Shown here: in pieces, positions 1 to 64,000 of the stretch | How the letters are laid out: each line of letters begins with the position of its first letter | How positions within the stretch are numbered: the first letter of the stretch is position 1 | Program-made: the position numbers and the translations under genes | Source: Escherichia coli | GTDB lineage: Bacteria; Pseudomonadota; Gammaproteobacteria; Enterobacterales; Enterobacteriaceae | DNA: 64,000 nucleotides | NCBI RefSeq assembly: GCF_003334385.1 | Contig: NZ_QOWN01000011.1 | Strand: one strand, 5' to 3' | The notes under the pieces: model-generated | Told to the model about the DNA's origin: nothing | The model's input: the letters and a program-made list of their open reading frames with translations, nothing else | The model's database searches: none

Positions 1-12441: not shown

Positions 12442-12451
12442 ATCGCACTCC

Positions 12452-14299
12452 TCAGATTGACAGCTTCTTGACGCGCTTGCCGCCATATAGCAGGTTTACG
12501 ATGGCACGCGTACCGACAATCGCGGTAAACATCGACGTCGCCACACCGATACCGGTAGTAATCGCGAACCCTTTAATTGCCCCGGTACCCACTGCGTACA
12601 GGATGATGACTTTAATCAGCGTGGTGATGTTCGCATCGAAGATAGAACTGAATGCGCCACGATAACCTTCATCAATTGCCTGTTGAACAGTACGTCCGTT
12701 GCTCAACTCTTCTTTAATACGTTCGTTGATCAGTACGTTCGCATCGACCGCCACCGCAAGGGTTAAGACGATACCCGCGATACCTGGCATACTCAGCGTT
12801 GCGCCTGGCAACAGCGACATAATGCCGACGATTAAGATCAAGTTGGCAATCAGAGCACTGGTCGCAATCAGACCAAACTTCTTATAGAAGATGATCATGA
12901 ACAGAATAGAAACCAGCAGACCGGCAAGGCAAGCCTCCAGCCCCTGTTCAATGTTCTGCATACCCAGGGTTGGGCCAATGGTACGTTCTTCAACAATCTG
13001 AATCGGCGCGATCAACGCACCGGCACGCAGCAGCAGTGACAGCTGACGGGCTTCGTTCGGGTTGTTGATGCCGGTGATACGGAAGCTGTTACCCAGACGA
13101 GACTGGATGTTGGCGATGTTAATCACCTCTTCCTGTTTCACCAGAACCGCACGACCATTTGCATCTTTCTTACCGCTGTCTTTGTACTCCACAAACAGGG
13201 TTGCCATCGGTTTGCCGATGTTGTCCTTAGTGAAGTTAGACATGATGTTACCACCAGCGCTATCGAGCGAGATGTTAACCTGCGGTTGGTTGTATTCGTC
13301 CTGGCTGGAAGTGGAGTCGGTGATATGGTCACCGGTCAGAATTACGCGTTTGTACAGCACAACTGGCTGACCTTCGCGGGTCTGTTTCACTTCAGAGTCG
13401 CCCGGTACGCGACCGGATGCCGCAGCGGCCTGGTCAACGTTGGTGTTTACCAGACGGAATTCCAGCGTTGCCGTCGCACCCAGAATCTCTTTCGCACGCG
13501 CAGTGTCCTGAATACCTGGCAGTTCAACAACGATACGGTCAGCACCCTGACGCTGAACCACCGGCTCCGCCACGCCAAGTTGGTTTACACGGTTACGCAG
13601 GATATTAATGTTCTGCTGCACCGCATATTCACGCGCTTCACTCAGACGAGCATCGCTCATTACCGCACGCAGCTGGTTGCTGCCCTGGCTGCTAATCACC
13701 AGGTCCGGATGGCGCTTGCTCAGATACGCAATGGCTTCATCACGAGCTTTAGCATCGCGGAAAGTGATGCTCAGGCCGTAGTTGTTTTCTTTACGAACAG
13801 TGGTATACGGGATGCCCTTTTCGCGCAGGTCACTGCGTAGGCTATCGATATTTTGTTCCTGGAGTTTGCCAAGCGCGGTGTCCATATCCACTTCCATCAG
13901 GAAGTGAACGCCGCCACGCAGGTCAAGGCCGAGCTTCATCGGCTCAGCGTGAATAGCTGCCAGCCAGCGCGGCGTTGCCGGGGCAAGGTTAAGCGCCACG
14001 ACGTATTTGTCACCCATAACGCCCATTAATGCTTCACGAGCGCGCAACTGGGTGTCAGTGGAGTCGAAGCGCGCAAGAATAGCGCCCTCTTCCAGTGCCA
14101 CAGACTTAGCAGTTATTTTTTCTTCTTGTAACGTTTTCTGGACCTGGATCAGCGTTTGCTCACTGGCGGCGACTCCGCGCGCACCAGTGATCTGAACAGC
14201 CGGATCCTCACCAAACAGGTTGGGAAGCGCATACAGCAGACCGATGACAATCACCACGATCAGCATGACGTACTTCCACAAAGGATAACGGTTTAACAC
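12452..14299 (-). CDS. secD: protein translocase subunit SecD
   Basis: 615-aa [33 protein letters not shown]... Confidence 0.95.
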
Positions 14300-14326
14300 G
14301 GCAATTCCCTTAGGGAAAAATTTTAA

Positions 14327-14659
14327 TTACAGCGCCTTCATGGTGCCTTTCGGCAGGACGGCAGCTACGAAGTCACGTTTAATAACTACTTCAGTGGTGT
14401 CATTCAGCGCGATAGCAATGTAGCCGTTTTCCGCTACTTTGGTTACGCGACCAACCAGGCCACCGTTCGTCAGAACTTCATCACCTTTGGCAATGGAGTC
14501 CATCAGCTTTTTGTGTTCTTTGGTGCGCTTCTGCTGTGGACGCAGGATCATGAAATAGAAAATCAGACCGAATACCACCAGCATCAAAATCAAAGACATC
14601 GGGCTACCTTGCGCCGGTGCACCCGTTGCCGCTACCGCATCAGAAATAAAAAAGCTCAT
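14327..14659 (-). CDS. yajC: Sec translocon accessory subunit YajC
   Basis: 110-aa product MSFFISDAVAATGAPAQGSPMSLILMLVVFGLIFYF...; internal start chosen. Confidence 0.9.
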   Translation of the reverse strand: MSFFISDAVAATGAPAQGSPMSLILMLVVFGLIFYFMILRPQQKRTKEHKKLMDSIAKGDEVLTNGGLVGRVTKVAENGYIAIALNDTTEVVIKRDFVAAVLPKGTMKAL

Positions 14660-14681
14660 TAAATTTCCCTCATTATTAATA

Positions 14682-15824
<1,143 letters not shown>

Positions 15825-15864
15825 TCAGAAAAACAGTCCAACGTTTTAAACCAGCGCCGCGGAA

Positions 15865-16935
15865 TTACTCCCCGACGCGCTCATTAATTGCCTGCGGATT
15901 GTACGTGATAAACATCGCATCACCGTAACTAAAAAAGCGATATTTCTCTTCTACCGCTGCTTTATAGGCGTTCATGGTGTGTTGATAACCGGCAAAGGCC
16001 GAAACCAGCATAATCAGCGTCGACTCTGGCAAGTGGAAGTTCGTCACCAGCGCATCGACCACTTTGTACTGGAAGCCCGGATAGATAAAGATTTGGGTAT
16101 CGTCGAAGAACGGTTCAATGAGATCGTTTTTCGCTGCCTGAGCCGCGCTTTCCAGCGAACGTACTGAAGTGGTGCCAACCGCAATCACCCGGTTACCGCG
16201 CGCTTTCGCCGCCAGTACCGCGTCTACCACATACTGCGGTACTTCAGCGTATTCCGAGTGCATGATGTGATATTCAATGGTGTCGACGCGCACCGGCTGG
16301 AAGGTGCCCGCACCAACGTGCAACGTCACAAACGCCATCTCCACGCCTTTGGCGCGCAATTTTTCCAGCAAAGGCTCGTCAAAATGCAGACCTGCGGTCG
16401 GGGCTGCAACCGCGCCCGGTTTTTCGCTATAAACGGTTTGATAAAGTTCGCGGTCAGCGTCTTCGTCCGGACGGTCGATATACGGCGGCAGCGGCATATG
16501 GCCGATGCTGTTGAGAATATCCAGCACCGAGCGTTCATCATTAAATTCGACTTCAAACAGTGCGCCGTGGCGCGCGGTCATTGTTGCGTTAATACTTTCG
16601 TCATCGCCCAGCAGCAGTTCTGCGCCAGGTTTTGGCGCTTTCGAGGCGCGAATATGCGCAAGAATGCGTTTGTCGTCGAGCATCCGTTCAACCAGCACTT
16701 CAATCTTGCCGCCGCTGGCTTTACGCCCAAACAGGCGCGCCGGGATCACGCGGGTATTATTAAAAACCAGAAGATCGCCGGGGTTGAGCTTATCAAGTAA
16801 ATCGGTGAAAGTACCGTGCGTCAGCGCGCCCGTCGGCCCGTCCAGCGACAGTAAACGACAGCTACTGCGTTCAGGCATGGGATAGTGGGCAATCAGGGAT
16901 TCGGGCAATTCAAAGGAGAAATCGGTAACGCGCAT
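15865..16935 (-). CDS. queA: S-adenosylmethionine:tRNA ribosyltransferase-isomerase
   Basis: 356-aa [32 protein letters not shown]... Confidence 0.95.
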
Positions 16936-17027
16936 GACACTGACTCAGACTAAAATAAGAGGCGGGTAGTCTAGTGCCGGGGCGCTCTCCCTGCAACCTT
17001 TACCCCCTTTTGGATAGAATATAATCG

Positions 17028-17609
17028 ATGAATTTTTTAGCTCACCTGCATTTAGCCCATCTCGCGGAAAGCTCGCTTTCCGGCAATTTACTGGCTGATT
17101 TCGTACGCGGAAATCCTGAAGAAAGTTTTCCGCCCGACGTCGTGGCTGGCATTCATATGCATCGACGTATCGACGTATTGACTGACAATCTGCCGGAAGT
17201 CCGCGAAGCACGGGAGTGGTTTCGTAGTGAAACGCGCCGCGTTGCGCCTATTACGCTGGATGTCATGTGGGATCACTTTCTTTCCCGCCACTGGTCGCAG
17301 CTGTCGCCGGACTTTCCGCTACAGGAATTTGTCTGTTATGCCCGCGAGCAAGTGATGACGATTTTGCCGGACTCACCGCCACGTTTTATCAATCTGAACA
17401 ATTACTTGTGGTCAGAGCAGTGGCTGGTGCGCTATCGCGATATGGATTTCATCCAGAACGTGTTAAACGGCATGGCAAGCCGCCGCCCACGTCTGGATGC
17501 CCTGCGTGACTCCTGGTACGATTTAGACGCTCATTATGACGCCCTCGAAACCCGCTTCTGGCAGTTTTATCCGCGGATGATGGCGCAGGCGTCACGCAAG
17601 GCGTTATAA
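17028..17609 (+). CDS. acpH: acyl carrier protein phosphodiesterase
   Basis: 193-aa [35 protein letters not shown]...; divergent from queA. Confidence 0.9.
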
Positions 17610-17613
17610 AACG

Positions 17614-19431
17614 TTAGTTCATCCATACCGTAGCCGAAATGGCAGGCAAAGCCAGAATCCCGTCAGTCAGTTGCCCATGCCCTTCTTTGCATTGCCATTG
17701 CACGGCATTGAGAAACGGTGACGCGGGTAGCACCACTTCACAGGCCTCGCCACGGTTGATTGCCACCAGTACACGTTGCTGATTCAGCACGCGGACAAAT
17801 ACCACCACGTTATCTTCCGCATACAGCACCTGACAGCCGCCATGACGTAGCGCCTGACTTTTCTTACGCAGCGCAATCATTCGCTGGTACAGCGCGAATA
17901 ACGCCGTATCCTGCTTTTCCACCTGCCAGGGGAACGGTTTACGGCAAAACGGATCGTTTTTGCCATCCAGTCCTACTTCATCACCGTAATAAATGCACGG
18001 TACACCAGGCCAGGTGAACAGCCAGACCACCGCCAGCGGCAGGCGCGCAATATCCCGACCGAGCAGCGTTTTAAATCGCGCAGTATCGTGGCTGTCGAGC
18101 TGATTAAACATACGTAATTGTTGTTGATGAGAAAGCCCTGCGCGGTAATTATCCATCCAGGCCATACAGGTTTGGGCATCAATTTGCTGCGGATCGTAAG
18201 AGATATCGGTATTGGCAAGAAATCCCCACAACGGGAATGTGAAGCCACGATAGTTCATGGCGGCATCTTCCACATCGGCCTGTAACCATTGCCGTGCATC
18301 GCCAAAATGTTCGCCGACAATATACGCTTCCGGCTGGGTTTCTTTCGCCGCTTCGGTGATCCCGGCAACGTGCTGCATATTATTGCGCGCCCCACCCGCC
18401 TCCCCCAGCATATGCACCACATCCAGCCGCCAGCCGTCCATATTCCACGGCGCTTTCAGCCAGTGGCGGACAATACTGTCTTCCCCGCGATAAATTTCAT
18501 TCACCAGACTTTCCGACTGATAATCCAGCTTCGGCAAGCTGGCATAGCCAAGCCAGTCGAGCGCCGTGCCATCATCACTAAACGAGTACCAGTCGCGCCA
18601 GGGCGATTCGGGGTTGTGACAAGCACCACCCGTGCCACGATTATGCCTGTCAAACCAGGCATGGGAATCGCCACTGTGGTTAAACACGCCGTCCAGCACC
18701 AGCCGCATTCCCAGCTGCTGCGTATTGTGTCGCAAACGCAGCAACGCCCCATCACCGCCAAACTGCGGATCGACATGGCGATAATCCTCGGTATCGTATT
18801 TATGTACGCTGGGAGCTTTAAACACCGGATTGAGATACAGCGCTGTCACGCCAAGCTTTTTCAGATACGGCAGTTTTTCGCTTATCCCGTCCAGATCGCC
18901 GCCATAGAACGTTGATCCGCCCGCCTGCGCCGTGACCGGTTCATCCCAGTCACGCAAGATGATCTCTTGTCCGGCTGCATGATGGTAATAGACATGATCC
19001 TGTTCAGCTTCACGAGGAAGACTACGCGCAAAACGATCAGGGAAGATCTGATAAAAAATCTGATCCGCAGCCCATTGTGGGCCGATATCCGGTACATCGA
19101 CGGCAAACTGCTCCAGTCGTGCCGGCGGCATTCGGCTGAAGCCCTGCGGTGTAAACCAACGCTGGCGATCGTGCCACAGCAGTTTGAAACTGTAACGCCG
19201 CCGGGGTTGTCCGCTGGAGAGATCAATCGCCGCACGCCATGCGGTGACGCCAGGCTGCGGCTGACTGCGCTGCTTATGCATCGGTACTGACATTTCTTCG
19301 TTATCGTGTTCTGTACGCAGCATAATGCGCTGCGGTGGGTCTTCGCCCGTCAGCCACAGTGTAATGAGCAGTTGATCTTTGCTTTGTTTAACAAATGGGG
19401 GCACCGGCAGGTGCCATGCATTTAACATCAT
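17614..19431 (-). CDS. malZ: maltodextrin glucosidase
   Basis: 605-aa ORF, GH13 alpha-amylase family (GDEVGLDG, catalytic region around DGWRLDVV); first codon could be the second ATG. Confidence 0.93.
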
Positions 19432-19586
19432 AATTCCCCTGTGATGAAAATCTGATCACCTTGCCATAGCCTAATGCAGGATCACTCATCATCTGAAGGA
19501 TATTTGGGGGAGGAGGACGGGGGCGGATAACTTTCGGAATAGCCGGATCAGGATTTCCTCCTGAACCGGCTTACAGAACGCAAGGA

Positions 19587-20960
19587 TTACTGGTTTTCAG
19601 CCAGCTGACGATCGTGGCGGCGTTTAAACATCCAGCCAATCAACAGCACAACAATCCACGCGAAACCGACATACAGCGAGATACGCGTATCCGGGTGATA
19701 ACCAATCAACCCGATAATAAAGAGCAGGAAAATCAGCCCGCCGATGGTCGTTGCTACCCCACCCGGCACTTTAAATTTCAGCGCCTTAACTTCTTCTGGC
19801 GGCAAACGGCGACGGAAGGCAATTTGCGACAGCAGGATCATAATCCACACCCACACCGTGGCGAAGGTTGCCAGCGAAGCGATCACCAGGAAGACGTTTT
19901 CCGGCATGATGTAGTTCAGATACACCGCAAACAGCAGCGCGGTAGTCATCACCAGCACCGTAACCCACGGAATACCGCGACGCGACGTTTTGCTGAAAAT
20001 TTTCGGCGCGCTGCCCTGCTCTGCCATACCGTGGAGCATACGGCCTACGCCAAATACATCACTGTTAATTGCCGACAGCGAAGCAGTCAGCACAACAAAG
20101 TTAAGAATGCTGGCGGCAAAGGTAATGCCCATATGCTGGAACGTCAGCACGAACGGGCTACCGGCAGTGCCAACCTGATTCCACGGGTAGATAGACATAA
20201 TGACGAACAGCGTACCGACGTAGAACACCAGAATACGCATCGGCACGGAGTTAATCGCACGCGGTATCGATTTCTCAGGATCTTTCGCTTCACCGGCGGT
20301 AATCCCGATAATTTCGATCCCACCGTAAGCAAACATCACCATTTGCAACGACATTACCATGCCAAGCCAGCCGTTACTGAAGAAGCCGCCGTTGCTCCAC
20401 AGGTTATGAATACCGGTCGGTTGCCCGCCGTTGCCAATCCCCCAGATGATGATGCCGAAACCGGCGACAATCATGATGATGATGGTGGCGACTTTAAAGA
20501 ACGAGAACCAGAATTCCAGCTCACCGAATACCTTCACGCTCATCAGGTTTACGGCGCAAATGATCAGCACCACGCTCAGTACCCAAATCCAGTGCGGCAC
20601 CGTCGGGAACCAGACACCCATATAGATACCAAAAGCGGTCACATCGGCGATGGCGACAATAAGGATTTCAAAGCAGTAGGTCCAGCCGGTAATGTAACCT
20701 GCCAGCGGGCCGAGGTTTTCCTGCGCATAACGCGAGAAAGAGCTGGCGGCCGGGTTATGTACCGACATTTCCCCCAGCGCACGCATAATGATATACGCCG
20801 CGATACCACCGATAATATAGGCCAACAACACGCTCGGACCGGCCATTTTGATGGCGTCTGCCGAACCGTAAAACAGCCCGGTGCCAATTGCTGAACCCAG
20901 TGCCATAAAGCGTATGTGGCGGGTACTTAGCCCACGCTTTAGCTTGTTCTTACTTTCCAT
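19587..20960 (-). CDS. proY: APC-family amino-acid permease, proline-specific type
   Basis: 457-aa product [34 protein letters not shown]...; 12-TM amino-acid permease signature. Confidence 0.9.
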
Positions 20961-20983
20961 CAATTCCTAACCCATCAACACAA

Positions 20984-21015
20984 TAAAAAACCACGGGGCA
21001 TCGCAGCCCCGTGGT
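20984..21015 (-). terminator. intrinsic terminator after brnQ
   Basis: CCACGGGGC-ATCGCA-GCCCCGTGG hairpin; on the minus strand it is followed by a T run (plus-strand AAAAAAA 20984-20990). Confidence 0.75.
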
Positions 21016-21035
21016 TAAAACAAATGTTCAGTGAT

Positions 21036-22355
21036 TTAGTGAGCGCTGGAGGTCACCTGACGACCTGCCGCGCGATCCCAGATAATGGCCAGAACCACCA
21101 TCACCACTGTTGGCATTAACCACGCCAGACCTTGTTCGGCCAGCGGTAAACGCTGCGCCCAGGACGGTAAGATATCGCTGAATGCAGATGCTTTGATCCC
21201 GTCGAGAATACCAAAAAGCAGGCTGATAAACATCGGCGGAGCAATCACGCGGGACGAATTATGCCACCATGAGCGTGTAAAACTTAATACAACCAGTGCG
21301 ATACACGGCGGATAAATAGCGGTCAGCACCGGTACGGAGATCTGGATCAGCTGGCTTAAGCCGAGGTTAGAAACCACCATCGAGAAGCCGCCGAGGATAA
21401 ACACCAGCGTACGATAAGAGAGCGGTACGTACTGGGCAAAGAATTCTGCACAAGCACAGGTCAGGCCAACTGCCGTTACCAGGCAGGCGATGAAGATTAA
21501 CGCCGCCAGCAGGAAGCTACCGCCGCCGCCAAAGGTGTGCTGAACGTAAGCATGCAGAATAGCAGCGCCGTTTGCAGACTGATCGACCAGCGACGCGCTG
21601 TCTGACCCCAGACGGAACAGCGCCAGGTACAGCAGAGTCAGACCAACACCCGCCATCAGGCCAGCCCAGACGGTATAACGGGTCAGCAGACGCGCTTCGG
21701 TAACGCCACGAGAACGCGCCGCGTTAACAATAACGATACCAAACACCATTGCGCCCAGCGTATCCATGGTCAGATAGCCGTTAACGAAGCCGTTAGAAAA
21801 CGCAGCGTTTTGATAAGCCTCAGTCGCCGTGCTGATAGAACCCGCCGGCCAGACAATAGCGGCAACAGACAGGATGACCAACGCGATAATTTTCAGCGGC
21901 GCAAGGAAGTTGCCCACGGTATCCAGCAGCTTGCCCGGATAGAGCGAAACCAGAATAACGATAGCGAAATAGACCAGGCTGTAGATAAACAGCGGCAGCG
22001 CGGAATCACCCGTCAGCGGCGCAATCCCCACTTCAAAGGAAACGGTAGCTGTACGCGGCGTAGCGAAAAGCGGCCCCACCGCCAGGTAACAAACCGTTGC
22101 CAGCAGTACGCCAGCGACTTTACCGATTGGCGTGCTGAGGCTGTCAACACCGCCGCCAACTTTTGCCAGCGCCACTACCGTTAATACCGGCAGGCCAACG
22201 GCAGTAATGAGGAAGCCGAATGCCGCAGTCCAGACGTGTTCGCCTGCCTGTAAGCCGACCATTGGAGGGAAAATAATGTTACCTGCGCCGACGAACAACG
22301 CAAATGTCATAAAGCCCAGAGCGATGATATCGCGCGATCTTAATTGATGGGTCAT
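21036..22355 (-). CDS. brnQ: branched-chain amino acid transporter (LIVCS family)
   Basis: 439-aa polytopic membrane [37 protein letters not shown]... Confidence 0.93.
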
Positions 22356-22761
22356 AAATCATACTGCCTGTGGATGTGGTGTTGTAACGTTAAATTTTTG
22401 TGCCAATCCCTGGGGATGATACAGCGGTATATTTAAACAATTTTAGCGGGAAATACTCCCAACCAGGCGCGGCGAAGAATAGTTTTTCGATTTACCGCGT
22501 TAATGCAGTCAGTATGACAGCACCTGAAGCGCAATTTAAACGCTTATAACGTTTTAAAGCAAGGAGGGATCTAAAAACCAGAGGTATATAGCGATAAGAA
22601 ATCACCAACCAGTATAAAACACTATTTCCGTGAAAAAGACATGGCTAATCATGCGAACAAAAAATCACCAACCGTTGTAAAATCTAACGCCCGTATTTTG
22701 ACTGCAAAGAAAATAAGCCAGCATCGACTGGCTTATGGCAATAAAAGATGACAAAGGCGGA

Positions 22762-24057
22762 TTAATCGCTGTTTTTGGCAATTAAACGTTCCGGGATAAC
22801 AAAACTGAAACGTGTTCCTTTTCCTACTGTACTCTCAATATTCAGGCGACTTTCGTGATGATTCACAGCATGTTTCACGATCGCTAACCCTAATCCGCTA
22901 CCGCCGGTTTGCCGGGAACGCGCTTTATCAACGCGATAAAAACGCTCGGTCAGGCGCGGAATATGCTCCGGTGCAATGCCCGGTCCGTTATCTTCAACGC
23001 TAAATTCGGCACCGTGCGGCACTCGCTGCCAGCGTACGGTGATATGCGTGCCTTCCGGCGTATGATTCACGGCGTTATAGACCAGGTTCGAAATCGCACT
23101 GCGTAGCTGATCTTCGTTGCCAGACACCTTGAGGCCGTTATCTATCTCAAAGGTAAATGTCTGTTTTTTCTGACTCAGAGTCTGAGCCTCGCGCTCAACA
23201 ACGCGCAGCATCATCGGCACATCAACCTTTTCATTGAGCAAATGCGTCGGTGCGGCTTCTATTTTCGACAGCGTCAGCAATTGCTTCACCAGTCCTTCCA
23301 TCCGCTGGGTCTGCTCGCGCATGGTGTGCAACGCTTTTTCGCGTACCGCGCCTTCCAGCGGCTGCTCATTCATCATCTCCAGGTAACCCTGTAACACGGT
23401 CAATGGCGTACGTAACTCATGGCTCACGTTGGCAAAAAAGTTACGCCGCGCCCCTTCCAGTTGATGCATTTGCGTGACATCACGCGCCACCATCAGCAAC
23501 TGTTTGTGGGTATAAGGCATGACGCGAATTTCCAGATGCCGCCCGGTGTTGAGCACCAGATTGAGCGGGCGAGAAAAATCACGCGTTTTCAGATATTGCG
23601 TAAACTCCGGGTAACGCAGTAGGTTAAGGATGTTCTGCCCGTTATCTTCCGGCCAGCGCAAACCAAGAATTTGTTGCGCCAGACCGTTACACCAGAAAAT
23701 ACCGCCCTCTTCCGTGGTCAGCACCACCGCGTCGGGCAGCGACTCCGCGCCGCTACGAAAGCGTTTAATCAGATTGCCCAGTTCACGGCGGCGTTTTTTA
23801 TTTCGCAGCTGCATCTGGTGTAAGCCGTATAGTAGCGGTTCCCAGCTACCACGCCCCGGTGGCGGGGTCATACTGCGATCCACCCACAGCCACCATGAAA
23901 GGCGCAATAAATTCCAGAAATGCCAGATAAGCAGTCCTGTTACCGATGCCAGCAAAAACCAGGGCAGGTAACCAAAAAATGCACCCAGGATGAAAGCCGG
24001 GAGGCAGCAAAGTAGCAGCTCCAGCACCAGCCTTTTCCACGACAGCCGTTCCAGCAC
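22762..24057 (-). CDS. phoR: phosphate-regulon sensor histidine kinase
   Basis: 431-aa ORF with H-box HELRTPL and ATPase domain ([12 protein letters not shown]); directly downstream of phoB. Confidence 0.95.
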
Positions 24058-24114
24058 GTAAGATACTCCAGTTAAGAAATCATAAGCCCTGCTCTGCGTC
24101 CGATGAGCAAGGCG

Positions 24115-24804
24115 TTAAAAGCGGGTTGAAAAACGATATCCTGTACCGCGCACGGTCTGCACCATGCGGTCATGCCCGCCGGGCTCCAGTGCTTTACGCA
24201 GGCGACGAATGTGGACATCGACCGTGCGGTCTTCCACATACACGTTAGTTCCCCAGACGTGGTTTAACAGCTGCTCGCGGCTGTACACGCGCTCAGGATG
24301 CGTCATAAAAAAGTGCAGCAGTTTAAATTCTGTCGGCCCCATCTCCAGCGGCTCTTCGCCCGCCATCACTCGGTGAGATGTCGGGTCGAGACTTAATCCC
24401 TGCATCTCAATCACCTCTTCCACCGCCATTGGCGAAATACGGCGCATTACCGCTTTGATTCGCGCCACCAGCTCCTTCGGCGAAAACGGCTTGGTGATAT
24501 AGTCATCCGCGCCGGTTTCAAGGCCGCGCACGCGATCTTCTTCTTCCCCTCTGGCGGTCAACATCACCACTGGAATATCCCGGGTCATCGACTCGCGCTT
24601 GAGGTGTTTGATGAACTGGATACCGGAGCCGCCAGGTAACATCCAGTCAAGGAGAATTAAATCCGGCCAGGGTTCATTCAGTTGATTCACAGCACTGTCA
24701 TAATCTTCCGCTTCGACCGGCTGAAAGCCATTTTGTTCGAGCACGAAGCAGACCATTTCGCGAATTGGAGCTTCATCTTCTACGACCAGAATACGTCTCG
24801 CCAT
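24115..24804 (-). CDS. phoB: phosphate-regulon response regulator
   Basis: 229-aa OmpR-family [21 protein letters not shown]...; own Pho box upstream. Confidence 0.95.
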
Positions 24805-24862
24805 GATTTGCCCTGTTGTAATAAATAGGTTGCGATCATTAATGCGACGTCATTATGCGTCA

Positions 24863-24886
24863 GATTTATGACAGATTTATGAAAAG
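24863..24886 (-). promoter_or_regulatory. Pho box of the phoB promoter
   Basis: Reverse complement reads CTTTTCATAAATCTGTCATAAATC: two direct CTGTCAT-type heptamers 11 bp apart, about 80 bp upstream of the phoB ATG. Confidence 0.85.
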
Positions 24887-24993
24887 CTCGTCGCACATAT
24901 CTTCAGGTTATTGATTTCCGTGGCGCAGAAAAAAGCAAATGGCACATCTGTTTGGGTATAATCGCGCCCATGCTTTTTCGCCAGGGAACCGTT

Positions 24994-26196
24994 ATGCGCA
25001 TCCTTCACACCTCAGACTGGCATCTCGGCCAGAACTTCTACAGTAAAAGCCGCGAAGCTGAACATCAGGCTTTTCTTGACTGGCTGCTGGAGACAGCACA
25101 AACCCATCAGGTGGATGCGATTATTGTTGCCGGTGATGTTTTCGATACCGGCTCGCCGCCCAGTTACGCCCGCACGTTATACAACCGTTTTGTTGTCAAT
25201 TTACAGCAAACTGGCTGTCATCTGGTGGTACTGGCAGGAAACCATGACTCGGTCGCCACGCTGAATGAATCGCGCGATATCATGGCGTTCCTCAATACTA
25301 CCGTGGTCGCCAGCGCCGGACATGCGCCGCAAATCTTGCCTCGTCGCGACGGGACGCCAGGCGCAGTGCTGTGCCCCATTCCGTTTTTACGTCCGCGTGA
25401 CATTATTACCAGCCAGGCGGGGCTTAACGGTATTGAAAAACAGCAGCATTTACTGGCAGCGATTACCGATTATTACCAACAACACTATGCCGATGCCTGC
25501 AAACTGCGCGGCGATCAGCCTCTGCCCATCATCGCCACGGGACATTTAACGACCGTGGGGGCCAGTAAAAGTGACGCCGTGCGTGACATTTATATTGGCA
25601 CGCTGGACGCGTTTCCGGCACAAAACTTTCCACCAGCCGACTACATCGCGCTCGGGCATATTCACCGCGCACAGATTATTGGCGGCATGGAACATGTTCG
25701 CTATTGCGGCTCCCCCATTCCACTGAGTTTTGATGAATGCGGTAAGAGTAAATATGTCCATCTGGTGACATTTTCAAACGGCAAATTAGAGAGCGTGGAA
25801 AACCTGAACGTACCGGTAACGCAACCCATGGCAGTGCTGAAAGGCGATCTGGCGTCGATTACCGCACAGCTGGAACAGTGGCGCGATGTATCGCAGGAGC
25901 CACCTGTCTGGCTGGATATCGAAATCACTACTGATGAGTATCTGCATGATATTCAGCGCAAAATCCAGGCATTAACCGAATCATTGCCTGTCGAAGTATT
26001 GCTGGTACGTCGGAGTCGTGAACAGCGCGAGCGTGTGTTAGCCAGCCAACAGCGTGAAACCCTCAGCGAACTCAGCGTCGAAGAGGTGTTCAATCGCCGT
26101 CTGGCACTGGAAGAACTGGATGAATCGCAGCAGCAACGTCTGCAGCATCTTTTCACCACGACGTTGCATACCCTCGCCGGAGAACACGAAGCATGA
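24994..26196 (+). CDS. sbcD: SbcCD nuclease, nuclease subunit
   Basis: 400-aa product [12 protein letters not shown] (Mre11-type phosphoesterase motifs); stop overlaps sbcC start. Confidence 0.93.
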
Positions 26197-29100
26197 AAAT
26201 TCTCAGCCTGCGCCTGAAAAACCTGAACTCATTAAAAGGCGAATGGAAGATTGATTTCACCCGCGAGCCGTTCGCCAGCAACGGGCTGTTTGCTATTACC
26301 GGCCCAACAGGTGCGGGGAAAACCACCCTGCTGGACGCCATTTGTCTGGCGCTGTATCACGAAACTCCGCGTCTCTCTAACGTTTCACAATCGCAAAATG
26401 ATCTCATGACCCGCGATACCGCCGAATGTCTGGCGGAGGTGGAGTTTGAAGTGAAAGGTGAAGCGTACCGTGCATTCTGGAGCCAGAATCGGGCGCGTAA
26501 CCAACCCGACGGTAATTTGCAGGTGCCACGCGTAGAGCTGGCGCGCTGCGCCGACGGCAAAATTCTCGCCGACAAAGTGAAAGATAAGCTGGAACTGACA
26601 GCGACGTTAACCGGGCTGGATTACGGGCGCTTCACCCGTTCGATGCTGCTTTCGCAGGGGCAATTTGCTGCCTTCCTGAATGCCAAACCCAAAGAACGCG
26701 CGGAATTGCTCGAGGAGTTAACCGGCACTGAAATCTACGGGCAAATCTCGGCGATGGTTTTTGAGCAGCACAAATCGGCCCGCACAGAGCTGGAGAAGCT
26801 GCAAGCGCAGGCCAGCGGCGTCACGTTGCTCACGCCGGAACAAGTGCAATCGCTGACAGCGAGTTTGCAGGTACTTACTGACGAAGAAAAACAGTTAATT
26901 ACCGCGCAGCAGCAAGAACAACAATCGCTAAACTGGTTAACGCGTCAGGACGAATTGCAGCAAGAAGCCAGCCGCCGTCAGCAGGCCTTGCAACAGGCGT
27001 TAGCCGAAGAAGAAAAAGCGCAACCTCAACTGGCGGCGCTTAGTCTGGCACAACCGGCACGAAATCTTCGTCCACACTGGGAACGCATCGCAGAACACAG
27101 CGCGGCGCTGGCGCATATTCGCCAGCAGATTGAAGAAGTAAATACTCGCTTACAGAGCACAATGGCGCTTCGCGCGAGCATTCGCCACCACGCGGCGAAG
27201 CAGTCAGCAGAATTACAGCAGCAGCAACAAAGCCTGAATACCTGGTTACAGGAACACGACCGCTTCCGTCAGTGGAACAACGAACCGGCGGGTTGGCGTG
27301 CGCAGTTCTCCCAACAAACCAGCGATCGCGAGCATCTGCGGCAATGGCAGCAACAGTTAACCCATGCTGAGCAAAAACTTAATGCGCTTGCGGCGATCAC
27401 GTTGACGTTAACCGCCGATGAAGTTGCTACCGCCCTGGCGCAACATGCTGAGCAACGCCCACTGCGTCAGCACCTGGTCGCGCTGCATGGACAGATTGTT
27501 CCCCAACAAAAACGTCTGGCGCAGTTACAGGTCGCTATCCAGAATGTCACGCAAGAACAGACGCAACGTAACGCCGCACTTAACGAAATGCGCCAGCGTT
27601 ATAAAGAAAAGACGCAGCAACTTGCCGATGTGAAAACCATTTGCGAGCAGGAAGCGCGCATCAAAACGCTGGAAGCTCAACGTGCACAGTTACAGGCGGG
27701 TCAGCCTTGCCCACTTTGTGGTTCCACCAGCCACCCGGCGGTCGAGGCGTATCAGGCGCTGGAGCCTGGCGTTAATCAGTCTCGATTACTGGCGCTGGAA
27801 AACGAAGTTAAAAAGCTCGGTGAAGAAGGTGCGACGCTACGTGGGCAACTGGACGCCATAACAAAGCAGCTTCAGCGTGATGAAAACGAAGCGCAAAGCC
27901 TCCGACAAGATGAGCAAGCACTTACTCAACAATGGCAAGCCGTCACGGCCAGCCTCAATATCACCTTGCAGCCACTGGACGATATTCAACCGTGGCTGGA
28001 TGCACAAGATGAGCACGAACGCCAGCTGCGGTTACTCAGCCAACGGCATGAATTACAAGGGCAGATTGCCGCGCATAATCAGCAAATTATCCAGTATCAA
28101 CAGCAAATTGAACAACGCCAGCAACTACTTTTAACGACATTGACGGGTTATGCACTGACATTGCCACAGGAAGATGAAGAAGAGAGCTGGTTGGCGACAC
28201 GTCAGCAAGAAGCGCAGAGCTGGCAGCAACGCCAGAACGAATTAACCGCGCTGCAAAACCGTATTCAGCAGCTGACGCCGATTCTGGAAACGTTGCCGCA
28301 AAGTGATGAACTCCCGCACTGCGAAGAAACTGTGGTATTGGAAAACTGGCGGCAGGTACATGAACAATGTCTCGCATTACACAGCCAGCAGCAGACGTTA
28401 CAGCAACAGGATGTTCTGGCGGCGCAAAGTCTGCAAAAAGCCCAGGCGCAGTTTGACACCGCGCTACAGGCCAGCGTCTTTGACGATCAGCAGGCGTTCC
28501 TTGCGGCGCTAATGGATGAACAAACACTAACGCAGCTGGAACAGCTCAAGCAGAATCTGGAAAACCAGCGCCGTCAGGCGCAAACTCTGGTCACTCAGAC
28601 AGCAGAAACGCTGGCACAGCATCAACAACACCGACCTGACGACGGGTTGGCTCTCACTGTGACGGTGGAGCAGATTCAGCAAGAGTTAGCGCAAACTCAC
28701 CAAAAGTTGCGTGAAAACACCACGAGTCAAGGCGAGATTCGCCAGCAGCTGAAGCAGGATGCAGATAACCGTCAGCAACAACAAACCTTAATGCAGCAAA
28801 TTGCTCAAATGACGCAGCAGGTTGAGGACTGGGGATATCTGAATTCGCTAATAGGTTCCAAAGAGGGCGATAAATTCCGCAAGTTTGCCCAGGGGCTGAC
28901 GCTGGATAATTTAGTCCATCTCGCTAATCAGCAACTTACCCGGCTGCACGGGCGCTATCTGTTACAGCGCAAAGCCAGCGAGGCGCTGGAAGTCGAGGTT
29001 GTTGATACCTGGCAGGCAGATGCGGTACGCGATACCCGTACCCTTTCCGGCGGCGAAAGTTTCCTCGTTAGTCTGGCGCTGGCGCTGGCGCTTTCGGATC

Positions 29101-29339
29101 TGGTCAGCCATAAAACACGTATTGACTCGCTGTTCCTTGATGAAGGTTTTGGCACGCTGGATAGCGAAACGCTGGATACCGCCCTTGATGCGCTGGATGC
29201 CCTGAACGCCAGTGGCAAAACCATCGGTGTGATTAGCCACGTAGAAGCGATGAAAGAGCGTATTCCGGTGCAGATCAAAGTGAAAAAGATCAACGGCCTG
29301 GGCTACAGCAAACTGGAAAGTACGTTTGCAGTGAAATAA
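26193..29339 (+). CDS. sbcC: SbcCD nuclease, ATPase/coiled-coil subunit
   Basis: 1048-aa ORF with N-terminal Walker A (GPTGAGKTT), long Q/E-rich coiled coil with CPLC zinc hook, C-terminal signature ([17 protein letters not shown]...[11 protein letters not shown]). Confidence 0.95.
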
Positions 29340-29464
29340 CTATTCAGCAGGATAATGAATACAGAGGGGCGAATTATCTCTTGGCCTTGCTGGTCGTTAT
29401 CCTGCAAGCTATCACTTTATTGGCTACGGTGATTGGTAGCCGTTCTGGTGGTTGTGATGGTGGT

Positions 29465-30649
29465 ATGAAAAAAGTCATTTTATCTTTGGCTCTGGGCACG
29501 TTTGGTTTGGGGATGGCCGAATTTGGCATTATGGGCGTGCTCACGGAGCTGGCGCATAACGTAGGAATTTCGATTCCTGCCGCCGGGCATATGATCTCGT
29601 ATTATGCACTGGGGGTGGTGGTCGGTGCGCCAATCATCACACTCTTTTCCAGCCGCTACTCACTCAAACATATCTTGTTGTTTCTGGTGGCGTTGTGCGT
29701 CATTGGCAACGCCATGTTCACGCTCTCTTCGTCTTACCTGATGCTCGCCATTGGTCGGCTGGTATCCGGCTTTCCGCATGGCGCATTTTTTGGCGTCGGA
29801 GCGATCGTGTTATCAAAAATTATCAAACCCGGAAAAGTCACCGCCGCCGTGGCGGGGATGGTTTCCGGGATGACAGTCGCCAATTTGCTGGGCATTCCGC
29901 TGGGAACGTATTTAAGTCAGGAATTTAGCTGGCGTTACACCTTTTTATTGATCGCTGTTTTTAATATTGCGGTGATGGCATCGGTCTATTTTTGGGTGCC
30001 AGATATTCGCGACGAGGCGAAAGGAAATCTGCGCGAACAATTTCACTTTTTGCGCAGCCCGGCCCCGTGGTTAATTTTCGCCGCCACGATGTTTGGCAAC
30101 GCAGGTGTGTTTGCCTGGTTCAGCTACGTAAAGCCATACATGATGTTTATTTCCGGTTTTTCGGAAACGGCGATGACCTTTATTATGATGTTAGTTGGGC
30201 TAGGGATGGTGCTGGGAAATATGCTAAGTGGCAGGATTTCAGGACGTTATTCACCACTGCGCATTGCAGCAGTGACTGACTTTATAATTGTACTGGCACT
30301 GCTGATGCTCTTTTTCTGCGGCGGCATGAAAACAACGTCGCTTATTTTTGCTTTTATTTGTTGCGCGGGATTATTTGCCCTTTCAGCACCGCTACAAATA
30401 TTGTTACTACAAAACGCCAAAGGCGGAGAGTTATTAGGTGCCGCAGGTGGGCAAATAGCGTTTAACCTCGGTAGCGCCGTCGGCGCATATTGCGGAGGTA
30501 TGATGCTGACGCTGGGGCTGGCATATAATTACGTGGCGCTGCCTGCCGCCCTGCTTTCGTTTGCTGCGATGTCGTCGTTGCTGCTGTATGGTCGCTATAA
30601 GCGCCAGCAAGCGGCGGATACTCCGGTGCTGGCGAAACCACTGGGGTAG
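29465..30649 (+). CDS. araJ: MFS transporter AraJ
   Basis: 394-aa product MKKVILSLALGTFGLGMAEFGIMGVL...; 12-TM MFS; start moved downstream of track start. Confidence 0.88.
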   Translation: MKKVILSLALGTFGLGMAEFGIMGVLTELAHNVGISIPAAGHMISYYALGVVVGAPIITLFSSRYSLKHILLFLVALCVIGNAMFTLSSSYLMLAIGRLVSGFPHGAFFGVGAIVLSKIIKPGKVTAAVAGMVSGMTVANLLGIPLGTYLSQEFSWRYTFLLIAVFNIAVMASVYFWVPDIRDEAKGNLREQFHFLRSPAPWLIFAATMFGNAGVFAWFSYVKPYMMFISGFSETAMTFIMMLVGLGMVLGNMLSGRISGRYSPLRIAAVTDFIIVLALLMLFFCGGMKTTSLIFAFICCAGLFALSAPLQILLLQNAKGGELLGAAGGQIAFNLGSAVGAYCGGMMLTLGLAYNYVALPAALLSFAAMSSLLLYGRYKRQQAADTPVLAKPLG

Positions 30650-30676
30650 GTTATAGTCTCGGTGCTCATTACTTAT

Positions 30677-30870
30677 TGCCGGATGCGGCGTGAACGCCTT
30701 ATCCGCCCTACGCGGTTCTGGCACATTTTGCAGGCCTGATAAGACGCGGCAAGCGTCGCATCAGGCATCGGAGCACTTATTGCCGGATGCGGCGTGAACG
30801 CCTTATCCGGCCTACGGTTCTGGCACCTTTTGTAGGCCTGATAAGACGCGGCAAGCGTCGCATCAGGCAT
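30677..30870. repeat. BIME: four REP units as a tandemly duplicated ~100-bp module
   Basis: TGCCGGATGCGGCGTGAACGCCTTATCCG...CAGGCCTGATAAGACGCGGCAAGCGTCGCATCAGGCAT occurs twice in tandem (about 30670-30769 and 30776-30870) with a few substitutions. Confidence 0.85.
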
Positions 30871-30893
30871 GATGCGCCAATTGCCTACGTTTT

Positions 30894-31802
30894 TTACTCT
30901 TGTGGCCATAACCACGCAGCGCCGCGTACGCCGCTGGAATCACCGTGCTTCGCCTTACGCACCGGCGTTTCACATTCGCCGCCGAAGACAAATTGTTTAA
31001 TCAACTGCCCAACCGTTTGATATAAACGGTCTACATTGCTCATCCCGCCCCCCAGGACAATCACATCCGGATCGAGAATATTCACGACATGTGCCAGCGA
31101 TTTTGCCAGCCGCAGCTCGTAGCGACGCAATGCCAGTTCCGCTACCGGATCGCTTTCTTCAACCAGGCGGATAATTTCACTGCCTTTCAGCGCATGTCCG
31201 CTCAAACGACGATAATCCATCGCGAATCCCGTGCCCGAAATAAAGGTTTCAATACAACCTTGTTTACCGCAATAACAAGGGACTTCCTCGCGATAACGCA
31301 GTTCGTCTTCGTCCATCCACGGTAGCGGATTGTGTCCCCACTCACCTGCCGTGCCATTGCCGCCGATATGCGCCCGCCCATTGAATGCCACGCCCGCGCC
31401 GCATCCCGTGCCGATAATCACGGCAAATACCGTCTGCGCTCCCGCTGCCGCGCCATCTACTGCTTCTGAAACCGCCAGACAGTTAGCGTCATTTGCCAGC
31501 CGCACTTCCCGCTGCAACCTCGCGCTTAAGTCTTTATCGAATGGCTGACCGTTGAGCCAGGTTGAATTGGCATTCTTCACCACACCGGTGTAAGGCGAAA
31601 TTGAGCCAGGAATGCCCATACCTACCGTTCCGCGCTGCCCCGTCGCCTGCTCCGCCATATCAACCAACGTGGCGATCGTTTCAATAGTCTGCCGGTAATC
31701 ATCACGCGGCGTGGGCAGACGATGGCGGTACAACTGCTCCCCTGCATCGCCCAGTGCAATCACTTCAGTTTTGGTGCCGCCTAAATCGATACCTATACGC
31801 AC
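30894..31802 (-). CDS. mak: ROK-family fructokinase/manno(fructo)kinase
   Basis: 302-aa product starting at GTG (complement 31800-31802) with AAGGAG upstream: [13 protein letters not shown]...; ROK Cys motif CYCGKQGC. Confidence 0.88.
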
Positions 31803-31926
31803 GGTACTCTCCTTATTTTTTTCAATATCAATAGCGTAGAGACGGACAACCGGATTGGCAATGCAAGGCCGCCGACAATTCGTTATCATGCCCGCTAAAT
31901 TTAACGACAAGGCCGTGGAAATTATC

Positions 31927-32838
31927 ATGCTGTGGTTCAAAAATTTAATGGTTTACCGTCTTAGCCGCGAGATTTCGCTGCGTGCAGAAGAGATGGAAAA
32001 ACAGCTAGCCTCGATGGCATTTACCCCATGCGGCAGCCAGGACATGGCGAAGATGGGCTGGGTTCCTCCGATGGGATCGCACAGCGATGCGTTAACGCAC
32101 GTTGCCAATGGTCAAATTGTTATCTGCGCGCGCAAAGAAGAAAAAATCCTCCCGTCTCCGGTGATTAAACAGGCGCTGGAAGCGAAAATCGCCAAACTGG
32201 AAGCGGAACAGGCGCGTAAGCTGAAGAAAACCGAAAAAGATTCGCTGAAAGACGAAGTGCTGCACTCTCTGCTGCCGCGTGCTTTCAGCCGTTTTAGCCA
32301 GACAATGATGTGGATCGACACGGTTAACGGTTTGATTATGGTGGACTGCGCCAGTGCCAAAAAAGCGGAAGATACGCTGGCATTACTGCGTAAAAGCCTG
32401 GGGTCGTTACCGGTTGTACCATTGAGCATGGAAAACCCGATTGAACTGACGCTGACCGAATGGGTTCGCTCCGGTAGTGCGGCACAGGGCTTCCAGCTGC
32501 TTGATGAAGCCGAGCTGAAATCGTTGCTGGAAGATGGCGGCGTGATCCGCGCGAAGAAACAAGATCTGACCAGCGAAGAGATCACCAATCACATTGAAGC
32601 CGGAAAAGTGGTGACTAAACTGGCGCTCGACTGGCAGCAGCGCATTCAGTTTGTGATGTGCGACGATGGTTCGCTCAAGCGTCTGAAGTTCTGCGACGAG
32701 CTGCGCGATCAAAACGAAGATATCGACCGTGAAGATTTCGCCCAGCGTTTTGATGCCGATTTCATCCTGATGACTGGTGAACTGGCAGCGTTAATTCAAA
32801 ACCTGATTGAAGGATTAGGTGGCGAAGCACAACGTTAA
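31927..32838 (+). CDS. rdgC: recombination-associated protein RdgC
   Basis: 303-aa product [27 protein letters not shown]...; divergent from mak. Confidence 0.9.
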
Positions 32839-32867
32839 TTGCTGATTTTCCTTTAATGCCGGATGCG

Positions 32868-32895
32868 ACGCCTGCCGCGTCTTATCCGGCGTACG
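32868..32895. repeat. REP element downstream of rdgC
   Basis: GCCGGATGCGACGCCTGCCGCGTCTTATCCGGC palindrome. Confidence 0.7.
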
Positions 32896-32995
32896 AAGCC
32901 ACACCAGGCATATAATTATTCGCTACGGCGAGCAATAATTTGTAGCGCAGCAATATTATGCGTTTTACGCTGTAACTTGCTCCATGGACGTTGTG

Positions 32996-33277
32996 TCATT
33001 GTTTTTCCTCAAGCCGGTGACGCGCTTCACTGCGAATTTTCCGCGTTGCCCCGGTTTTCACTAAATCACGTAACAGCGAAAGATCGGGTTGTTCGACAAA
33101 TAAGAGTAATGATGGATCCTCTTTTAACCACGCCGTTTTCACATCGGCAGCCAGCTGTGGATTATTAATAGCCAGCGACCGATCCTGAGGCTCAGTCAAT
33201 GTCGTTAACAACAACGCCGGGGTATGTGCGTTGCGCAATGCCGTTTGGCGTAAATGATCATTGCGACTTTGCAGCAA
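32996..33277 (-). CDS. small hypothetical protein (position of K-12 ykiA)
   Basis: 93-aa ORF only; no recognisable domain; position between rdgC and ppnP is the sole support. Confidence 0.3.
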   Translation of the reverse strand: MLQSRNDHLRQTALRNAHTPALLLTTLTEPQDRSLAINNPQLAADVKTAWLKEDPSLLLFVEQPDLSLLRDLVKTGATRKIRSEARHRLEEKQ

Positions 33278-33446
33278 TGCACGCCACCATTCATCATCTG
33301 ATTTATCTTTTATCGTAGCCAGTTCCGCAACAATATCTGGAGATCTTCACTGATATTTATATCAACCTTGATAAATTATGAATATATCGGAAATTGAAAA
33401 AATCGCAGCAAAGGAAATATTATTATGGGCTAAAGAAAGGATATTT

Positions 33447-33477
33447 CAGAAAAATGCCCTCCCGTTCAAGGGGAAGG
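33447..33477 (-). terminator. probable intrinsic terminator of ppnP
   Basis: Imperfect GC stem (GCCCTCCC / GGGAAGGC) just after the ppnP stop, followed on the minus strand by a short interrupted U run. Confidence 0.5.
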
Positions 33478-33484
33478 CGAGGAA

Positions 33485-33769
33485 TTACAGATAGCGGCAC
33501 AGATAAGAGGTGGGTTCGGCAACTTGCAGATGAAACTCACTGTGACCGGGAACATTAAACACCGAACCGGCTTCATACACCTGCCAGTCGGTCGCGTCAG
33601 GCAGTAACACATTCAGCGCGCCACTGATTACCGTCATCTCTTCCGGCTCAGCGGTGCTGAAGGTGTATTCGCCTTCAACCATAACACCCACGCTGGCGCG
33701 ACCAGTGCTGCTGCTGGAAAAGCCGATTGATTTCACTTTGCCGGAAAAGTACTCATTACTTTGAAGCAT
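33485..33769 (-). CDS. ppnP: pyrimidine/purine nucleoside phosphorylase (cupin)
   Basis: 94-aa [40 protein letters not shown]... Confidence 0.9.
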
Positions 33770-33840
33770 AAACTGGCCCTGTTTGGTAGTTGAACATCTA
33801 CTTCACTATAGGGGCCAGAGGCGCTGGCTGTCACGCAAAA

Positions 33841-34518
33841 TTACACCAGTAATTCCGCAGCCAGCCGTGCAATCAATACGTTAGACAGCAAGACAGGAAC
33901 ATCGAGCTGTTTTTGCAGTAAATCGCGATGACGTTGGTGAAATCCTAAACAATCCAGCATGATGACATCAGCCCCTTTTGCCAGTAATTCTTTCCCGGCA
34001 TCAATGATTTTTTGTTCTGAATCATGAATGGGGTTACCCAATGAAAATACCGGCGATTTCTGCAAAATTTGCCATTTTTGCGCCTGAACGGGCAGCATCT
34101 CCTCAACCGGAACGATAACCCCCACCTGATGATCTTCAACAATAGAGGAAACCAGTGGAGGCAATATTCGCGACGGCTCAAGAAAGATCGTATTACGCGC
34201 AGTCATACTACTAATGTTTGCTGTACTCATTAATAAAATGACGTCATAACCCTGATTATCGAGCACTTCAACCACACCTTGCAGGTCACGCTCCACTTTG
34301 CGACGCGAAACATGGGCCAGCTGGTTGTCATTTAATAATGTGAGAATGGTGTCTTCGCCTGCTTCTGGCGCGTACTCCGCCATCACTTCTTCACGACTTA
34401 ACTTCCCCAGCAGGCTATGATGGGAAATATTATCTTCGTCAATGTATTCCGTCAGGAGCGGCAAAACTTCCTGCATAGGTACAATGCCGATGGTCAGGAT
34501 CGCCAACGACGCACTCAT
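33841..34518 (-). CDS. aroM: AroM family protein
   Basis: 225-aa ORF; position downstream of aroL-yaiA. Confidence 0.88.
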
Positions 34519-34775
34519 TGTTCATCCACCTTACTTTTCTTTCGTCGTTAATTACCGGGCAAGTGTGAAGCACCACTGCTGACACTTACTTGTGCTACAA
34601 ATGACAAAAAGCGTAGCAGCAGACGTGCACGGCATAATGTAAAGATTCCAAATGATTCCAGTAATGGATTGTTATTGTTTAATATTCTAATTATTAGAAA
34701 AACATGAATTATGAAAAATGTGACGCAGATCCCTTGTAGTGGCACTCAGAATCCCTTCCGAGCAGTCTGATGCGG

Positions 34776-34976
<201 letters not shown>

Positions 34977-35016
34977 TTATTTCACGGGATGAACGTTAAG
35001 TATAGGCGCTCGAAAA

Positions 35017-35541
35017 TCAACAATTGATCGTCTGTGCCAGGGCGCTGCGAATTTCAGAAATCACCTGGCTGGGTTCGTTTGTTGCGTCGATGATAATATG
35101 CGCAACTTCGCGATATAGCGCATCGCGTTCTTCCAGCACTTCCTGAACTTCTTCGCTCAGCGGTTTTCCCGTTAAGGTTGGCCGTAAATCTTCTTCCGGT
35201 GCAGCTTGCAGTCGGTTAACCAGGACTGATACTGGCGCACACAAATAAACCACGATCCCGTTATTTTGCATGAAGTGACGATTAAATTCCGTCAGAATAA
35301 TGCCGCCGCCTGTAGCGATAACGGTGGATGGCGCAGTTACCGCTTCCAGCGCCGCCGTTTCTCTGGCGCGAAATCCCGCCCACTCTTCCCTTTCGACGAT
35401 CTCCGCGACCGTCATATTGAGCTGTGATTGCAACCACTGATCGGTATCGACAAACCGACGGTTAAGCGAATCGGCAAGGGCCATTCCGACCGTTGTTTTA
35501 CCACAGCCCCGAGGCCCGATCAGAAAAAGAGGTTGTGTCAT
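35017..35541 (-). CDS. aroL: shikimate kinase 2
   Basis: 174-aa [29 protein letters not shown] (P-loop), shikimate kinase family. Confidence 0.95.
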
Positions 35542-35599
35542 CGTGGGTTTTCCCCAATAGGTCGCAATGCGGCGAAAGCCGGTGTCATGAGAATAGCGA

Positions 35600-35723
35600 T
35601 CATACCATCAAACTAGTACAATTTCGATTGTAAAGAAAAAATTCCACTTAAAGTGAAAATCTCAATACACCCCTTACTATACCAATAAATATTCAAGAAT
35701 GAAGTGTAAATAATAAATTACAT
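35600..35723 (-). promoter_or_regulatory. aroL promoter region with TyrR-box-like and TrpR-like sites
   Basis: TGTAAATAATAAATTACA (35705-35722) and TGTAAAGAAAAAATTCCA fit TGTAAA-N6-TTTACA loosely; AACTAGTACAA resembles a TrpR half-site. Not all sites resolved. Confidence 0.5.
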
Positions 35724-36182
35724 TTAGCCACGACTACGTTGCACTTCCAGCCACCACTTCTCCAGCTCCGCGGCAAAGGCCTGGCGGTCACGTTGTGAAA
35801 GGCTATCTGGTCCGCCGGTCTGGATCCCACTGGCACGTAAGGTATCCATAAAATCGCGCATCGTCAGGCGCTCACGAATGGTCGCTGGCGTGTAACGTTC
35901 GCCGCGCGGATTAAGCGCCGCAGCGCCTTTCTCGATGGCTTCAGCAGCCAAAGGTATATCTGCGGTGATCACCAAATCGCCCGCTTCACACTGCCGGACA
36001 ATTTCGTTATCGGCAACGTCGAAACCTGCCGCGACGCGCAGCGTACGAATAAATCGCGATGGCGGCACGCGTAAACTCTGGTTTGCTACCAGTACCAGCG
36101 GCATCTGCATACGTTCCGCCGCGCGATACAAAATCTCTTTAATTACATTGGGACACGCGTCGGCATCCACCCAAATTGTCAT
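35724..36182 (-). CDS. yaiI: UPF0178/DUF188 family protein YaiI
   Basis: 152-aa product [27 protein letters not shown]...; internal ATG chosen from 192-aa track ORF. Confidence 0.85.
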
Positions 36183-36301
36183 AAAGTCATCCTTTGTTGG
36201 GTAATCCTCTATTGTGTCGCGCTTTTGCCTTCCGGCATAGTTCTGTTTATGCTTCTGCCAGCGATTATCAAAACAATGAATTTCACGGCAGGAGTGAGGC
36301 A

Positions 36302-37111
36302 ATGGAAAAGAAAATCGGTTTTATTGGCTGCGGCAATATGGGAAAAGCCATTCTCGGCGGTCTGATTGCCAGCGGTCAGGTGCTTCCAGGGCAAATCTGG
36401 GTATACACCCCCTCCCCGGATAAAGTCGCCGCCCTGCATGACCAGTTCGGCATCAACGCCGCAGAATCGGCGCAAGAAGTGGCGCAAATCGCCGACATCA
36501 TTTTTGCTGCCGTTAAACCTGGCATCATGATTAAAGTGCTTAGCGAAATCACCTCCAGCCTGAATAAAGACTCTCTGGTCGTTTCTATTGCTGCAGGTGT
36601 CACGCTCGACCAGCTTGCCCGCGCGCTGGGCCATGACCGGAAAATTATCCGCGCCATGCCGAACACTCCCGCACTGGTTAATGCCGGGATGACCTCCGTA
36701 ACGCCAAACGCGCTGGTAACCCCAGAAGATACCGCTGATGTGCTGAATATTTTCCGCTGCTTTGGCGAAGCGGAAGTAATTGCTGAGCCGATGATCCACC
36801 CGGTGGTCGGTGTGAGCGGTTCTTCGCCAGCCTACGTATTTATGTTTATCGAAGCGATGGCCGACGCCGCCGTGCTGGGCGGGATGCCACGCGCCCAGGC
36901 GTATAAATTTGCCGCTCAGGCGGTAATGGGTTCCGCAAAAATGGTGCTGGAAACGGGAGAACATCCGGGGGCACTGAAAGATATGGTCTGCTCACCGGGA
37001 GGCACCACCATTGAAGCGGTACGCGTACTGGAAGAGAAAGGCTTCCGTGCTGCAGTGATCGAAGCGATGACGAAGTGTATGGAAAAATCAGAAAAACTCA
37101 GCAAATCCTGA
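36302..37111 (+). CDS. proC: pyrroline-5-carboxylate reductase
   Basis: 269-aa product [21 protein letters not shown] (Rossmann GxGxxG). Confidence 0.95.
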
Positions 37112-37127
37112 TGACTTTCGCCGGACG

Positions 37128-38243
37128 TCAGGCCGCCACTTCGGTGCGGTTACGTCCGGCTTTCTTTGCTTTGTAAAGCGCCAAATCTGCCGATTTCAAC
37201 CACTCACGATAGTGACTCATTTGTGGGTTCAGCGGCGCAACCCCCACACTAATCCGTAAAGTTACCTGTGGCGTATTCGGCAAACGTAATGTATTTAGCC
37301 CTTCATGCACCCGTAACATGGCGGTAATGGCGCTCTCAGCTGGCGTACCGGACATGATTACTGCAAACTCATCGCCGCCAAACCGACCAATCACATCGCT
37401 ACCGCGCAGGGTAATTTGTAACTGTCGGGTAAGCGCCACAATCGCTTCATCGCCCACATCATGGCCCCAGGTATCGTTGATGCTCTTGAAATGGTCGATA
37501 TCGATAATCAGTAACGTTGCATCGCGATTATGCCGCCGACAGTTATCAAATTCATTGCGTAACATAGTTTCCCAATGACGTCGGTTATACACGCCCGTCA
37601 TGCCGTCGCGGGTACTCATGACCTGCAACCTGCGTTTATGTTCCGCCAGTTTGGTTGCCGTCTGGTAGCTGACCCAGCCAAACAGCAGAGGATAAATGAC
37701 AATAATGGGAAGGGAGAGCCACCATTCCAGCGGCGCACTATTGAACGACACGGTAATGCCCGTCAGCTCGAGGGTGACAAGGCAGGAAACCACCATCAAC
37801 ACCAGACCCGCGACAAACAGACGGGGGCCGCCTGCCCCCATCAAATTCAGACACATAATCATCAACATCGCGGTGGAAGGCAGCACGTTTACGCCCATTA
37901 CGCCTACCCACATTCCCGCTAATACTGCATCGGTTTTTAAGTTGTAAATTTCCCGGCTAAGCGGATCGACGGCCCTGCTCGCTATCTGCCAGGCTAAATG
38001 CGGCCAGACGAACGCCCAGCCGACCAACACCAGCCACCACCAGCCCGGCGGCGGGTGTGAAACCAGCGTTGAAGCAATCGGTAAGAACATGCCAGCCAGG
38101 CCAACCGCACGGGGTAGTCTGACGCGACGGGCGAAGCGCAGCCCGGACCGCTGATGTTCGTTTTGAGGAGTTAAAGGAGGTTCCTCCCCGTGCGCCGCCG
38201 CTTTTTTGAAAAAGTTTTCATCATTCATTATTTTTGGGAACAT
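37128..38243 (-). CDS. dgcC: diguanylate cyclase (MASE2 + GGDEF)
   Basis: 371-aa ORF, N-terminal membrane domain, C-terminal GGDEF with RFGGDEF motif. Confidence 0.9.
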   Translation of the reverse strand: MFPKIMNDENFFKKAAAHGEEPPLTPQNEHQRSGLRFARRVRLPRAVGLAGMFLPIASTLVSHPPPGWWWLVLVGWAFVWPHLAWQIASRAVDPLSREIYNLKTDAVLAGMWVGVMGVNVLPSTAMLMIMCLNLMGAGGPRLFVAGLVLMVVSCLVTLELTGITVSFNSAPLEWWLSLPIIVIYPLLFGWVSYQTATKLAEHKRRLQVMSTRDGMTGVYNRRHWETMLRNEFDNCRRHNRDATLLIIDIDHFKSINDTWGHDVGDEAIVALTRQLQITLRGSDVIGRFGGDEFAVIMSGTPAESAITAMLRVHEGLNTLRLPNTPQVTLRISVGVAPLNPQMSHYREWLKSADLALYKAKKAGRNRTEVAA

Positions 38244-38344
38244 TCAGAAACAATTTTCCCAAATTATAGAGACGGAGCTAAAGGCAGAAGTATGATATTT
38301 CGGGTGAGCCATTTTCGTAGCTCACCCGTTAGCACTATCAGGTA

Positions 38345-38665
38345 TCAGGCGGCTTTCTTGAGGCAGGCACTCATAAACTTATTACGATCATCACCTTTCA
38401 GAGATTGTTGTGTTGCTTGATTATTGCATTCGCGCATCTTTTGCTGCTGTGGCGTCAAACTTTTTTCGCCAGGCGCAGACTTGCTGTTCTTCAGGCAATC
38501 ACTCATGTAGGTCTTACGAGCATCCCCTTTCAACGCCTGCGCCGTCGCCTGCTGATTACAGGAGGTCATACGCTGTTGTTGTGGGGTTAAAGTTCTCTCG
38601 GCAGCGCCGACGGTGGTTAAAAAAACCAGACCGAAAAGCAAGGTAACCAGTAATGTTATTTTCAT
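38345..38665 (-). CDS. psiF: phosphate-starvation-inducible protein PsiF
   Basis: 106-aa product MKITLLVTLLFGLVFLTTVGAAERTLTPQQQ... with internal duplication; downstream of phoA. Confidence 0.88.
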   Translation of the reverse strand: MKITLLVTLLFGLVFLTTVGAAERTLTPQQQRMTSCNQQATAQALKGDARKTYMSDCLKNSKSAPGEKSLTPQQQKMRECNNQATQQSLKGDDRNKFMSACLKKAA

Positions 38666-38739
38666 AGCACCATCCCTCTTCATGTTTTAACCATGAGCGT
38701 ATGCGCCCGTGATCTGCCATTAAGTCTGGTTGCTAACAG

Positions 38740-38775
38740 CAAAAAAACCACCCGGCAGCGAAAATTCACTGCCGG
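38740..38775 (-). terminator. intrinsic terminator between phoA and psiF
   Basis: 8-bp perfect stem CCCGGCAG / CTGCCGGG (38750-38775) with 10-nt loop; on the minus strand followed by TTTTTTT (plus-strand A run 38740-38746). Confidence 0.8.
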
Positions 38776-38783
38776 GCGCGGTT

Positions 38784-40199
38784 TTATTTCAGCCCCAGAG
38801 CGGCTTTCATGGTGTAGAAGAGATCGGTCTGGTCGGTCAGTCCAACAACATTGGCGGCATGCGGGCCATACGCCGCAATACGCAACTGACTGCCGGTATG
38901 TTCTTGTGAATCCTCTTCGGAGTTCCCGTAACTCATCACCATCACTGCGCCATCTTTGGTATTTAGCGCCTGGGTGAGGCCCGGAGCTTTGGTATCCGGC
39001 GCAACAATCTGGCTGGCGTGGGCGTGATCAGCGGTGACTATGACCAGCGTGTTACCCTCCTTTTTAGCGAATTCCAGCGCCCGTTGTACGGCTTCATCGA
39101 GATCGACCGTCTCGCCAATTTGCCCACAAGGATTCGCAGCATGATCCTGTTTATCGATTGACGCACCTTCAACTTGCAGGAAAAAGCCTTTCTCATTTTT
39201 ACTCAACAATTCAATGGCTTTGTCGGTCATCTGCGCCAGGGTTGGTACACTGTCATTACGTTGCGGATTTGGCGTACAGGTGACTGCGGGCTTATCGATA
39301 TTGCCATGGTACGTTGCTTTCGGTCCTAGCCAGCGCACTGGCATATTGCCGTCAGCAAACAGGCCAAGCAGGGGTTTTTGCTGATTCGCTTCCGTCACCG
39401 AATTCAGTGAGGCAGCATCGCTCACCAACTGATAACCACGCGCCTGTGCCTGTTCACGCAGCGTTTTTCCCTGCCATTCACCAGCGGTTGCCGTTTCAGC
39501 AAAGGTTTTTGCGCCGCCGCCAAGCGTAACGTCGGCACGAGCGTTAAGCAGCTGTTCGGTAATCGATCCTTTTCCGCCTTTTTCCAGAGCGTTACCCGGA
39601 CATTTTTCACTGGTCGCGCTCGGACCGTAGCATTTGCGCGAGGTCACATGTGCCACCAGCGCAGCGGGCGTGGCATCCTGCAACTCTGCGGTAGAAACGT
39701 TACCGGTCGCCAGACCTGCGGCTTTTGCCATTTCCAGAATCGTTGGGTGATCTTTTTCGTGAATATCGACGCCCAGCGCGCCGTTATAGGTTTTGACACC
39801 GGTTGACCAGGCGGTTGCTGATGCAGCCGAGTCGGTGACGTAGTCCGGTTTGCCGGTTTTTTTATTCAGCGCATAGTGAGTGTATTGCCCGGTAAGCGGT
39901 AAGGCATCTATACCTTTAAAAAAGCCGCCCGCACCTTCGGCATAATTACGTGCGGCAGTAATTTCCGAGTCCCCCATCCCATCGCCAATCAGCAAAATAA
40001 TATTTTTTGCAGGTTTATCGCTAAGAGAATCACGCAGAGCGGCAGTCTGATCACCCGTTAAACGGCGAGCACCGCCGGGTGCAGTAATATCGCCCTGAGC
40101 AGCCCGGTTTTCCAGAACAGGCATTTCTGGTGTCCGGGTTTTTGTCACAGGGGTAAACAGTAACGGTAAGAGTGCCAGTGCAATAGTGCTTTGTTTCAC
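38784..40199 (-). CDS. phoA: alkaline phosphatase
   Basis: 471-aa product from GTG (complement 40197-40199) with GGAGAAAATAAA upstream: [20 protein letters not shown]...; active-site region DSAASATAW; Pho box upstream. Confidence 0.95.
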
Positions 40200-40259
40200 T
40201 TTATTTTCTCCATGTACAAATACATTAAAAAATAAAAACAAAGCGACTATAAGTCTCGG

Positions 40260-40279
40260 CCGTGACAACTTTATGACAG
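40260..40279 (-). promoter_or_regulatory. Pho box of the phoA promoter
   Basis: Reverse complement reads CTGTCATAAAGTTGTCACGG, followed by a TATAGT -10 element and the GTG start; lies about 20 bp downstream of the iraP stop. Confidence 0.85.
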
Positions 40280-40299
40280 CTGTTGAAAAGATTAACTTT

Positions 40300-40560
40300 T
40301 TACTGACGAGGATGCTTCAATAACTTCTTTACGTAATCGCGCAGCAGCTCCGTATCGTCGTCAGGAATGCTGGCATCGGGCTTTACCTCGTACAGCGCCC
40401 CCTCTACCTGATCAATCAACCGCTGTTGGTCATTTTGCGCCATATTGCGAAGCATTGCAGTGACGATAATCTCCAAAGCTTCTACCTGCGCACACAGTTC
40501 TTTCGACTCTTCTTCTTTTTGGGCAAGCTTAAATAACAACTCAGCAATGAGATTTTTCAT
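40300..40560 (-). CDS. iraP: anti-adaptor protein IraP
   Basis: 86-aa [47 protein letters not shown]... Confidence 0.9.
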
Positions 40561-41022
40561 GTCTGTATTTCCTTATCCAAAGTATGGAGAAGTTAACATT
40601 ATGTTTCACAACTTCATAGTGTCTGGAAGTATTATTTTTATGACAAAGGAAATACTTTGCGCAAATATTTTTTGTTTGATTACCAGCGAAACGTTTCTCT
40701 TATTTAAATAATTACCCACACAAAATATAGGCTTTTAATTATCAACCTTTATTATAAATAAAAGTTATGAAATATATTCTCTTCGTTAACTTATAATTAA
40801 GAGAAAAAAACTCACCGCATGGCCATTTAAGCCAGGAATAAATTAGCTTCCCGTTCATCATTTTTGTGATCTTGCGCACATCTTTGAGATAACGCACTTT
40901 CTTCACCAGTACGTTGCACGCTTTGTCAGCAGAAGATTGCAACAATCTTTCAGAAGGCCGCGAATCCCCCGTTTTGTCGTGGTAATGTATGCACTTTGTG
41001 TTAGACGGGATAGGTTTTTAAG

Positions 41023-42117
41023 ATGGAAAAACTGCGGGTAGGAATCGTTTTTGGTGGTAAATCAGCGGAACATGAAGTGTCTCTGCAATCGGCAAAAAAC
41101 ATTGTCGATGCCATTGATAAAAGTCGCTTCGACGTTGTGCTGCTGGGCATTGATAAACAAGGGCAATGGCACGTCAGCGATGCCAGCAATTATCTGCTAA
41201 ATGCAGACGATCCTGCCCATATTGCGTTGCGCCCTTCGGCGACCAGCCTTGCGCAGGTGCCAGGTAAACATGAGCATCAGCTTATCGACGCGCAAAACGG
41301 TCAGCCGTTGCCGACGGTGGATGTCATTTTCCCGATTGTCCACGGTACGCTGGGCGAAGATGGTTCCTTGCAGGGAATGCTGCGGGTCGCCAATTTACCG
41401 TTTGTAGGTTCTGATGTTCTGGCTTCAGCAGCCTGTATGGACAAAGATGTCACCAAACGTCTGCTACGCGATGCCGGGCTGAACATTGCGCCATTTATTA
41501 CCCTGACGCGCGCCAATCGTCACAACATTAGTTTTGCCGAAGTGGAGTCTAAACTGGGGTTACCACTGTTTGTAAAACCGGCTAATCAGGGCTCTTCTGT
41601 TGGTGTCAGCAAAGTAACCAGTGAAGAACAGTACGCAATTGCCGTCGATCTGGCGTTCGAGTTCGATCATAAAGTGATCGTTGAGCAAGGGATCAAAGGT
41701 CGTGAGATCGAATGCGCAGTTCTGGGCAACGACAATCCGCAAGCCAGCACCTGTGGAGAGATCGTACTCACCAGCGATTTCTATGCCTACGACACCAAGT
41801 ACATTGACGAAGATGGCGCGAAAGTGGTAGTTCCGGCAGCCATTGCGCCAGAAATCAACGATAAGATCCGGGCGATTGCCGTTCAGGCTTATCAAACGTT
41901 GGGATGCGCAGGCATGGCGCGTGTAGACGTGTTTTTAACCCCAGAGAACGAAGTGGTGATCAACGAGATCAACACCCTGCCTGGCTTCACTAATATCAGT
42001 ATGTATCCGAAGCTGTGGCAAGCCAGCGGTCTGGGTTACACCGATCTGATCACACGTTTGATTGAACTGGCGCTGGAGCGTCACGCTGCGGATAACGCAT
42101 TGAAAACCACAATGTAA
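41023..42117 (+). CDS. ddlA: D-alanine--D-alanine ligase A
   Basis: 364-aa [53 protein letters not shown]..., ATP-grasp. Confidence 0.95.
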
Positions 42118-42140
42118 TATTTTAACGCCCGATAATATTC

Positions 42141-42353
42141 TTATTGGGCGTTTTCAGTTTCTTCATCGCGACGACGAATAATCAACCCCGCCAGCCAGAA
42201 ACTAATCACCCACGTCACCAGACCGACGGCATAGGTCTGCCAACCTTTTGCTTCAAATCCCAGTAACCCCACCACGCCATTAAGAATGAATATAAGGCCA
42301 ATGGCGAACGCATAGTAGTGCCAGTCACGGCGGATTTTTACAGGCAGATTCAT
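42141..42353 (-). CDS. yaiZ: small membrane protein YaiZ
   Basis: 70-aa product MNLPVKIRRDWHYYAFAIGLIFILNGVVGLLGF...; start uncertain (track ORF extends to 114 aa). Confidence 0.6.
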   Translation of the reverse strand: MNLPVKIRRDWHYYAFAIGLIFILNGVVGLLGFEAKGWQTYAVGLVTWVISFWLAGLIIRRRDEETENAQ

Positions 42354-42612
42354 GGCAGCTCCGTTAACGAAAAACAACATCCTTGCATATTCTGCAACAA
42401 CCGTCTGTGGTGTAGACAACATTTTCGTAATTGTTAATAAATTTAACTTAAGGTTGCCATTTTGTGACTCACAACGAAGATTCACGCTTCGGGAATATTC
42501 CCAACATCAATTTACCATGATTCTGATATTGACAATCTAAATGACCTGTCAGACTTGCCATAAGCCGCTGGTATCACACCAGAAGAGAAGCAGATGACTT
42601 CCGGAGGTTTTT

Positions 42613-42921
42613 ATGGCTGATTTCACCCTGTCAAAATCGCTGTTTAGCGGAAAATATCGCAATGCCTCTTCAACGCCTGGCAACATTGCCTATGCGTTGT
42701 TTGTGCTGTTTTGCTTTTGGGCTGGGGCGCAATTGCTGAACCTGTTAGTGCATGCGCCCGGCGTCTATGAGCGTTTAATGCAGGTCCAGGAAACAGGTCG
42801 CCCACGGGTGGAAATTGGTTTAGGTGTCGGCACCATTTTCGGGCTGATCCCGTTTTTAGTAGGCTGCCTCATTTTTGCAGTGGTGGCGCTATGGCTGCAC
42901 TGGCGACATCGCCGCCAGTAA
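42613..42921 (+). CDS. yaiY: inner-membrane protein YaiY (DUF2755)
   Basis: 102-aa ORF with two hydrophobic helices; followed by a REP element. Confidence 0.8.
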
Positions 42922-42933
42922 GTTTTACATTGT

Positions 42934-42967
42934 CAGATGCGGCCTGAAACGCCTTATCTGGCCTGAC
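42934..42967. repeat. REP-like element downstream of yaiY
   Basis: CAGATGCGGCCTGAAACGCCTTATCTGGCCTGAC. Confidence 0.6.
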
Positions 42968-42979
42968 ATTCCTGTTTGA

Positions 42980-44074
42980 TCACTGTTTCATACAACGCGC
43001 CCGCCGTTCGTCTACGCGCTTCGCAAACCAGGCCGTAGTCAGGTTGCGGGTGATTTTCGGGCTTTCCAGTTGAATGCCAGGCAACATTTCGCGGGGGAGT
43101 GATTTACCCGTTTTCGTTTCGGCAAGTTGATAAACTTTCTTGTACAGCGCCGTCTCCTCAAAAGAGAAGCTGTCACCTTTCTCTAACTGACGGCGAATTT
43201 CGCTGTCGCTCATCCCCAGTTTTGCAGCCAGTTTGCGCGTTGCCAGTTCGGTTTTCCCGGGTTCTTTACTGTCGTAACGAATTAAATCACCGTCCAGTGC
43301 CAGCTTCACGCCGCTGGCCTTACTGACCGCGTTCTGAAACGCGGCATTACGGCTGGCGTACCAGCCAGCGTTAAAATCAGCAAAACGGTATATCGGTGCG
43401 CTATAACTGGCGGGATAATTCAGTAAATGGTAAGTACCAAACCACAACCCGCCGCGGCGACTGAAGACTTCCTGACGGACTGTACCGTCCATTTTCCACG
43501 GATACCCTTTGGTATGCTGTTCGGCAAAAGCAATGCTGACCTGCATCGGCCCACCGGTGCGCACCGGATTGAGCGAACCAAACAGCGTCTGCCCCATTGG
43601 CACCATGTTGATCAGATCGTCAAAAATCGCGCTCAATTGCTTTTCTGTACGCACCGAATCTAACCGTTCGCTATAACTTTTGCCGTTTGGCGATTTGATT
43701 TTTAGCGCGGTATGAACCAGAAAAGCAGGAATGTGCATCCGTTCAGCACGACGGTCAATCTCTTGCCAGGCGATCTTGCTTAAGCCCGGAACGGCCGGAT
43801 CTGCCTGATAATTTGACTCCTGCTGCGCCACCGCCAGCACCGAGCAGACGTTTTCCAGCGTCGGTGCCAGCCCCTGACTTTCAAAGGTGGTGGCGAGATC
43901 TTTCGCCCAGGCATCGCGGTCTTTCACGCTCGCAGGCATCTTCTGCCGCACGACGCTCGCTACATCTATCGCTTTTTCGCCCTTTTTCAACGGTTGCGGA
44001 GCCTGACTACTACACCCCGCTAAAACCAGAACCGCCAACAATGACAGCGAAGATAGAGGATTGACGCGCGACAT
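42980..44074 (-). CDS. yaiW: lipoprotein YaiW
   Basis: 364-aa ORF MSRVNPLSSLSLLAVLVLAGC (lipobox LAGC); immediately downstream of sbmA. Confidence 0.88.
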   Translation of the reverse strand: MSRVNPLSSLSLLAVLVLAGCSSQAPQPLKKGEKAIDVASVVRQKMPASVKDRDAWAKDLATTFESQGLAPTLENVCSVLAVAQQESNYQADPAVPGLSKIAWQEIDRRAERMHIPAFLVHTALKIKSPNGKSYSERLDSVRTEKQLSAIFDDLINMVPMGQTLFGSLNPVRTGGPMQVSIAFAEQHTKGYPWKMDGTVRQEVFSRRGGLWFGTYHLLNYPASYSAPIYRFADFNAGWYASRNAAFQNAVSKASGVKLALDGDLIRYDSKEPGKTELATRKLAAKLGMSDSEIRRQLEKGDSFSFEETALYKKVYQLAETKTGKSLPREMLPGIQLESPKITRNLTTAWFAKRVDERRARCMKQ

Positions 44075-44086
44075 TACTTCTCCTTT

Positions 44087-45307
44087 TTAGCTCAAGGTAT
44101 GGGTTACTTCCTGAATTTTGTCACCATCCAGCTCATGTTCAAAGCTGCGCAGACGTTTGTAGATAGACATCAACTCAACCAGTGTGGTCCATGAGTTAAT
44201 CAGGTACTGGAAAGCACCGCGAACCTGACCAAAAACGTTGGTAATCTGCGTCATCAGGCCGAGCGTAATCGTACCGGCAACAATTGACGGAAACAGCAAG
44301 AACAAACCGAAAACGTTATCGACCTGCAAATAGAGAATGCGGGCGATGTTGAAATACATATAGTGAAAATAGAGGCGGAAATAGTTTTTCCGTACGGCGC
44401 TAAACAGCTCGCGTACCGTAGGCGGCGTCGCGCGCGTGGCATCGTCTTCACCATAAACCAGCTCTTTACGGTAGGCAGCCTCTACACGCTGGTTTTTAAA
44501 CTCCAGCCCCGGCAGTTTGATCCCTACCACTGCCAGCAATCCGGTCCCCATCAGCGACCAGACGATTACGGCAATCACCAGACCATACGGAATGTGCCCG
44601 ATAATCGGCAGCTCCGGCACATGCGCGGAGAGCGTTACCAGCACCGGCAGGAAGGCGATCAACGTCATGATGGCGTTGATAAAACTGACGCCCATATTCT
44701 CCAGCGTTGAAGCAAAACGCATGGTGTCTTCCTGCACACGCTGTGCGGCCCCTTCGATATGACGCAGTTGTTGCCAGTTCGCCATGTAATATTCGTTCAT
44801 CGCTGTACGCCAGCGGAACACGTAGTGACTGACAAAGAAGTTGTTCAGCACACTGATCACCACAGCGATCAGCGCAATCCCCAGAAAGACGCCCACTTCG
44901 CGGTAAAATTGTTCGATGGTGACTTTATGCGGCGAACTTAGCGCGGTTTGAATCAGATCATAGAACGGCGCATACCAGGCGTTGACGGCGACCCCGACTT
45001 CCACCAAAAACCAGGTGACGAAGATGATCAGTGCAGTACCGAGTATTGACCAGTATTGCCAACGATGCGGGCTGTAGATAAACCAGAACAATGCAAAAAG
45101 TCCTACGCAAACAATGTAGTAAGCGTAAAAAATCAGGAAATCCAACGACCAGAAACGCGCGGCGCTAATCGGGATCTGCCCGGAAGCGCCGGTGATACGC
45201 GCCACCCAGTCACCCCCACCGGCTTGCCAGAAGATAACGGCAATCAATGCCCAAACGAAGGCCGAGAGAAAAAACGTTCCCGGCTTTGGGAAAAAAGACT
45301 TAAACAT
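44087..45307 (-). CDS. sbmA: peptide antibiotic/peptide uptake transporter SbmA
   Basis: 406-aa product [27 protein letters not shown]...; SbmA/BacA family. Confidence 0.93.
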
Positions 45308-45658
45308 ATGCACTCCTGCTAACTTCTTATCGTTTTAACAACTGCTGTGTATTAACCGCATGACCGCTACAAAGCGTCAGCCAAATGAAACCGCCCATTG
45401 TGACCCATAGCAAGGCGCTTAGTTCGCCAGCCTGACCATAAGAATTGTTTCGACGGATTTCACAAACCAAAGATTGTTTACATAAGCGGATTAACACGCG
45501 CAGGATCACAAATGCAGGCATTGGTGAGCAGGAAAAAGATCGTGTTTACGCGCCGTTACGTTTTTAACACTATTATTGCACTAATTCGCCCTTTGCAATC
45601 TATCAATGAGTAGTATAAATACGCTCAGTTACCTTCATTCAATCTATGGACACCACCG

Positions 45659-46816
45659 TTGAAACGTAGTCTGCTTTTTTCTGCCGTGCTGTGTGCGGCG
45701 TCATTGACCTCCGTCCATGCGGCGCAGCCGATCACTGAACCGGAGTTTGCCTCTGATATTGTCGATCGTTATGCCGATCATATTTTTTACGGCAGCGGTG
45801 CCACGGGGATGGCTCTGGTTGTTATCGACGGTAACCAGCGCGTCTTTCGCAGTTATGGCGAAACGCGACCTGGTAATAACGTTCGCCCGCAGCTGGATTC
45901 GGTCGTGCGTATTGCTTCCCTCACCAAGCTAATGACCAGTGAGATGCTGGTGAAATTGCTCGACCAGGGGACCGTGAAGTTAAACGATCCGCTAAGTAAA
46001 TATGCTCCGCCAGGCGCACGCGTGCCAACCTACAATGGGACGCCCATTACGCTGGTCAATCTGGCAACCCATACCAGCGCCCTGCCCCGTGAACAGCCCG
46101 GTGGCGCGGCACATCGTCCGGTGTTTGTCTGGCCAACGCGCGAGCAACGCTGGAAATACCTTTCTACGGCGAAGCTGAAAGCCGCGCCAGGCAGTCAGGC
46201 GGCGTACTCTAACCTTGCGTTCGACCTGCTGGCAGATGCACTGGCGAATGCGTCCGGCAAGCCTTATACCCAGTTGTTTGAAGAGCAGATTACCCGTCCA
46301 TTGGGGATGAAAGACACCACCTACACCCCCTCACCGGATCAGTGCCGCCGTTTAATGGTTGCTGAGCGCGGTGCCAGTCCGTGCAATAACACGCTGGCGG
46401 CAATTGGCAGCGGCGGCGTCTATTCCACGCCTGGCGATATGATGCGCTGGATGCAGCAGTATTTGTCATCTGATTTTTATCAGCGCAGTAACCAGGCAGA
46501 TCGCATGCAGACGTTGATTTATCAGCGCGCGCAGTTTACGAAAGTGATTGGCATGGATGTCCCCGGCAAAGCGGATGCGCTTGGTTTAGGTTGGGTATAT
46601 ATGGCCCCGAAAGAGGGTCGTCCGGGGATTATTCAGAAGACAGGCGGTGGTGGCGGTTTCATTACCTATATGGCGATGATCCCGCAGAAGAATATTGGCG
46701 CGTTTGTGGTGGTCACTCGTTCGCCGTTGACGCGCTTTAAAAATATGAGCGATGGCATCAATGACCTGGTGACCGAGCTAAGCGGGAATAAACCGTTGGT
46801 TATCCCCGCGTCCTGA
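45659..46816 (+). CDS. ampH: class C beta-lactamase-related penicillin-binding protein AmpH
   Basis: 385-aa ORF with signal peptide and SxxK motif (IASLTKLMT). Confidence 0.93.
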   Translation: MKRSLLFSAVLCAASLTSVHAAQPITEPEFASDIVDRYADHIFYGSGATGMALVVIDGNQRVFRSYGETRPGNNVRPQLDSVVRIASLTKLMTSEMLVKLLDQGTVKLNDPLSKYAPPGARVPTYNGTPITLVNLATHTSALPREQPGGAAHRPVFVWPTREQRWKYLSTAKLKAAPGSQAAYSNLAFDLLADALANASGKPYTQLFEEQITRPLGMKDTTYTPSPDQCRRLMVAERGASPCNNTLAAIGSGGVYSTPGDMMRWMQQYLSSDFYQRSNQADRMQTLIYQRAQFTKVIGMDVPGKADALGLGWVYMAPKEGRPGIIQKTGGGGGFITYMAMIPQKNIGAFVVVTRSPLTRFKNMSDGINDLVTELSGNKPLVIPAS

Positions 46817-47505
<689 letters not shown>

Positions 47506-47506
47506 T

Positions 47507-50434
<2,928 letters not shown>

Positions 50435-50957
50435 TTGTCATCCCTCCTCAGGGACGTAATAAGTTGATCCATCAATTATCAATGCATAGAAAACATATTA
50501 TGTTTCGCGCTAACGATTATGCTGCGTTACAGACGAATGGTTCAATTATTCTTTCCCCTAAGTCCGAATGTGGACATATATAATTTATGGAGAAAAACAC
50601 GCATCAAATTCATAAAAGCACAGTATTTCAACATGTTGCAGATAATTTTGTTTTTGAAGCATACGCATAATAAATATCACAAACACAAACCAGATAAATA
50701 TCCTATGAATATGCAACAAAGTTTTAATTATTCAATTTATAGCAGCGCAACCAAACCCCAAAAAATAATAACCAACAGCTATAAATAAAGATTAAAAATA
50801 TTTTCAGTGAATATAAAATTATTGCTGTTTCTATTAAAAAGATGTCCTGGCCTCTCTTCCATTCTCTTCTTGTCAACATCGCGACAACTTTCGTAAAACA
50901 TCCCTACCCTGCTTCAGGTATACTATGCCCCTCGATTCCACAAACATCAGGCAGACC

Positions 50958-51932
50958 ATGACAGACTTAATCCAACGCCCTCGTCGCCTGCGCAAATCTC
51001 CTGCGCTGCGCGCTATGTTTGAAGAGACAACACTTAGCCTTAACGACCTGGTGTTGCCGATCTTTGTTGAAGAAGAAATTGACGACTACAAAGCCGTTGA
51101 AGCCATGCCAGGCGTGATGCGCATTCCAGAGAAACATCTGGCACGCGAAATTGAACGCATCGCCAACGCCGGTATTCGTTCCGTGATGACTTTTGGCATC
51201 TCTCACCATACCGATGAAACCGGCAGCGATGCCTGGCGGGAAGATGGACTGGTGGCGCGTATGTCGCGCATCTGCAAGCAGACCGTGCCAGAAATGATCG
51301 TTATGTCAGACACCTGCTTCTGTGAATACACTTCTCACGGTCACTGCGGTGTGCTGTGCGAGCATGGCGTCGACAACGACGCGACTCTGGAAAATTTAGG
51401 CAAGCAAGCCGTGGTTGCAGCTGCTGCAGGTGCAGACTTCATCGCCCCTTCCGCCGCGATGGACGGCCAGGTACAGGCGATTCGTCAGGCGCTGGACGCT
51501 GCGGGATTTAAAGATACGGCGATTATGTCGTATTCGACCAAGTTCGCCTCCTCCTTTTATGGCCCGTTCCGTGAAGCTGCCGGAAGCGCATTAAAAGGCG
51601 ACCGCAAAAGCTATCAGATGAACCCAATGAACCGTCGTGAGGCGATTCGTGAATCACTGCTGGATGAAGCCCAGGGCGCAGACTGCCTGATGGTTAAACC
51701 TGCTGGAGCGTACCTCGACATCGTGCGTGAGCTGCGTGAACGTACTGAATTGCCGATTGGCGCGTATCAGGTGAGCGGTGAGTATGCGATGATTAAGTTC
51801 GCCGCGCTGGCGGGTGCTATAGATGAAGAGAAAGTCGTGCTCGAAAGCTTAGGTTCGATTAAGCGTGCGGGTGCGGATCTGATTTTCAGCTACTTTGCGC
51901 TGGATTTGGCTGAGAAGAAGATTCTGCGTTAA
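50958..51932 (+). CDS. hemB: porphobilinogen synthase
   Basis: 324-aa product [26 protein letters not shown]...; metal-binding Cys cluster [12 protein letters not shown]. Confidence 0.95.
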
Positions 51933-51980
51933 TTTTGTTTCCTCTCAGAAAGGGGGAGTTAACCTGTTGAAAGTACGGTG

Positions 51981-52026
51981 AACGCCCCCTCACCCTAACC
52001 CTCTCCCCAAGGGGGCGAGGGGACCG
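51981..52026. repeat. GC-rich imperfect palindrome (boxC-like) between convergent hemB and tauD
   Basis: GAACGCCCCCTCACCCTAACCCTCTCCCCAAGGGGGCGAGGGGACC: CCCTCTCCCC and GGGGGCGAGGG arms around a 2-nt loop; family assignment from memory. Confidence 0.45.
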
Positions 52027-52038
52027 TCCACTCTCGTA

Positions 52039-52890
52039 TTACCCCGCCCGATAAAACGGTTTATCCCCAAGGATCGTCGCCCGATGCATTATCCGTCGCT
52101 GTGGCAGGTAATCGGCATTGGCATAGTGCTGGGTCACGCGGTTATCCCAAATCGCAATATCATTTGGTTGCCAGCGCCAGCGCACCTGAAACTCCGGTTT
52201 GGTGATATGGGCAAACAAAAAACTTAACAAGGCTTCGCTCTCTTTCTCGCTCACATCAACAATTCGCGTAGTAAAGCCTTCATTCACAAACAGCGCCTGT
52301 TTACCGCTCACCGGATGCGTTCGCACCACCGGATGTAGCAACGGCGGGTTTTTCGCGACCGCCTCGCGCCAGCGTTGATGTTCCTCCTCGGTTTTGCGGT
52401 ATTTGTATTCCGGGAACGATTTACGGAAATCATGCTCCGCACGCAGCCCACTCAGCAGCTGGCGGAAGGGAACAGAGAGCGCCTCATAGGCCGCAATACC
52501 GCTGGTCCAGAGCGTATCACCGCCGGTCGAAGGTAACTCTTTAGCTGCCAGAATCGCCCCTGCGGGTGGCGTTTCAATAAATGTCACATCGGTATGCCAG
52601 TTGTCGTTATCTGGCGGATTATCGTTATGGGTATCCAGCACGATGATCTCGTCAACCCCTTCGGCATGCGGGTAAACAGGGTGAATATGCAATTCGCCAA
52701 AACGCTGGGCCAGCGCGCGTTGCTGCTGCGGCGTAATAGCTTGATCGCGTAGAAACACCACCTGATGGCGCAGCACCGCATGGTAAAGCTGTTCAAACTG
52801 ATTATCGCTTAACGGGCGCGTCAGGTCGGCACCCGAAATTTGTGCGCCGATATACGGCCCCAGCGGGGTAATGCTCAGACGTTCACTCAT
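52039..52890 (-). CDS. tauD: taurine dioxygenase (Fe/2-oxoglutarate dependent)
   Basis: 283-aa [38 protein letters not shown]... Confidence 0.95.
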
Positions 52891-53714
52891 TGTACTTCTC
52901 CATGCCAGGGCGTCAGGCGGCGCTGTAACGCGCGCAGACCCAGTTCTAAAAGAAAGGCGATAATCGCAATCACCGCGATCCCCGCCAGCACCACGTCAGT
53001 TGCGAGAAATTCACCCGCTGACTGAACCATAAATCCTAAACCGCGCGTCGCGGCAATCAGCTCCGCCGCCACCAGCGTAGACCAGCCCCCCCCCAGACCA
53101 ATACGTAATCCGGTGAGGATTTCCGGCAGCGCACCGGGCAAAATGACAAACCACAGCACCTGCGCACGGCTGGCACCCAGCGACTGGGCGGCACGAATGC
53201 GAACCTGCTGCACGCTTTTCACCCCCGCCAGCGCCGACATCGCCACCGGTGCAAAAATCGCTAAATAGATCAGTAAGATCTTCGAGGTTTCACCAATACC
53301 AAACCAGATCACCATCAGCGGCAAATAAGCCAGCGGCGGCACCGGACGATAAAGCTCGATTATCGGATCCAGAATGCCGCGTACCGTAGGGCTAAGTCCC
53401 ATCGCGATCCCGACCGGAATACCGAACAACACCGCTGCAAATAGCGCCAGCATAATGCGCGTCAGACTGGCTGCCAGATGCTGCCACAGCGTGGCGTCCA
53501 TAAAGCCTTGCGGTCCGGCAATGGTGAGTAGTTTTTCCAGTACCTGTTGCGGCGGCGGCAAAAATAGCGGGCTAATCAGTTGCAGCGTCGCCACCGTCCA
53601 CCATACGGTGAGTAAAACCGCTAACGTGCCAATGCTTAAGGTCACCTGACGCGAGAGCGGCCAGCGCCATTTCAGCCGCCGCGAATGCAGTTTTTCATTA
53701 ATGAGCACACTCAT
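52887..53714 (-). CDS. tauC: taurine ABC transporter permease
   Basis: 275-aa polytopic ORF; overlaps tauD and tauB by 4 bp. Confidence 0.93.
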
Positions 53715-54478
53715 GAGAACGCCTCCCGTTGCTCAAATACGCGGCTTAAAACATATTCGCGCATGGCGATGAATTGTGGATCGGACTTGATGCTGCGGCT
53801 CGACTCTCCCGCAACAAAGCGGCGAGCAAAGTTGAGCGGCAGCCGCTCCAGCACACGGCCAGGGCCGGATGAAAGCAGAACCAGTTCAGTCGCCATAAAC
53901 ACCGCTTCTTCTATATCGTGGGTAATCAACAGCACCTGCTTGCCCGTCTCCTGCCAGAGTTTCAGCAGCAGGGTTTGCATCTGGTCGCGGGTGAAGGCGT
54001 CCAGCGCACCAAACGGTTCGTCGAGTAATAACAGCTGGGGATTCGCCGCCAGCGCACGAGCAATCCCCACCCGCTGACGTTGACCACCGGAAAGCTGCCA
54101 GATGTAGCGTTTTTCTGCGCCTTCCAGCCCCACTTTTTTCAGCATCTGGTGCGCGATTTCCAGTCGCTGCATTTTCTCTATACCTGCCAATTGCAGGCCG
54201 AACGCCACGTTGTCCTGTACATTGCGCCACGGTAGTAGCCCTTCATTCTGAAAAACTACGCCACGCTCTGCTCCCGGTCCCTCAATACGCTTACCCGCCA
54301 GTTGAATGCTGCCATGCTGATAAGGCACAAAACCGGCAATCAGATTCAGCAGGGTGGTTTTACCGCAGCCGGACGGCCCCAGCACCACCAGTAGCTCGCC
54401 GCTTTCCAGCGTCAGGTTGATATCTTCCAGTGCCGGTTTGCCGCCATAATCGGCGTAAAGATGAGAGATTTGCAGCAT
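53711..54478 (-). CDS. tauB: taurine ABC transporter ATP-binding protein
   Basis: 255-aa ORF with Walker [10 protein letters not shown], signature LSGGQRQR, Walker B LLLLDEP. Confidence 0.95.
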
Positions 54479-54490
54479 CTGCGCCTCCTT

Positions 54491-64000: not shown

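Follow-up and report, generated by a model that had tools for sequence, protein, structure and literature searches.

The repeat array between araJ and mak in Escherichia coli: a known BIME-2 whose unit number varies among strains

The genes araJ and mak converge on a 244-bp spacer in the window (the whole 64-kb stretch of Escherichia coli DNA analyzed here), and this spacer is almost filled by a repeat array at 30671-30870. Both genes were placed from their open reading frames and from the RefSeq annotation of the identical K-12 sequence; the start of araJ was mapped from NC_000913.3 411297-412481 by the relation window = 441946 - K-12 coordinate.

29465-30649, + strand: araJ, MFS transporter, with its TAG stop codon at 30647-30649
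30894-31802, - strand: mak, fructokinase/manno(fructo)kinase of the ROK family, with its stop codon at 30894-30896

A 641-bp query across the spacer matches E. coli K-12 MG1655, like many of its relatives, with 100% identity, and the neighbors are annotated as araJ and mak for every match to it. In NC_000913.3 the spacer corresponds to 411053-411296, running opposite to the window; the RefSeq feature table for MG1655 has no repeat_region at this locus. The open reading frames and the RefSeq annotation agree with the initial annotation of this DNA, made from the sequence alone, in placing the array between convergent genes.

The array was detected by Tandem Repeats Finder with a period of 102, 1.9 copies, 94% matches, 2% indels, and a score of 363, and is the sole tandem repeat in the window with a score of at least 60. 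A repeat search divided it into two direct repeat pairs, both in register: 30671-30712 with 30775-30816 (42 nt, 98% identity, spacing 104), and 30713-30768 with 30815-30870 (56 nt, 96% identity, spacing 102). The spacing shifts from 104 to 102 because of a 2-nt indel at 30712-30713. Besides this indel, the two units, 102-104 bp in length, differ by three substitutions, at positions 30706/30810, 30725/30827, and 30731/30833 (unit 1/unit 2). The initial annotation had described a module of about 100 bp, a Y-type plus a Z-type REP, present twice head-to-tail with few substitutions and giving four REPs. This description stands, and comparison of the region with itself confirms that the units are homologous, with 96-98% identity in the direct repeat pairs. 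The extent given for the array, 30670-30870, was nearly right but slightly conservative: if a 5-nt gap is allowed in the alignment, homology between the units reaches left into 30659-30670, so that similarity continues to about 30659.

Along the array the REPs are ordered Y(+), Z2(-), Y(+), Z2(-). They are tail-to-tail inside each unit, and the units are joined head-to-head. The Y and Z2 consensus sequences used for scoring agree with the Rfam naRNA4 consensus. The segments are as follows:

30659-30677, + strand: left flank motif, like the inter-unit s linker (TCGGTGCTCATTACTTATT versus TCGGAGC-----ACTTATT in the gapped alignment)
30678-30711, + strand: Y REP of unit 1, one mismatch to the Y consensus
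30712-30729: S-type tail-to-tail linker of unit 1, 18 nt by segment parsing
30730-30766, - strand: Z2 REP of unit 1, inverted, one mismatch to the Z2 consensus
30767-30781: s-type head-to-head linker between the units, 15 nt, ATCGGAGCACTTATT
30782-30815, + strand: Y REP of unit 2, no mismatches to the Y consensus
30816-30831: S-type tail-to-tail linker of unit 2, 16 nt
30832-30868, - strand: Z2 REP of unit 2, inverted, no mismatches to the Z2 consensus
30869-30886: right flank motif, like the s linker plus the first bases of a Y REP head, ATGATGCGCCAATTGCC
30732-30768, identical to 30834-30870: 37 nt inside Z2, the longest identical in-register run between the units

Unit 1 departs from the BIME-2 consensus in two places: its Y REP has a G-to-C change at 30706, which weakens the outer stem, and the foot tetranucleotide of its Z2 REP is GCAG rather than GTAG. 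The CTAC/GTAG feet are kept in the other three REPs. A two-anchor REP signature pattern has 11 matches in the window, versus none in 50 shuffles. The "s" label for the 15-nt joining linker (30767-30781) is based on its length and resemblance; linkers like it are also found in other BIME-2s of the window and in the Rfam naRNA4 consensus. At the right end of the array, a weak match to the Rfam naRNA4 model (30835-30907, 39.2 bits) aligns the flank to the model's linker. Two open reading frames lying over the array, one of 80 amino acids (- strand) and one of 77 (+ strand), were rejected as artefacts of the repeats; they are unannotated in every genome inspected.

The araJ-mak element is a canonical BIME-2, composed of two units (Y REP, S linker, inverted Z2 REP) and an s-type linker. 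This class is defined by the combination of y and z2 with an S linker and s, l, or r flanks, and by tandem copies whose number differs from strain to strain (Ton-Hoang et al., 2012, PMC3333891). The individual REPs at araJ-mak are imperfect palindromes of 34-37 nt with zero or one consensus mismatch; they are extragenic, and they are repeated, the 641-bp query matching E. coli genomes at a median of 33 places each. They alternate between Y and Z2 with linkers of 16-18 nt, in tandem units whose number varies among strains. The "Z-type REP" of the initial annotation was thus a Z REP, but can be specified further as Z2 with a short S linker, hence BIME-2. Set against the class in the classification of Gilson, Bachellier, and Hofnung, the element shares the alternating Y and Z2 REPs, the S and s-type linkers, the tandem units, the extragenic position at gene 3' ends, and the strain-variable copy number; it shows no substantial difference, and is simply a small example, with two units. 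BIME-1 (RIB/RIP) elements resemble it in having an inverted REP pair that includes a Y unit, but they are characterized by Z1, by a conserved, long L linker that bears an IHF site, and by occurrence as single copies, none of which applies at araJ-mak. No Z1 unit was found among the araJ-mak REPs by consensus matching.

The element is already known, and a published table of BIME-2s contains it: Table DS3 of Sutormin et al. (2019, PMC6379681) includes the row "BIMEs2 410303-410493," with a length of 190 bp. Rows of this table correspond to four REP intervals of the window at a constant offset of -775, and this row is therefore the araJ-mak element. A literature search on araJ with REP or BIME returned unrelated papers only.

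On either strand, every REP of the array is predicted to form a stable hairpin. As RNA, the predicted Y hairpin is -14.5 kcal/mol in unit 1, a low value that is due to the stem mismatch, and -21.3 kcal/mol in unit 2, while the Z2 REPs of both units give -20.4/-21.3 kcal/mol. As DNA, the Y hairpin is -7.2 kcal/mol in unit 1 and -11.0 kcal/mol in unit 2 (z-score -3.7 for the latter), and the Z2 hairpin is -12.7 kcal/mol in both units (z-score -5.1 in unit 2). Folding of the whole spacer gives z = -5.4 to -5.7 over the two strands. The minimum-free-energy structures for the whole spacer pair REPs from different units over long range, which was treated as a global-folding artefact of the repeats, and the single-REP folds were therefore relied on. 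An inverted repeat search at default settings returned no pairs in the array region, because the uninterrupted arms of the REPs are too short for its thresholds.

When 5,426 complete E. coli genomes were searched with the 641-bp query, all had a match, and 5,296 covered at least 80% of its length. The match spans fall into discrete classes, and dissection of representatives gave the following alleles:

One unit: spacer 127-143 bp; CUPS04, O157:H7, O111:H8, E2348/69, and others
Two units with a 15-nt linker: spacer 244-246 bp; K-12, 22F46, LT883142, STB20-1
Two more diverged units with a 44-nt linker: spacer 268 bp; MNCRE44, O2:K2:H1
Three units: spacer 346 bp; PigCaeca_1
One unit interrupted by an IS1397-family element: Z1002, P31_YH1_02.21

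In a systematic sample of 59 chromosomes (60 rows), 31 (~53%) carry one unit, 16 (27%) the two-unit form of K-12 type, 11 (19%) the two-unit form with a 44-nt linker, and 1 (2%) the IS-disrupted form; these shares are not population frequencies, because the collection over-represents laboratory and clinical lineages. A separate sample of 39 chromosomes agrees, with the classes in the same order (19, 12, 7, and 1), and it is from these two systematic samples, not from all 5,426 genomes, that the allele shares come. ST131 isolates in the samples have a match span of 665 bp, as do the two-unit alleles with a 44-nt linker. PigCaeca_1 is the only genome of the 5,426 to match a synthetic three-unit query in one piece, at 743/743 bases. 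In Z1002 and P31_YH1_02.21, which belong to one clone, the IS1397-family element is inserted between GACGCG and GCAAGCGTC, that is, in the loop of the Z2 REP; IS1397 is known, from work cited in papers on REPs, to be specific for palindromic units as insertion targets. At least part of one unit is kept in all E. coli alleles examined. The initial annotation had noted that tandem BIME copy number varies between strains and had proposed a comparison with other E. coli genomes: at this locus copy number is indeed polymorphic (5,426 genomes searched; 59 + 39 chromosomes classified), with one-, two-, and three-unit alleles.

The REP stems also vary among these alleles. Two compensatory double substitutions keep them paired: the Z2 inner stem GACGC/GCGTC is replaced by GACAC/GTGTC in B2 strains and in E. 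whittamii, and the Y outer stem GCCGG/CCGGC by GTCGG/CCGAC in strain SCPM, for which E. whittamii has the uncompensated intermediate. In O111:H8, O166:H15, EC0585, and E. whittamii the hairpins are weakened or truncated, with values from -13 kcal/mol to the complete absence of a hairpin. Constraint on the araJ-mak element appears to be weak overall.

The 37-nt identical run offers a specific prediction for how unit number could change. An exchange within it should yield one spacer of 142 bp, in which unit 1 is followed directly by the right flank, and a reciprocal one of 346 bp, with unit 1, unit 2 plus linker, and unit 2 again. Both products are found verbatim, the first in CUPS04 and the second in PigCaeca_1. 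Judging from these products alone, we strongly infer that unit number is altered by homologous unequal exchange, or by replication slippage, between the near-identical units. An alternative route to copy-number change may be through a transposase, with amplification by TnpA-REP/RAYT as modeled in PMC3333891. The REPINs of Pseudomonas (Bertels and Rainey, 2011, PMC3116915), which likewise have an inverted REP doublet as the repeated unit, presumably owe their spread to a domesticated tyrosine (Y1) transposase (RAYT), whereas the copy-number changes at araJ-mak would be fully explained by homologous exchange between units.

The longer history of the locus was approached through 13 loci from species-representative genomes, located with a degenerate pattern for the Mak C-terminus, in each of which the sequence after mak was examined. 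In C. braakii and C. portucalensis, araJ lies ~15 bp from mak and there is no REP; as far as sequence comparison goes, this empty Citrobacter site shows an insertion or loss event, whatever its mechanism. C. koseri has a different REP array after mak, with a period of 82 and at least 3.5 copies, and E. albertii is without araJ. In one Escherichia species the Z2 head has expanded into a (7-nt) x 6.6 microsatellite. In E. whittamii two units are still recognizable in decayed form (truncated Y, S, Z2, short linker, Y, truncated Z2), and the B2-type E. coli allele shares its Z2 variant GACACGCCAGTGTC and Y variant GCGCGAGCGCC. Within E. coli, one-unit alleles of different lineages mix Y and Z2 variants, with a "unit-2" type Y in SCPM and a "unit-1" type Y in E2348/69, and several of them look like deletion products. 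This mixture of alleles would fit, short of proof, an ancient two-unit form from which units were lost in independent deletions. The inter-unit linker (ATCGGAGCAC...) shared by two-unit alleles was considered as proof of a single origin for them, and this argument was withdrawn because similar linkers occur at unrelated BIME-2s, making it a generic family motif. The outer REPs are orthologous under either history, duplication or deletion. The word "duplication" in the initial annotation is thus correct as a description of structure, but the direction of change it implies is not established, since the two-unit form is also present in E. coli of the phylogroup B2 type and, decayed, in E. whittamii.

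If the array has a function, it could be exercised at the RNA or the DNA level. At the RNA level, the araJ transcript would enter it from one side and the mak transcript from the other, and four hairpins (about -15 to -21 kcal/mol each) would form on the transcript of either strand. These would hinder 3'-to-5' exonucleases and would act as partial, factor-dependent transcription stops. No sigma-70-like promoters were found in 30300-31200, and no terminators consisting of a hairpin and a T-run on either strand of the same interval. A 2026 preprint on REPs (with an author in common with the original naRNA4 study) describes REP325 as a terminator that depends in part on Rho and as an mRNA stabilizer. 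Genome-wide, it reports higher expression, though not longer half-lives, for convergent gene pairs that carry REPs, and no half-life difference for genes with terminal REPs; in its supplement, araJ is found only in a differential-expression table. By analogy with REPs elsewhere, the most likely role of the araJ-mak array is as a bidirectional block of 3'-UTR hairpins, probably with a modest and context-dependent effect. Taken as a whole, the reading favored here (a BIME-2, with copy number driven by exchange, acting as a bidirectional 3'-UTR hairpin element under weak constraint) is given a probability of about 0.85.

The main alternative is that the array is essentially neutral DNA, a selfish or "junk" repeat that entered the Escherichia lineage in a single insertion and has since drifted in copy number and decayed, without appreciable effect on araJ or mak. 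About half of the genomes have one unit and many have weakened or truncated hairpins, so the second unit, and perhaps the whole element, may be nearly neutral. The empty site in C. braakii and C. portucalensis, the coexistence of one-, two-, and three-unit alleles, the loss of hairpin strength in several lineages together with the 7-nt microsatellite expansion in one Escherichia species, and the tolerated IS insertion in the Z2 loop are all in keeping with this, as is the lack of a global half-life effect of terminal REPs in the 2026 preprint. Drift of this kind is harder to reconcile with the two compensatory double substitutions that preserve the stems, with the persistence of at least part of one unit in all E. 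coli alleles examined, and with the class-level evidence from the same preprint that REPs affect termination and stability. It is possible, at odds that we would put well short of even, and it overlaps with the 3'-UTR reading, which already assumes weak constraint.

At the DNA level, BIME-2s that are strongly cleaved by gyrase were reportedly described by Espeli and Boccard in 1997. The initial annotation had raised gyrase binding for the araJ-mak array, and one could suppose that the array is mainly a binding and cleavage site of this kind, a topological buffer between converging transcription units. As a property of the class this has a basis: gyrase cleavage sites are enriched in BIME-2s, with a preference for cutting at Y REPs and a signal that does not depend on transcription (PMC6379681). 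The DNA hairpins predicted for the araJ-mak REPs add cruciform potential. At araJ-mak itself, however, the Topo-Seq table of the same study lists one site with ciprofloxacin and none with rifampicin plus ciprofloxacin, with microcin B17, or with oxolinic acid; one site in one of four conditions is compatible with chance, the expected number being 0.19 and the probability of at least one about 0.18. The element is not among the 13 BIME-2s with at least three sites, and the strongly cleaved members of the class in the same table (sucB-sucC, tldD-yhdP, and eco-mqo) have 6-35 ciprofloxacin cleavage sites. The gyrase suggestion, sound for BIME-2s as a class, is weakened for this member, and a mainly gyrase-directed function is unlikely here.

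A discrete small RNA is more doubtful still. The head-to-head Z2/Y pair at 30733-30812 on the - strand matches the Rfam naRNA4 family (RF02564) with 79.8 bits (E = 1.6e-12), above the gathering threshold of 59.5, and under the original naRNA4/HU model (PMC4550694) an RNA of this kind would bridge DNA cruciforms with HU and condense the chromosome. The Rfam model was derived from REP325, the BIME-2 between yjdM and yjdN, which has the same Y/Z2 unit structure as the araJ-mak element but consists of six units (12 palindromic units) between tandem genes of one operon, rather than two units between convergent genes. Because the opposite strand of the array (56.5 bits) and another BIME-2 at the end of the window (62.8 bits) also score, the model recognizes Y/Z2 pairs generally, and in effect fits any such pair; the match at araJ-mak shows membership in the REP family, not a separate RNA gene. 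There is no promoter-like site in or near the spacer from which such an RNA might start, and in the 2026 preprint REP325/naRNA4 had no measurable effect on nucleoid compaction and contacts between REPs were not seen. A naRNA4-like RNA encoded by this array is very improbable.

Two further functions find even less room. REPs lie directly downstream of both stop codons, where they might stall terminating ribosomes and so lower araJ and mak translation, as proposed by Liang, Rudd, and Deutscher, or might serve as intrinsic terminators; but for stalling the distance from stop codon to REP is said to be 15 nt at most (Liang et al., 2015, as cited in PMC12306157), and the gaps here are 28 nt (araJ) and 25 nt (mak), while neither strand has a hairpin followed by a T-run, and we give both ideas very little credence. 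The weakest is binding of IHF to a repeat of BIME-1/RIB/RIP type, which the initial annotation had also suggested: all that speaks for it is that some REP clusters are, in general, associated with IHF, and it is barely credible for an array with a Z2 partner and linkers of 16-18 nt. Binding of IHF belongs to the L linker of BIME-1, in which Y is paired with Z1 (PMC3333891). The IHF consensus WATCAANNNNTTR has no match in 30650-30893, the nearest being at 31010-31022, inside mak; this absence from the spacer fits BIME-2 rather than BIME-1, and with Z2 and an S linker in its place the suggestion falls at the level of sequence.

The araJ-mak array is real but ordinary. REPs and BIMEs have been described since the 1980s, and the araJ-mak BIME-2 belongs to a long-known family in which variation in copy number is a stated property of the class. 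What has been gained for this locus is the removal of the IHF suggestion, the weakening of the gyrase suggestion, and a clean allele series, with zero units (Citrobacter), one, two, and three units, an IS-interrupted unit, and decayed forms; among its natural alleles are both reciprocal products, exact in sequence, of a single unequal exchange. It is conceivable, if improbable, that unit number serves as a heritable and reversible "dial," switching among one, two, and three units at appreciable frequency and shifting the read-through and stability of araJ and mak transcripts. Were this so, unit number would contribute to expression differences between E. coli lineages, and the reciprocal one- and three-unit alleles would be natural snapshots of the switching. 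The allele series would in any case make the locus a convenient natural test bed for the effects of REP dosage on convergent 3' UTRs.

At araJ-mak, between the convergent genes of those names, the BIME-2 copy number reaches three in a single genome found, E. coli PigCaeca_1 (NZ_CP039298.1; locus L007, positions 301-646). Its additional unit matches K-12 unit 2 and the linker without a single difference. This allele and the one-unit allele of strain CUPS04 are exact reciprocals.

One-unit araJ-mak alleles can also carry an insertion sequence: in E. coli Z1002 (locus L006, 1801-2772) and P31_YH1_02.21 (locus L021), an IS1397-family element, annotated as incomplete, splits the loop of the Z2 REP, with GACGCG on one side and GCAAGCGTC on the other. 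The flanking protein accessions are identical in the two genomes, which are therefore probably a single clone. Coverage of the 641-bp query spanning the spacer was below 80% in ~130 of 5,426 genomes, and there may be further IS-interrupted alleles among these.

Elsewhere in Escherichia, the spacer of E. whittamii (locus L016; 169 bp) holds two units in a state of decay: truncation has left 16 nt of the first Y, and only the last 9 nt of the second Z2 remain. It shares Z2 and Y sequence variants with the B2-type allele of E. coli. In Escherichia sp. MOD1-EC7003 (locus L020, 8316-8361), the Z2 REP of the spacer has given rise, by expansion at its head, to a perfect microsatellite: 6.6 copies of a 7-nt unit that reads ATGCCTG on the locus strand. 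E. albertii (locus L008) is without araJ; sbcC faces mak, and there is one REP-like palindrome in the interval between them.

Three mechanically called ORFs pass through the araJ-mak array:

30434-30724, minus strand, ORF of 96 aa
30673-30915, minus strand, ORF of 80 aa
30787-31020, plus strand, ORF of 77 aa

None of these is annotated in any of the RefSeq genomes inspected, and the best reading is that the G+C-rich repeats create them artefactually.

The window contains further REP and BIME-2 elements:

4790-4826, degenerate REP element
10881-10978, degenerate REP element
32858-32894, lone REP, 20 nt past the rdgC stop codon
61828-61914, BIME-2 of one unit, Y (plus strand) followed by Z2 (minus strand)
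63884-64000, BIME-2 at the window end, its array continuing past position 64000
63884-63915, minus strand, Y REP of the window-end element
63930-63965, plus strand, Z2 REP of the window-end element
from ~63984, further inverted Y of the window-end element

In the window-end BIME-2, a 14-nt linker joins Y and Z2 head-to-head, and positions 63887-63962 score 62.8 bits against the Rfam naRNA4 model. The one-unit element at 61828-61914 is flanked at its Z2 head by ATCTGCGCACGACTTAT, which is similar to the araJ-mak inter-unit linker; the “s” linker is thus a generic motif of the family. The REP downstream of rdgC looks like a chimeric palindromic unit, since its outer stem is of Y type (GCCGGATG...) and its inner stem of Z2 type (CGACGC...GCGTC); it is entered in Table DS3 as a 36-bp BIME-2 (PMC6379681). 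Both degenerate elements have counterparts among the rows of that published table of BIME-2 elements, which gives no gyrase cleavage sites for either (PMC6379681).

Outside Escherichia, araJ and mak are only ~15 bp apart in Citrobacter braakii and C. portucalensis (loci L013 and L015), with no REP in the gap, which is an empty site. Immediately downstream of mak in Citrobacter koseri NCTC10786 (locus L014, 1-289) lies an unrelated REP array. It has a period of 82 and at least 3.5 copies (the start of the locus truncates it) with 94% matches, and couples a Y-like REP with another REP, GCCCGGTAAGCGTAGCGCCACCGGGC: this is a different BIME type, which has colonised the same position independently.

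Follow-up and report, generated by a model that had tools for sequence, protein, structure and literature searches.

The structures closest to the one described here are the intrinsic terminators of Escherichia coli, the overlapping bidirectional terminators of the same organism, convergent overlapping gene pairs and the mRNA duplexes at convergent 3' ends in yeast. The junction of ampH and iprA has features in common with each of them. Like E. coli intrinsic terminators, it has a stem (7 + 5 bp, about -15 to -20 kcal/mol) and a U-rich tract, UUUAUUCAUUU, 12 nt past the stop codon of a monocistronic gene. Unlike the usual ones, this hairpin is located wholly within a convergent coding sequence with every stem base under coding constraint, and its U run is interrupted and, in the Enterobacter group, absent. 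Overlapping bidirectional terminators (Ju et al. 2019, after the summary in bioRxiv 10.1101/2022.10.23.513370) similarly combine a convergent pair with a palindromic hairpin, which at ampH/iprA lies in the inferred overlap. In contrast to them, the wobble pairs at ampH/iprA indicate selection on one strand, and on the iprA strand the hairpin precedes the stop codon. Collision-type pairs, according to the same preprint, use a mechanism that is most efficient at high expression, whereas ampH and iprA are weakly expressed.

With convergent overlapping pairs (PMC4161906, PMC2478687) ampH/iprA shares the tail-to-tail arrangement without intergenic DNA, and in Kluyvera, Pseudocitrobacter and some Enterobacter the two genes have 4 nt, TTAA, in common. 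Yet gene overlaps are generally reported to turn over fast, while in E. coli ampH and iprA have no common base and the junction is stable within a few bases throughout the family. Finally, as in the 3'-end mRNA duplexes of convergent yeast genes (PMC6993858), short spacing gives complementary 3' UTRs and cross-talk is possible in principle. The yeast duplexes are eukaryotic, involve long 3' UTRs and are experimentally supported, whereas the complementarity of ampH and iprA transcripts is a prediction from sequence.

The window, i.e. the whole stretch of 64,000 nucleotides of E. coli DNA that was analyzed, contains the two genes as follows.

45659 to 46816, plus strand: ampH coding sequence, 385 aa, annotated TTG start, TGA stop at 46814-46816 (ORF list, RefSeq).
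46817 to 47440, minus strand: iprA (yaiV) coding sequence, 207 aa, TAA stop being the complement of 46817-46819 (ORF list, RefSeq).
46814 to 46819, no strand assigned: abutting stops TGA/TTA, zero intergenic bases (sequence, RefSeq).

The sequence at 46808-46825 reads ...gcg tcc TGA TTA ata ctc... A sequence-only reading of the window had claimed that the ampH TGA is directly followed by the complement of the yaiV stop, leaving no room for a terminator. The open reading frames and the RefSeq annotation of two genomes confirmed this, with 0 nt between the stops. The RefSeq gap is 0 in NCTC9038, which is 100% identical (ampH 5360-6517, iprA 6518-7141 of L001), and in K-12 MG1655 (iprA 394506-395129, ampH 395130-396287); window positions were converted by K-12 = 441946 - window. 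The gene names given in that reading were correct as well, yaiV being the older name of iprA. For the iprA start RefSeq gives 47440 (207 aa), while the ATG of the longest ORF is at 47485. Pfam HTH_46 was found on IprA homologs, and the iprA product is a CRP-like DNA-binding protein. Of 5426 complete E. coli genomes searched by megablast, 5420 contained the ampH/iprA region. In E. coli the genes share no coding bases (spacing 0), which sets them apart from convergent overlapping genes in the strict sense. Because there is no room between the stops, any 3'-end signal must sit inside the partner gene.

A gap of zero is not uncommon among convergent genes and by itself ordinary. In K-12 the coding sequences overlap in 75 convergent pairs (Huvet and Stumpf, PMC4161906), out of about 704 such pairs in total (2026 preprint, bioRxiv 10.64898/2026.03.23.713779); thus about one in nine pairs is tighter than ampH/iprA. 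These published counts were used in place of a hand sample of the K-12 annotation (five convergent pairs in 50 kb, gaps of 34-193 nt), which was set aside. The unusual aspect of the junction is its persistence across the family and not the zero gap. We collected junctions from loci found with IprA as the query and from 80 species-representative genomes, and located both stop codons of each by tblastn and extension. The spacing was between -4 and +5 nt in 72 of 87 distinct Enterobacteriaceae junctions: -4 nt (TTAA in common) in 13, 0 nt in 17, 1 nt in 12, 2 nt in 16 and 3-5 nt in 14. Spacers of 11-17 nt were seen in 8 junctions, of 33-44 nt in 6 and of 157 nt in 1. The gene order autotransporter-iprA> <ampH-sbmA is Enterobacteriaceae-wide.

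The RNA running on from ampH past its stop codon folded into one dominant hairpin with an MFE and centroid energy of -20.9 kcal/mol, followed by a U-rich tract.

46829 to 46859, plus strand: hairpin 1, candidate ampH terminator stem inside iprA codons 194-204 (fold, covariation, wobble asymmetry, synonymous constraint).
46859 to 46869, plus strand: U-rich tract UUUAUUCAUUU directly 3' of hairpin 1 in ampH sense (sequence).

The core stem consists of 7 bp, GGCAAAC (46830-46836) with GUUUGCC (46852-46858), closed on the outside by an A-U pair (46829/46859); the inner stem, GGUUG/CGACC, has 5 bp and one bulged A. In E. coli the U run is interrupted, with U at 5 of its first 8 positions and at 7 of its first 10. 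Stem and tail span 12-53 nt past the ampH stop and are encoded by iprA codons 190-204 (...YIEMNKGKLVAINRLPSEY*). The hairpin segment by itself folded with -20.1 kcal/mol in ampH sense vs -14.8 kcal/mol in iprA sense. Hence the E. coli hairpin has the sequence features of an intrinsic terminator, a stable G+C-containing stem and an adjacent U tract downstream of the ampH stop. With a simple terminator scan, hits in the region did not exceed those in shuffled sequence, and just the inner stem was recovered, in a wrong register. Scanning 45300-47700 on both strands against Rfam 15 yielded no match at E-values up to 1. A REP-like repeat origin of hairpin 1 was rejected, as the hairpin is present in the window as a single copy.

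Conservation of hairpin 1 was scored over its 13 pairs in 86 distinct sequences, aligned without gaps. In these 86 species 91.9% of the pair cells were paired, a value matched by 0 of 500 column shuffles, which ignore phylogeny. As a control, registers slid by 1-3 columns were only 25-56% paired. Covariation was 0.253 vs 0.168, and 69 cells were changed on both sides of the stem vs 26 expected. The 8 core pairs were 99% paired in ampH sense. The clearest case is the pair formed by the third positions of Lys196 and Arg202, which is AAA/CGT in 53 and AAG/CGC in 20 sequences, all changes being synonymous. A neighbor-joining tree required at least 6 independent joint switches, and both states occur within Enterobacter and within Lelliottia. 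Rare GGT/TTA double changes likewise preserve pairing. Because both changes at Lys196/Arg202 raise the G+C content, we checked for an effect of GC3. The two positions were mutual best correlates among 413 variable iprA sites with a phi of 0.86, while phi with GC3 was only 0.25, and GC3 drift was rejected as the cause of the covariation.

The region of hairpin 1 is also under the strongest synonymous constraint in iprA. Synonymous codon identity peaked at 0.69 at residues 187-207 (windows starting at 187-199) with a mean of 0.44 and a standard deviation of 0.08 for the gene. Individual codons illustrate the point: Gly195 is kept as GGC with a synonymous identity of 0.93 vs 0.25 for Gly187, and Leu203 is kept as the non-preferred TTG with 0.78 vs 0.28-0.30 for Leu181 and Leu184. 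The U tract is conserved in Escherichia, Citrobacter, Salmonella and Raoultella. In the Enterobacter/Lelliottia group it is replaced by CCGGCUCAUAUU with 2 U in 10 positions; the stem is conserved there and even lengthened by G-C pairs. Thus the stem cannot be a canonical intrinsic terminator in that group, where it may have a role only in protecting a 3' end made by Rho.

The transcript that uses the stem can be read from its wobble pairs, since a G.U on one strand becomes C.A on the other. Among the cells of the 8 core pairs that deviate from Watson-Crick pairing, 24 were G.U only in ampH sense, 3 only in iprA sense, and 3 were mismatched in both. TTG was changed to CTG in 10 sequences, the combination AAA/CGC occurred in 4, and CGT was replaced by CAT, an amino-acid change, in 6; all three retain pairing in ampH sense and lose it in iprA sense. 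Their synonymous mirror images, AAG/CGT and CTG to TTG at Leu197, were not seen in the 86 sequences. In addition, the fold was more stable in ampH sense than in iprA sense in 68 of 86 species. From the wobble asymmetry and the fold stability we therefore concluded that the structure is selected in the RNA running on from ampH.

The integrity of the stem was then set against the distance between the genes. Where the spacer measured at most 5 nt, every one of the 7 core pairs was intact (72 of 72 species). The same held for 8 of 8 species with 11-17 nt, but only for 3 of 7 with 33 nt or more. The long spacers, those of Salmonella, Buttiauxella and Cronobacter, carry a separate canonical terminator for ampH: GUCGCGCCU...AGGCGCGAC then AUUUUUAUU in Salmonella, GCAGGUCGA...UCGACCUGC then UUUUUU in Buttiauxella, and AUAACGGCGCC...GGCGCCGUUAU in Cronobacter. 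The in-gene stem is mismatched in Buttiauxella, Cronobacter and S. enterica subsp. arizonae. Pluralibacter, which is equally divergent and has a spacer of 4-5 nt, has kept it. Exceptions are Salmonella enterica and S. bongori, which keep the in-gene stem despite the spacer terminator. An IprA homolog of Atlantibacter without neighboring ampH has retained the KGKL...KLP motif with a degenerate stem, and Kosakonia cowanii, which is devoid of yaiT-iprA, has a different hairpin after ampH. Taken together, the in-gene stem is tied to the adjacency of ampH and decays with a spacer terminator or when ampH is absent.

We then turned to published transcript data. SMRT-Cappable-seq lists ampH as a monocistronic unit with transcription start sites at K-12 396318, 396319 and 396363 (PMC6131387); this data set contains no unit for b0375 and no transcript end near the junction. 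Term-seq under three conditions lists no 3' end in K-12 394.5-395.3 kb (PMC7815308). Both genes are weakly expressed under standard conditions, and the lack of 3' ends in the published maps is probably due to low expression. A Rho-dependent region was reported for the ampH strand with a Rho score of 2.48 and p of 5.5e-5 (PMC7815308).

46630 (K-12 395316, minus strand), plus strand of the window: peak of the Rho-dependent region (Adams et al. 2021, PMC7815308 supplementary file 2).

For the 800 nt on either side of K-12 395316, direct RNA-seq gave 56 reads upstream and 57 downstream when bicyclomycin was absent; in its presence the counts were 98 and 247 (PMC7815308). The downstream 800 nt comprise the ampH 3' end and iprA antisense; hence the rise with bicyclomycin shows that Rho limits transcription of the ampH strand across iprA in antisense direction. 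The equal coverage without drug argues either for a hairpin that is not fully efficient or for antisense promoters inside iprA. The iprA gene is A+T-rich with a G+C content down to 0.37.

The reading that we favor is that hairpin 1 and its tail probably constitute the intrinsic terminator and 3'-end protector of ampH in an old, compacted gene pair, where iprA has its own promoter and is ended by Rho; we hold it with moderate confidence. According to it, ampH and iprA would be an old, maximally compacted tail-to-tail pair, in which the 3'-end structure of ampH would be housed in the partner gene because no intergenic DNA remains. Hairpin 1 together with UUUAUUCAUUU would terminate ampH transcription and shield the mRNA 3' end. 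The RNA is predicted to end at about 46864-46870 (K-12 about 395076-395082, minus strand) as judged from the position of the tract, so that roughly 50 nt of 3' UTR would lie antisense to the final 17 codons of iprA. Readthrough farther into iprA antisense would be stopped by Rho. The sequence-only reading had stated that the two transcripts must overlap at their 3' ends. This premise is sound and gains backing from the conserved hairpin: from sequence and comparison, ampH RNA is expected to extend over the last ~50 nt of iprA.

On the side of iprA, the gap to the upstream autotransporter gene contains several candidate signals.

47528 to 50434, minus strand: yaiT, intact autotransporter gene of 968 aa upstream of iprA.
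47493 to 47522, minus strand: iprA promoter, -35 TTCACT at 47522-47517, 18-nt spacer, -10 TTTAAT at 47498-47493 (hexamers from PMC3946193).
47514 to 47492, minus strand: predicted CyuR site GAAGAAATACTGGTAATTTAATC, overlapping the iprA promoter (PMC11408624, placed on the sequence).
47459 to 47486, minus strand: conserved hairpin AAUGCCCGUCAA-GGAU-UUGACGGGCAUU between the iprA promoter and the start codon.

Genomic SELEX reported the sigma-70 promoter TTCACT-18-TTTAAT between yaiU and yaiV and flagged it as H-NS-associated (PMC3946193). yaiU is an old name for part of yaiT, and in K-12 yaiT is interrupted by IS3. Cysteine induced yaiV with a log2 fold change of 4.5 (PMC11408624). The hairpin in the gap has compensatory changes in C. 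rodentium, Yokenella and Trabulsiella, and in Yokenella and Kluyvera a U-run comes after it. It might form a 5' stem in the iprA mRNA, terminate yaiT transcription or halt transcripts in antisense direction. Because of the promoter, the CyuR site and the hairpin in the gap, iprA is probably a transcription unit of its own. Thus the yaiT-yaiV unit that had been assumed from the sequence was not supported, given a promoter, a predicted CyuR site with cysteine induction and a conserved hairpin between the two genes.

For the 3' end of iprA we considered a second hairpin.

46782 to 46809, minus strand: hairpin 2, GCGGGGAUAACC..GGuUUAUUCCCGC, in the last 11 ampH codons, iprA sense, followed by a poor U tract (fold).

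Pairing in hairpin 2 reached 76% of cells (slid registers: 35-52%), but mismatches were numerous, and no excess of synonymous constraint was seen at the 3' end of ampH. With these properties and the poor U tract it was left as a weak candidate for an iprA terminator; a role as an iprA 3' structure is possible, but weak. The GC skew of the plus strand is about +0.2 at 46350-46800, which renders the iprA-sense RNA beyond the stop C-rich and G-poor. Such RNA would suit Rho loading. No convincing intrinsic terminator was seen for iprA, whose transcripts would probably end in a Rho-dependent manner inside the ampH coding sequence.

How do other explanations of hairpin 1 fare? The stem folds in both senses (-20.1 and -14.8 kcal/mol) at a convergent junction, and so it might act as a bidirectional terminator, at which polymerases from both sides pause and are released by collisions, ending the transcripts of ampH and iprA. 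Since the collision model needs a hairpin and no U tract (bioRxiv 10.1101/2022.10.23.513370), this would even fit the Enterobacter group. Yet the iprA-sense stem ends about 10 nt upstream of the TAA, and termination there would generate non-stop mRNAs. The wobble pairs favor the ampH sense 24:3, and collisions work best for highly expressed pairs (bioRxiv 10.1101/2022.10.23.513370), while ampH and iprA are weak. We regard a bidirectional terminator as unlikely. A role of the stem for iprA itself, in mRNA stability or translation termination, or as a palindromic operator GGCAAAC-N15-GTTTGCC for a dimeric protein, is very unlikely in our view. It is true that the iprA-sense stem forms with 82% of cells paired, that symmetric changes of the half-sites are also compatible with a palindromic protein site and that the iprA product is a CRP-like DNA-binding protein. 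But TTG to CTG (10), CGT to CAT (6) and AAA/CGC (4) are A.C in iprA sense and G.U in ampH sense with mirror variants almost absent, a protein site would not withstand repeated independent switches from A-T to G-C, and the stem decays where ampH is absent or otherwise terminated and iprA is kept. The notion that the stem has no function is the one to which we give the least credit, and we consider it highly improbable. In that case the stem would be a by-product of codon preference and of the conserved peptide KGKLVxINRLP, and neutral compaction would account for the abutting stops. The peptide is in fact highly conserved, GGC, AAA, CTG and AAC are preferred codons, and simple terminator-like patterns are equally frequent in shuffled sequence. 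On the other hand, the non-preferred TTG is kept at Leu203 (0.78), Gly195 differs from Gly187 (0.93 vs 0.25), no other site in the gene correlates with either paired site as well as its partner does, irrespective of GC3, and Atlantibacter and Cronobacter retain the peptide motif without the stem.

A regulatory purpose of the arrangement was weighed in the same way. Convergent transcription or pairing of the 3' ends, which the sequence-only reading had raised as interference or antisense pairing, could make ampH and iprA antagonistic and tie cell-wall remodeling to an oxidative-stress regulator. An overlap of 3' ends is unavoidable by anatomy, the arrangement is maintained across the family, iprA responds strongly to an inducer (log2 fold change of 4.5 with cysteine, PMC11408624) and ampH-strand transcription over iprA is limited by Rho. 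However, the predicted overlap is short (~50 nt), deletion bias alone also predicts long persistence, about one in nine K-12 convergent pairs is packed as tightly or tighter, several lineages gained terminator-bearing spacers and retained both genes, and in RIL-seq ampH appears solely as a CDS node of low degree, with yaiV absent. We therefore judge such antagonism to be quite unlikely. The same data bear on a small RNA from the ampH 3' UTR. The RIL-seq-derived tables contain neither an ampH 3' UTR node nor yaiV, the only entry being 'ampH CDS' with a degree of 1 and a very low sRNA score. A 3' UTR-derived, Hfq-dependent sRNA was rejected, as the hairpin and the U tail are present but support from RIL-seq is absent. 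There is a slim chance that the stem is more than a terminator and that the ~50 nt of ampH 3' UTR, with their perfect complementarity to the iprA mRNA end, work as a cis-antisense element or are set free as a small RNA, thereby coupling AmpH, a peptidoglycan enzyme, to IprA, a regulator of peroxide resistance. If true, this coupling would explain why the junction has been kept within a few bases through the history of the Enterobacteriaceae.

Neither the two genes and their adjacency nor the phenomenon in general is new. A published description of the embedded ampH stem or of its covariation was not found in the sources searched. Functionally, hairpin 1 looks like an ordinary intrinsic terminator, set apart only by lying within the coding sequence of a convergent gene. 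Returning to the intrinsic terminator of ampH as the preferred reading, the locus is a clean and well-sampled case of a 3'-end signal inside the coding sequence of a neighbor. Its value lies in the synonymous covariation, in a wobble signature that names the transcript using the stem, and in the natural decay of the stem once a spacer terminator appears. The assumption of a simple co-transcription of yaiT and iprA is corrected, and the position at which the ampH mRNA ends is now predicted. Caution is advised when the 3' end of iprA is deleted or recoded 'silently', e.g. in knockout collections, as this may alter the expression of ampH.

In Escherichia coli K-12 a second Rho-dependent region was mapped at K-12 coordinate 391117 on the minus strand, antisense to the autotransporter gene yaiT, with reads of 63/44 in the absence of bicyclomycin and 201/418 in its presence (supplementary file 2 of Adams et al., PMC7815308). 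Thus we concluded that Rho-suppressed antisense transcription spans the whole yaiT-iprA segment in K-12. Two features of this segment in the window were as follows.

47459-47486, minus strand: strong hairpin AAUGCCCGUCAA-GGAU-UUGACGGGCAUU, separating the iprA promoter from the start codon of this gene
47528-50434, minus strand: yaiT, an intact autotransporter gene of 968 aa

The hairpin was conserved with compensatory changes, e.g. GUC/GAC to AUC/GAU in C. rodentium. Yokenella and Kluyvera carry a hairpin at the equivalent position which is followed by a U-run and resembles a yaiT terminator. Since the U/A-rich side of the E. coli hairpin lies on the opposite strand, its sequence is consistent with an element that might stop antisense transcripts arriving from ampH. 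The yaiT gene of K-12 MG1655 is a pseudogene split by IS3B; because it is intact here, the window derives from a non-K-12 E. coli. NCTC9038 and CM19 matched it at 100% over the tested stretch.

Synonymous-site conservation of ampH peaked in windows starting at residues 259-261 (about 46420-46460, residues about 259-268) and not at the 3' end, with values of 0.69-0.76, while the mean over the gene was 0.50 (sd 0.06). In several genera ampH and sbmA are separated by an additional gene of the isochorismatase family, which E. coli is lacking; the carriers were loci L005, L006, L009 and L093 (C. amalonaticus, Raoultella type, Enterobacter and Cronobacter).

The junction of ampH and iprA varied between genera. 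Kluyvera, Pseudocitrobacter and some Enterobacter showed a coding overlap of 4 nt, in which the stop codons share a TTAA readable on both strands (loci L009, L039, L044, L045, L049, L051, L053, L055, L065, L069, L070, L073 and L078). In C. amalonaticus (L005, L019) the spacing of iprA and ampH was 157 nt; a G+C-rich, highly structured insertion of 157 nt replaces the final ampH codons, AmpH has 379 aa with the C-terminal end ...LSQNRF, and the ancestral junction ...CCCGCATCCTGATTAA persists as a relic beside the iprA stop.

Two records of the locus were unusual. P0073, an ENA protein of 259 aa, has a beta-lactamase (AmpH-type) Pfam domain, yet is 99% identical to IprA over 61% of the latter; it may result from a rearrangement or misassembly, or from a gene called on the wrong strand, across the ampH-iprA junction. 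A contig labelled Chryseobacterium sp. 18061 (L081) bears an enterobacterial ampH-iprA locus nearly identical to that of Citrobacter sp. 18056 (L080) from the same study; mislabelling or contamination of this assembly is the probable cause.

Finally, many IprA clusters were partial or altered. E. coli strain L9 (H1, a match among the complete genomes) carries an IS1 within the ampH-iprA region. Because multiple E. coli strains have an interrupted or truncated copy of iprA (H1; proteins P0008, P0009, P0011, P0025 and P0082), the data suggest that iprA is often lost in E. coli.

Follow-up and report, generated by a model that had tools for sequence, protein, structure and literature searches.

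The BoxC repeats of Escherichia coli were described by Bachellier, Hofnung and colleagues in the 1990s as elements of 56 bp present in about 32 copies. Petrillo et al. (2008) gave the same figures (56 bp, 32 copies) from the literature, and their own search, built on a 50-nt model, recovered 22 members. The motif was rediscovered by Hoyne and Maher (2000, 2002) as the PIT element, and Holder et al. (2015; PMC4666352) equated their TMECO motif with both BoxC and PIT. By the account of Holder et al., Hoyne and Maher (2002) found in a functional study that PIT elements act neither as promoters nor as terminators and leave RNA polymerase unaffected. Kaplan et al. (2016; PMC5100583) described the motif from another side, as group HPG1, a "G-quadruplex-hairpin-duplex switch" for which a regulatory or terminator role was put forward as a hypothesis only. 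Its wide spread is likewise already published: the motif has been reported from more than 260 genomes (Holder et al., 2015) and called "conserved throughout bacteria" (Kaplan et al., 2016).

Here, we characterized a copy of this element in a 64,000-nt stretch of E. coli DNA (contig NZ_QOWN01000011.1 of assembly GCF_003334385.1), the whole of which is referred to as the window. Two genes converge at the site, namely hemB (porphobilinogen synthase; 50958..51932, plus strand, from the ORF list, and 975 nt in the RefSeq annotation of identical DNA), whose TAA stop codon lies at 51930-51932, and tauD (taurine dioxygenase, the last gene of tauABCD; 52039..52890, minus strand, from the ORF list and the same annotation), whose stop codon occupies 52039-52041. 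A sequence-only reading of the window had noted this convergent arrangement, a 106-bp gap and a GC-rich imperfect palindrome within it that resembled boxC-type repeats. The gap (51933..52038) does measure exactly 106 bp, and the palindrome was located at 51986-52021, where its description turned out to be incomplete rather than wrong, since the element is built of three blocks instead of a simple palindrome. The resemblance to BoxC proved stronger than had been claimed. The interval 51986..52021, read on the minus strand as CCCTCGCCCCCTTGGGGAGAGGGTTAGGGTGAGGGG, is the 36-nt core of BoxC/PIT/TMECO/HPG1 and an exact match to TMECO no. 5, a type-A element with one mismatch that Table 1 of Holder et al. 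(2015) places at MG1655 388,664-388,699. The two agree in coordinates as well as in sequence when window positions are converted to those of MG1655. Supplementary Table S2 of the same paper locates TMECO no. 5 "3' of tauA/B/C/D, 3' of hemB", and Table 1 of Kaplan et al. (2016) lists HPGQ 13, of group HPG1, between tauD and hemB with a midpoint of 388,688, which falls inside the 36-nt core. Judged by its sequence, the hemB-tauD palindrome is a known, catalogued BoxC copy that already stands in two published tables. The earlier boxC-type call was therefore right, given the exact match to TMECO no. 5/HPGQ 13 and the equation of TMECO with BoxC and PIT by Holder et al., and annotation pipelines should label the element BoxC rather than "terminator". 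It is wholly intergenic, 17 nt from the tauD stop and 53 nt from that of hemB by our own count (17 and 51 nt in Supplementary Table S2), and it is oriented so that its blocks read C-C-G in the hemB 3' UTR and C-G-G past the tauD stop. On its other side, hemB adjoins an uninterrupted, autotransporter-like ORF of 968 aa (47528-50434, minus strand). This ORF lies at what we take to be the position of yaiT, a gene presumably disrupted by IS3 in K-12 MG1655, and the window may thus stem from a close relative of MG1655 instead.

On the minus strand, the element has the three-block layout CCCTCGCCCC-CTT-GGGGAGAGGG-TTA-GGGTGAGGGG. Block 1, the C-block (52012..52021, minus strand; GGGGCGAGGG on the plus strand), is separated by loop 1 (CTT, 52009-52011) from block 2, the first G-block (51999..52008, minus strand), which is followed by loop 2 (51996-51998), with the TTA that is the hallmark of type A, and by block 3 (51986..51995, minus strand), a second G-block that is the mirror repeat of block 2. 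All features that define the three-block family, namely CCCTCKCCCC, the complementary GGGGAGAGGG, the mirrored GGGTGAGGGG and the type-A loop TTA, were found at 51986-52021. Blocks 1 and 2 can pair at nine of ten positions, with one G.A mismatch, and an alternative pairing of blocks 1 and 3 has eight Watson-Crick pairs and one G.T wobble. Seen on the plus strand, the element consists of two C-blocks and one G-block that is able to pair with either of them, which gives rise to two overlapping inverted repeats: CCCCTCACCC (51986-51995) with GGGCGAGGGG (52013-52022), 10 nt long and 90% complementary, and CCCTCTCCCC (51999-52008) with GGGGCGAGGG (52012-52021), in which nine of ten positions pair around a 3-nt loop. 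For either strand, RNA folding predicted a hairpin with 5+4 bp and a loop of 3 nt; given the base composition, its stability is unremarkable (z = -1.46 and +0.19). Because these z-scores are ordinary, the significance of the element rests on its repetition and not on its folding energy.

That repetition is extensive. The search for other copies that the sequence-only reading had called for returned matches to the spacer in all of the complete E. coli genomes (5,426/5,426), at a median of 17 places per genome and at 19 places in K-12, and MG1655 carries 23 dispersed and nearly identical copies at 18 loci. Within the window, the 36-mer occurs once when up to three mismatches are allowed (0.00 expected), and a profile HMM trained on these 23 copies has its sole match at 51984-52029 (E = 2.8e-14); neither blastn-short nor the profile detected a further BoxC copy in these 64 kb. 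When all 23 copies from the 18 MG1655 loci were retrieved and aligned, the type-A consensus read GCaCgGaCgGTC, core, GAACAGGCCnGCAC. The family unit is about 46-56 nt long, and the profile match to the hemB-tauD copy spans 46 nt. The family-conserved 5' flank (52022..52029, minus strand; GGACGGTC) is kept here in agreement with this consensus, whereas the 3' flank, GGCGTTCACCG, departs from the type-A GAACAGGCCnGCAC and resembles that of the lldD and phnP copies.

Other identities for the spacer were considered and set aside. A REP identity was rejected, as the consensus GCCGGATGCGGCG...CTTATCCGGCCTAC is absent from 51933-52038 and a shared 9-mer, GTGAACGCC, is too short to signify. Four matches to the REP (PU/BIME) consensus do occur elsewhere in the window (10881-10914, 30678-30711, 30782-30815 and 61828-61861), where none would be expected. 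Rfam covariance models gave chance-level matches only (E >= 1.1, for example Antizyme_FSE at E = 1.1), with scores far under the gathering thresholds. The spacer was also examined as an inverted doublet of a decayed type-B and an intact type-A element, of the kind present at five paired MG1655 loci, and this was rejected because the left half (51933-51985) matched type B at the level of shuffled sequence (13 vs. 13.7 +/- 2.1). In the opposite orientation, the left half matched BoxC only marginally, with a score of 19 that was reached by 69 of 2,000 shuffles. There is, in addition, a 16-nt direct repeat of 81% identity between 51941-51956 (CCTCTCAGAAAGGGGG) and 52000-52015 (CCTCTCCCCAAGGGGG), which may be a decayed tandem copy or chance; since the upstream match is marginal against shuffles, the repeat is at most a weak hint of the former.

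The spacer itself exists in two forms. Out of 5,426 complete genomes of E. coli, the BoxC form is present in 3,599, counted as genomes with at least 80% of the 106 nt, and an unrelated spacer of 39 nt in 1,819; together these make up the 5,418 genomes that have the hemB-tauD locus. The two alleles have no common spacer sequence. The shorter one forms a hairpin, ATGCCGGGTT-ATCC-AACCCGGCAT, with a perfect 10-bp stem and RNA z-scores of -4.6 and -4.1. As one third of E. coli genomes lack the element at hemB-tauD, any role that it plays there is dispensable or replaceable. A further variant was seen in 228 genomes with the BoxC allele (strain SCU-152, for example), which have an extra 51 nt directly after the element, following window position 52029. 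This insertion is bounded by GACYGTCC direct repeats (GACTGTCC and GACCGTCC), and its end, GCTCGAGGTGACCGTCC, resembles a BoxC G-block with its flank; it may be a decayed partial duplication. The hemB-tauD spacer is thus a natural two-allele system in which the effect of BoxC on mRNA stability or local mutability could be tested.

The block geometry and the variability of the locus both bear on the idea that the element acts as DNA only, its G-rich strand folding transiently into a triplex or G-quadruplex when single-stranded during replication, repair or transcription, so that polymerases are stalled and the locus becomes prone to rearrangement, with no function as RNA. The mirror alignment of blocks 2 and 3 has eight G.G positions, one A.A and one T.A, each a triad permitted in a purine-motif triplex, and the same two blocks contain four G-tracts with 3-nt loops between them, a canonical G4 motif. 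By these rules, the G-rich strand of this copy is a predicted triplex or G4 former. TMECO oligonucleotides form a stable intrastrand triplex, with a Tm of 70-82 C and support from CD and NMR, and TMECO loci vary more between strains than control spacers do (Holder et al., 2015); the measurements concern representative oligonucleotides other than the exact CTT loop variant found here. K+-dependent switching between G4 and hairpin was reported by Kaplan et al. (2016), whose G4-prone sites are enriched in MutL-associated regions, and the hemB-tauD locus has two alleles and the 51-nt insertion variant abutting the element. However, in vivo DMS footprinting at one probed locus gave no triplex protection, and the blocking of polymerase in vitro was without effect in vivo (Holder et al., 2015). 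Duplex forms once the complementary strand is present. Moreover, 3,599 genomes have inherited the BoxC allele stably, with 97-100% identity, and variability at a repeat locus would be equally expected from insertion and loss of a mobile element. We consider an action confined to DNA possible but doubtful.

The sequence-only reading had proposed that the palindrome is probably a bidirectional transcript end or stabiliser. The first part of this proposal did not hold, there being neither a U-tract nor a mapped 3' end, and the second is plausible by analogy only. A bidirectional intrinsic (Rho-independent) terminator would fold in both transcripts and release RNA polymerase at the element; a GC-rich hairpin is formed on both strands, the position between convergent genes is fitting, and such a role was also speculated upon by Kaplan et al. 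(2016). However, no U-run follows the stem on either strand, the next bases being GACCGUCCAC when read in the sense of hemB and UUAGGGUGAG in that of tauD, and a scan for terminator-like sites found none in the spacer. In the reporter tests of Hoyne and Maher (2002), as related by Holder et al. (2015), PIT/BoxC was inactive as a terminator. Published Term-seq data for cells grown in LB to OD 0.4, in LB to OD 2.0 and in M63 glucose (Adams et al., 2021; PMC7815308) contain no curated 3' end in MG1655 388,400-388,999, an interval that includes the element. hemB is absent from all four supplementary files of that study and tauD has a single entry, in Supplementary file 2, which is the Rho region described below; since tauD is silent in those media, the null result bears on the hemB side. 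The TERMITe supplements have no entries for hemB, tauD, ppiC or lldD. Read-through on the hemB strand rises with bicyclomycin, and termination peaks about 165 nt downstream of the element. Intrinsic termination at this site appears to us highly improbable.

The bicyclomycin experiment of Adams et al. (2021) assigned a Rho region to the hemB strand, with its peak at 388,499 (-), the description "antisense tauD", a Rho score of 3.80 and p = 2e-9. Converted to the window, the peak lies at 52186 (plus strand), about 165 nt past the element and within tauD antisense, a position of coarse resolution because the method compares 800-nt windows. Together with the lack of a 3' end at the element in that dataset, this region indicates that hemB transcription passes the element and is ended by Rho in tauD antisense. 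The element might then contribute as a rut site for hemB, with Rho binding its G-free, C-rich stretch and terminating downstream in tauD antisense. A candidate rut-like segment of 26 nt, G-free and 65% C, comprises the two C-blocks in hemB-sense RNA (51985..52010, plus strand); the region is the first past the hemB stop in which C exceeds G (40% C vs. 21-23% G over 78 nt), and the Rho peak is placed downstream of it. However, the predicted fold has one of the C-blocks engaged in pairing with the G-block, and the score behind the peak is computed from 800-nt windows. Rho commonly ends read-through into convergent genes with or without BoxC. Copies that are read in the G-rich orientation, as at ppiC and at adk (498,060), have Rho regions after them too, and for this reason the evidence for a rut site is weak. 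We think it improbable that the element loads Rho.

The explanation that we favor, at a probability of roughly one half, is that the element is BoxC copy no. 5, a tolerated repeat that is not a terminator and that acts as a barrier to 3' exonucleases after Rho termination. It would be a structured repeat, probably mobile at one time, that is tolerated here and is not dedicated to regulation. Transcription from either side would produce a GC-rich stem-loop in the mRNA, its 9-bp stem interrupted by one mismatch and closed by a 3-nt loop, that would not itself halt RNA polymerase. The hemB transcript would read through, to be ended by Rho about 165 nt downstream, antisense within tauD, and 3'-to-5' exonucleases would likely stall at the stem-loop, so that a processed 3' end would be defined and stabilised. 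The predicted hemB end lies near 52025 and that of tauD near 51995. REP stem-loops shield upstream mRNA from 3' exonucleases, as in the malE-malF case, and a model in which Rho terminates downstream and exonucleases then trim back to a stem-loop was reportedly put forward by Dar and Sorek in 2018.

Support for such a barrier comes from other members of the family. Matched by gene name and element sequence, 3 of the 23 BoxC copies have mapped Term-seq 3' ends 4-12 nt past the hairpin in the dataset of Adams et al. (2021). The primary 3' end of lldD, at 3,781,065 (+), lies 4 nt past the hairpin of TMECO 17, a copy with the same orientation, GACCGT flank and GGGGACCGT junction as on the hemB side here. 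On the ppiC strand, an end at 3,959,467 (-; score 28,044) lies 4 nt past the block 1/block 2 hairpin of TMECO 20, and a Rho region at 3,959,177 lies about 290 nt beyond that end. The third end, at 624,567 (-; score 50,300), is 12 nt past TMECO 7. The hairpin geometry of the hemB-tauD copy is that of the copies with 3' ends, with one mismatch. Ends just past BoxC hairpins, with Rho acting further downstream, suggest the pattern expected from exonuclease trimming back to a stable stem-loop, and by analogy with these copies an exonuclease-barrier role at hemB-tauD is plausible. When the repeat catalogue is set beside 3'-end maps, stable RNA 3' ends, with Rho acting downstream, are seen to fall at some of the BoxC copies, an overlap that was not considered in the BoxC, PIT and TMECO literature as searched. 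In the fepB-entC divergent region, two strong orphan 3' ends, 624,567 and 624,680 (-), bracket a BoxC pair in the fepB leader. The latter (score 243,213) is situated a few nt upstream of TMECO 8 on the transcript, before its C-block, and these leader ends suggest BoxC-linked processing or pausing in a 5' UTR.

Several observations weigh against the barrier. The hemB-tauD copy has no such 3' end in the three conditions of Adams et al. (2021), although coverage of the hemB strand, at 86 reads upstream, is of the same order as that of ppiC at 147; for this reason, we hold the barrier role with moderate confidence only. Just 3 of the 23 copies have such ends in that dataset, the hairpin contains a mismatch, and its stability is not above that of shuffled sequence. 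Furthermore, a simple barrier role would leave unexplained both the near-identity of the copies and the occurrence of a 21-nt core across phyla.

The last point emerged from a scan, in one genome per species, for exact matches to the 21-mer GGGAGAGGGTTAGGGTGAGGG, which was found in at least 120 stretches from at least 24 phylogenetically distant genomes. Among the matches listed were Pseudomonas (about 30 copies in each of two genomes), Contendobacter, Polaromonas, Bradyrhizobium and Asticcacaulis, as well as Deltaproteobacteria, Verrucomicrobiales, one short contig of an archaeal metagenome-assembled genome, and a Gracilibacteria genome of the candidate phyla radiation in which five copies, with flanks of 29% GC, lie on contigs 82-489 kb long. 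Among the matches listed, 117 of 124 have a complementary C-block ahead of the 21-mer, and the GC content of the flanks ranges from 0.29 to 0.65. In Pseudomonas, the copies have 5' flanks of the kinds seen in E. coli, CGGTCAGTC and CGAACGGTC. In the two Pseudomonas genomes, the 21-mer is embedded in longer lineage-specific repeats whose 5' flank matches that of E. coli BoxC, and one matched stretch among those listed holds a perfect four-block version of the palindrome. As for extrachromosomal replicons, 865 out of 72,556 plasmid records contain copies, among them chromids of rhizobia and Azospirillum, which hold as many as 34; of 50,697 phage records, 9 do. Copies resembling BoxC, 95-98% identical, were also seen on genuine E. 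coli plasmids of 18-129 kb. The literature describes the motif as not associated with plasmids, a statement that these copies on E. coli plasmids and on chromids qualify.

Such a distribution would suit a purely selfish mobile element of the REPIN or MITE kind, without effect on hemB or tauD and kept up either by gene conversion or by an enzyme that mobilises it. In MG1655, the 23 copies are almost the same in sequence and have common flanks beyond the core, five loci hold inverted A+B pairs in the manner of REP doublets, and presence and absence are both seen at hemB-tauD across genomes. At least 24 distant genomes contain the 21-mer and its complementary C-block, in flanks with a GC content anywhere between 0.29 and 0.65, and the 865 plasmid records point the same way. 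Against this, the hemB-tauD locus offers neither target-site duplications nor a clean empty site, its alleles being without common spacer sequence, and the element is nearly absent from phages. To our knowledge, no transposase has been linked to BoxC, and we know of no RAYT-type transposase for it. Also, TMECO positions are mostly conserved among strains (Holder et al., 2015). A purely selfish element is, in our estimation, unlikely.

It is also conceivable, if rather improbable, that the BoxC core is a cross-phylum element kept constant by sequence- or structure-specific machinery and that it serves as an anchor for the trimming of Rho-terminated transcripts. Such machinery may, for example, be a single-stranded DNA transposase that recognises the folded three-block structure, as RAYTs do with REPINs. 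The hosts of the 21-mer with its C-block extend over the Gamma-, Beta-, Alpha- and Deltaproteobacteria, Verrucomicrobia, Gracilibacteria and the archaeal metagenome-assembled genome listed above. If this were true, the 3' ends at lldD, ppiC and fepB would reflect a general anchor role, and the hemB-tauD copy would be one instance of a widely shared element that defines 3' ends.

Returning to a catalogued BoxC repeat that is tolerated at hemB-tauD and may act as an exonuclease barrier, the comparison with described systems is as follows. The element belongs to the BoxC family of Bachellier, Hofnung and colleagues, from which we found no essential difference here. It is the same motif as PIT/TMECO, and the purine-motif triad rules are satisfied in this copy; the invariant core of HPG1, GGGAGAGGGTTAGGGTGAGGG, is likewise present and does not differ in sequence. 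With intrinsic terminators it has in common a GC-rich stem-loop just past the stop codons on both strands, but it differs from them in having no U-tract, no site in the terminator scan and no mapped 3' end, and in that Rho acts further downstream; the 39-nt alternative allele, with its perfect 10-bp stem, has the cleaner hairpin. REP/BIME (PU) sequences are, like BoxC, short, GC-rich, extragenic palindromic repeats that are often found in 3' UTRs between convergent or tandem genes. They differ in belonging to another sequence family and in forming a simple stem, where BoxC consists of three blocks. The mechanism by which REP protects mRNA is the very one that we propose may operate at BoxC.
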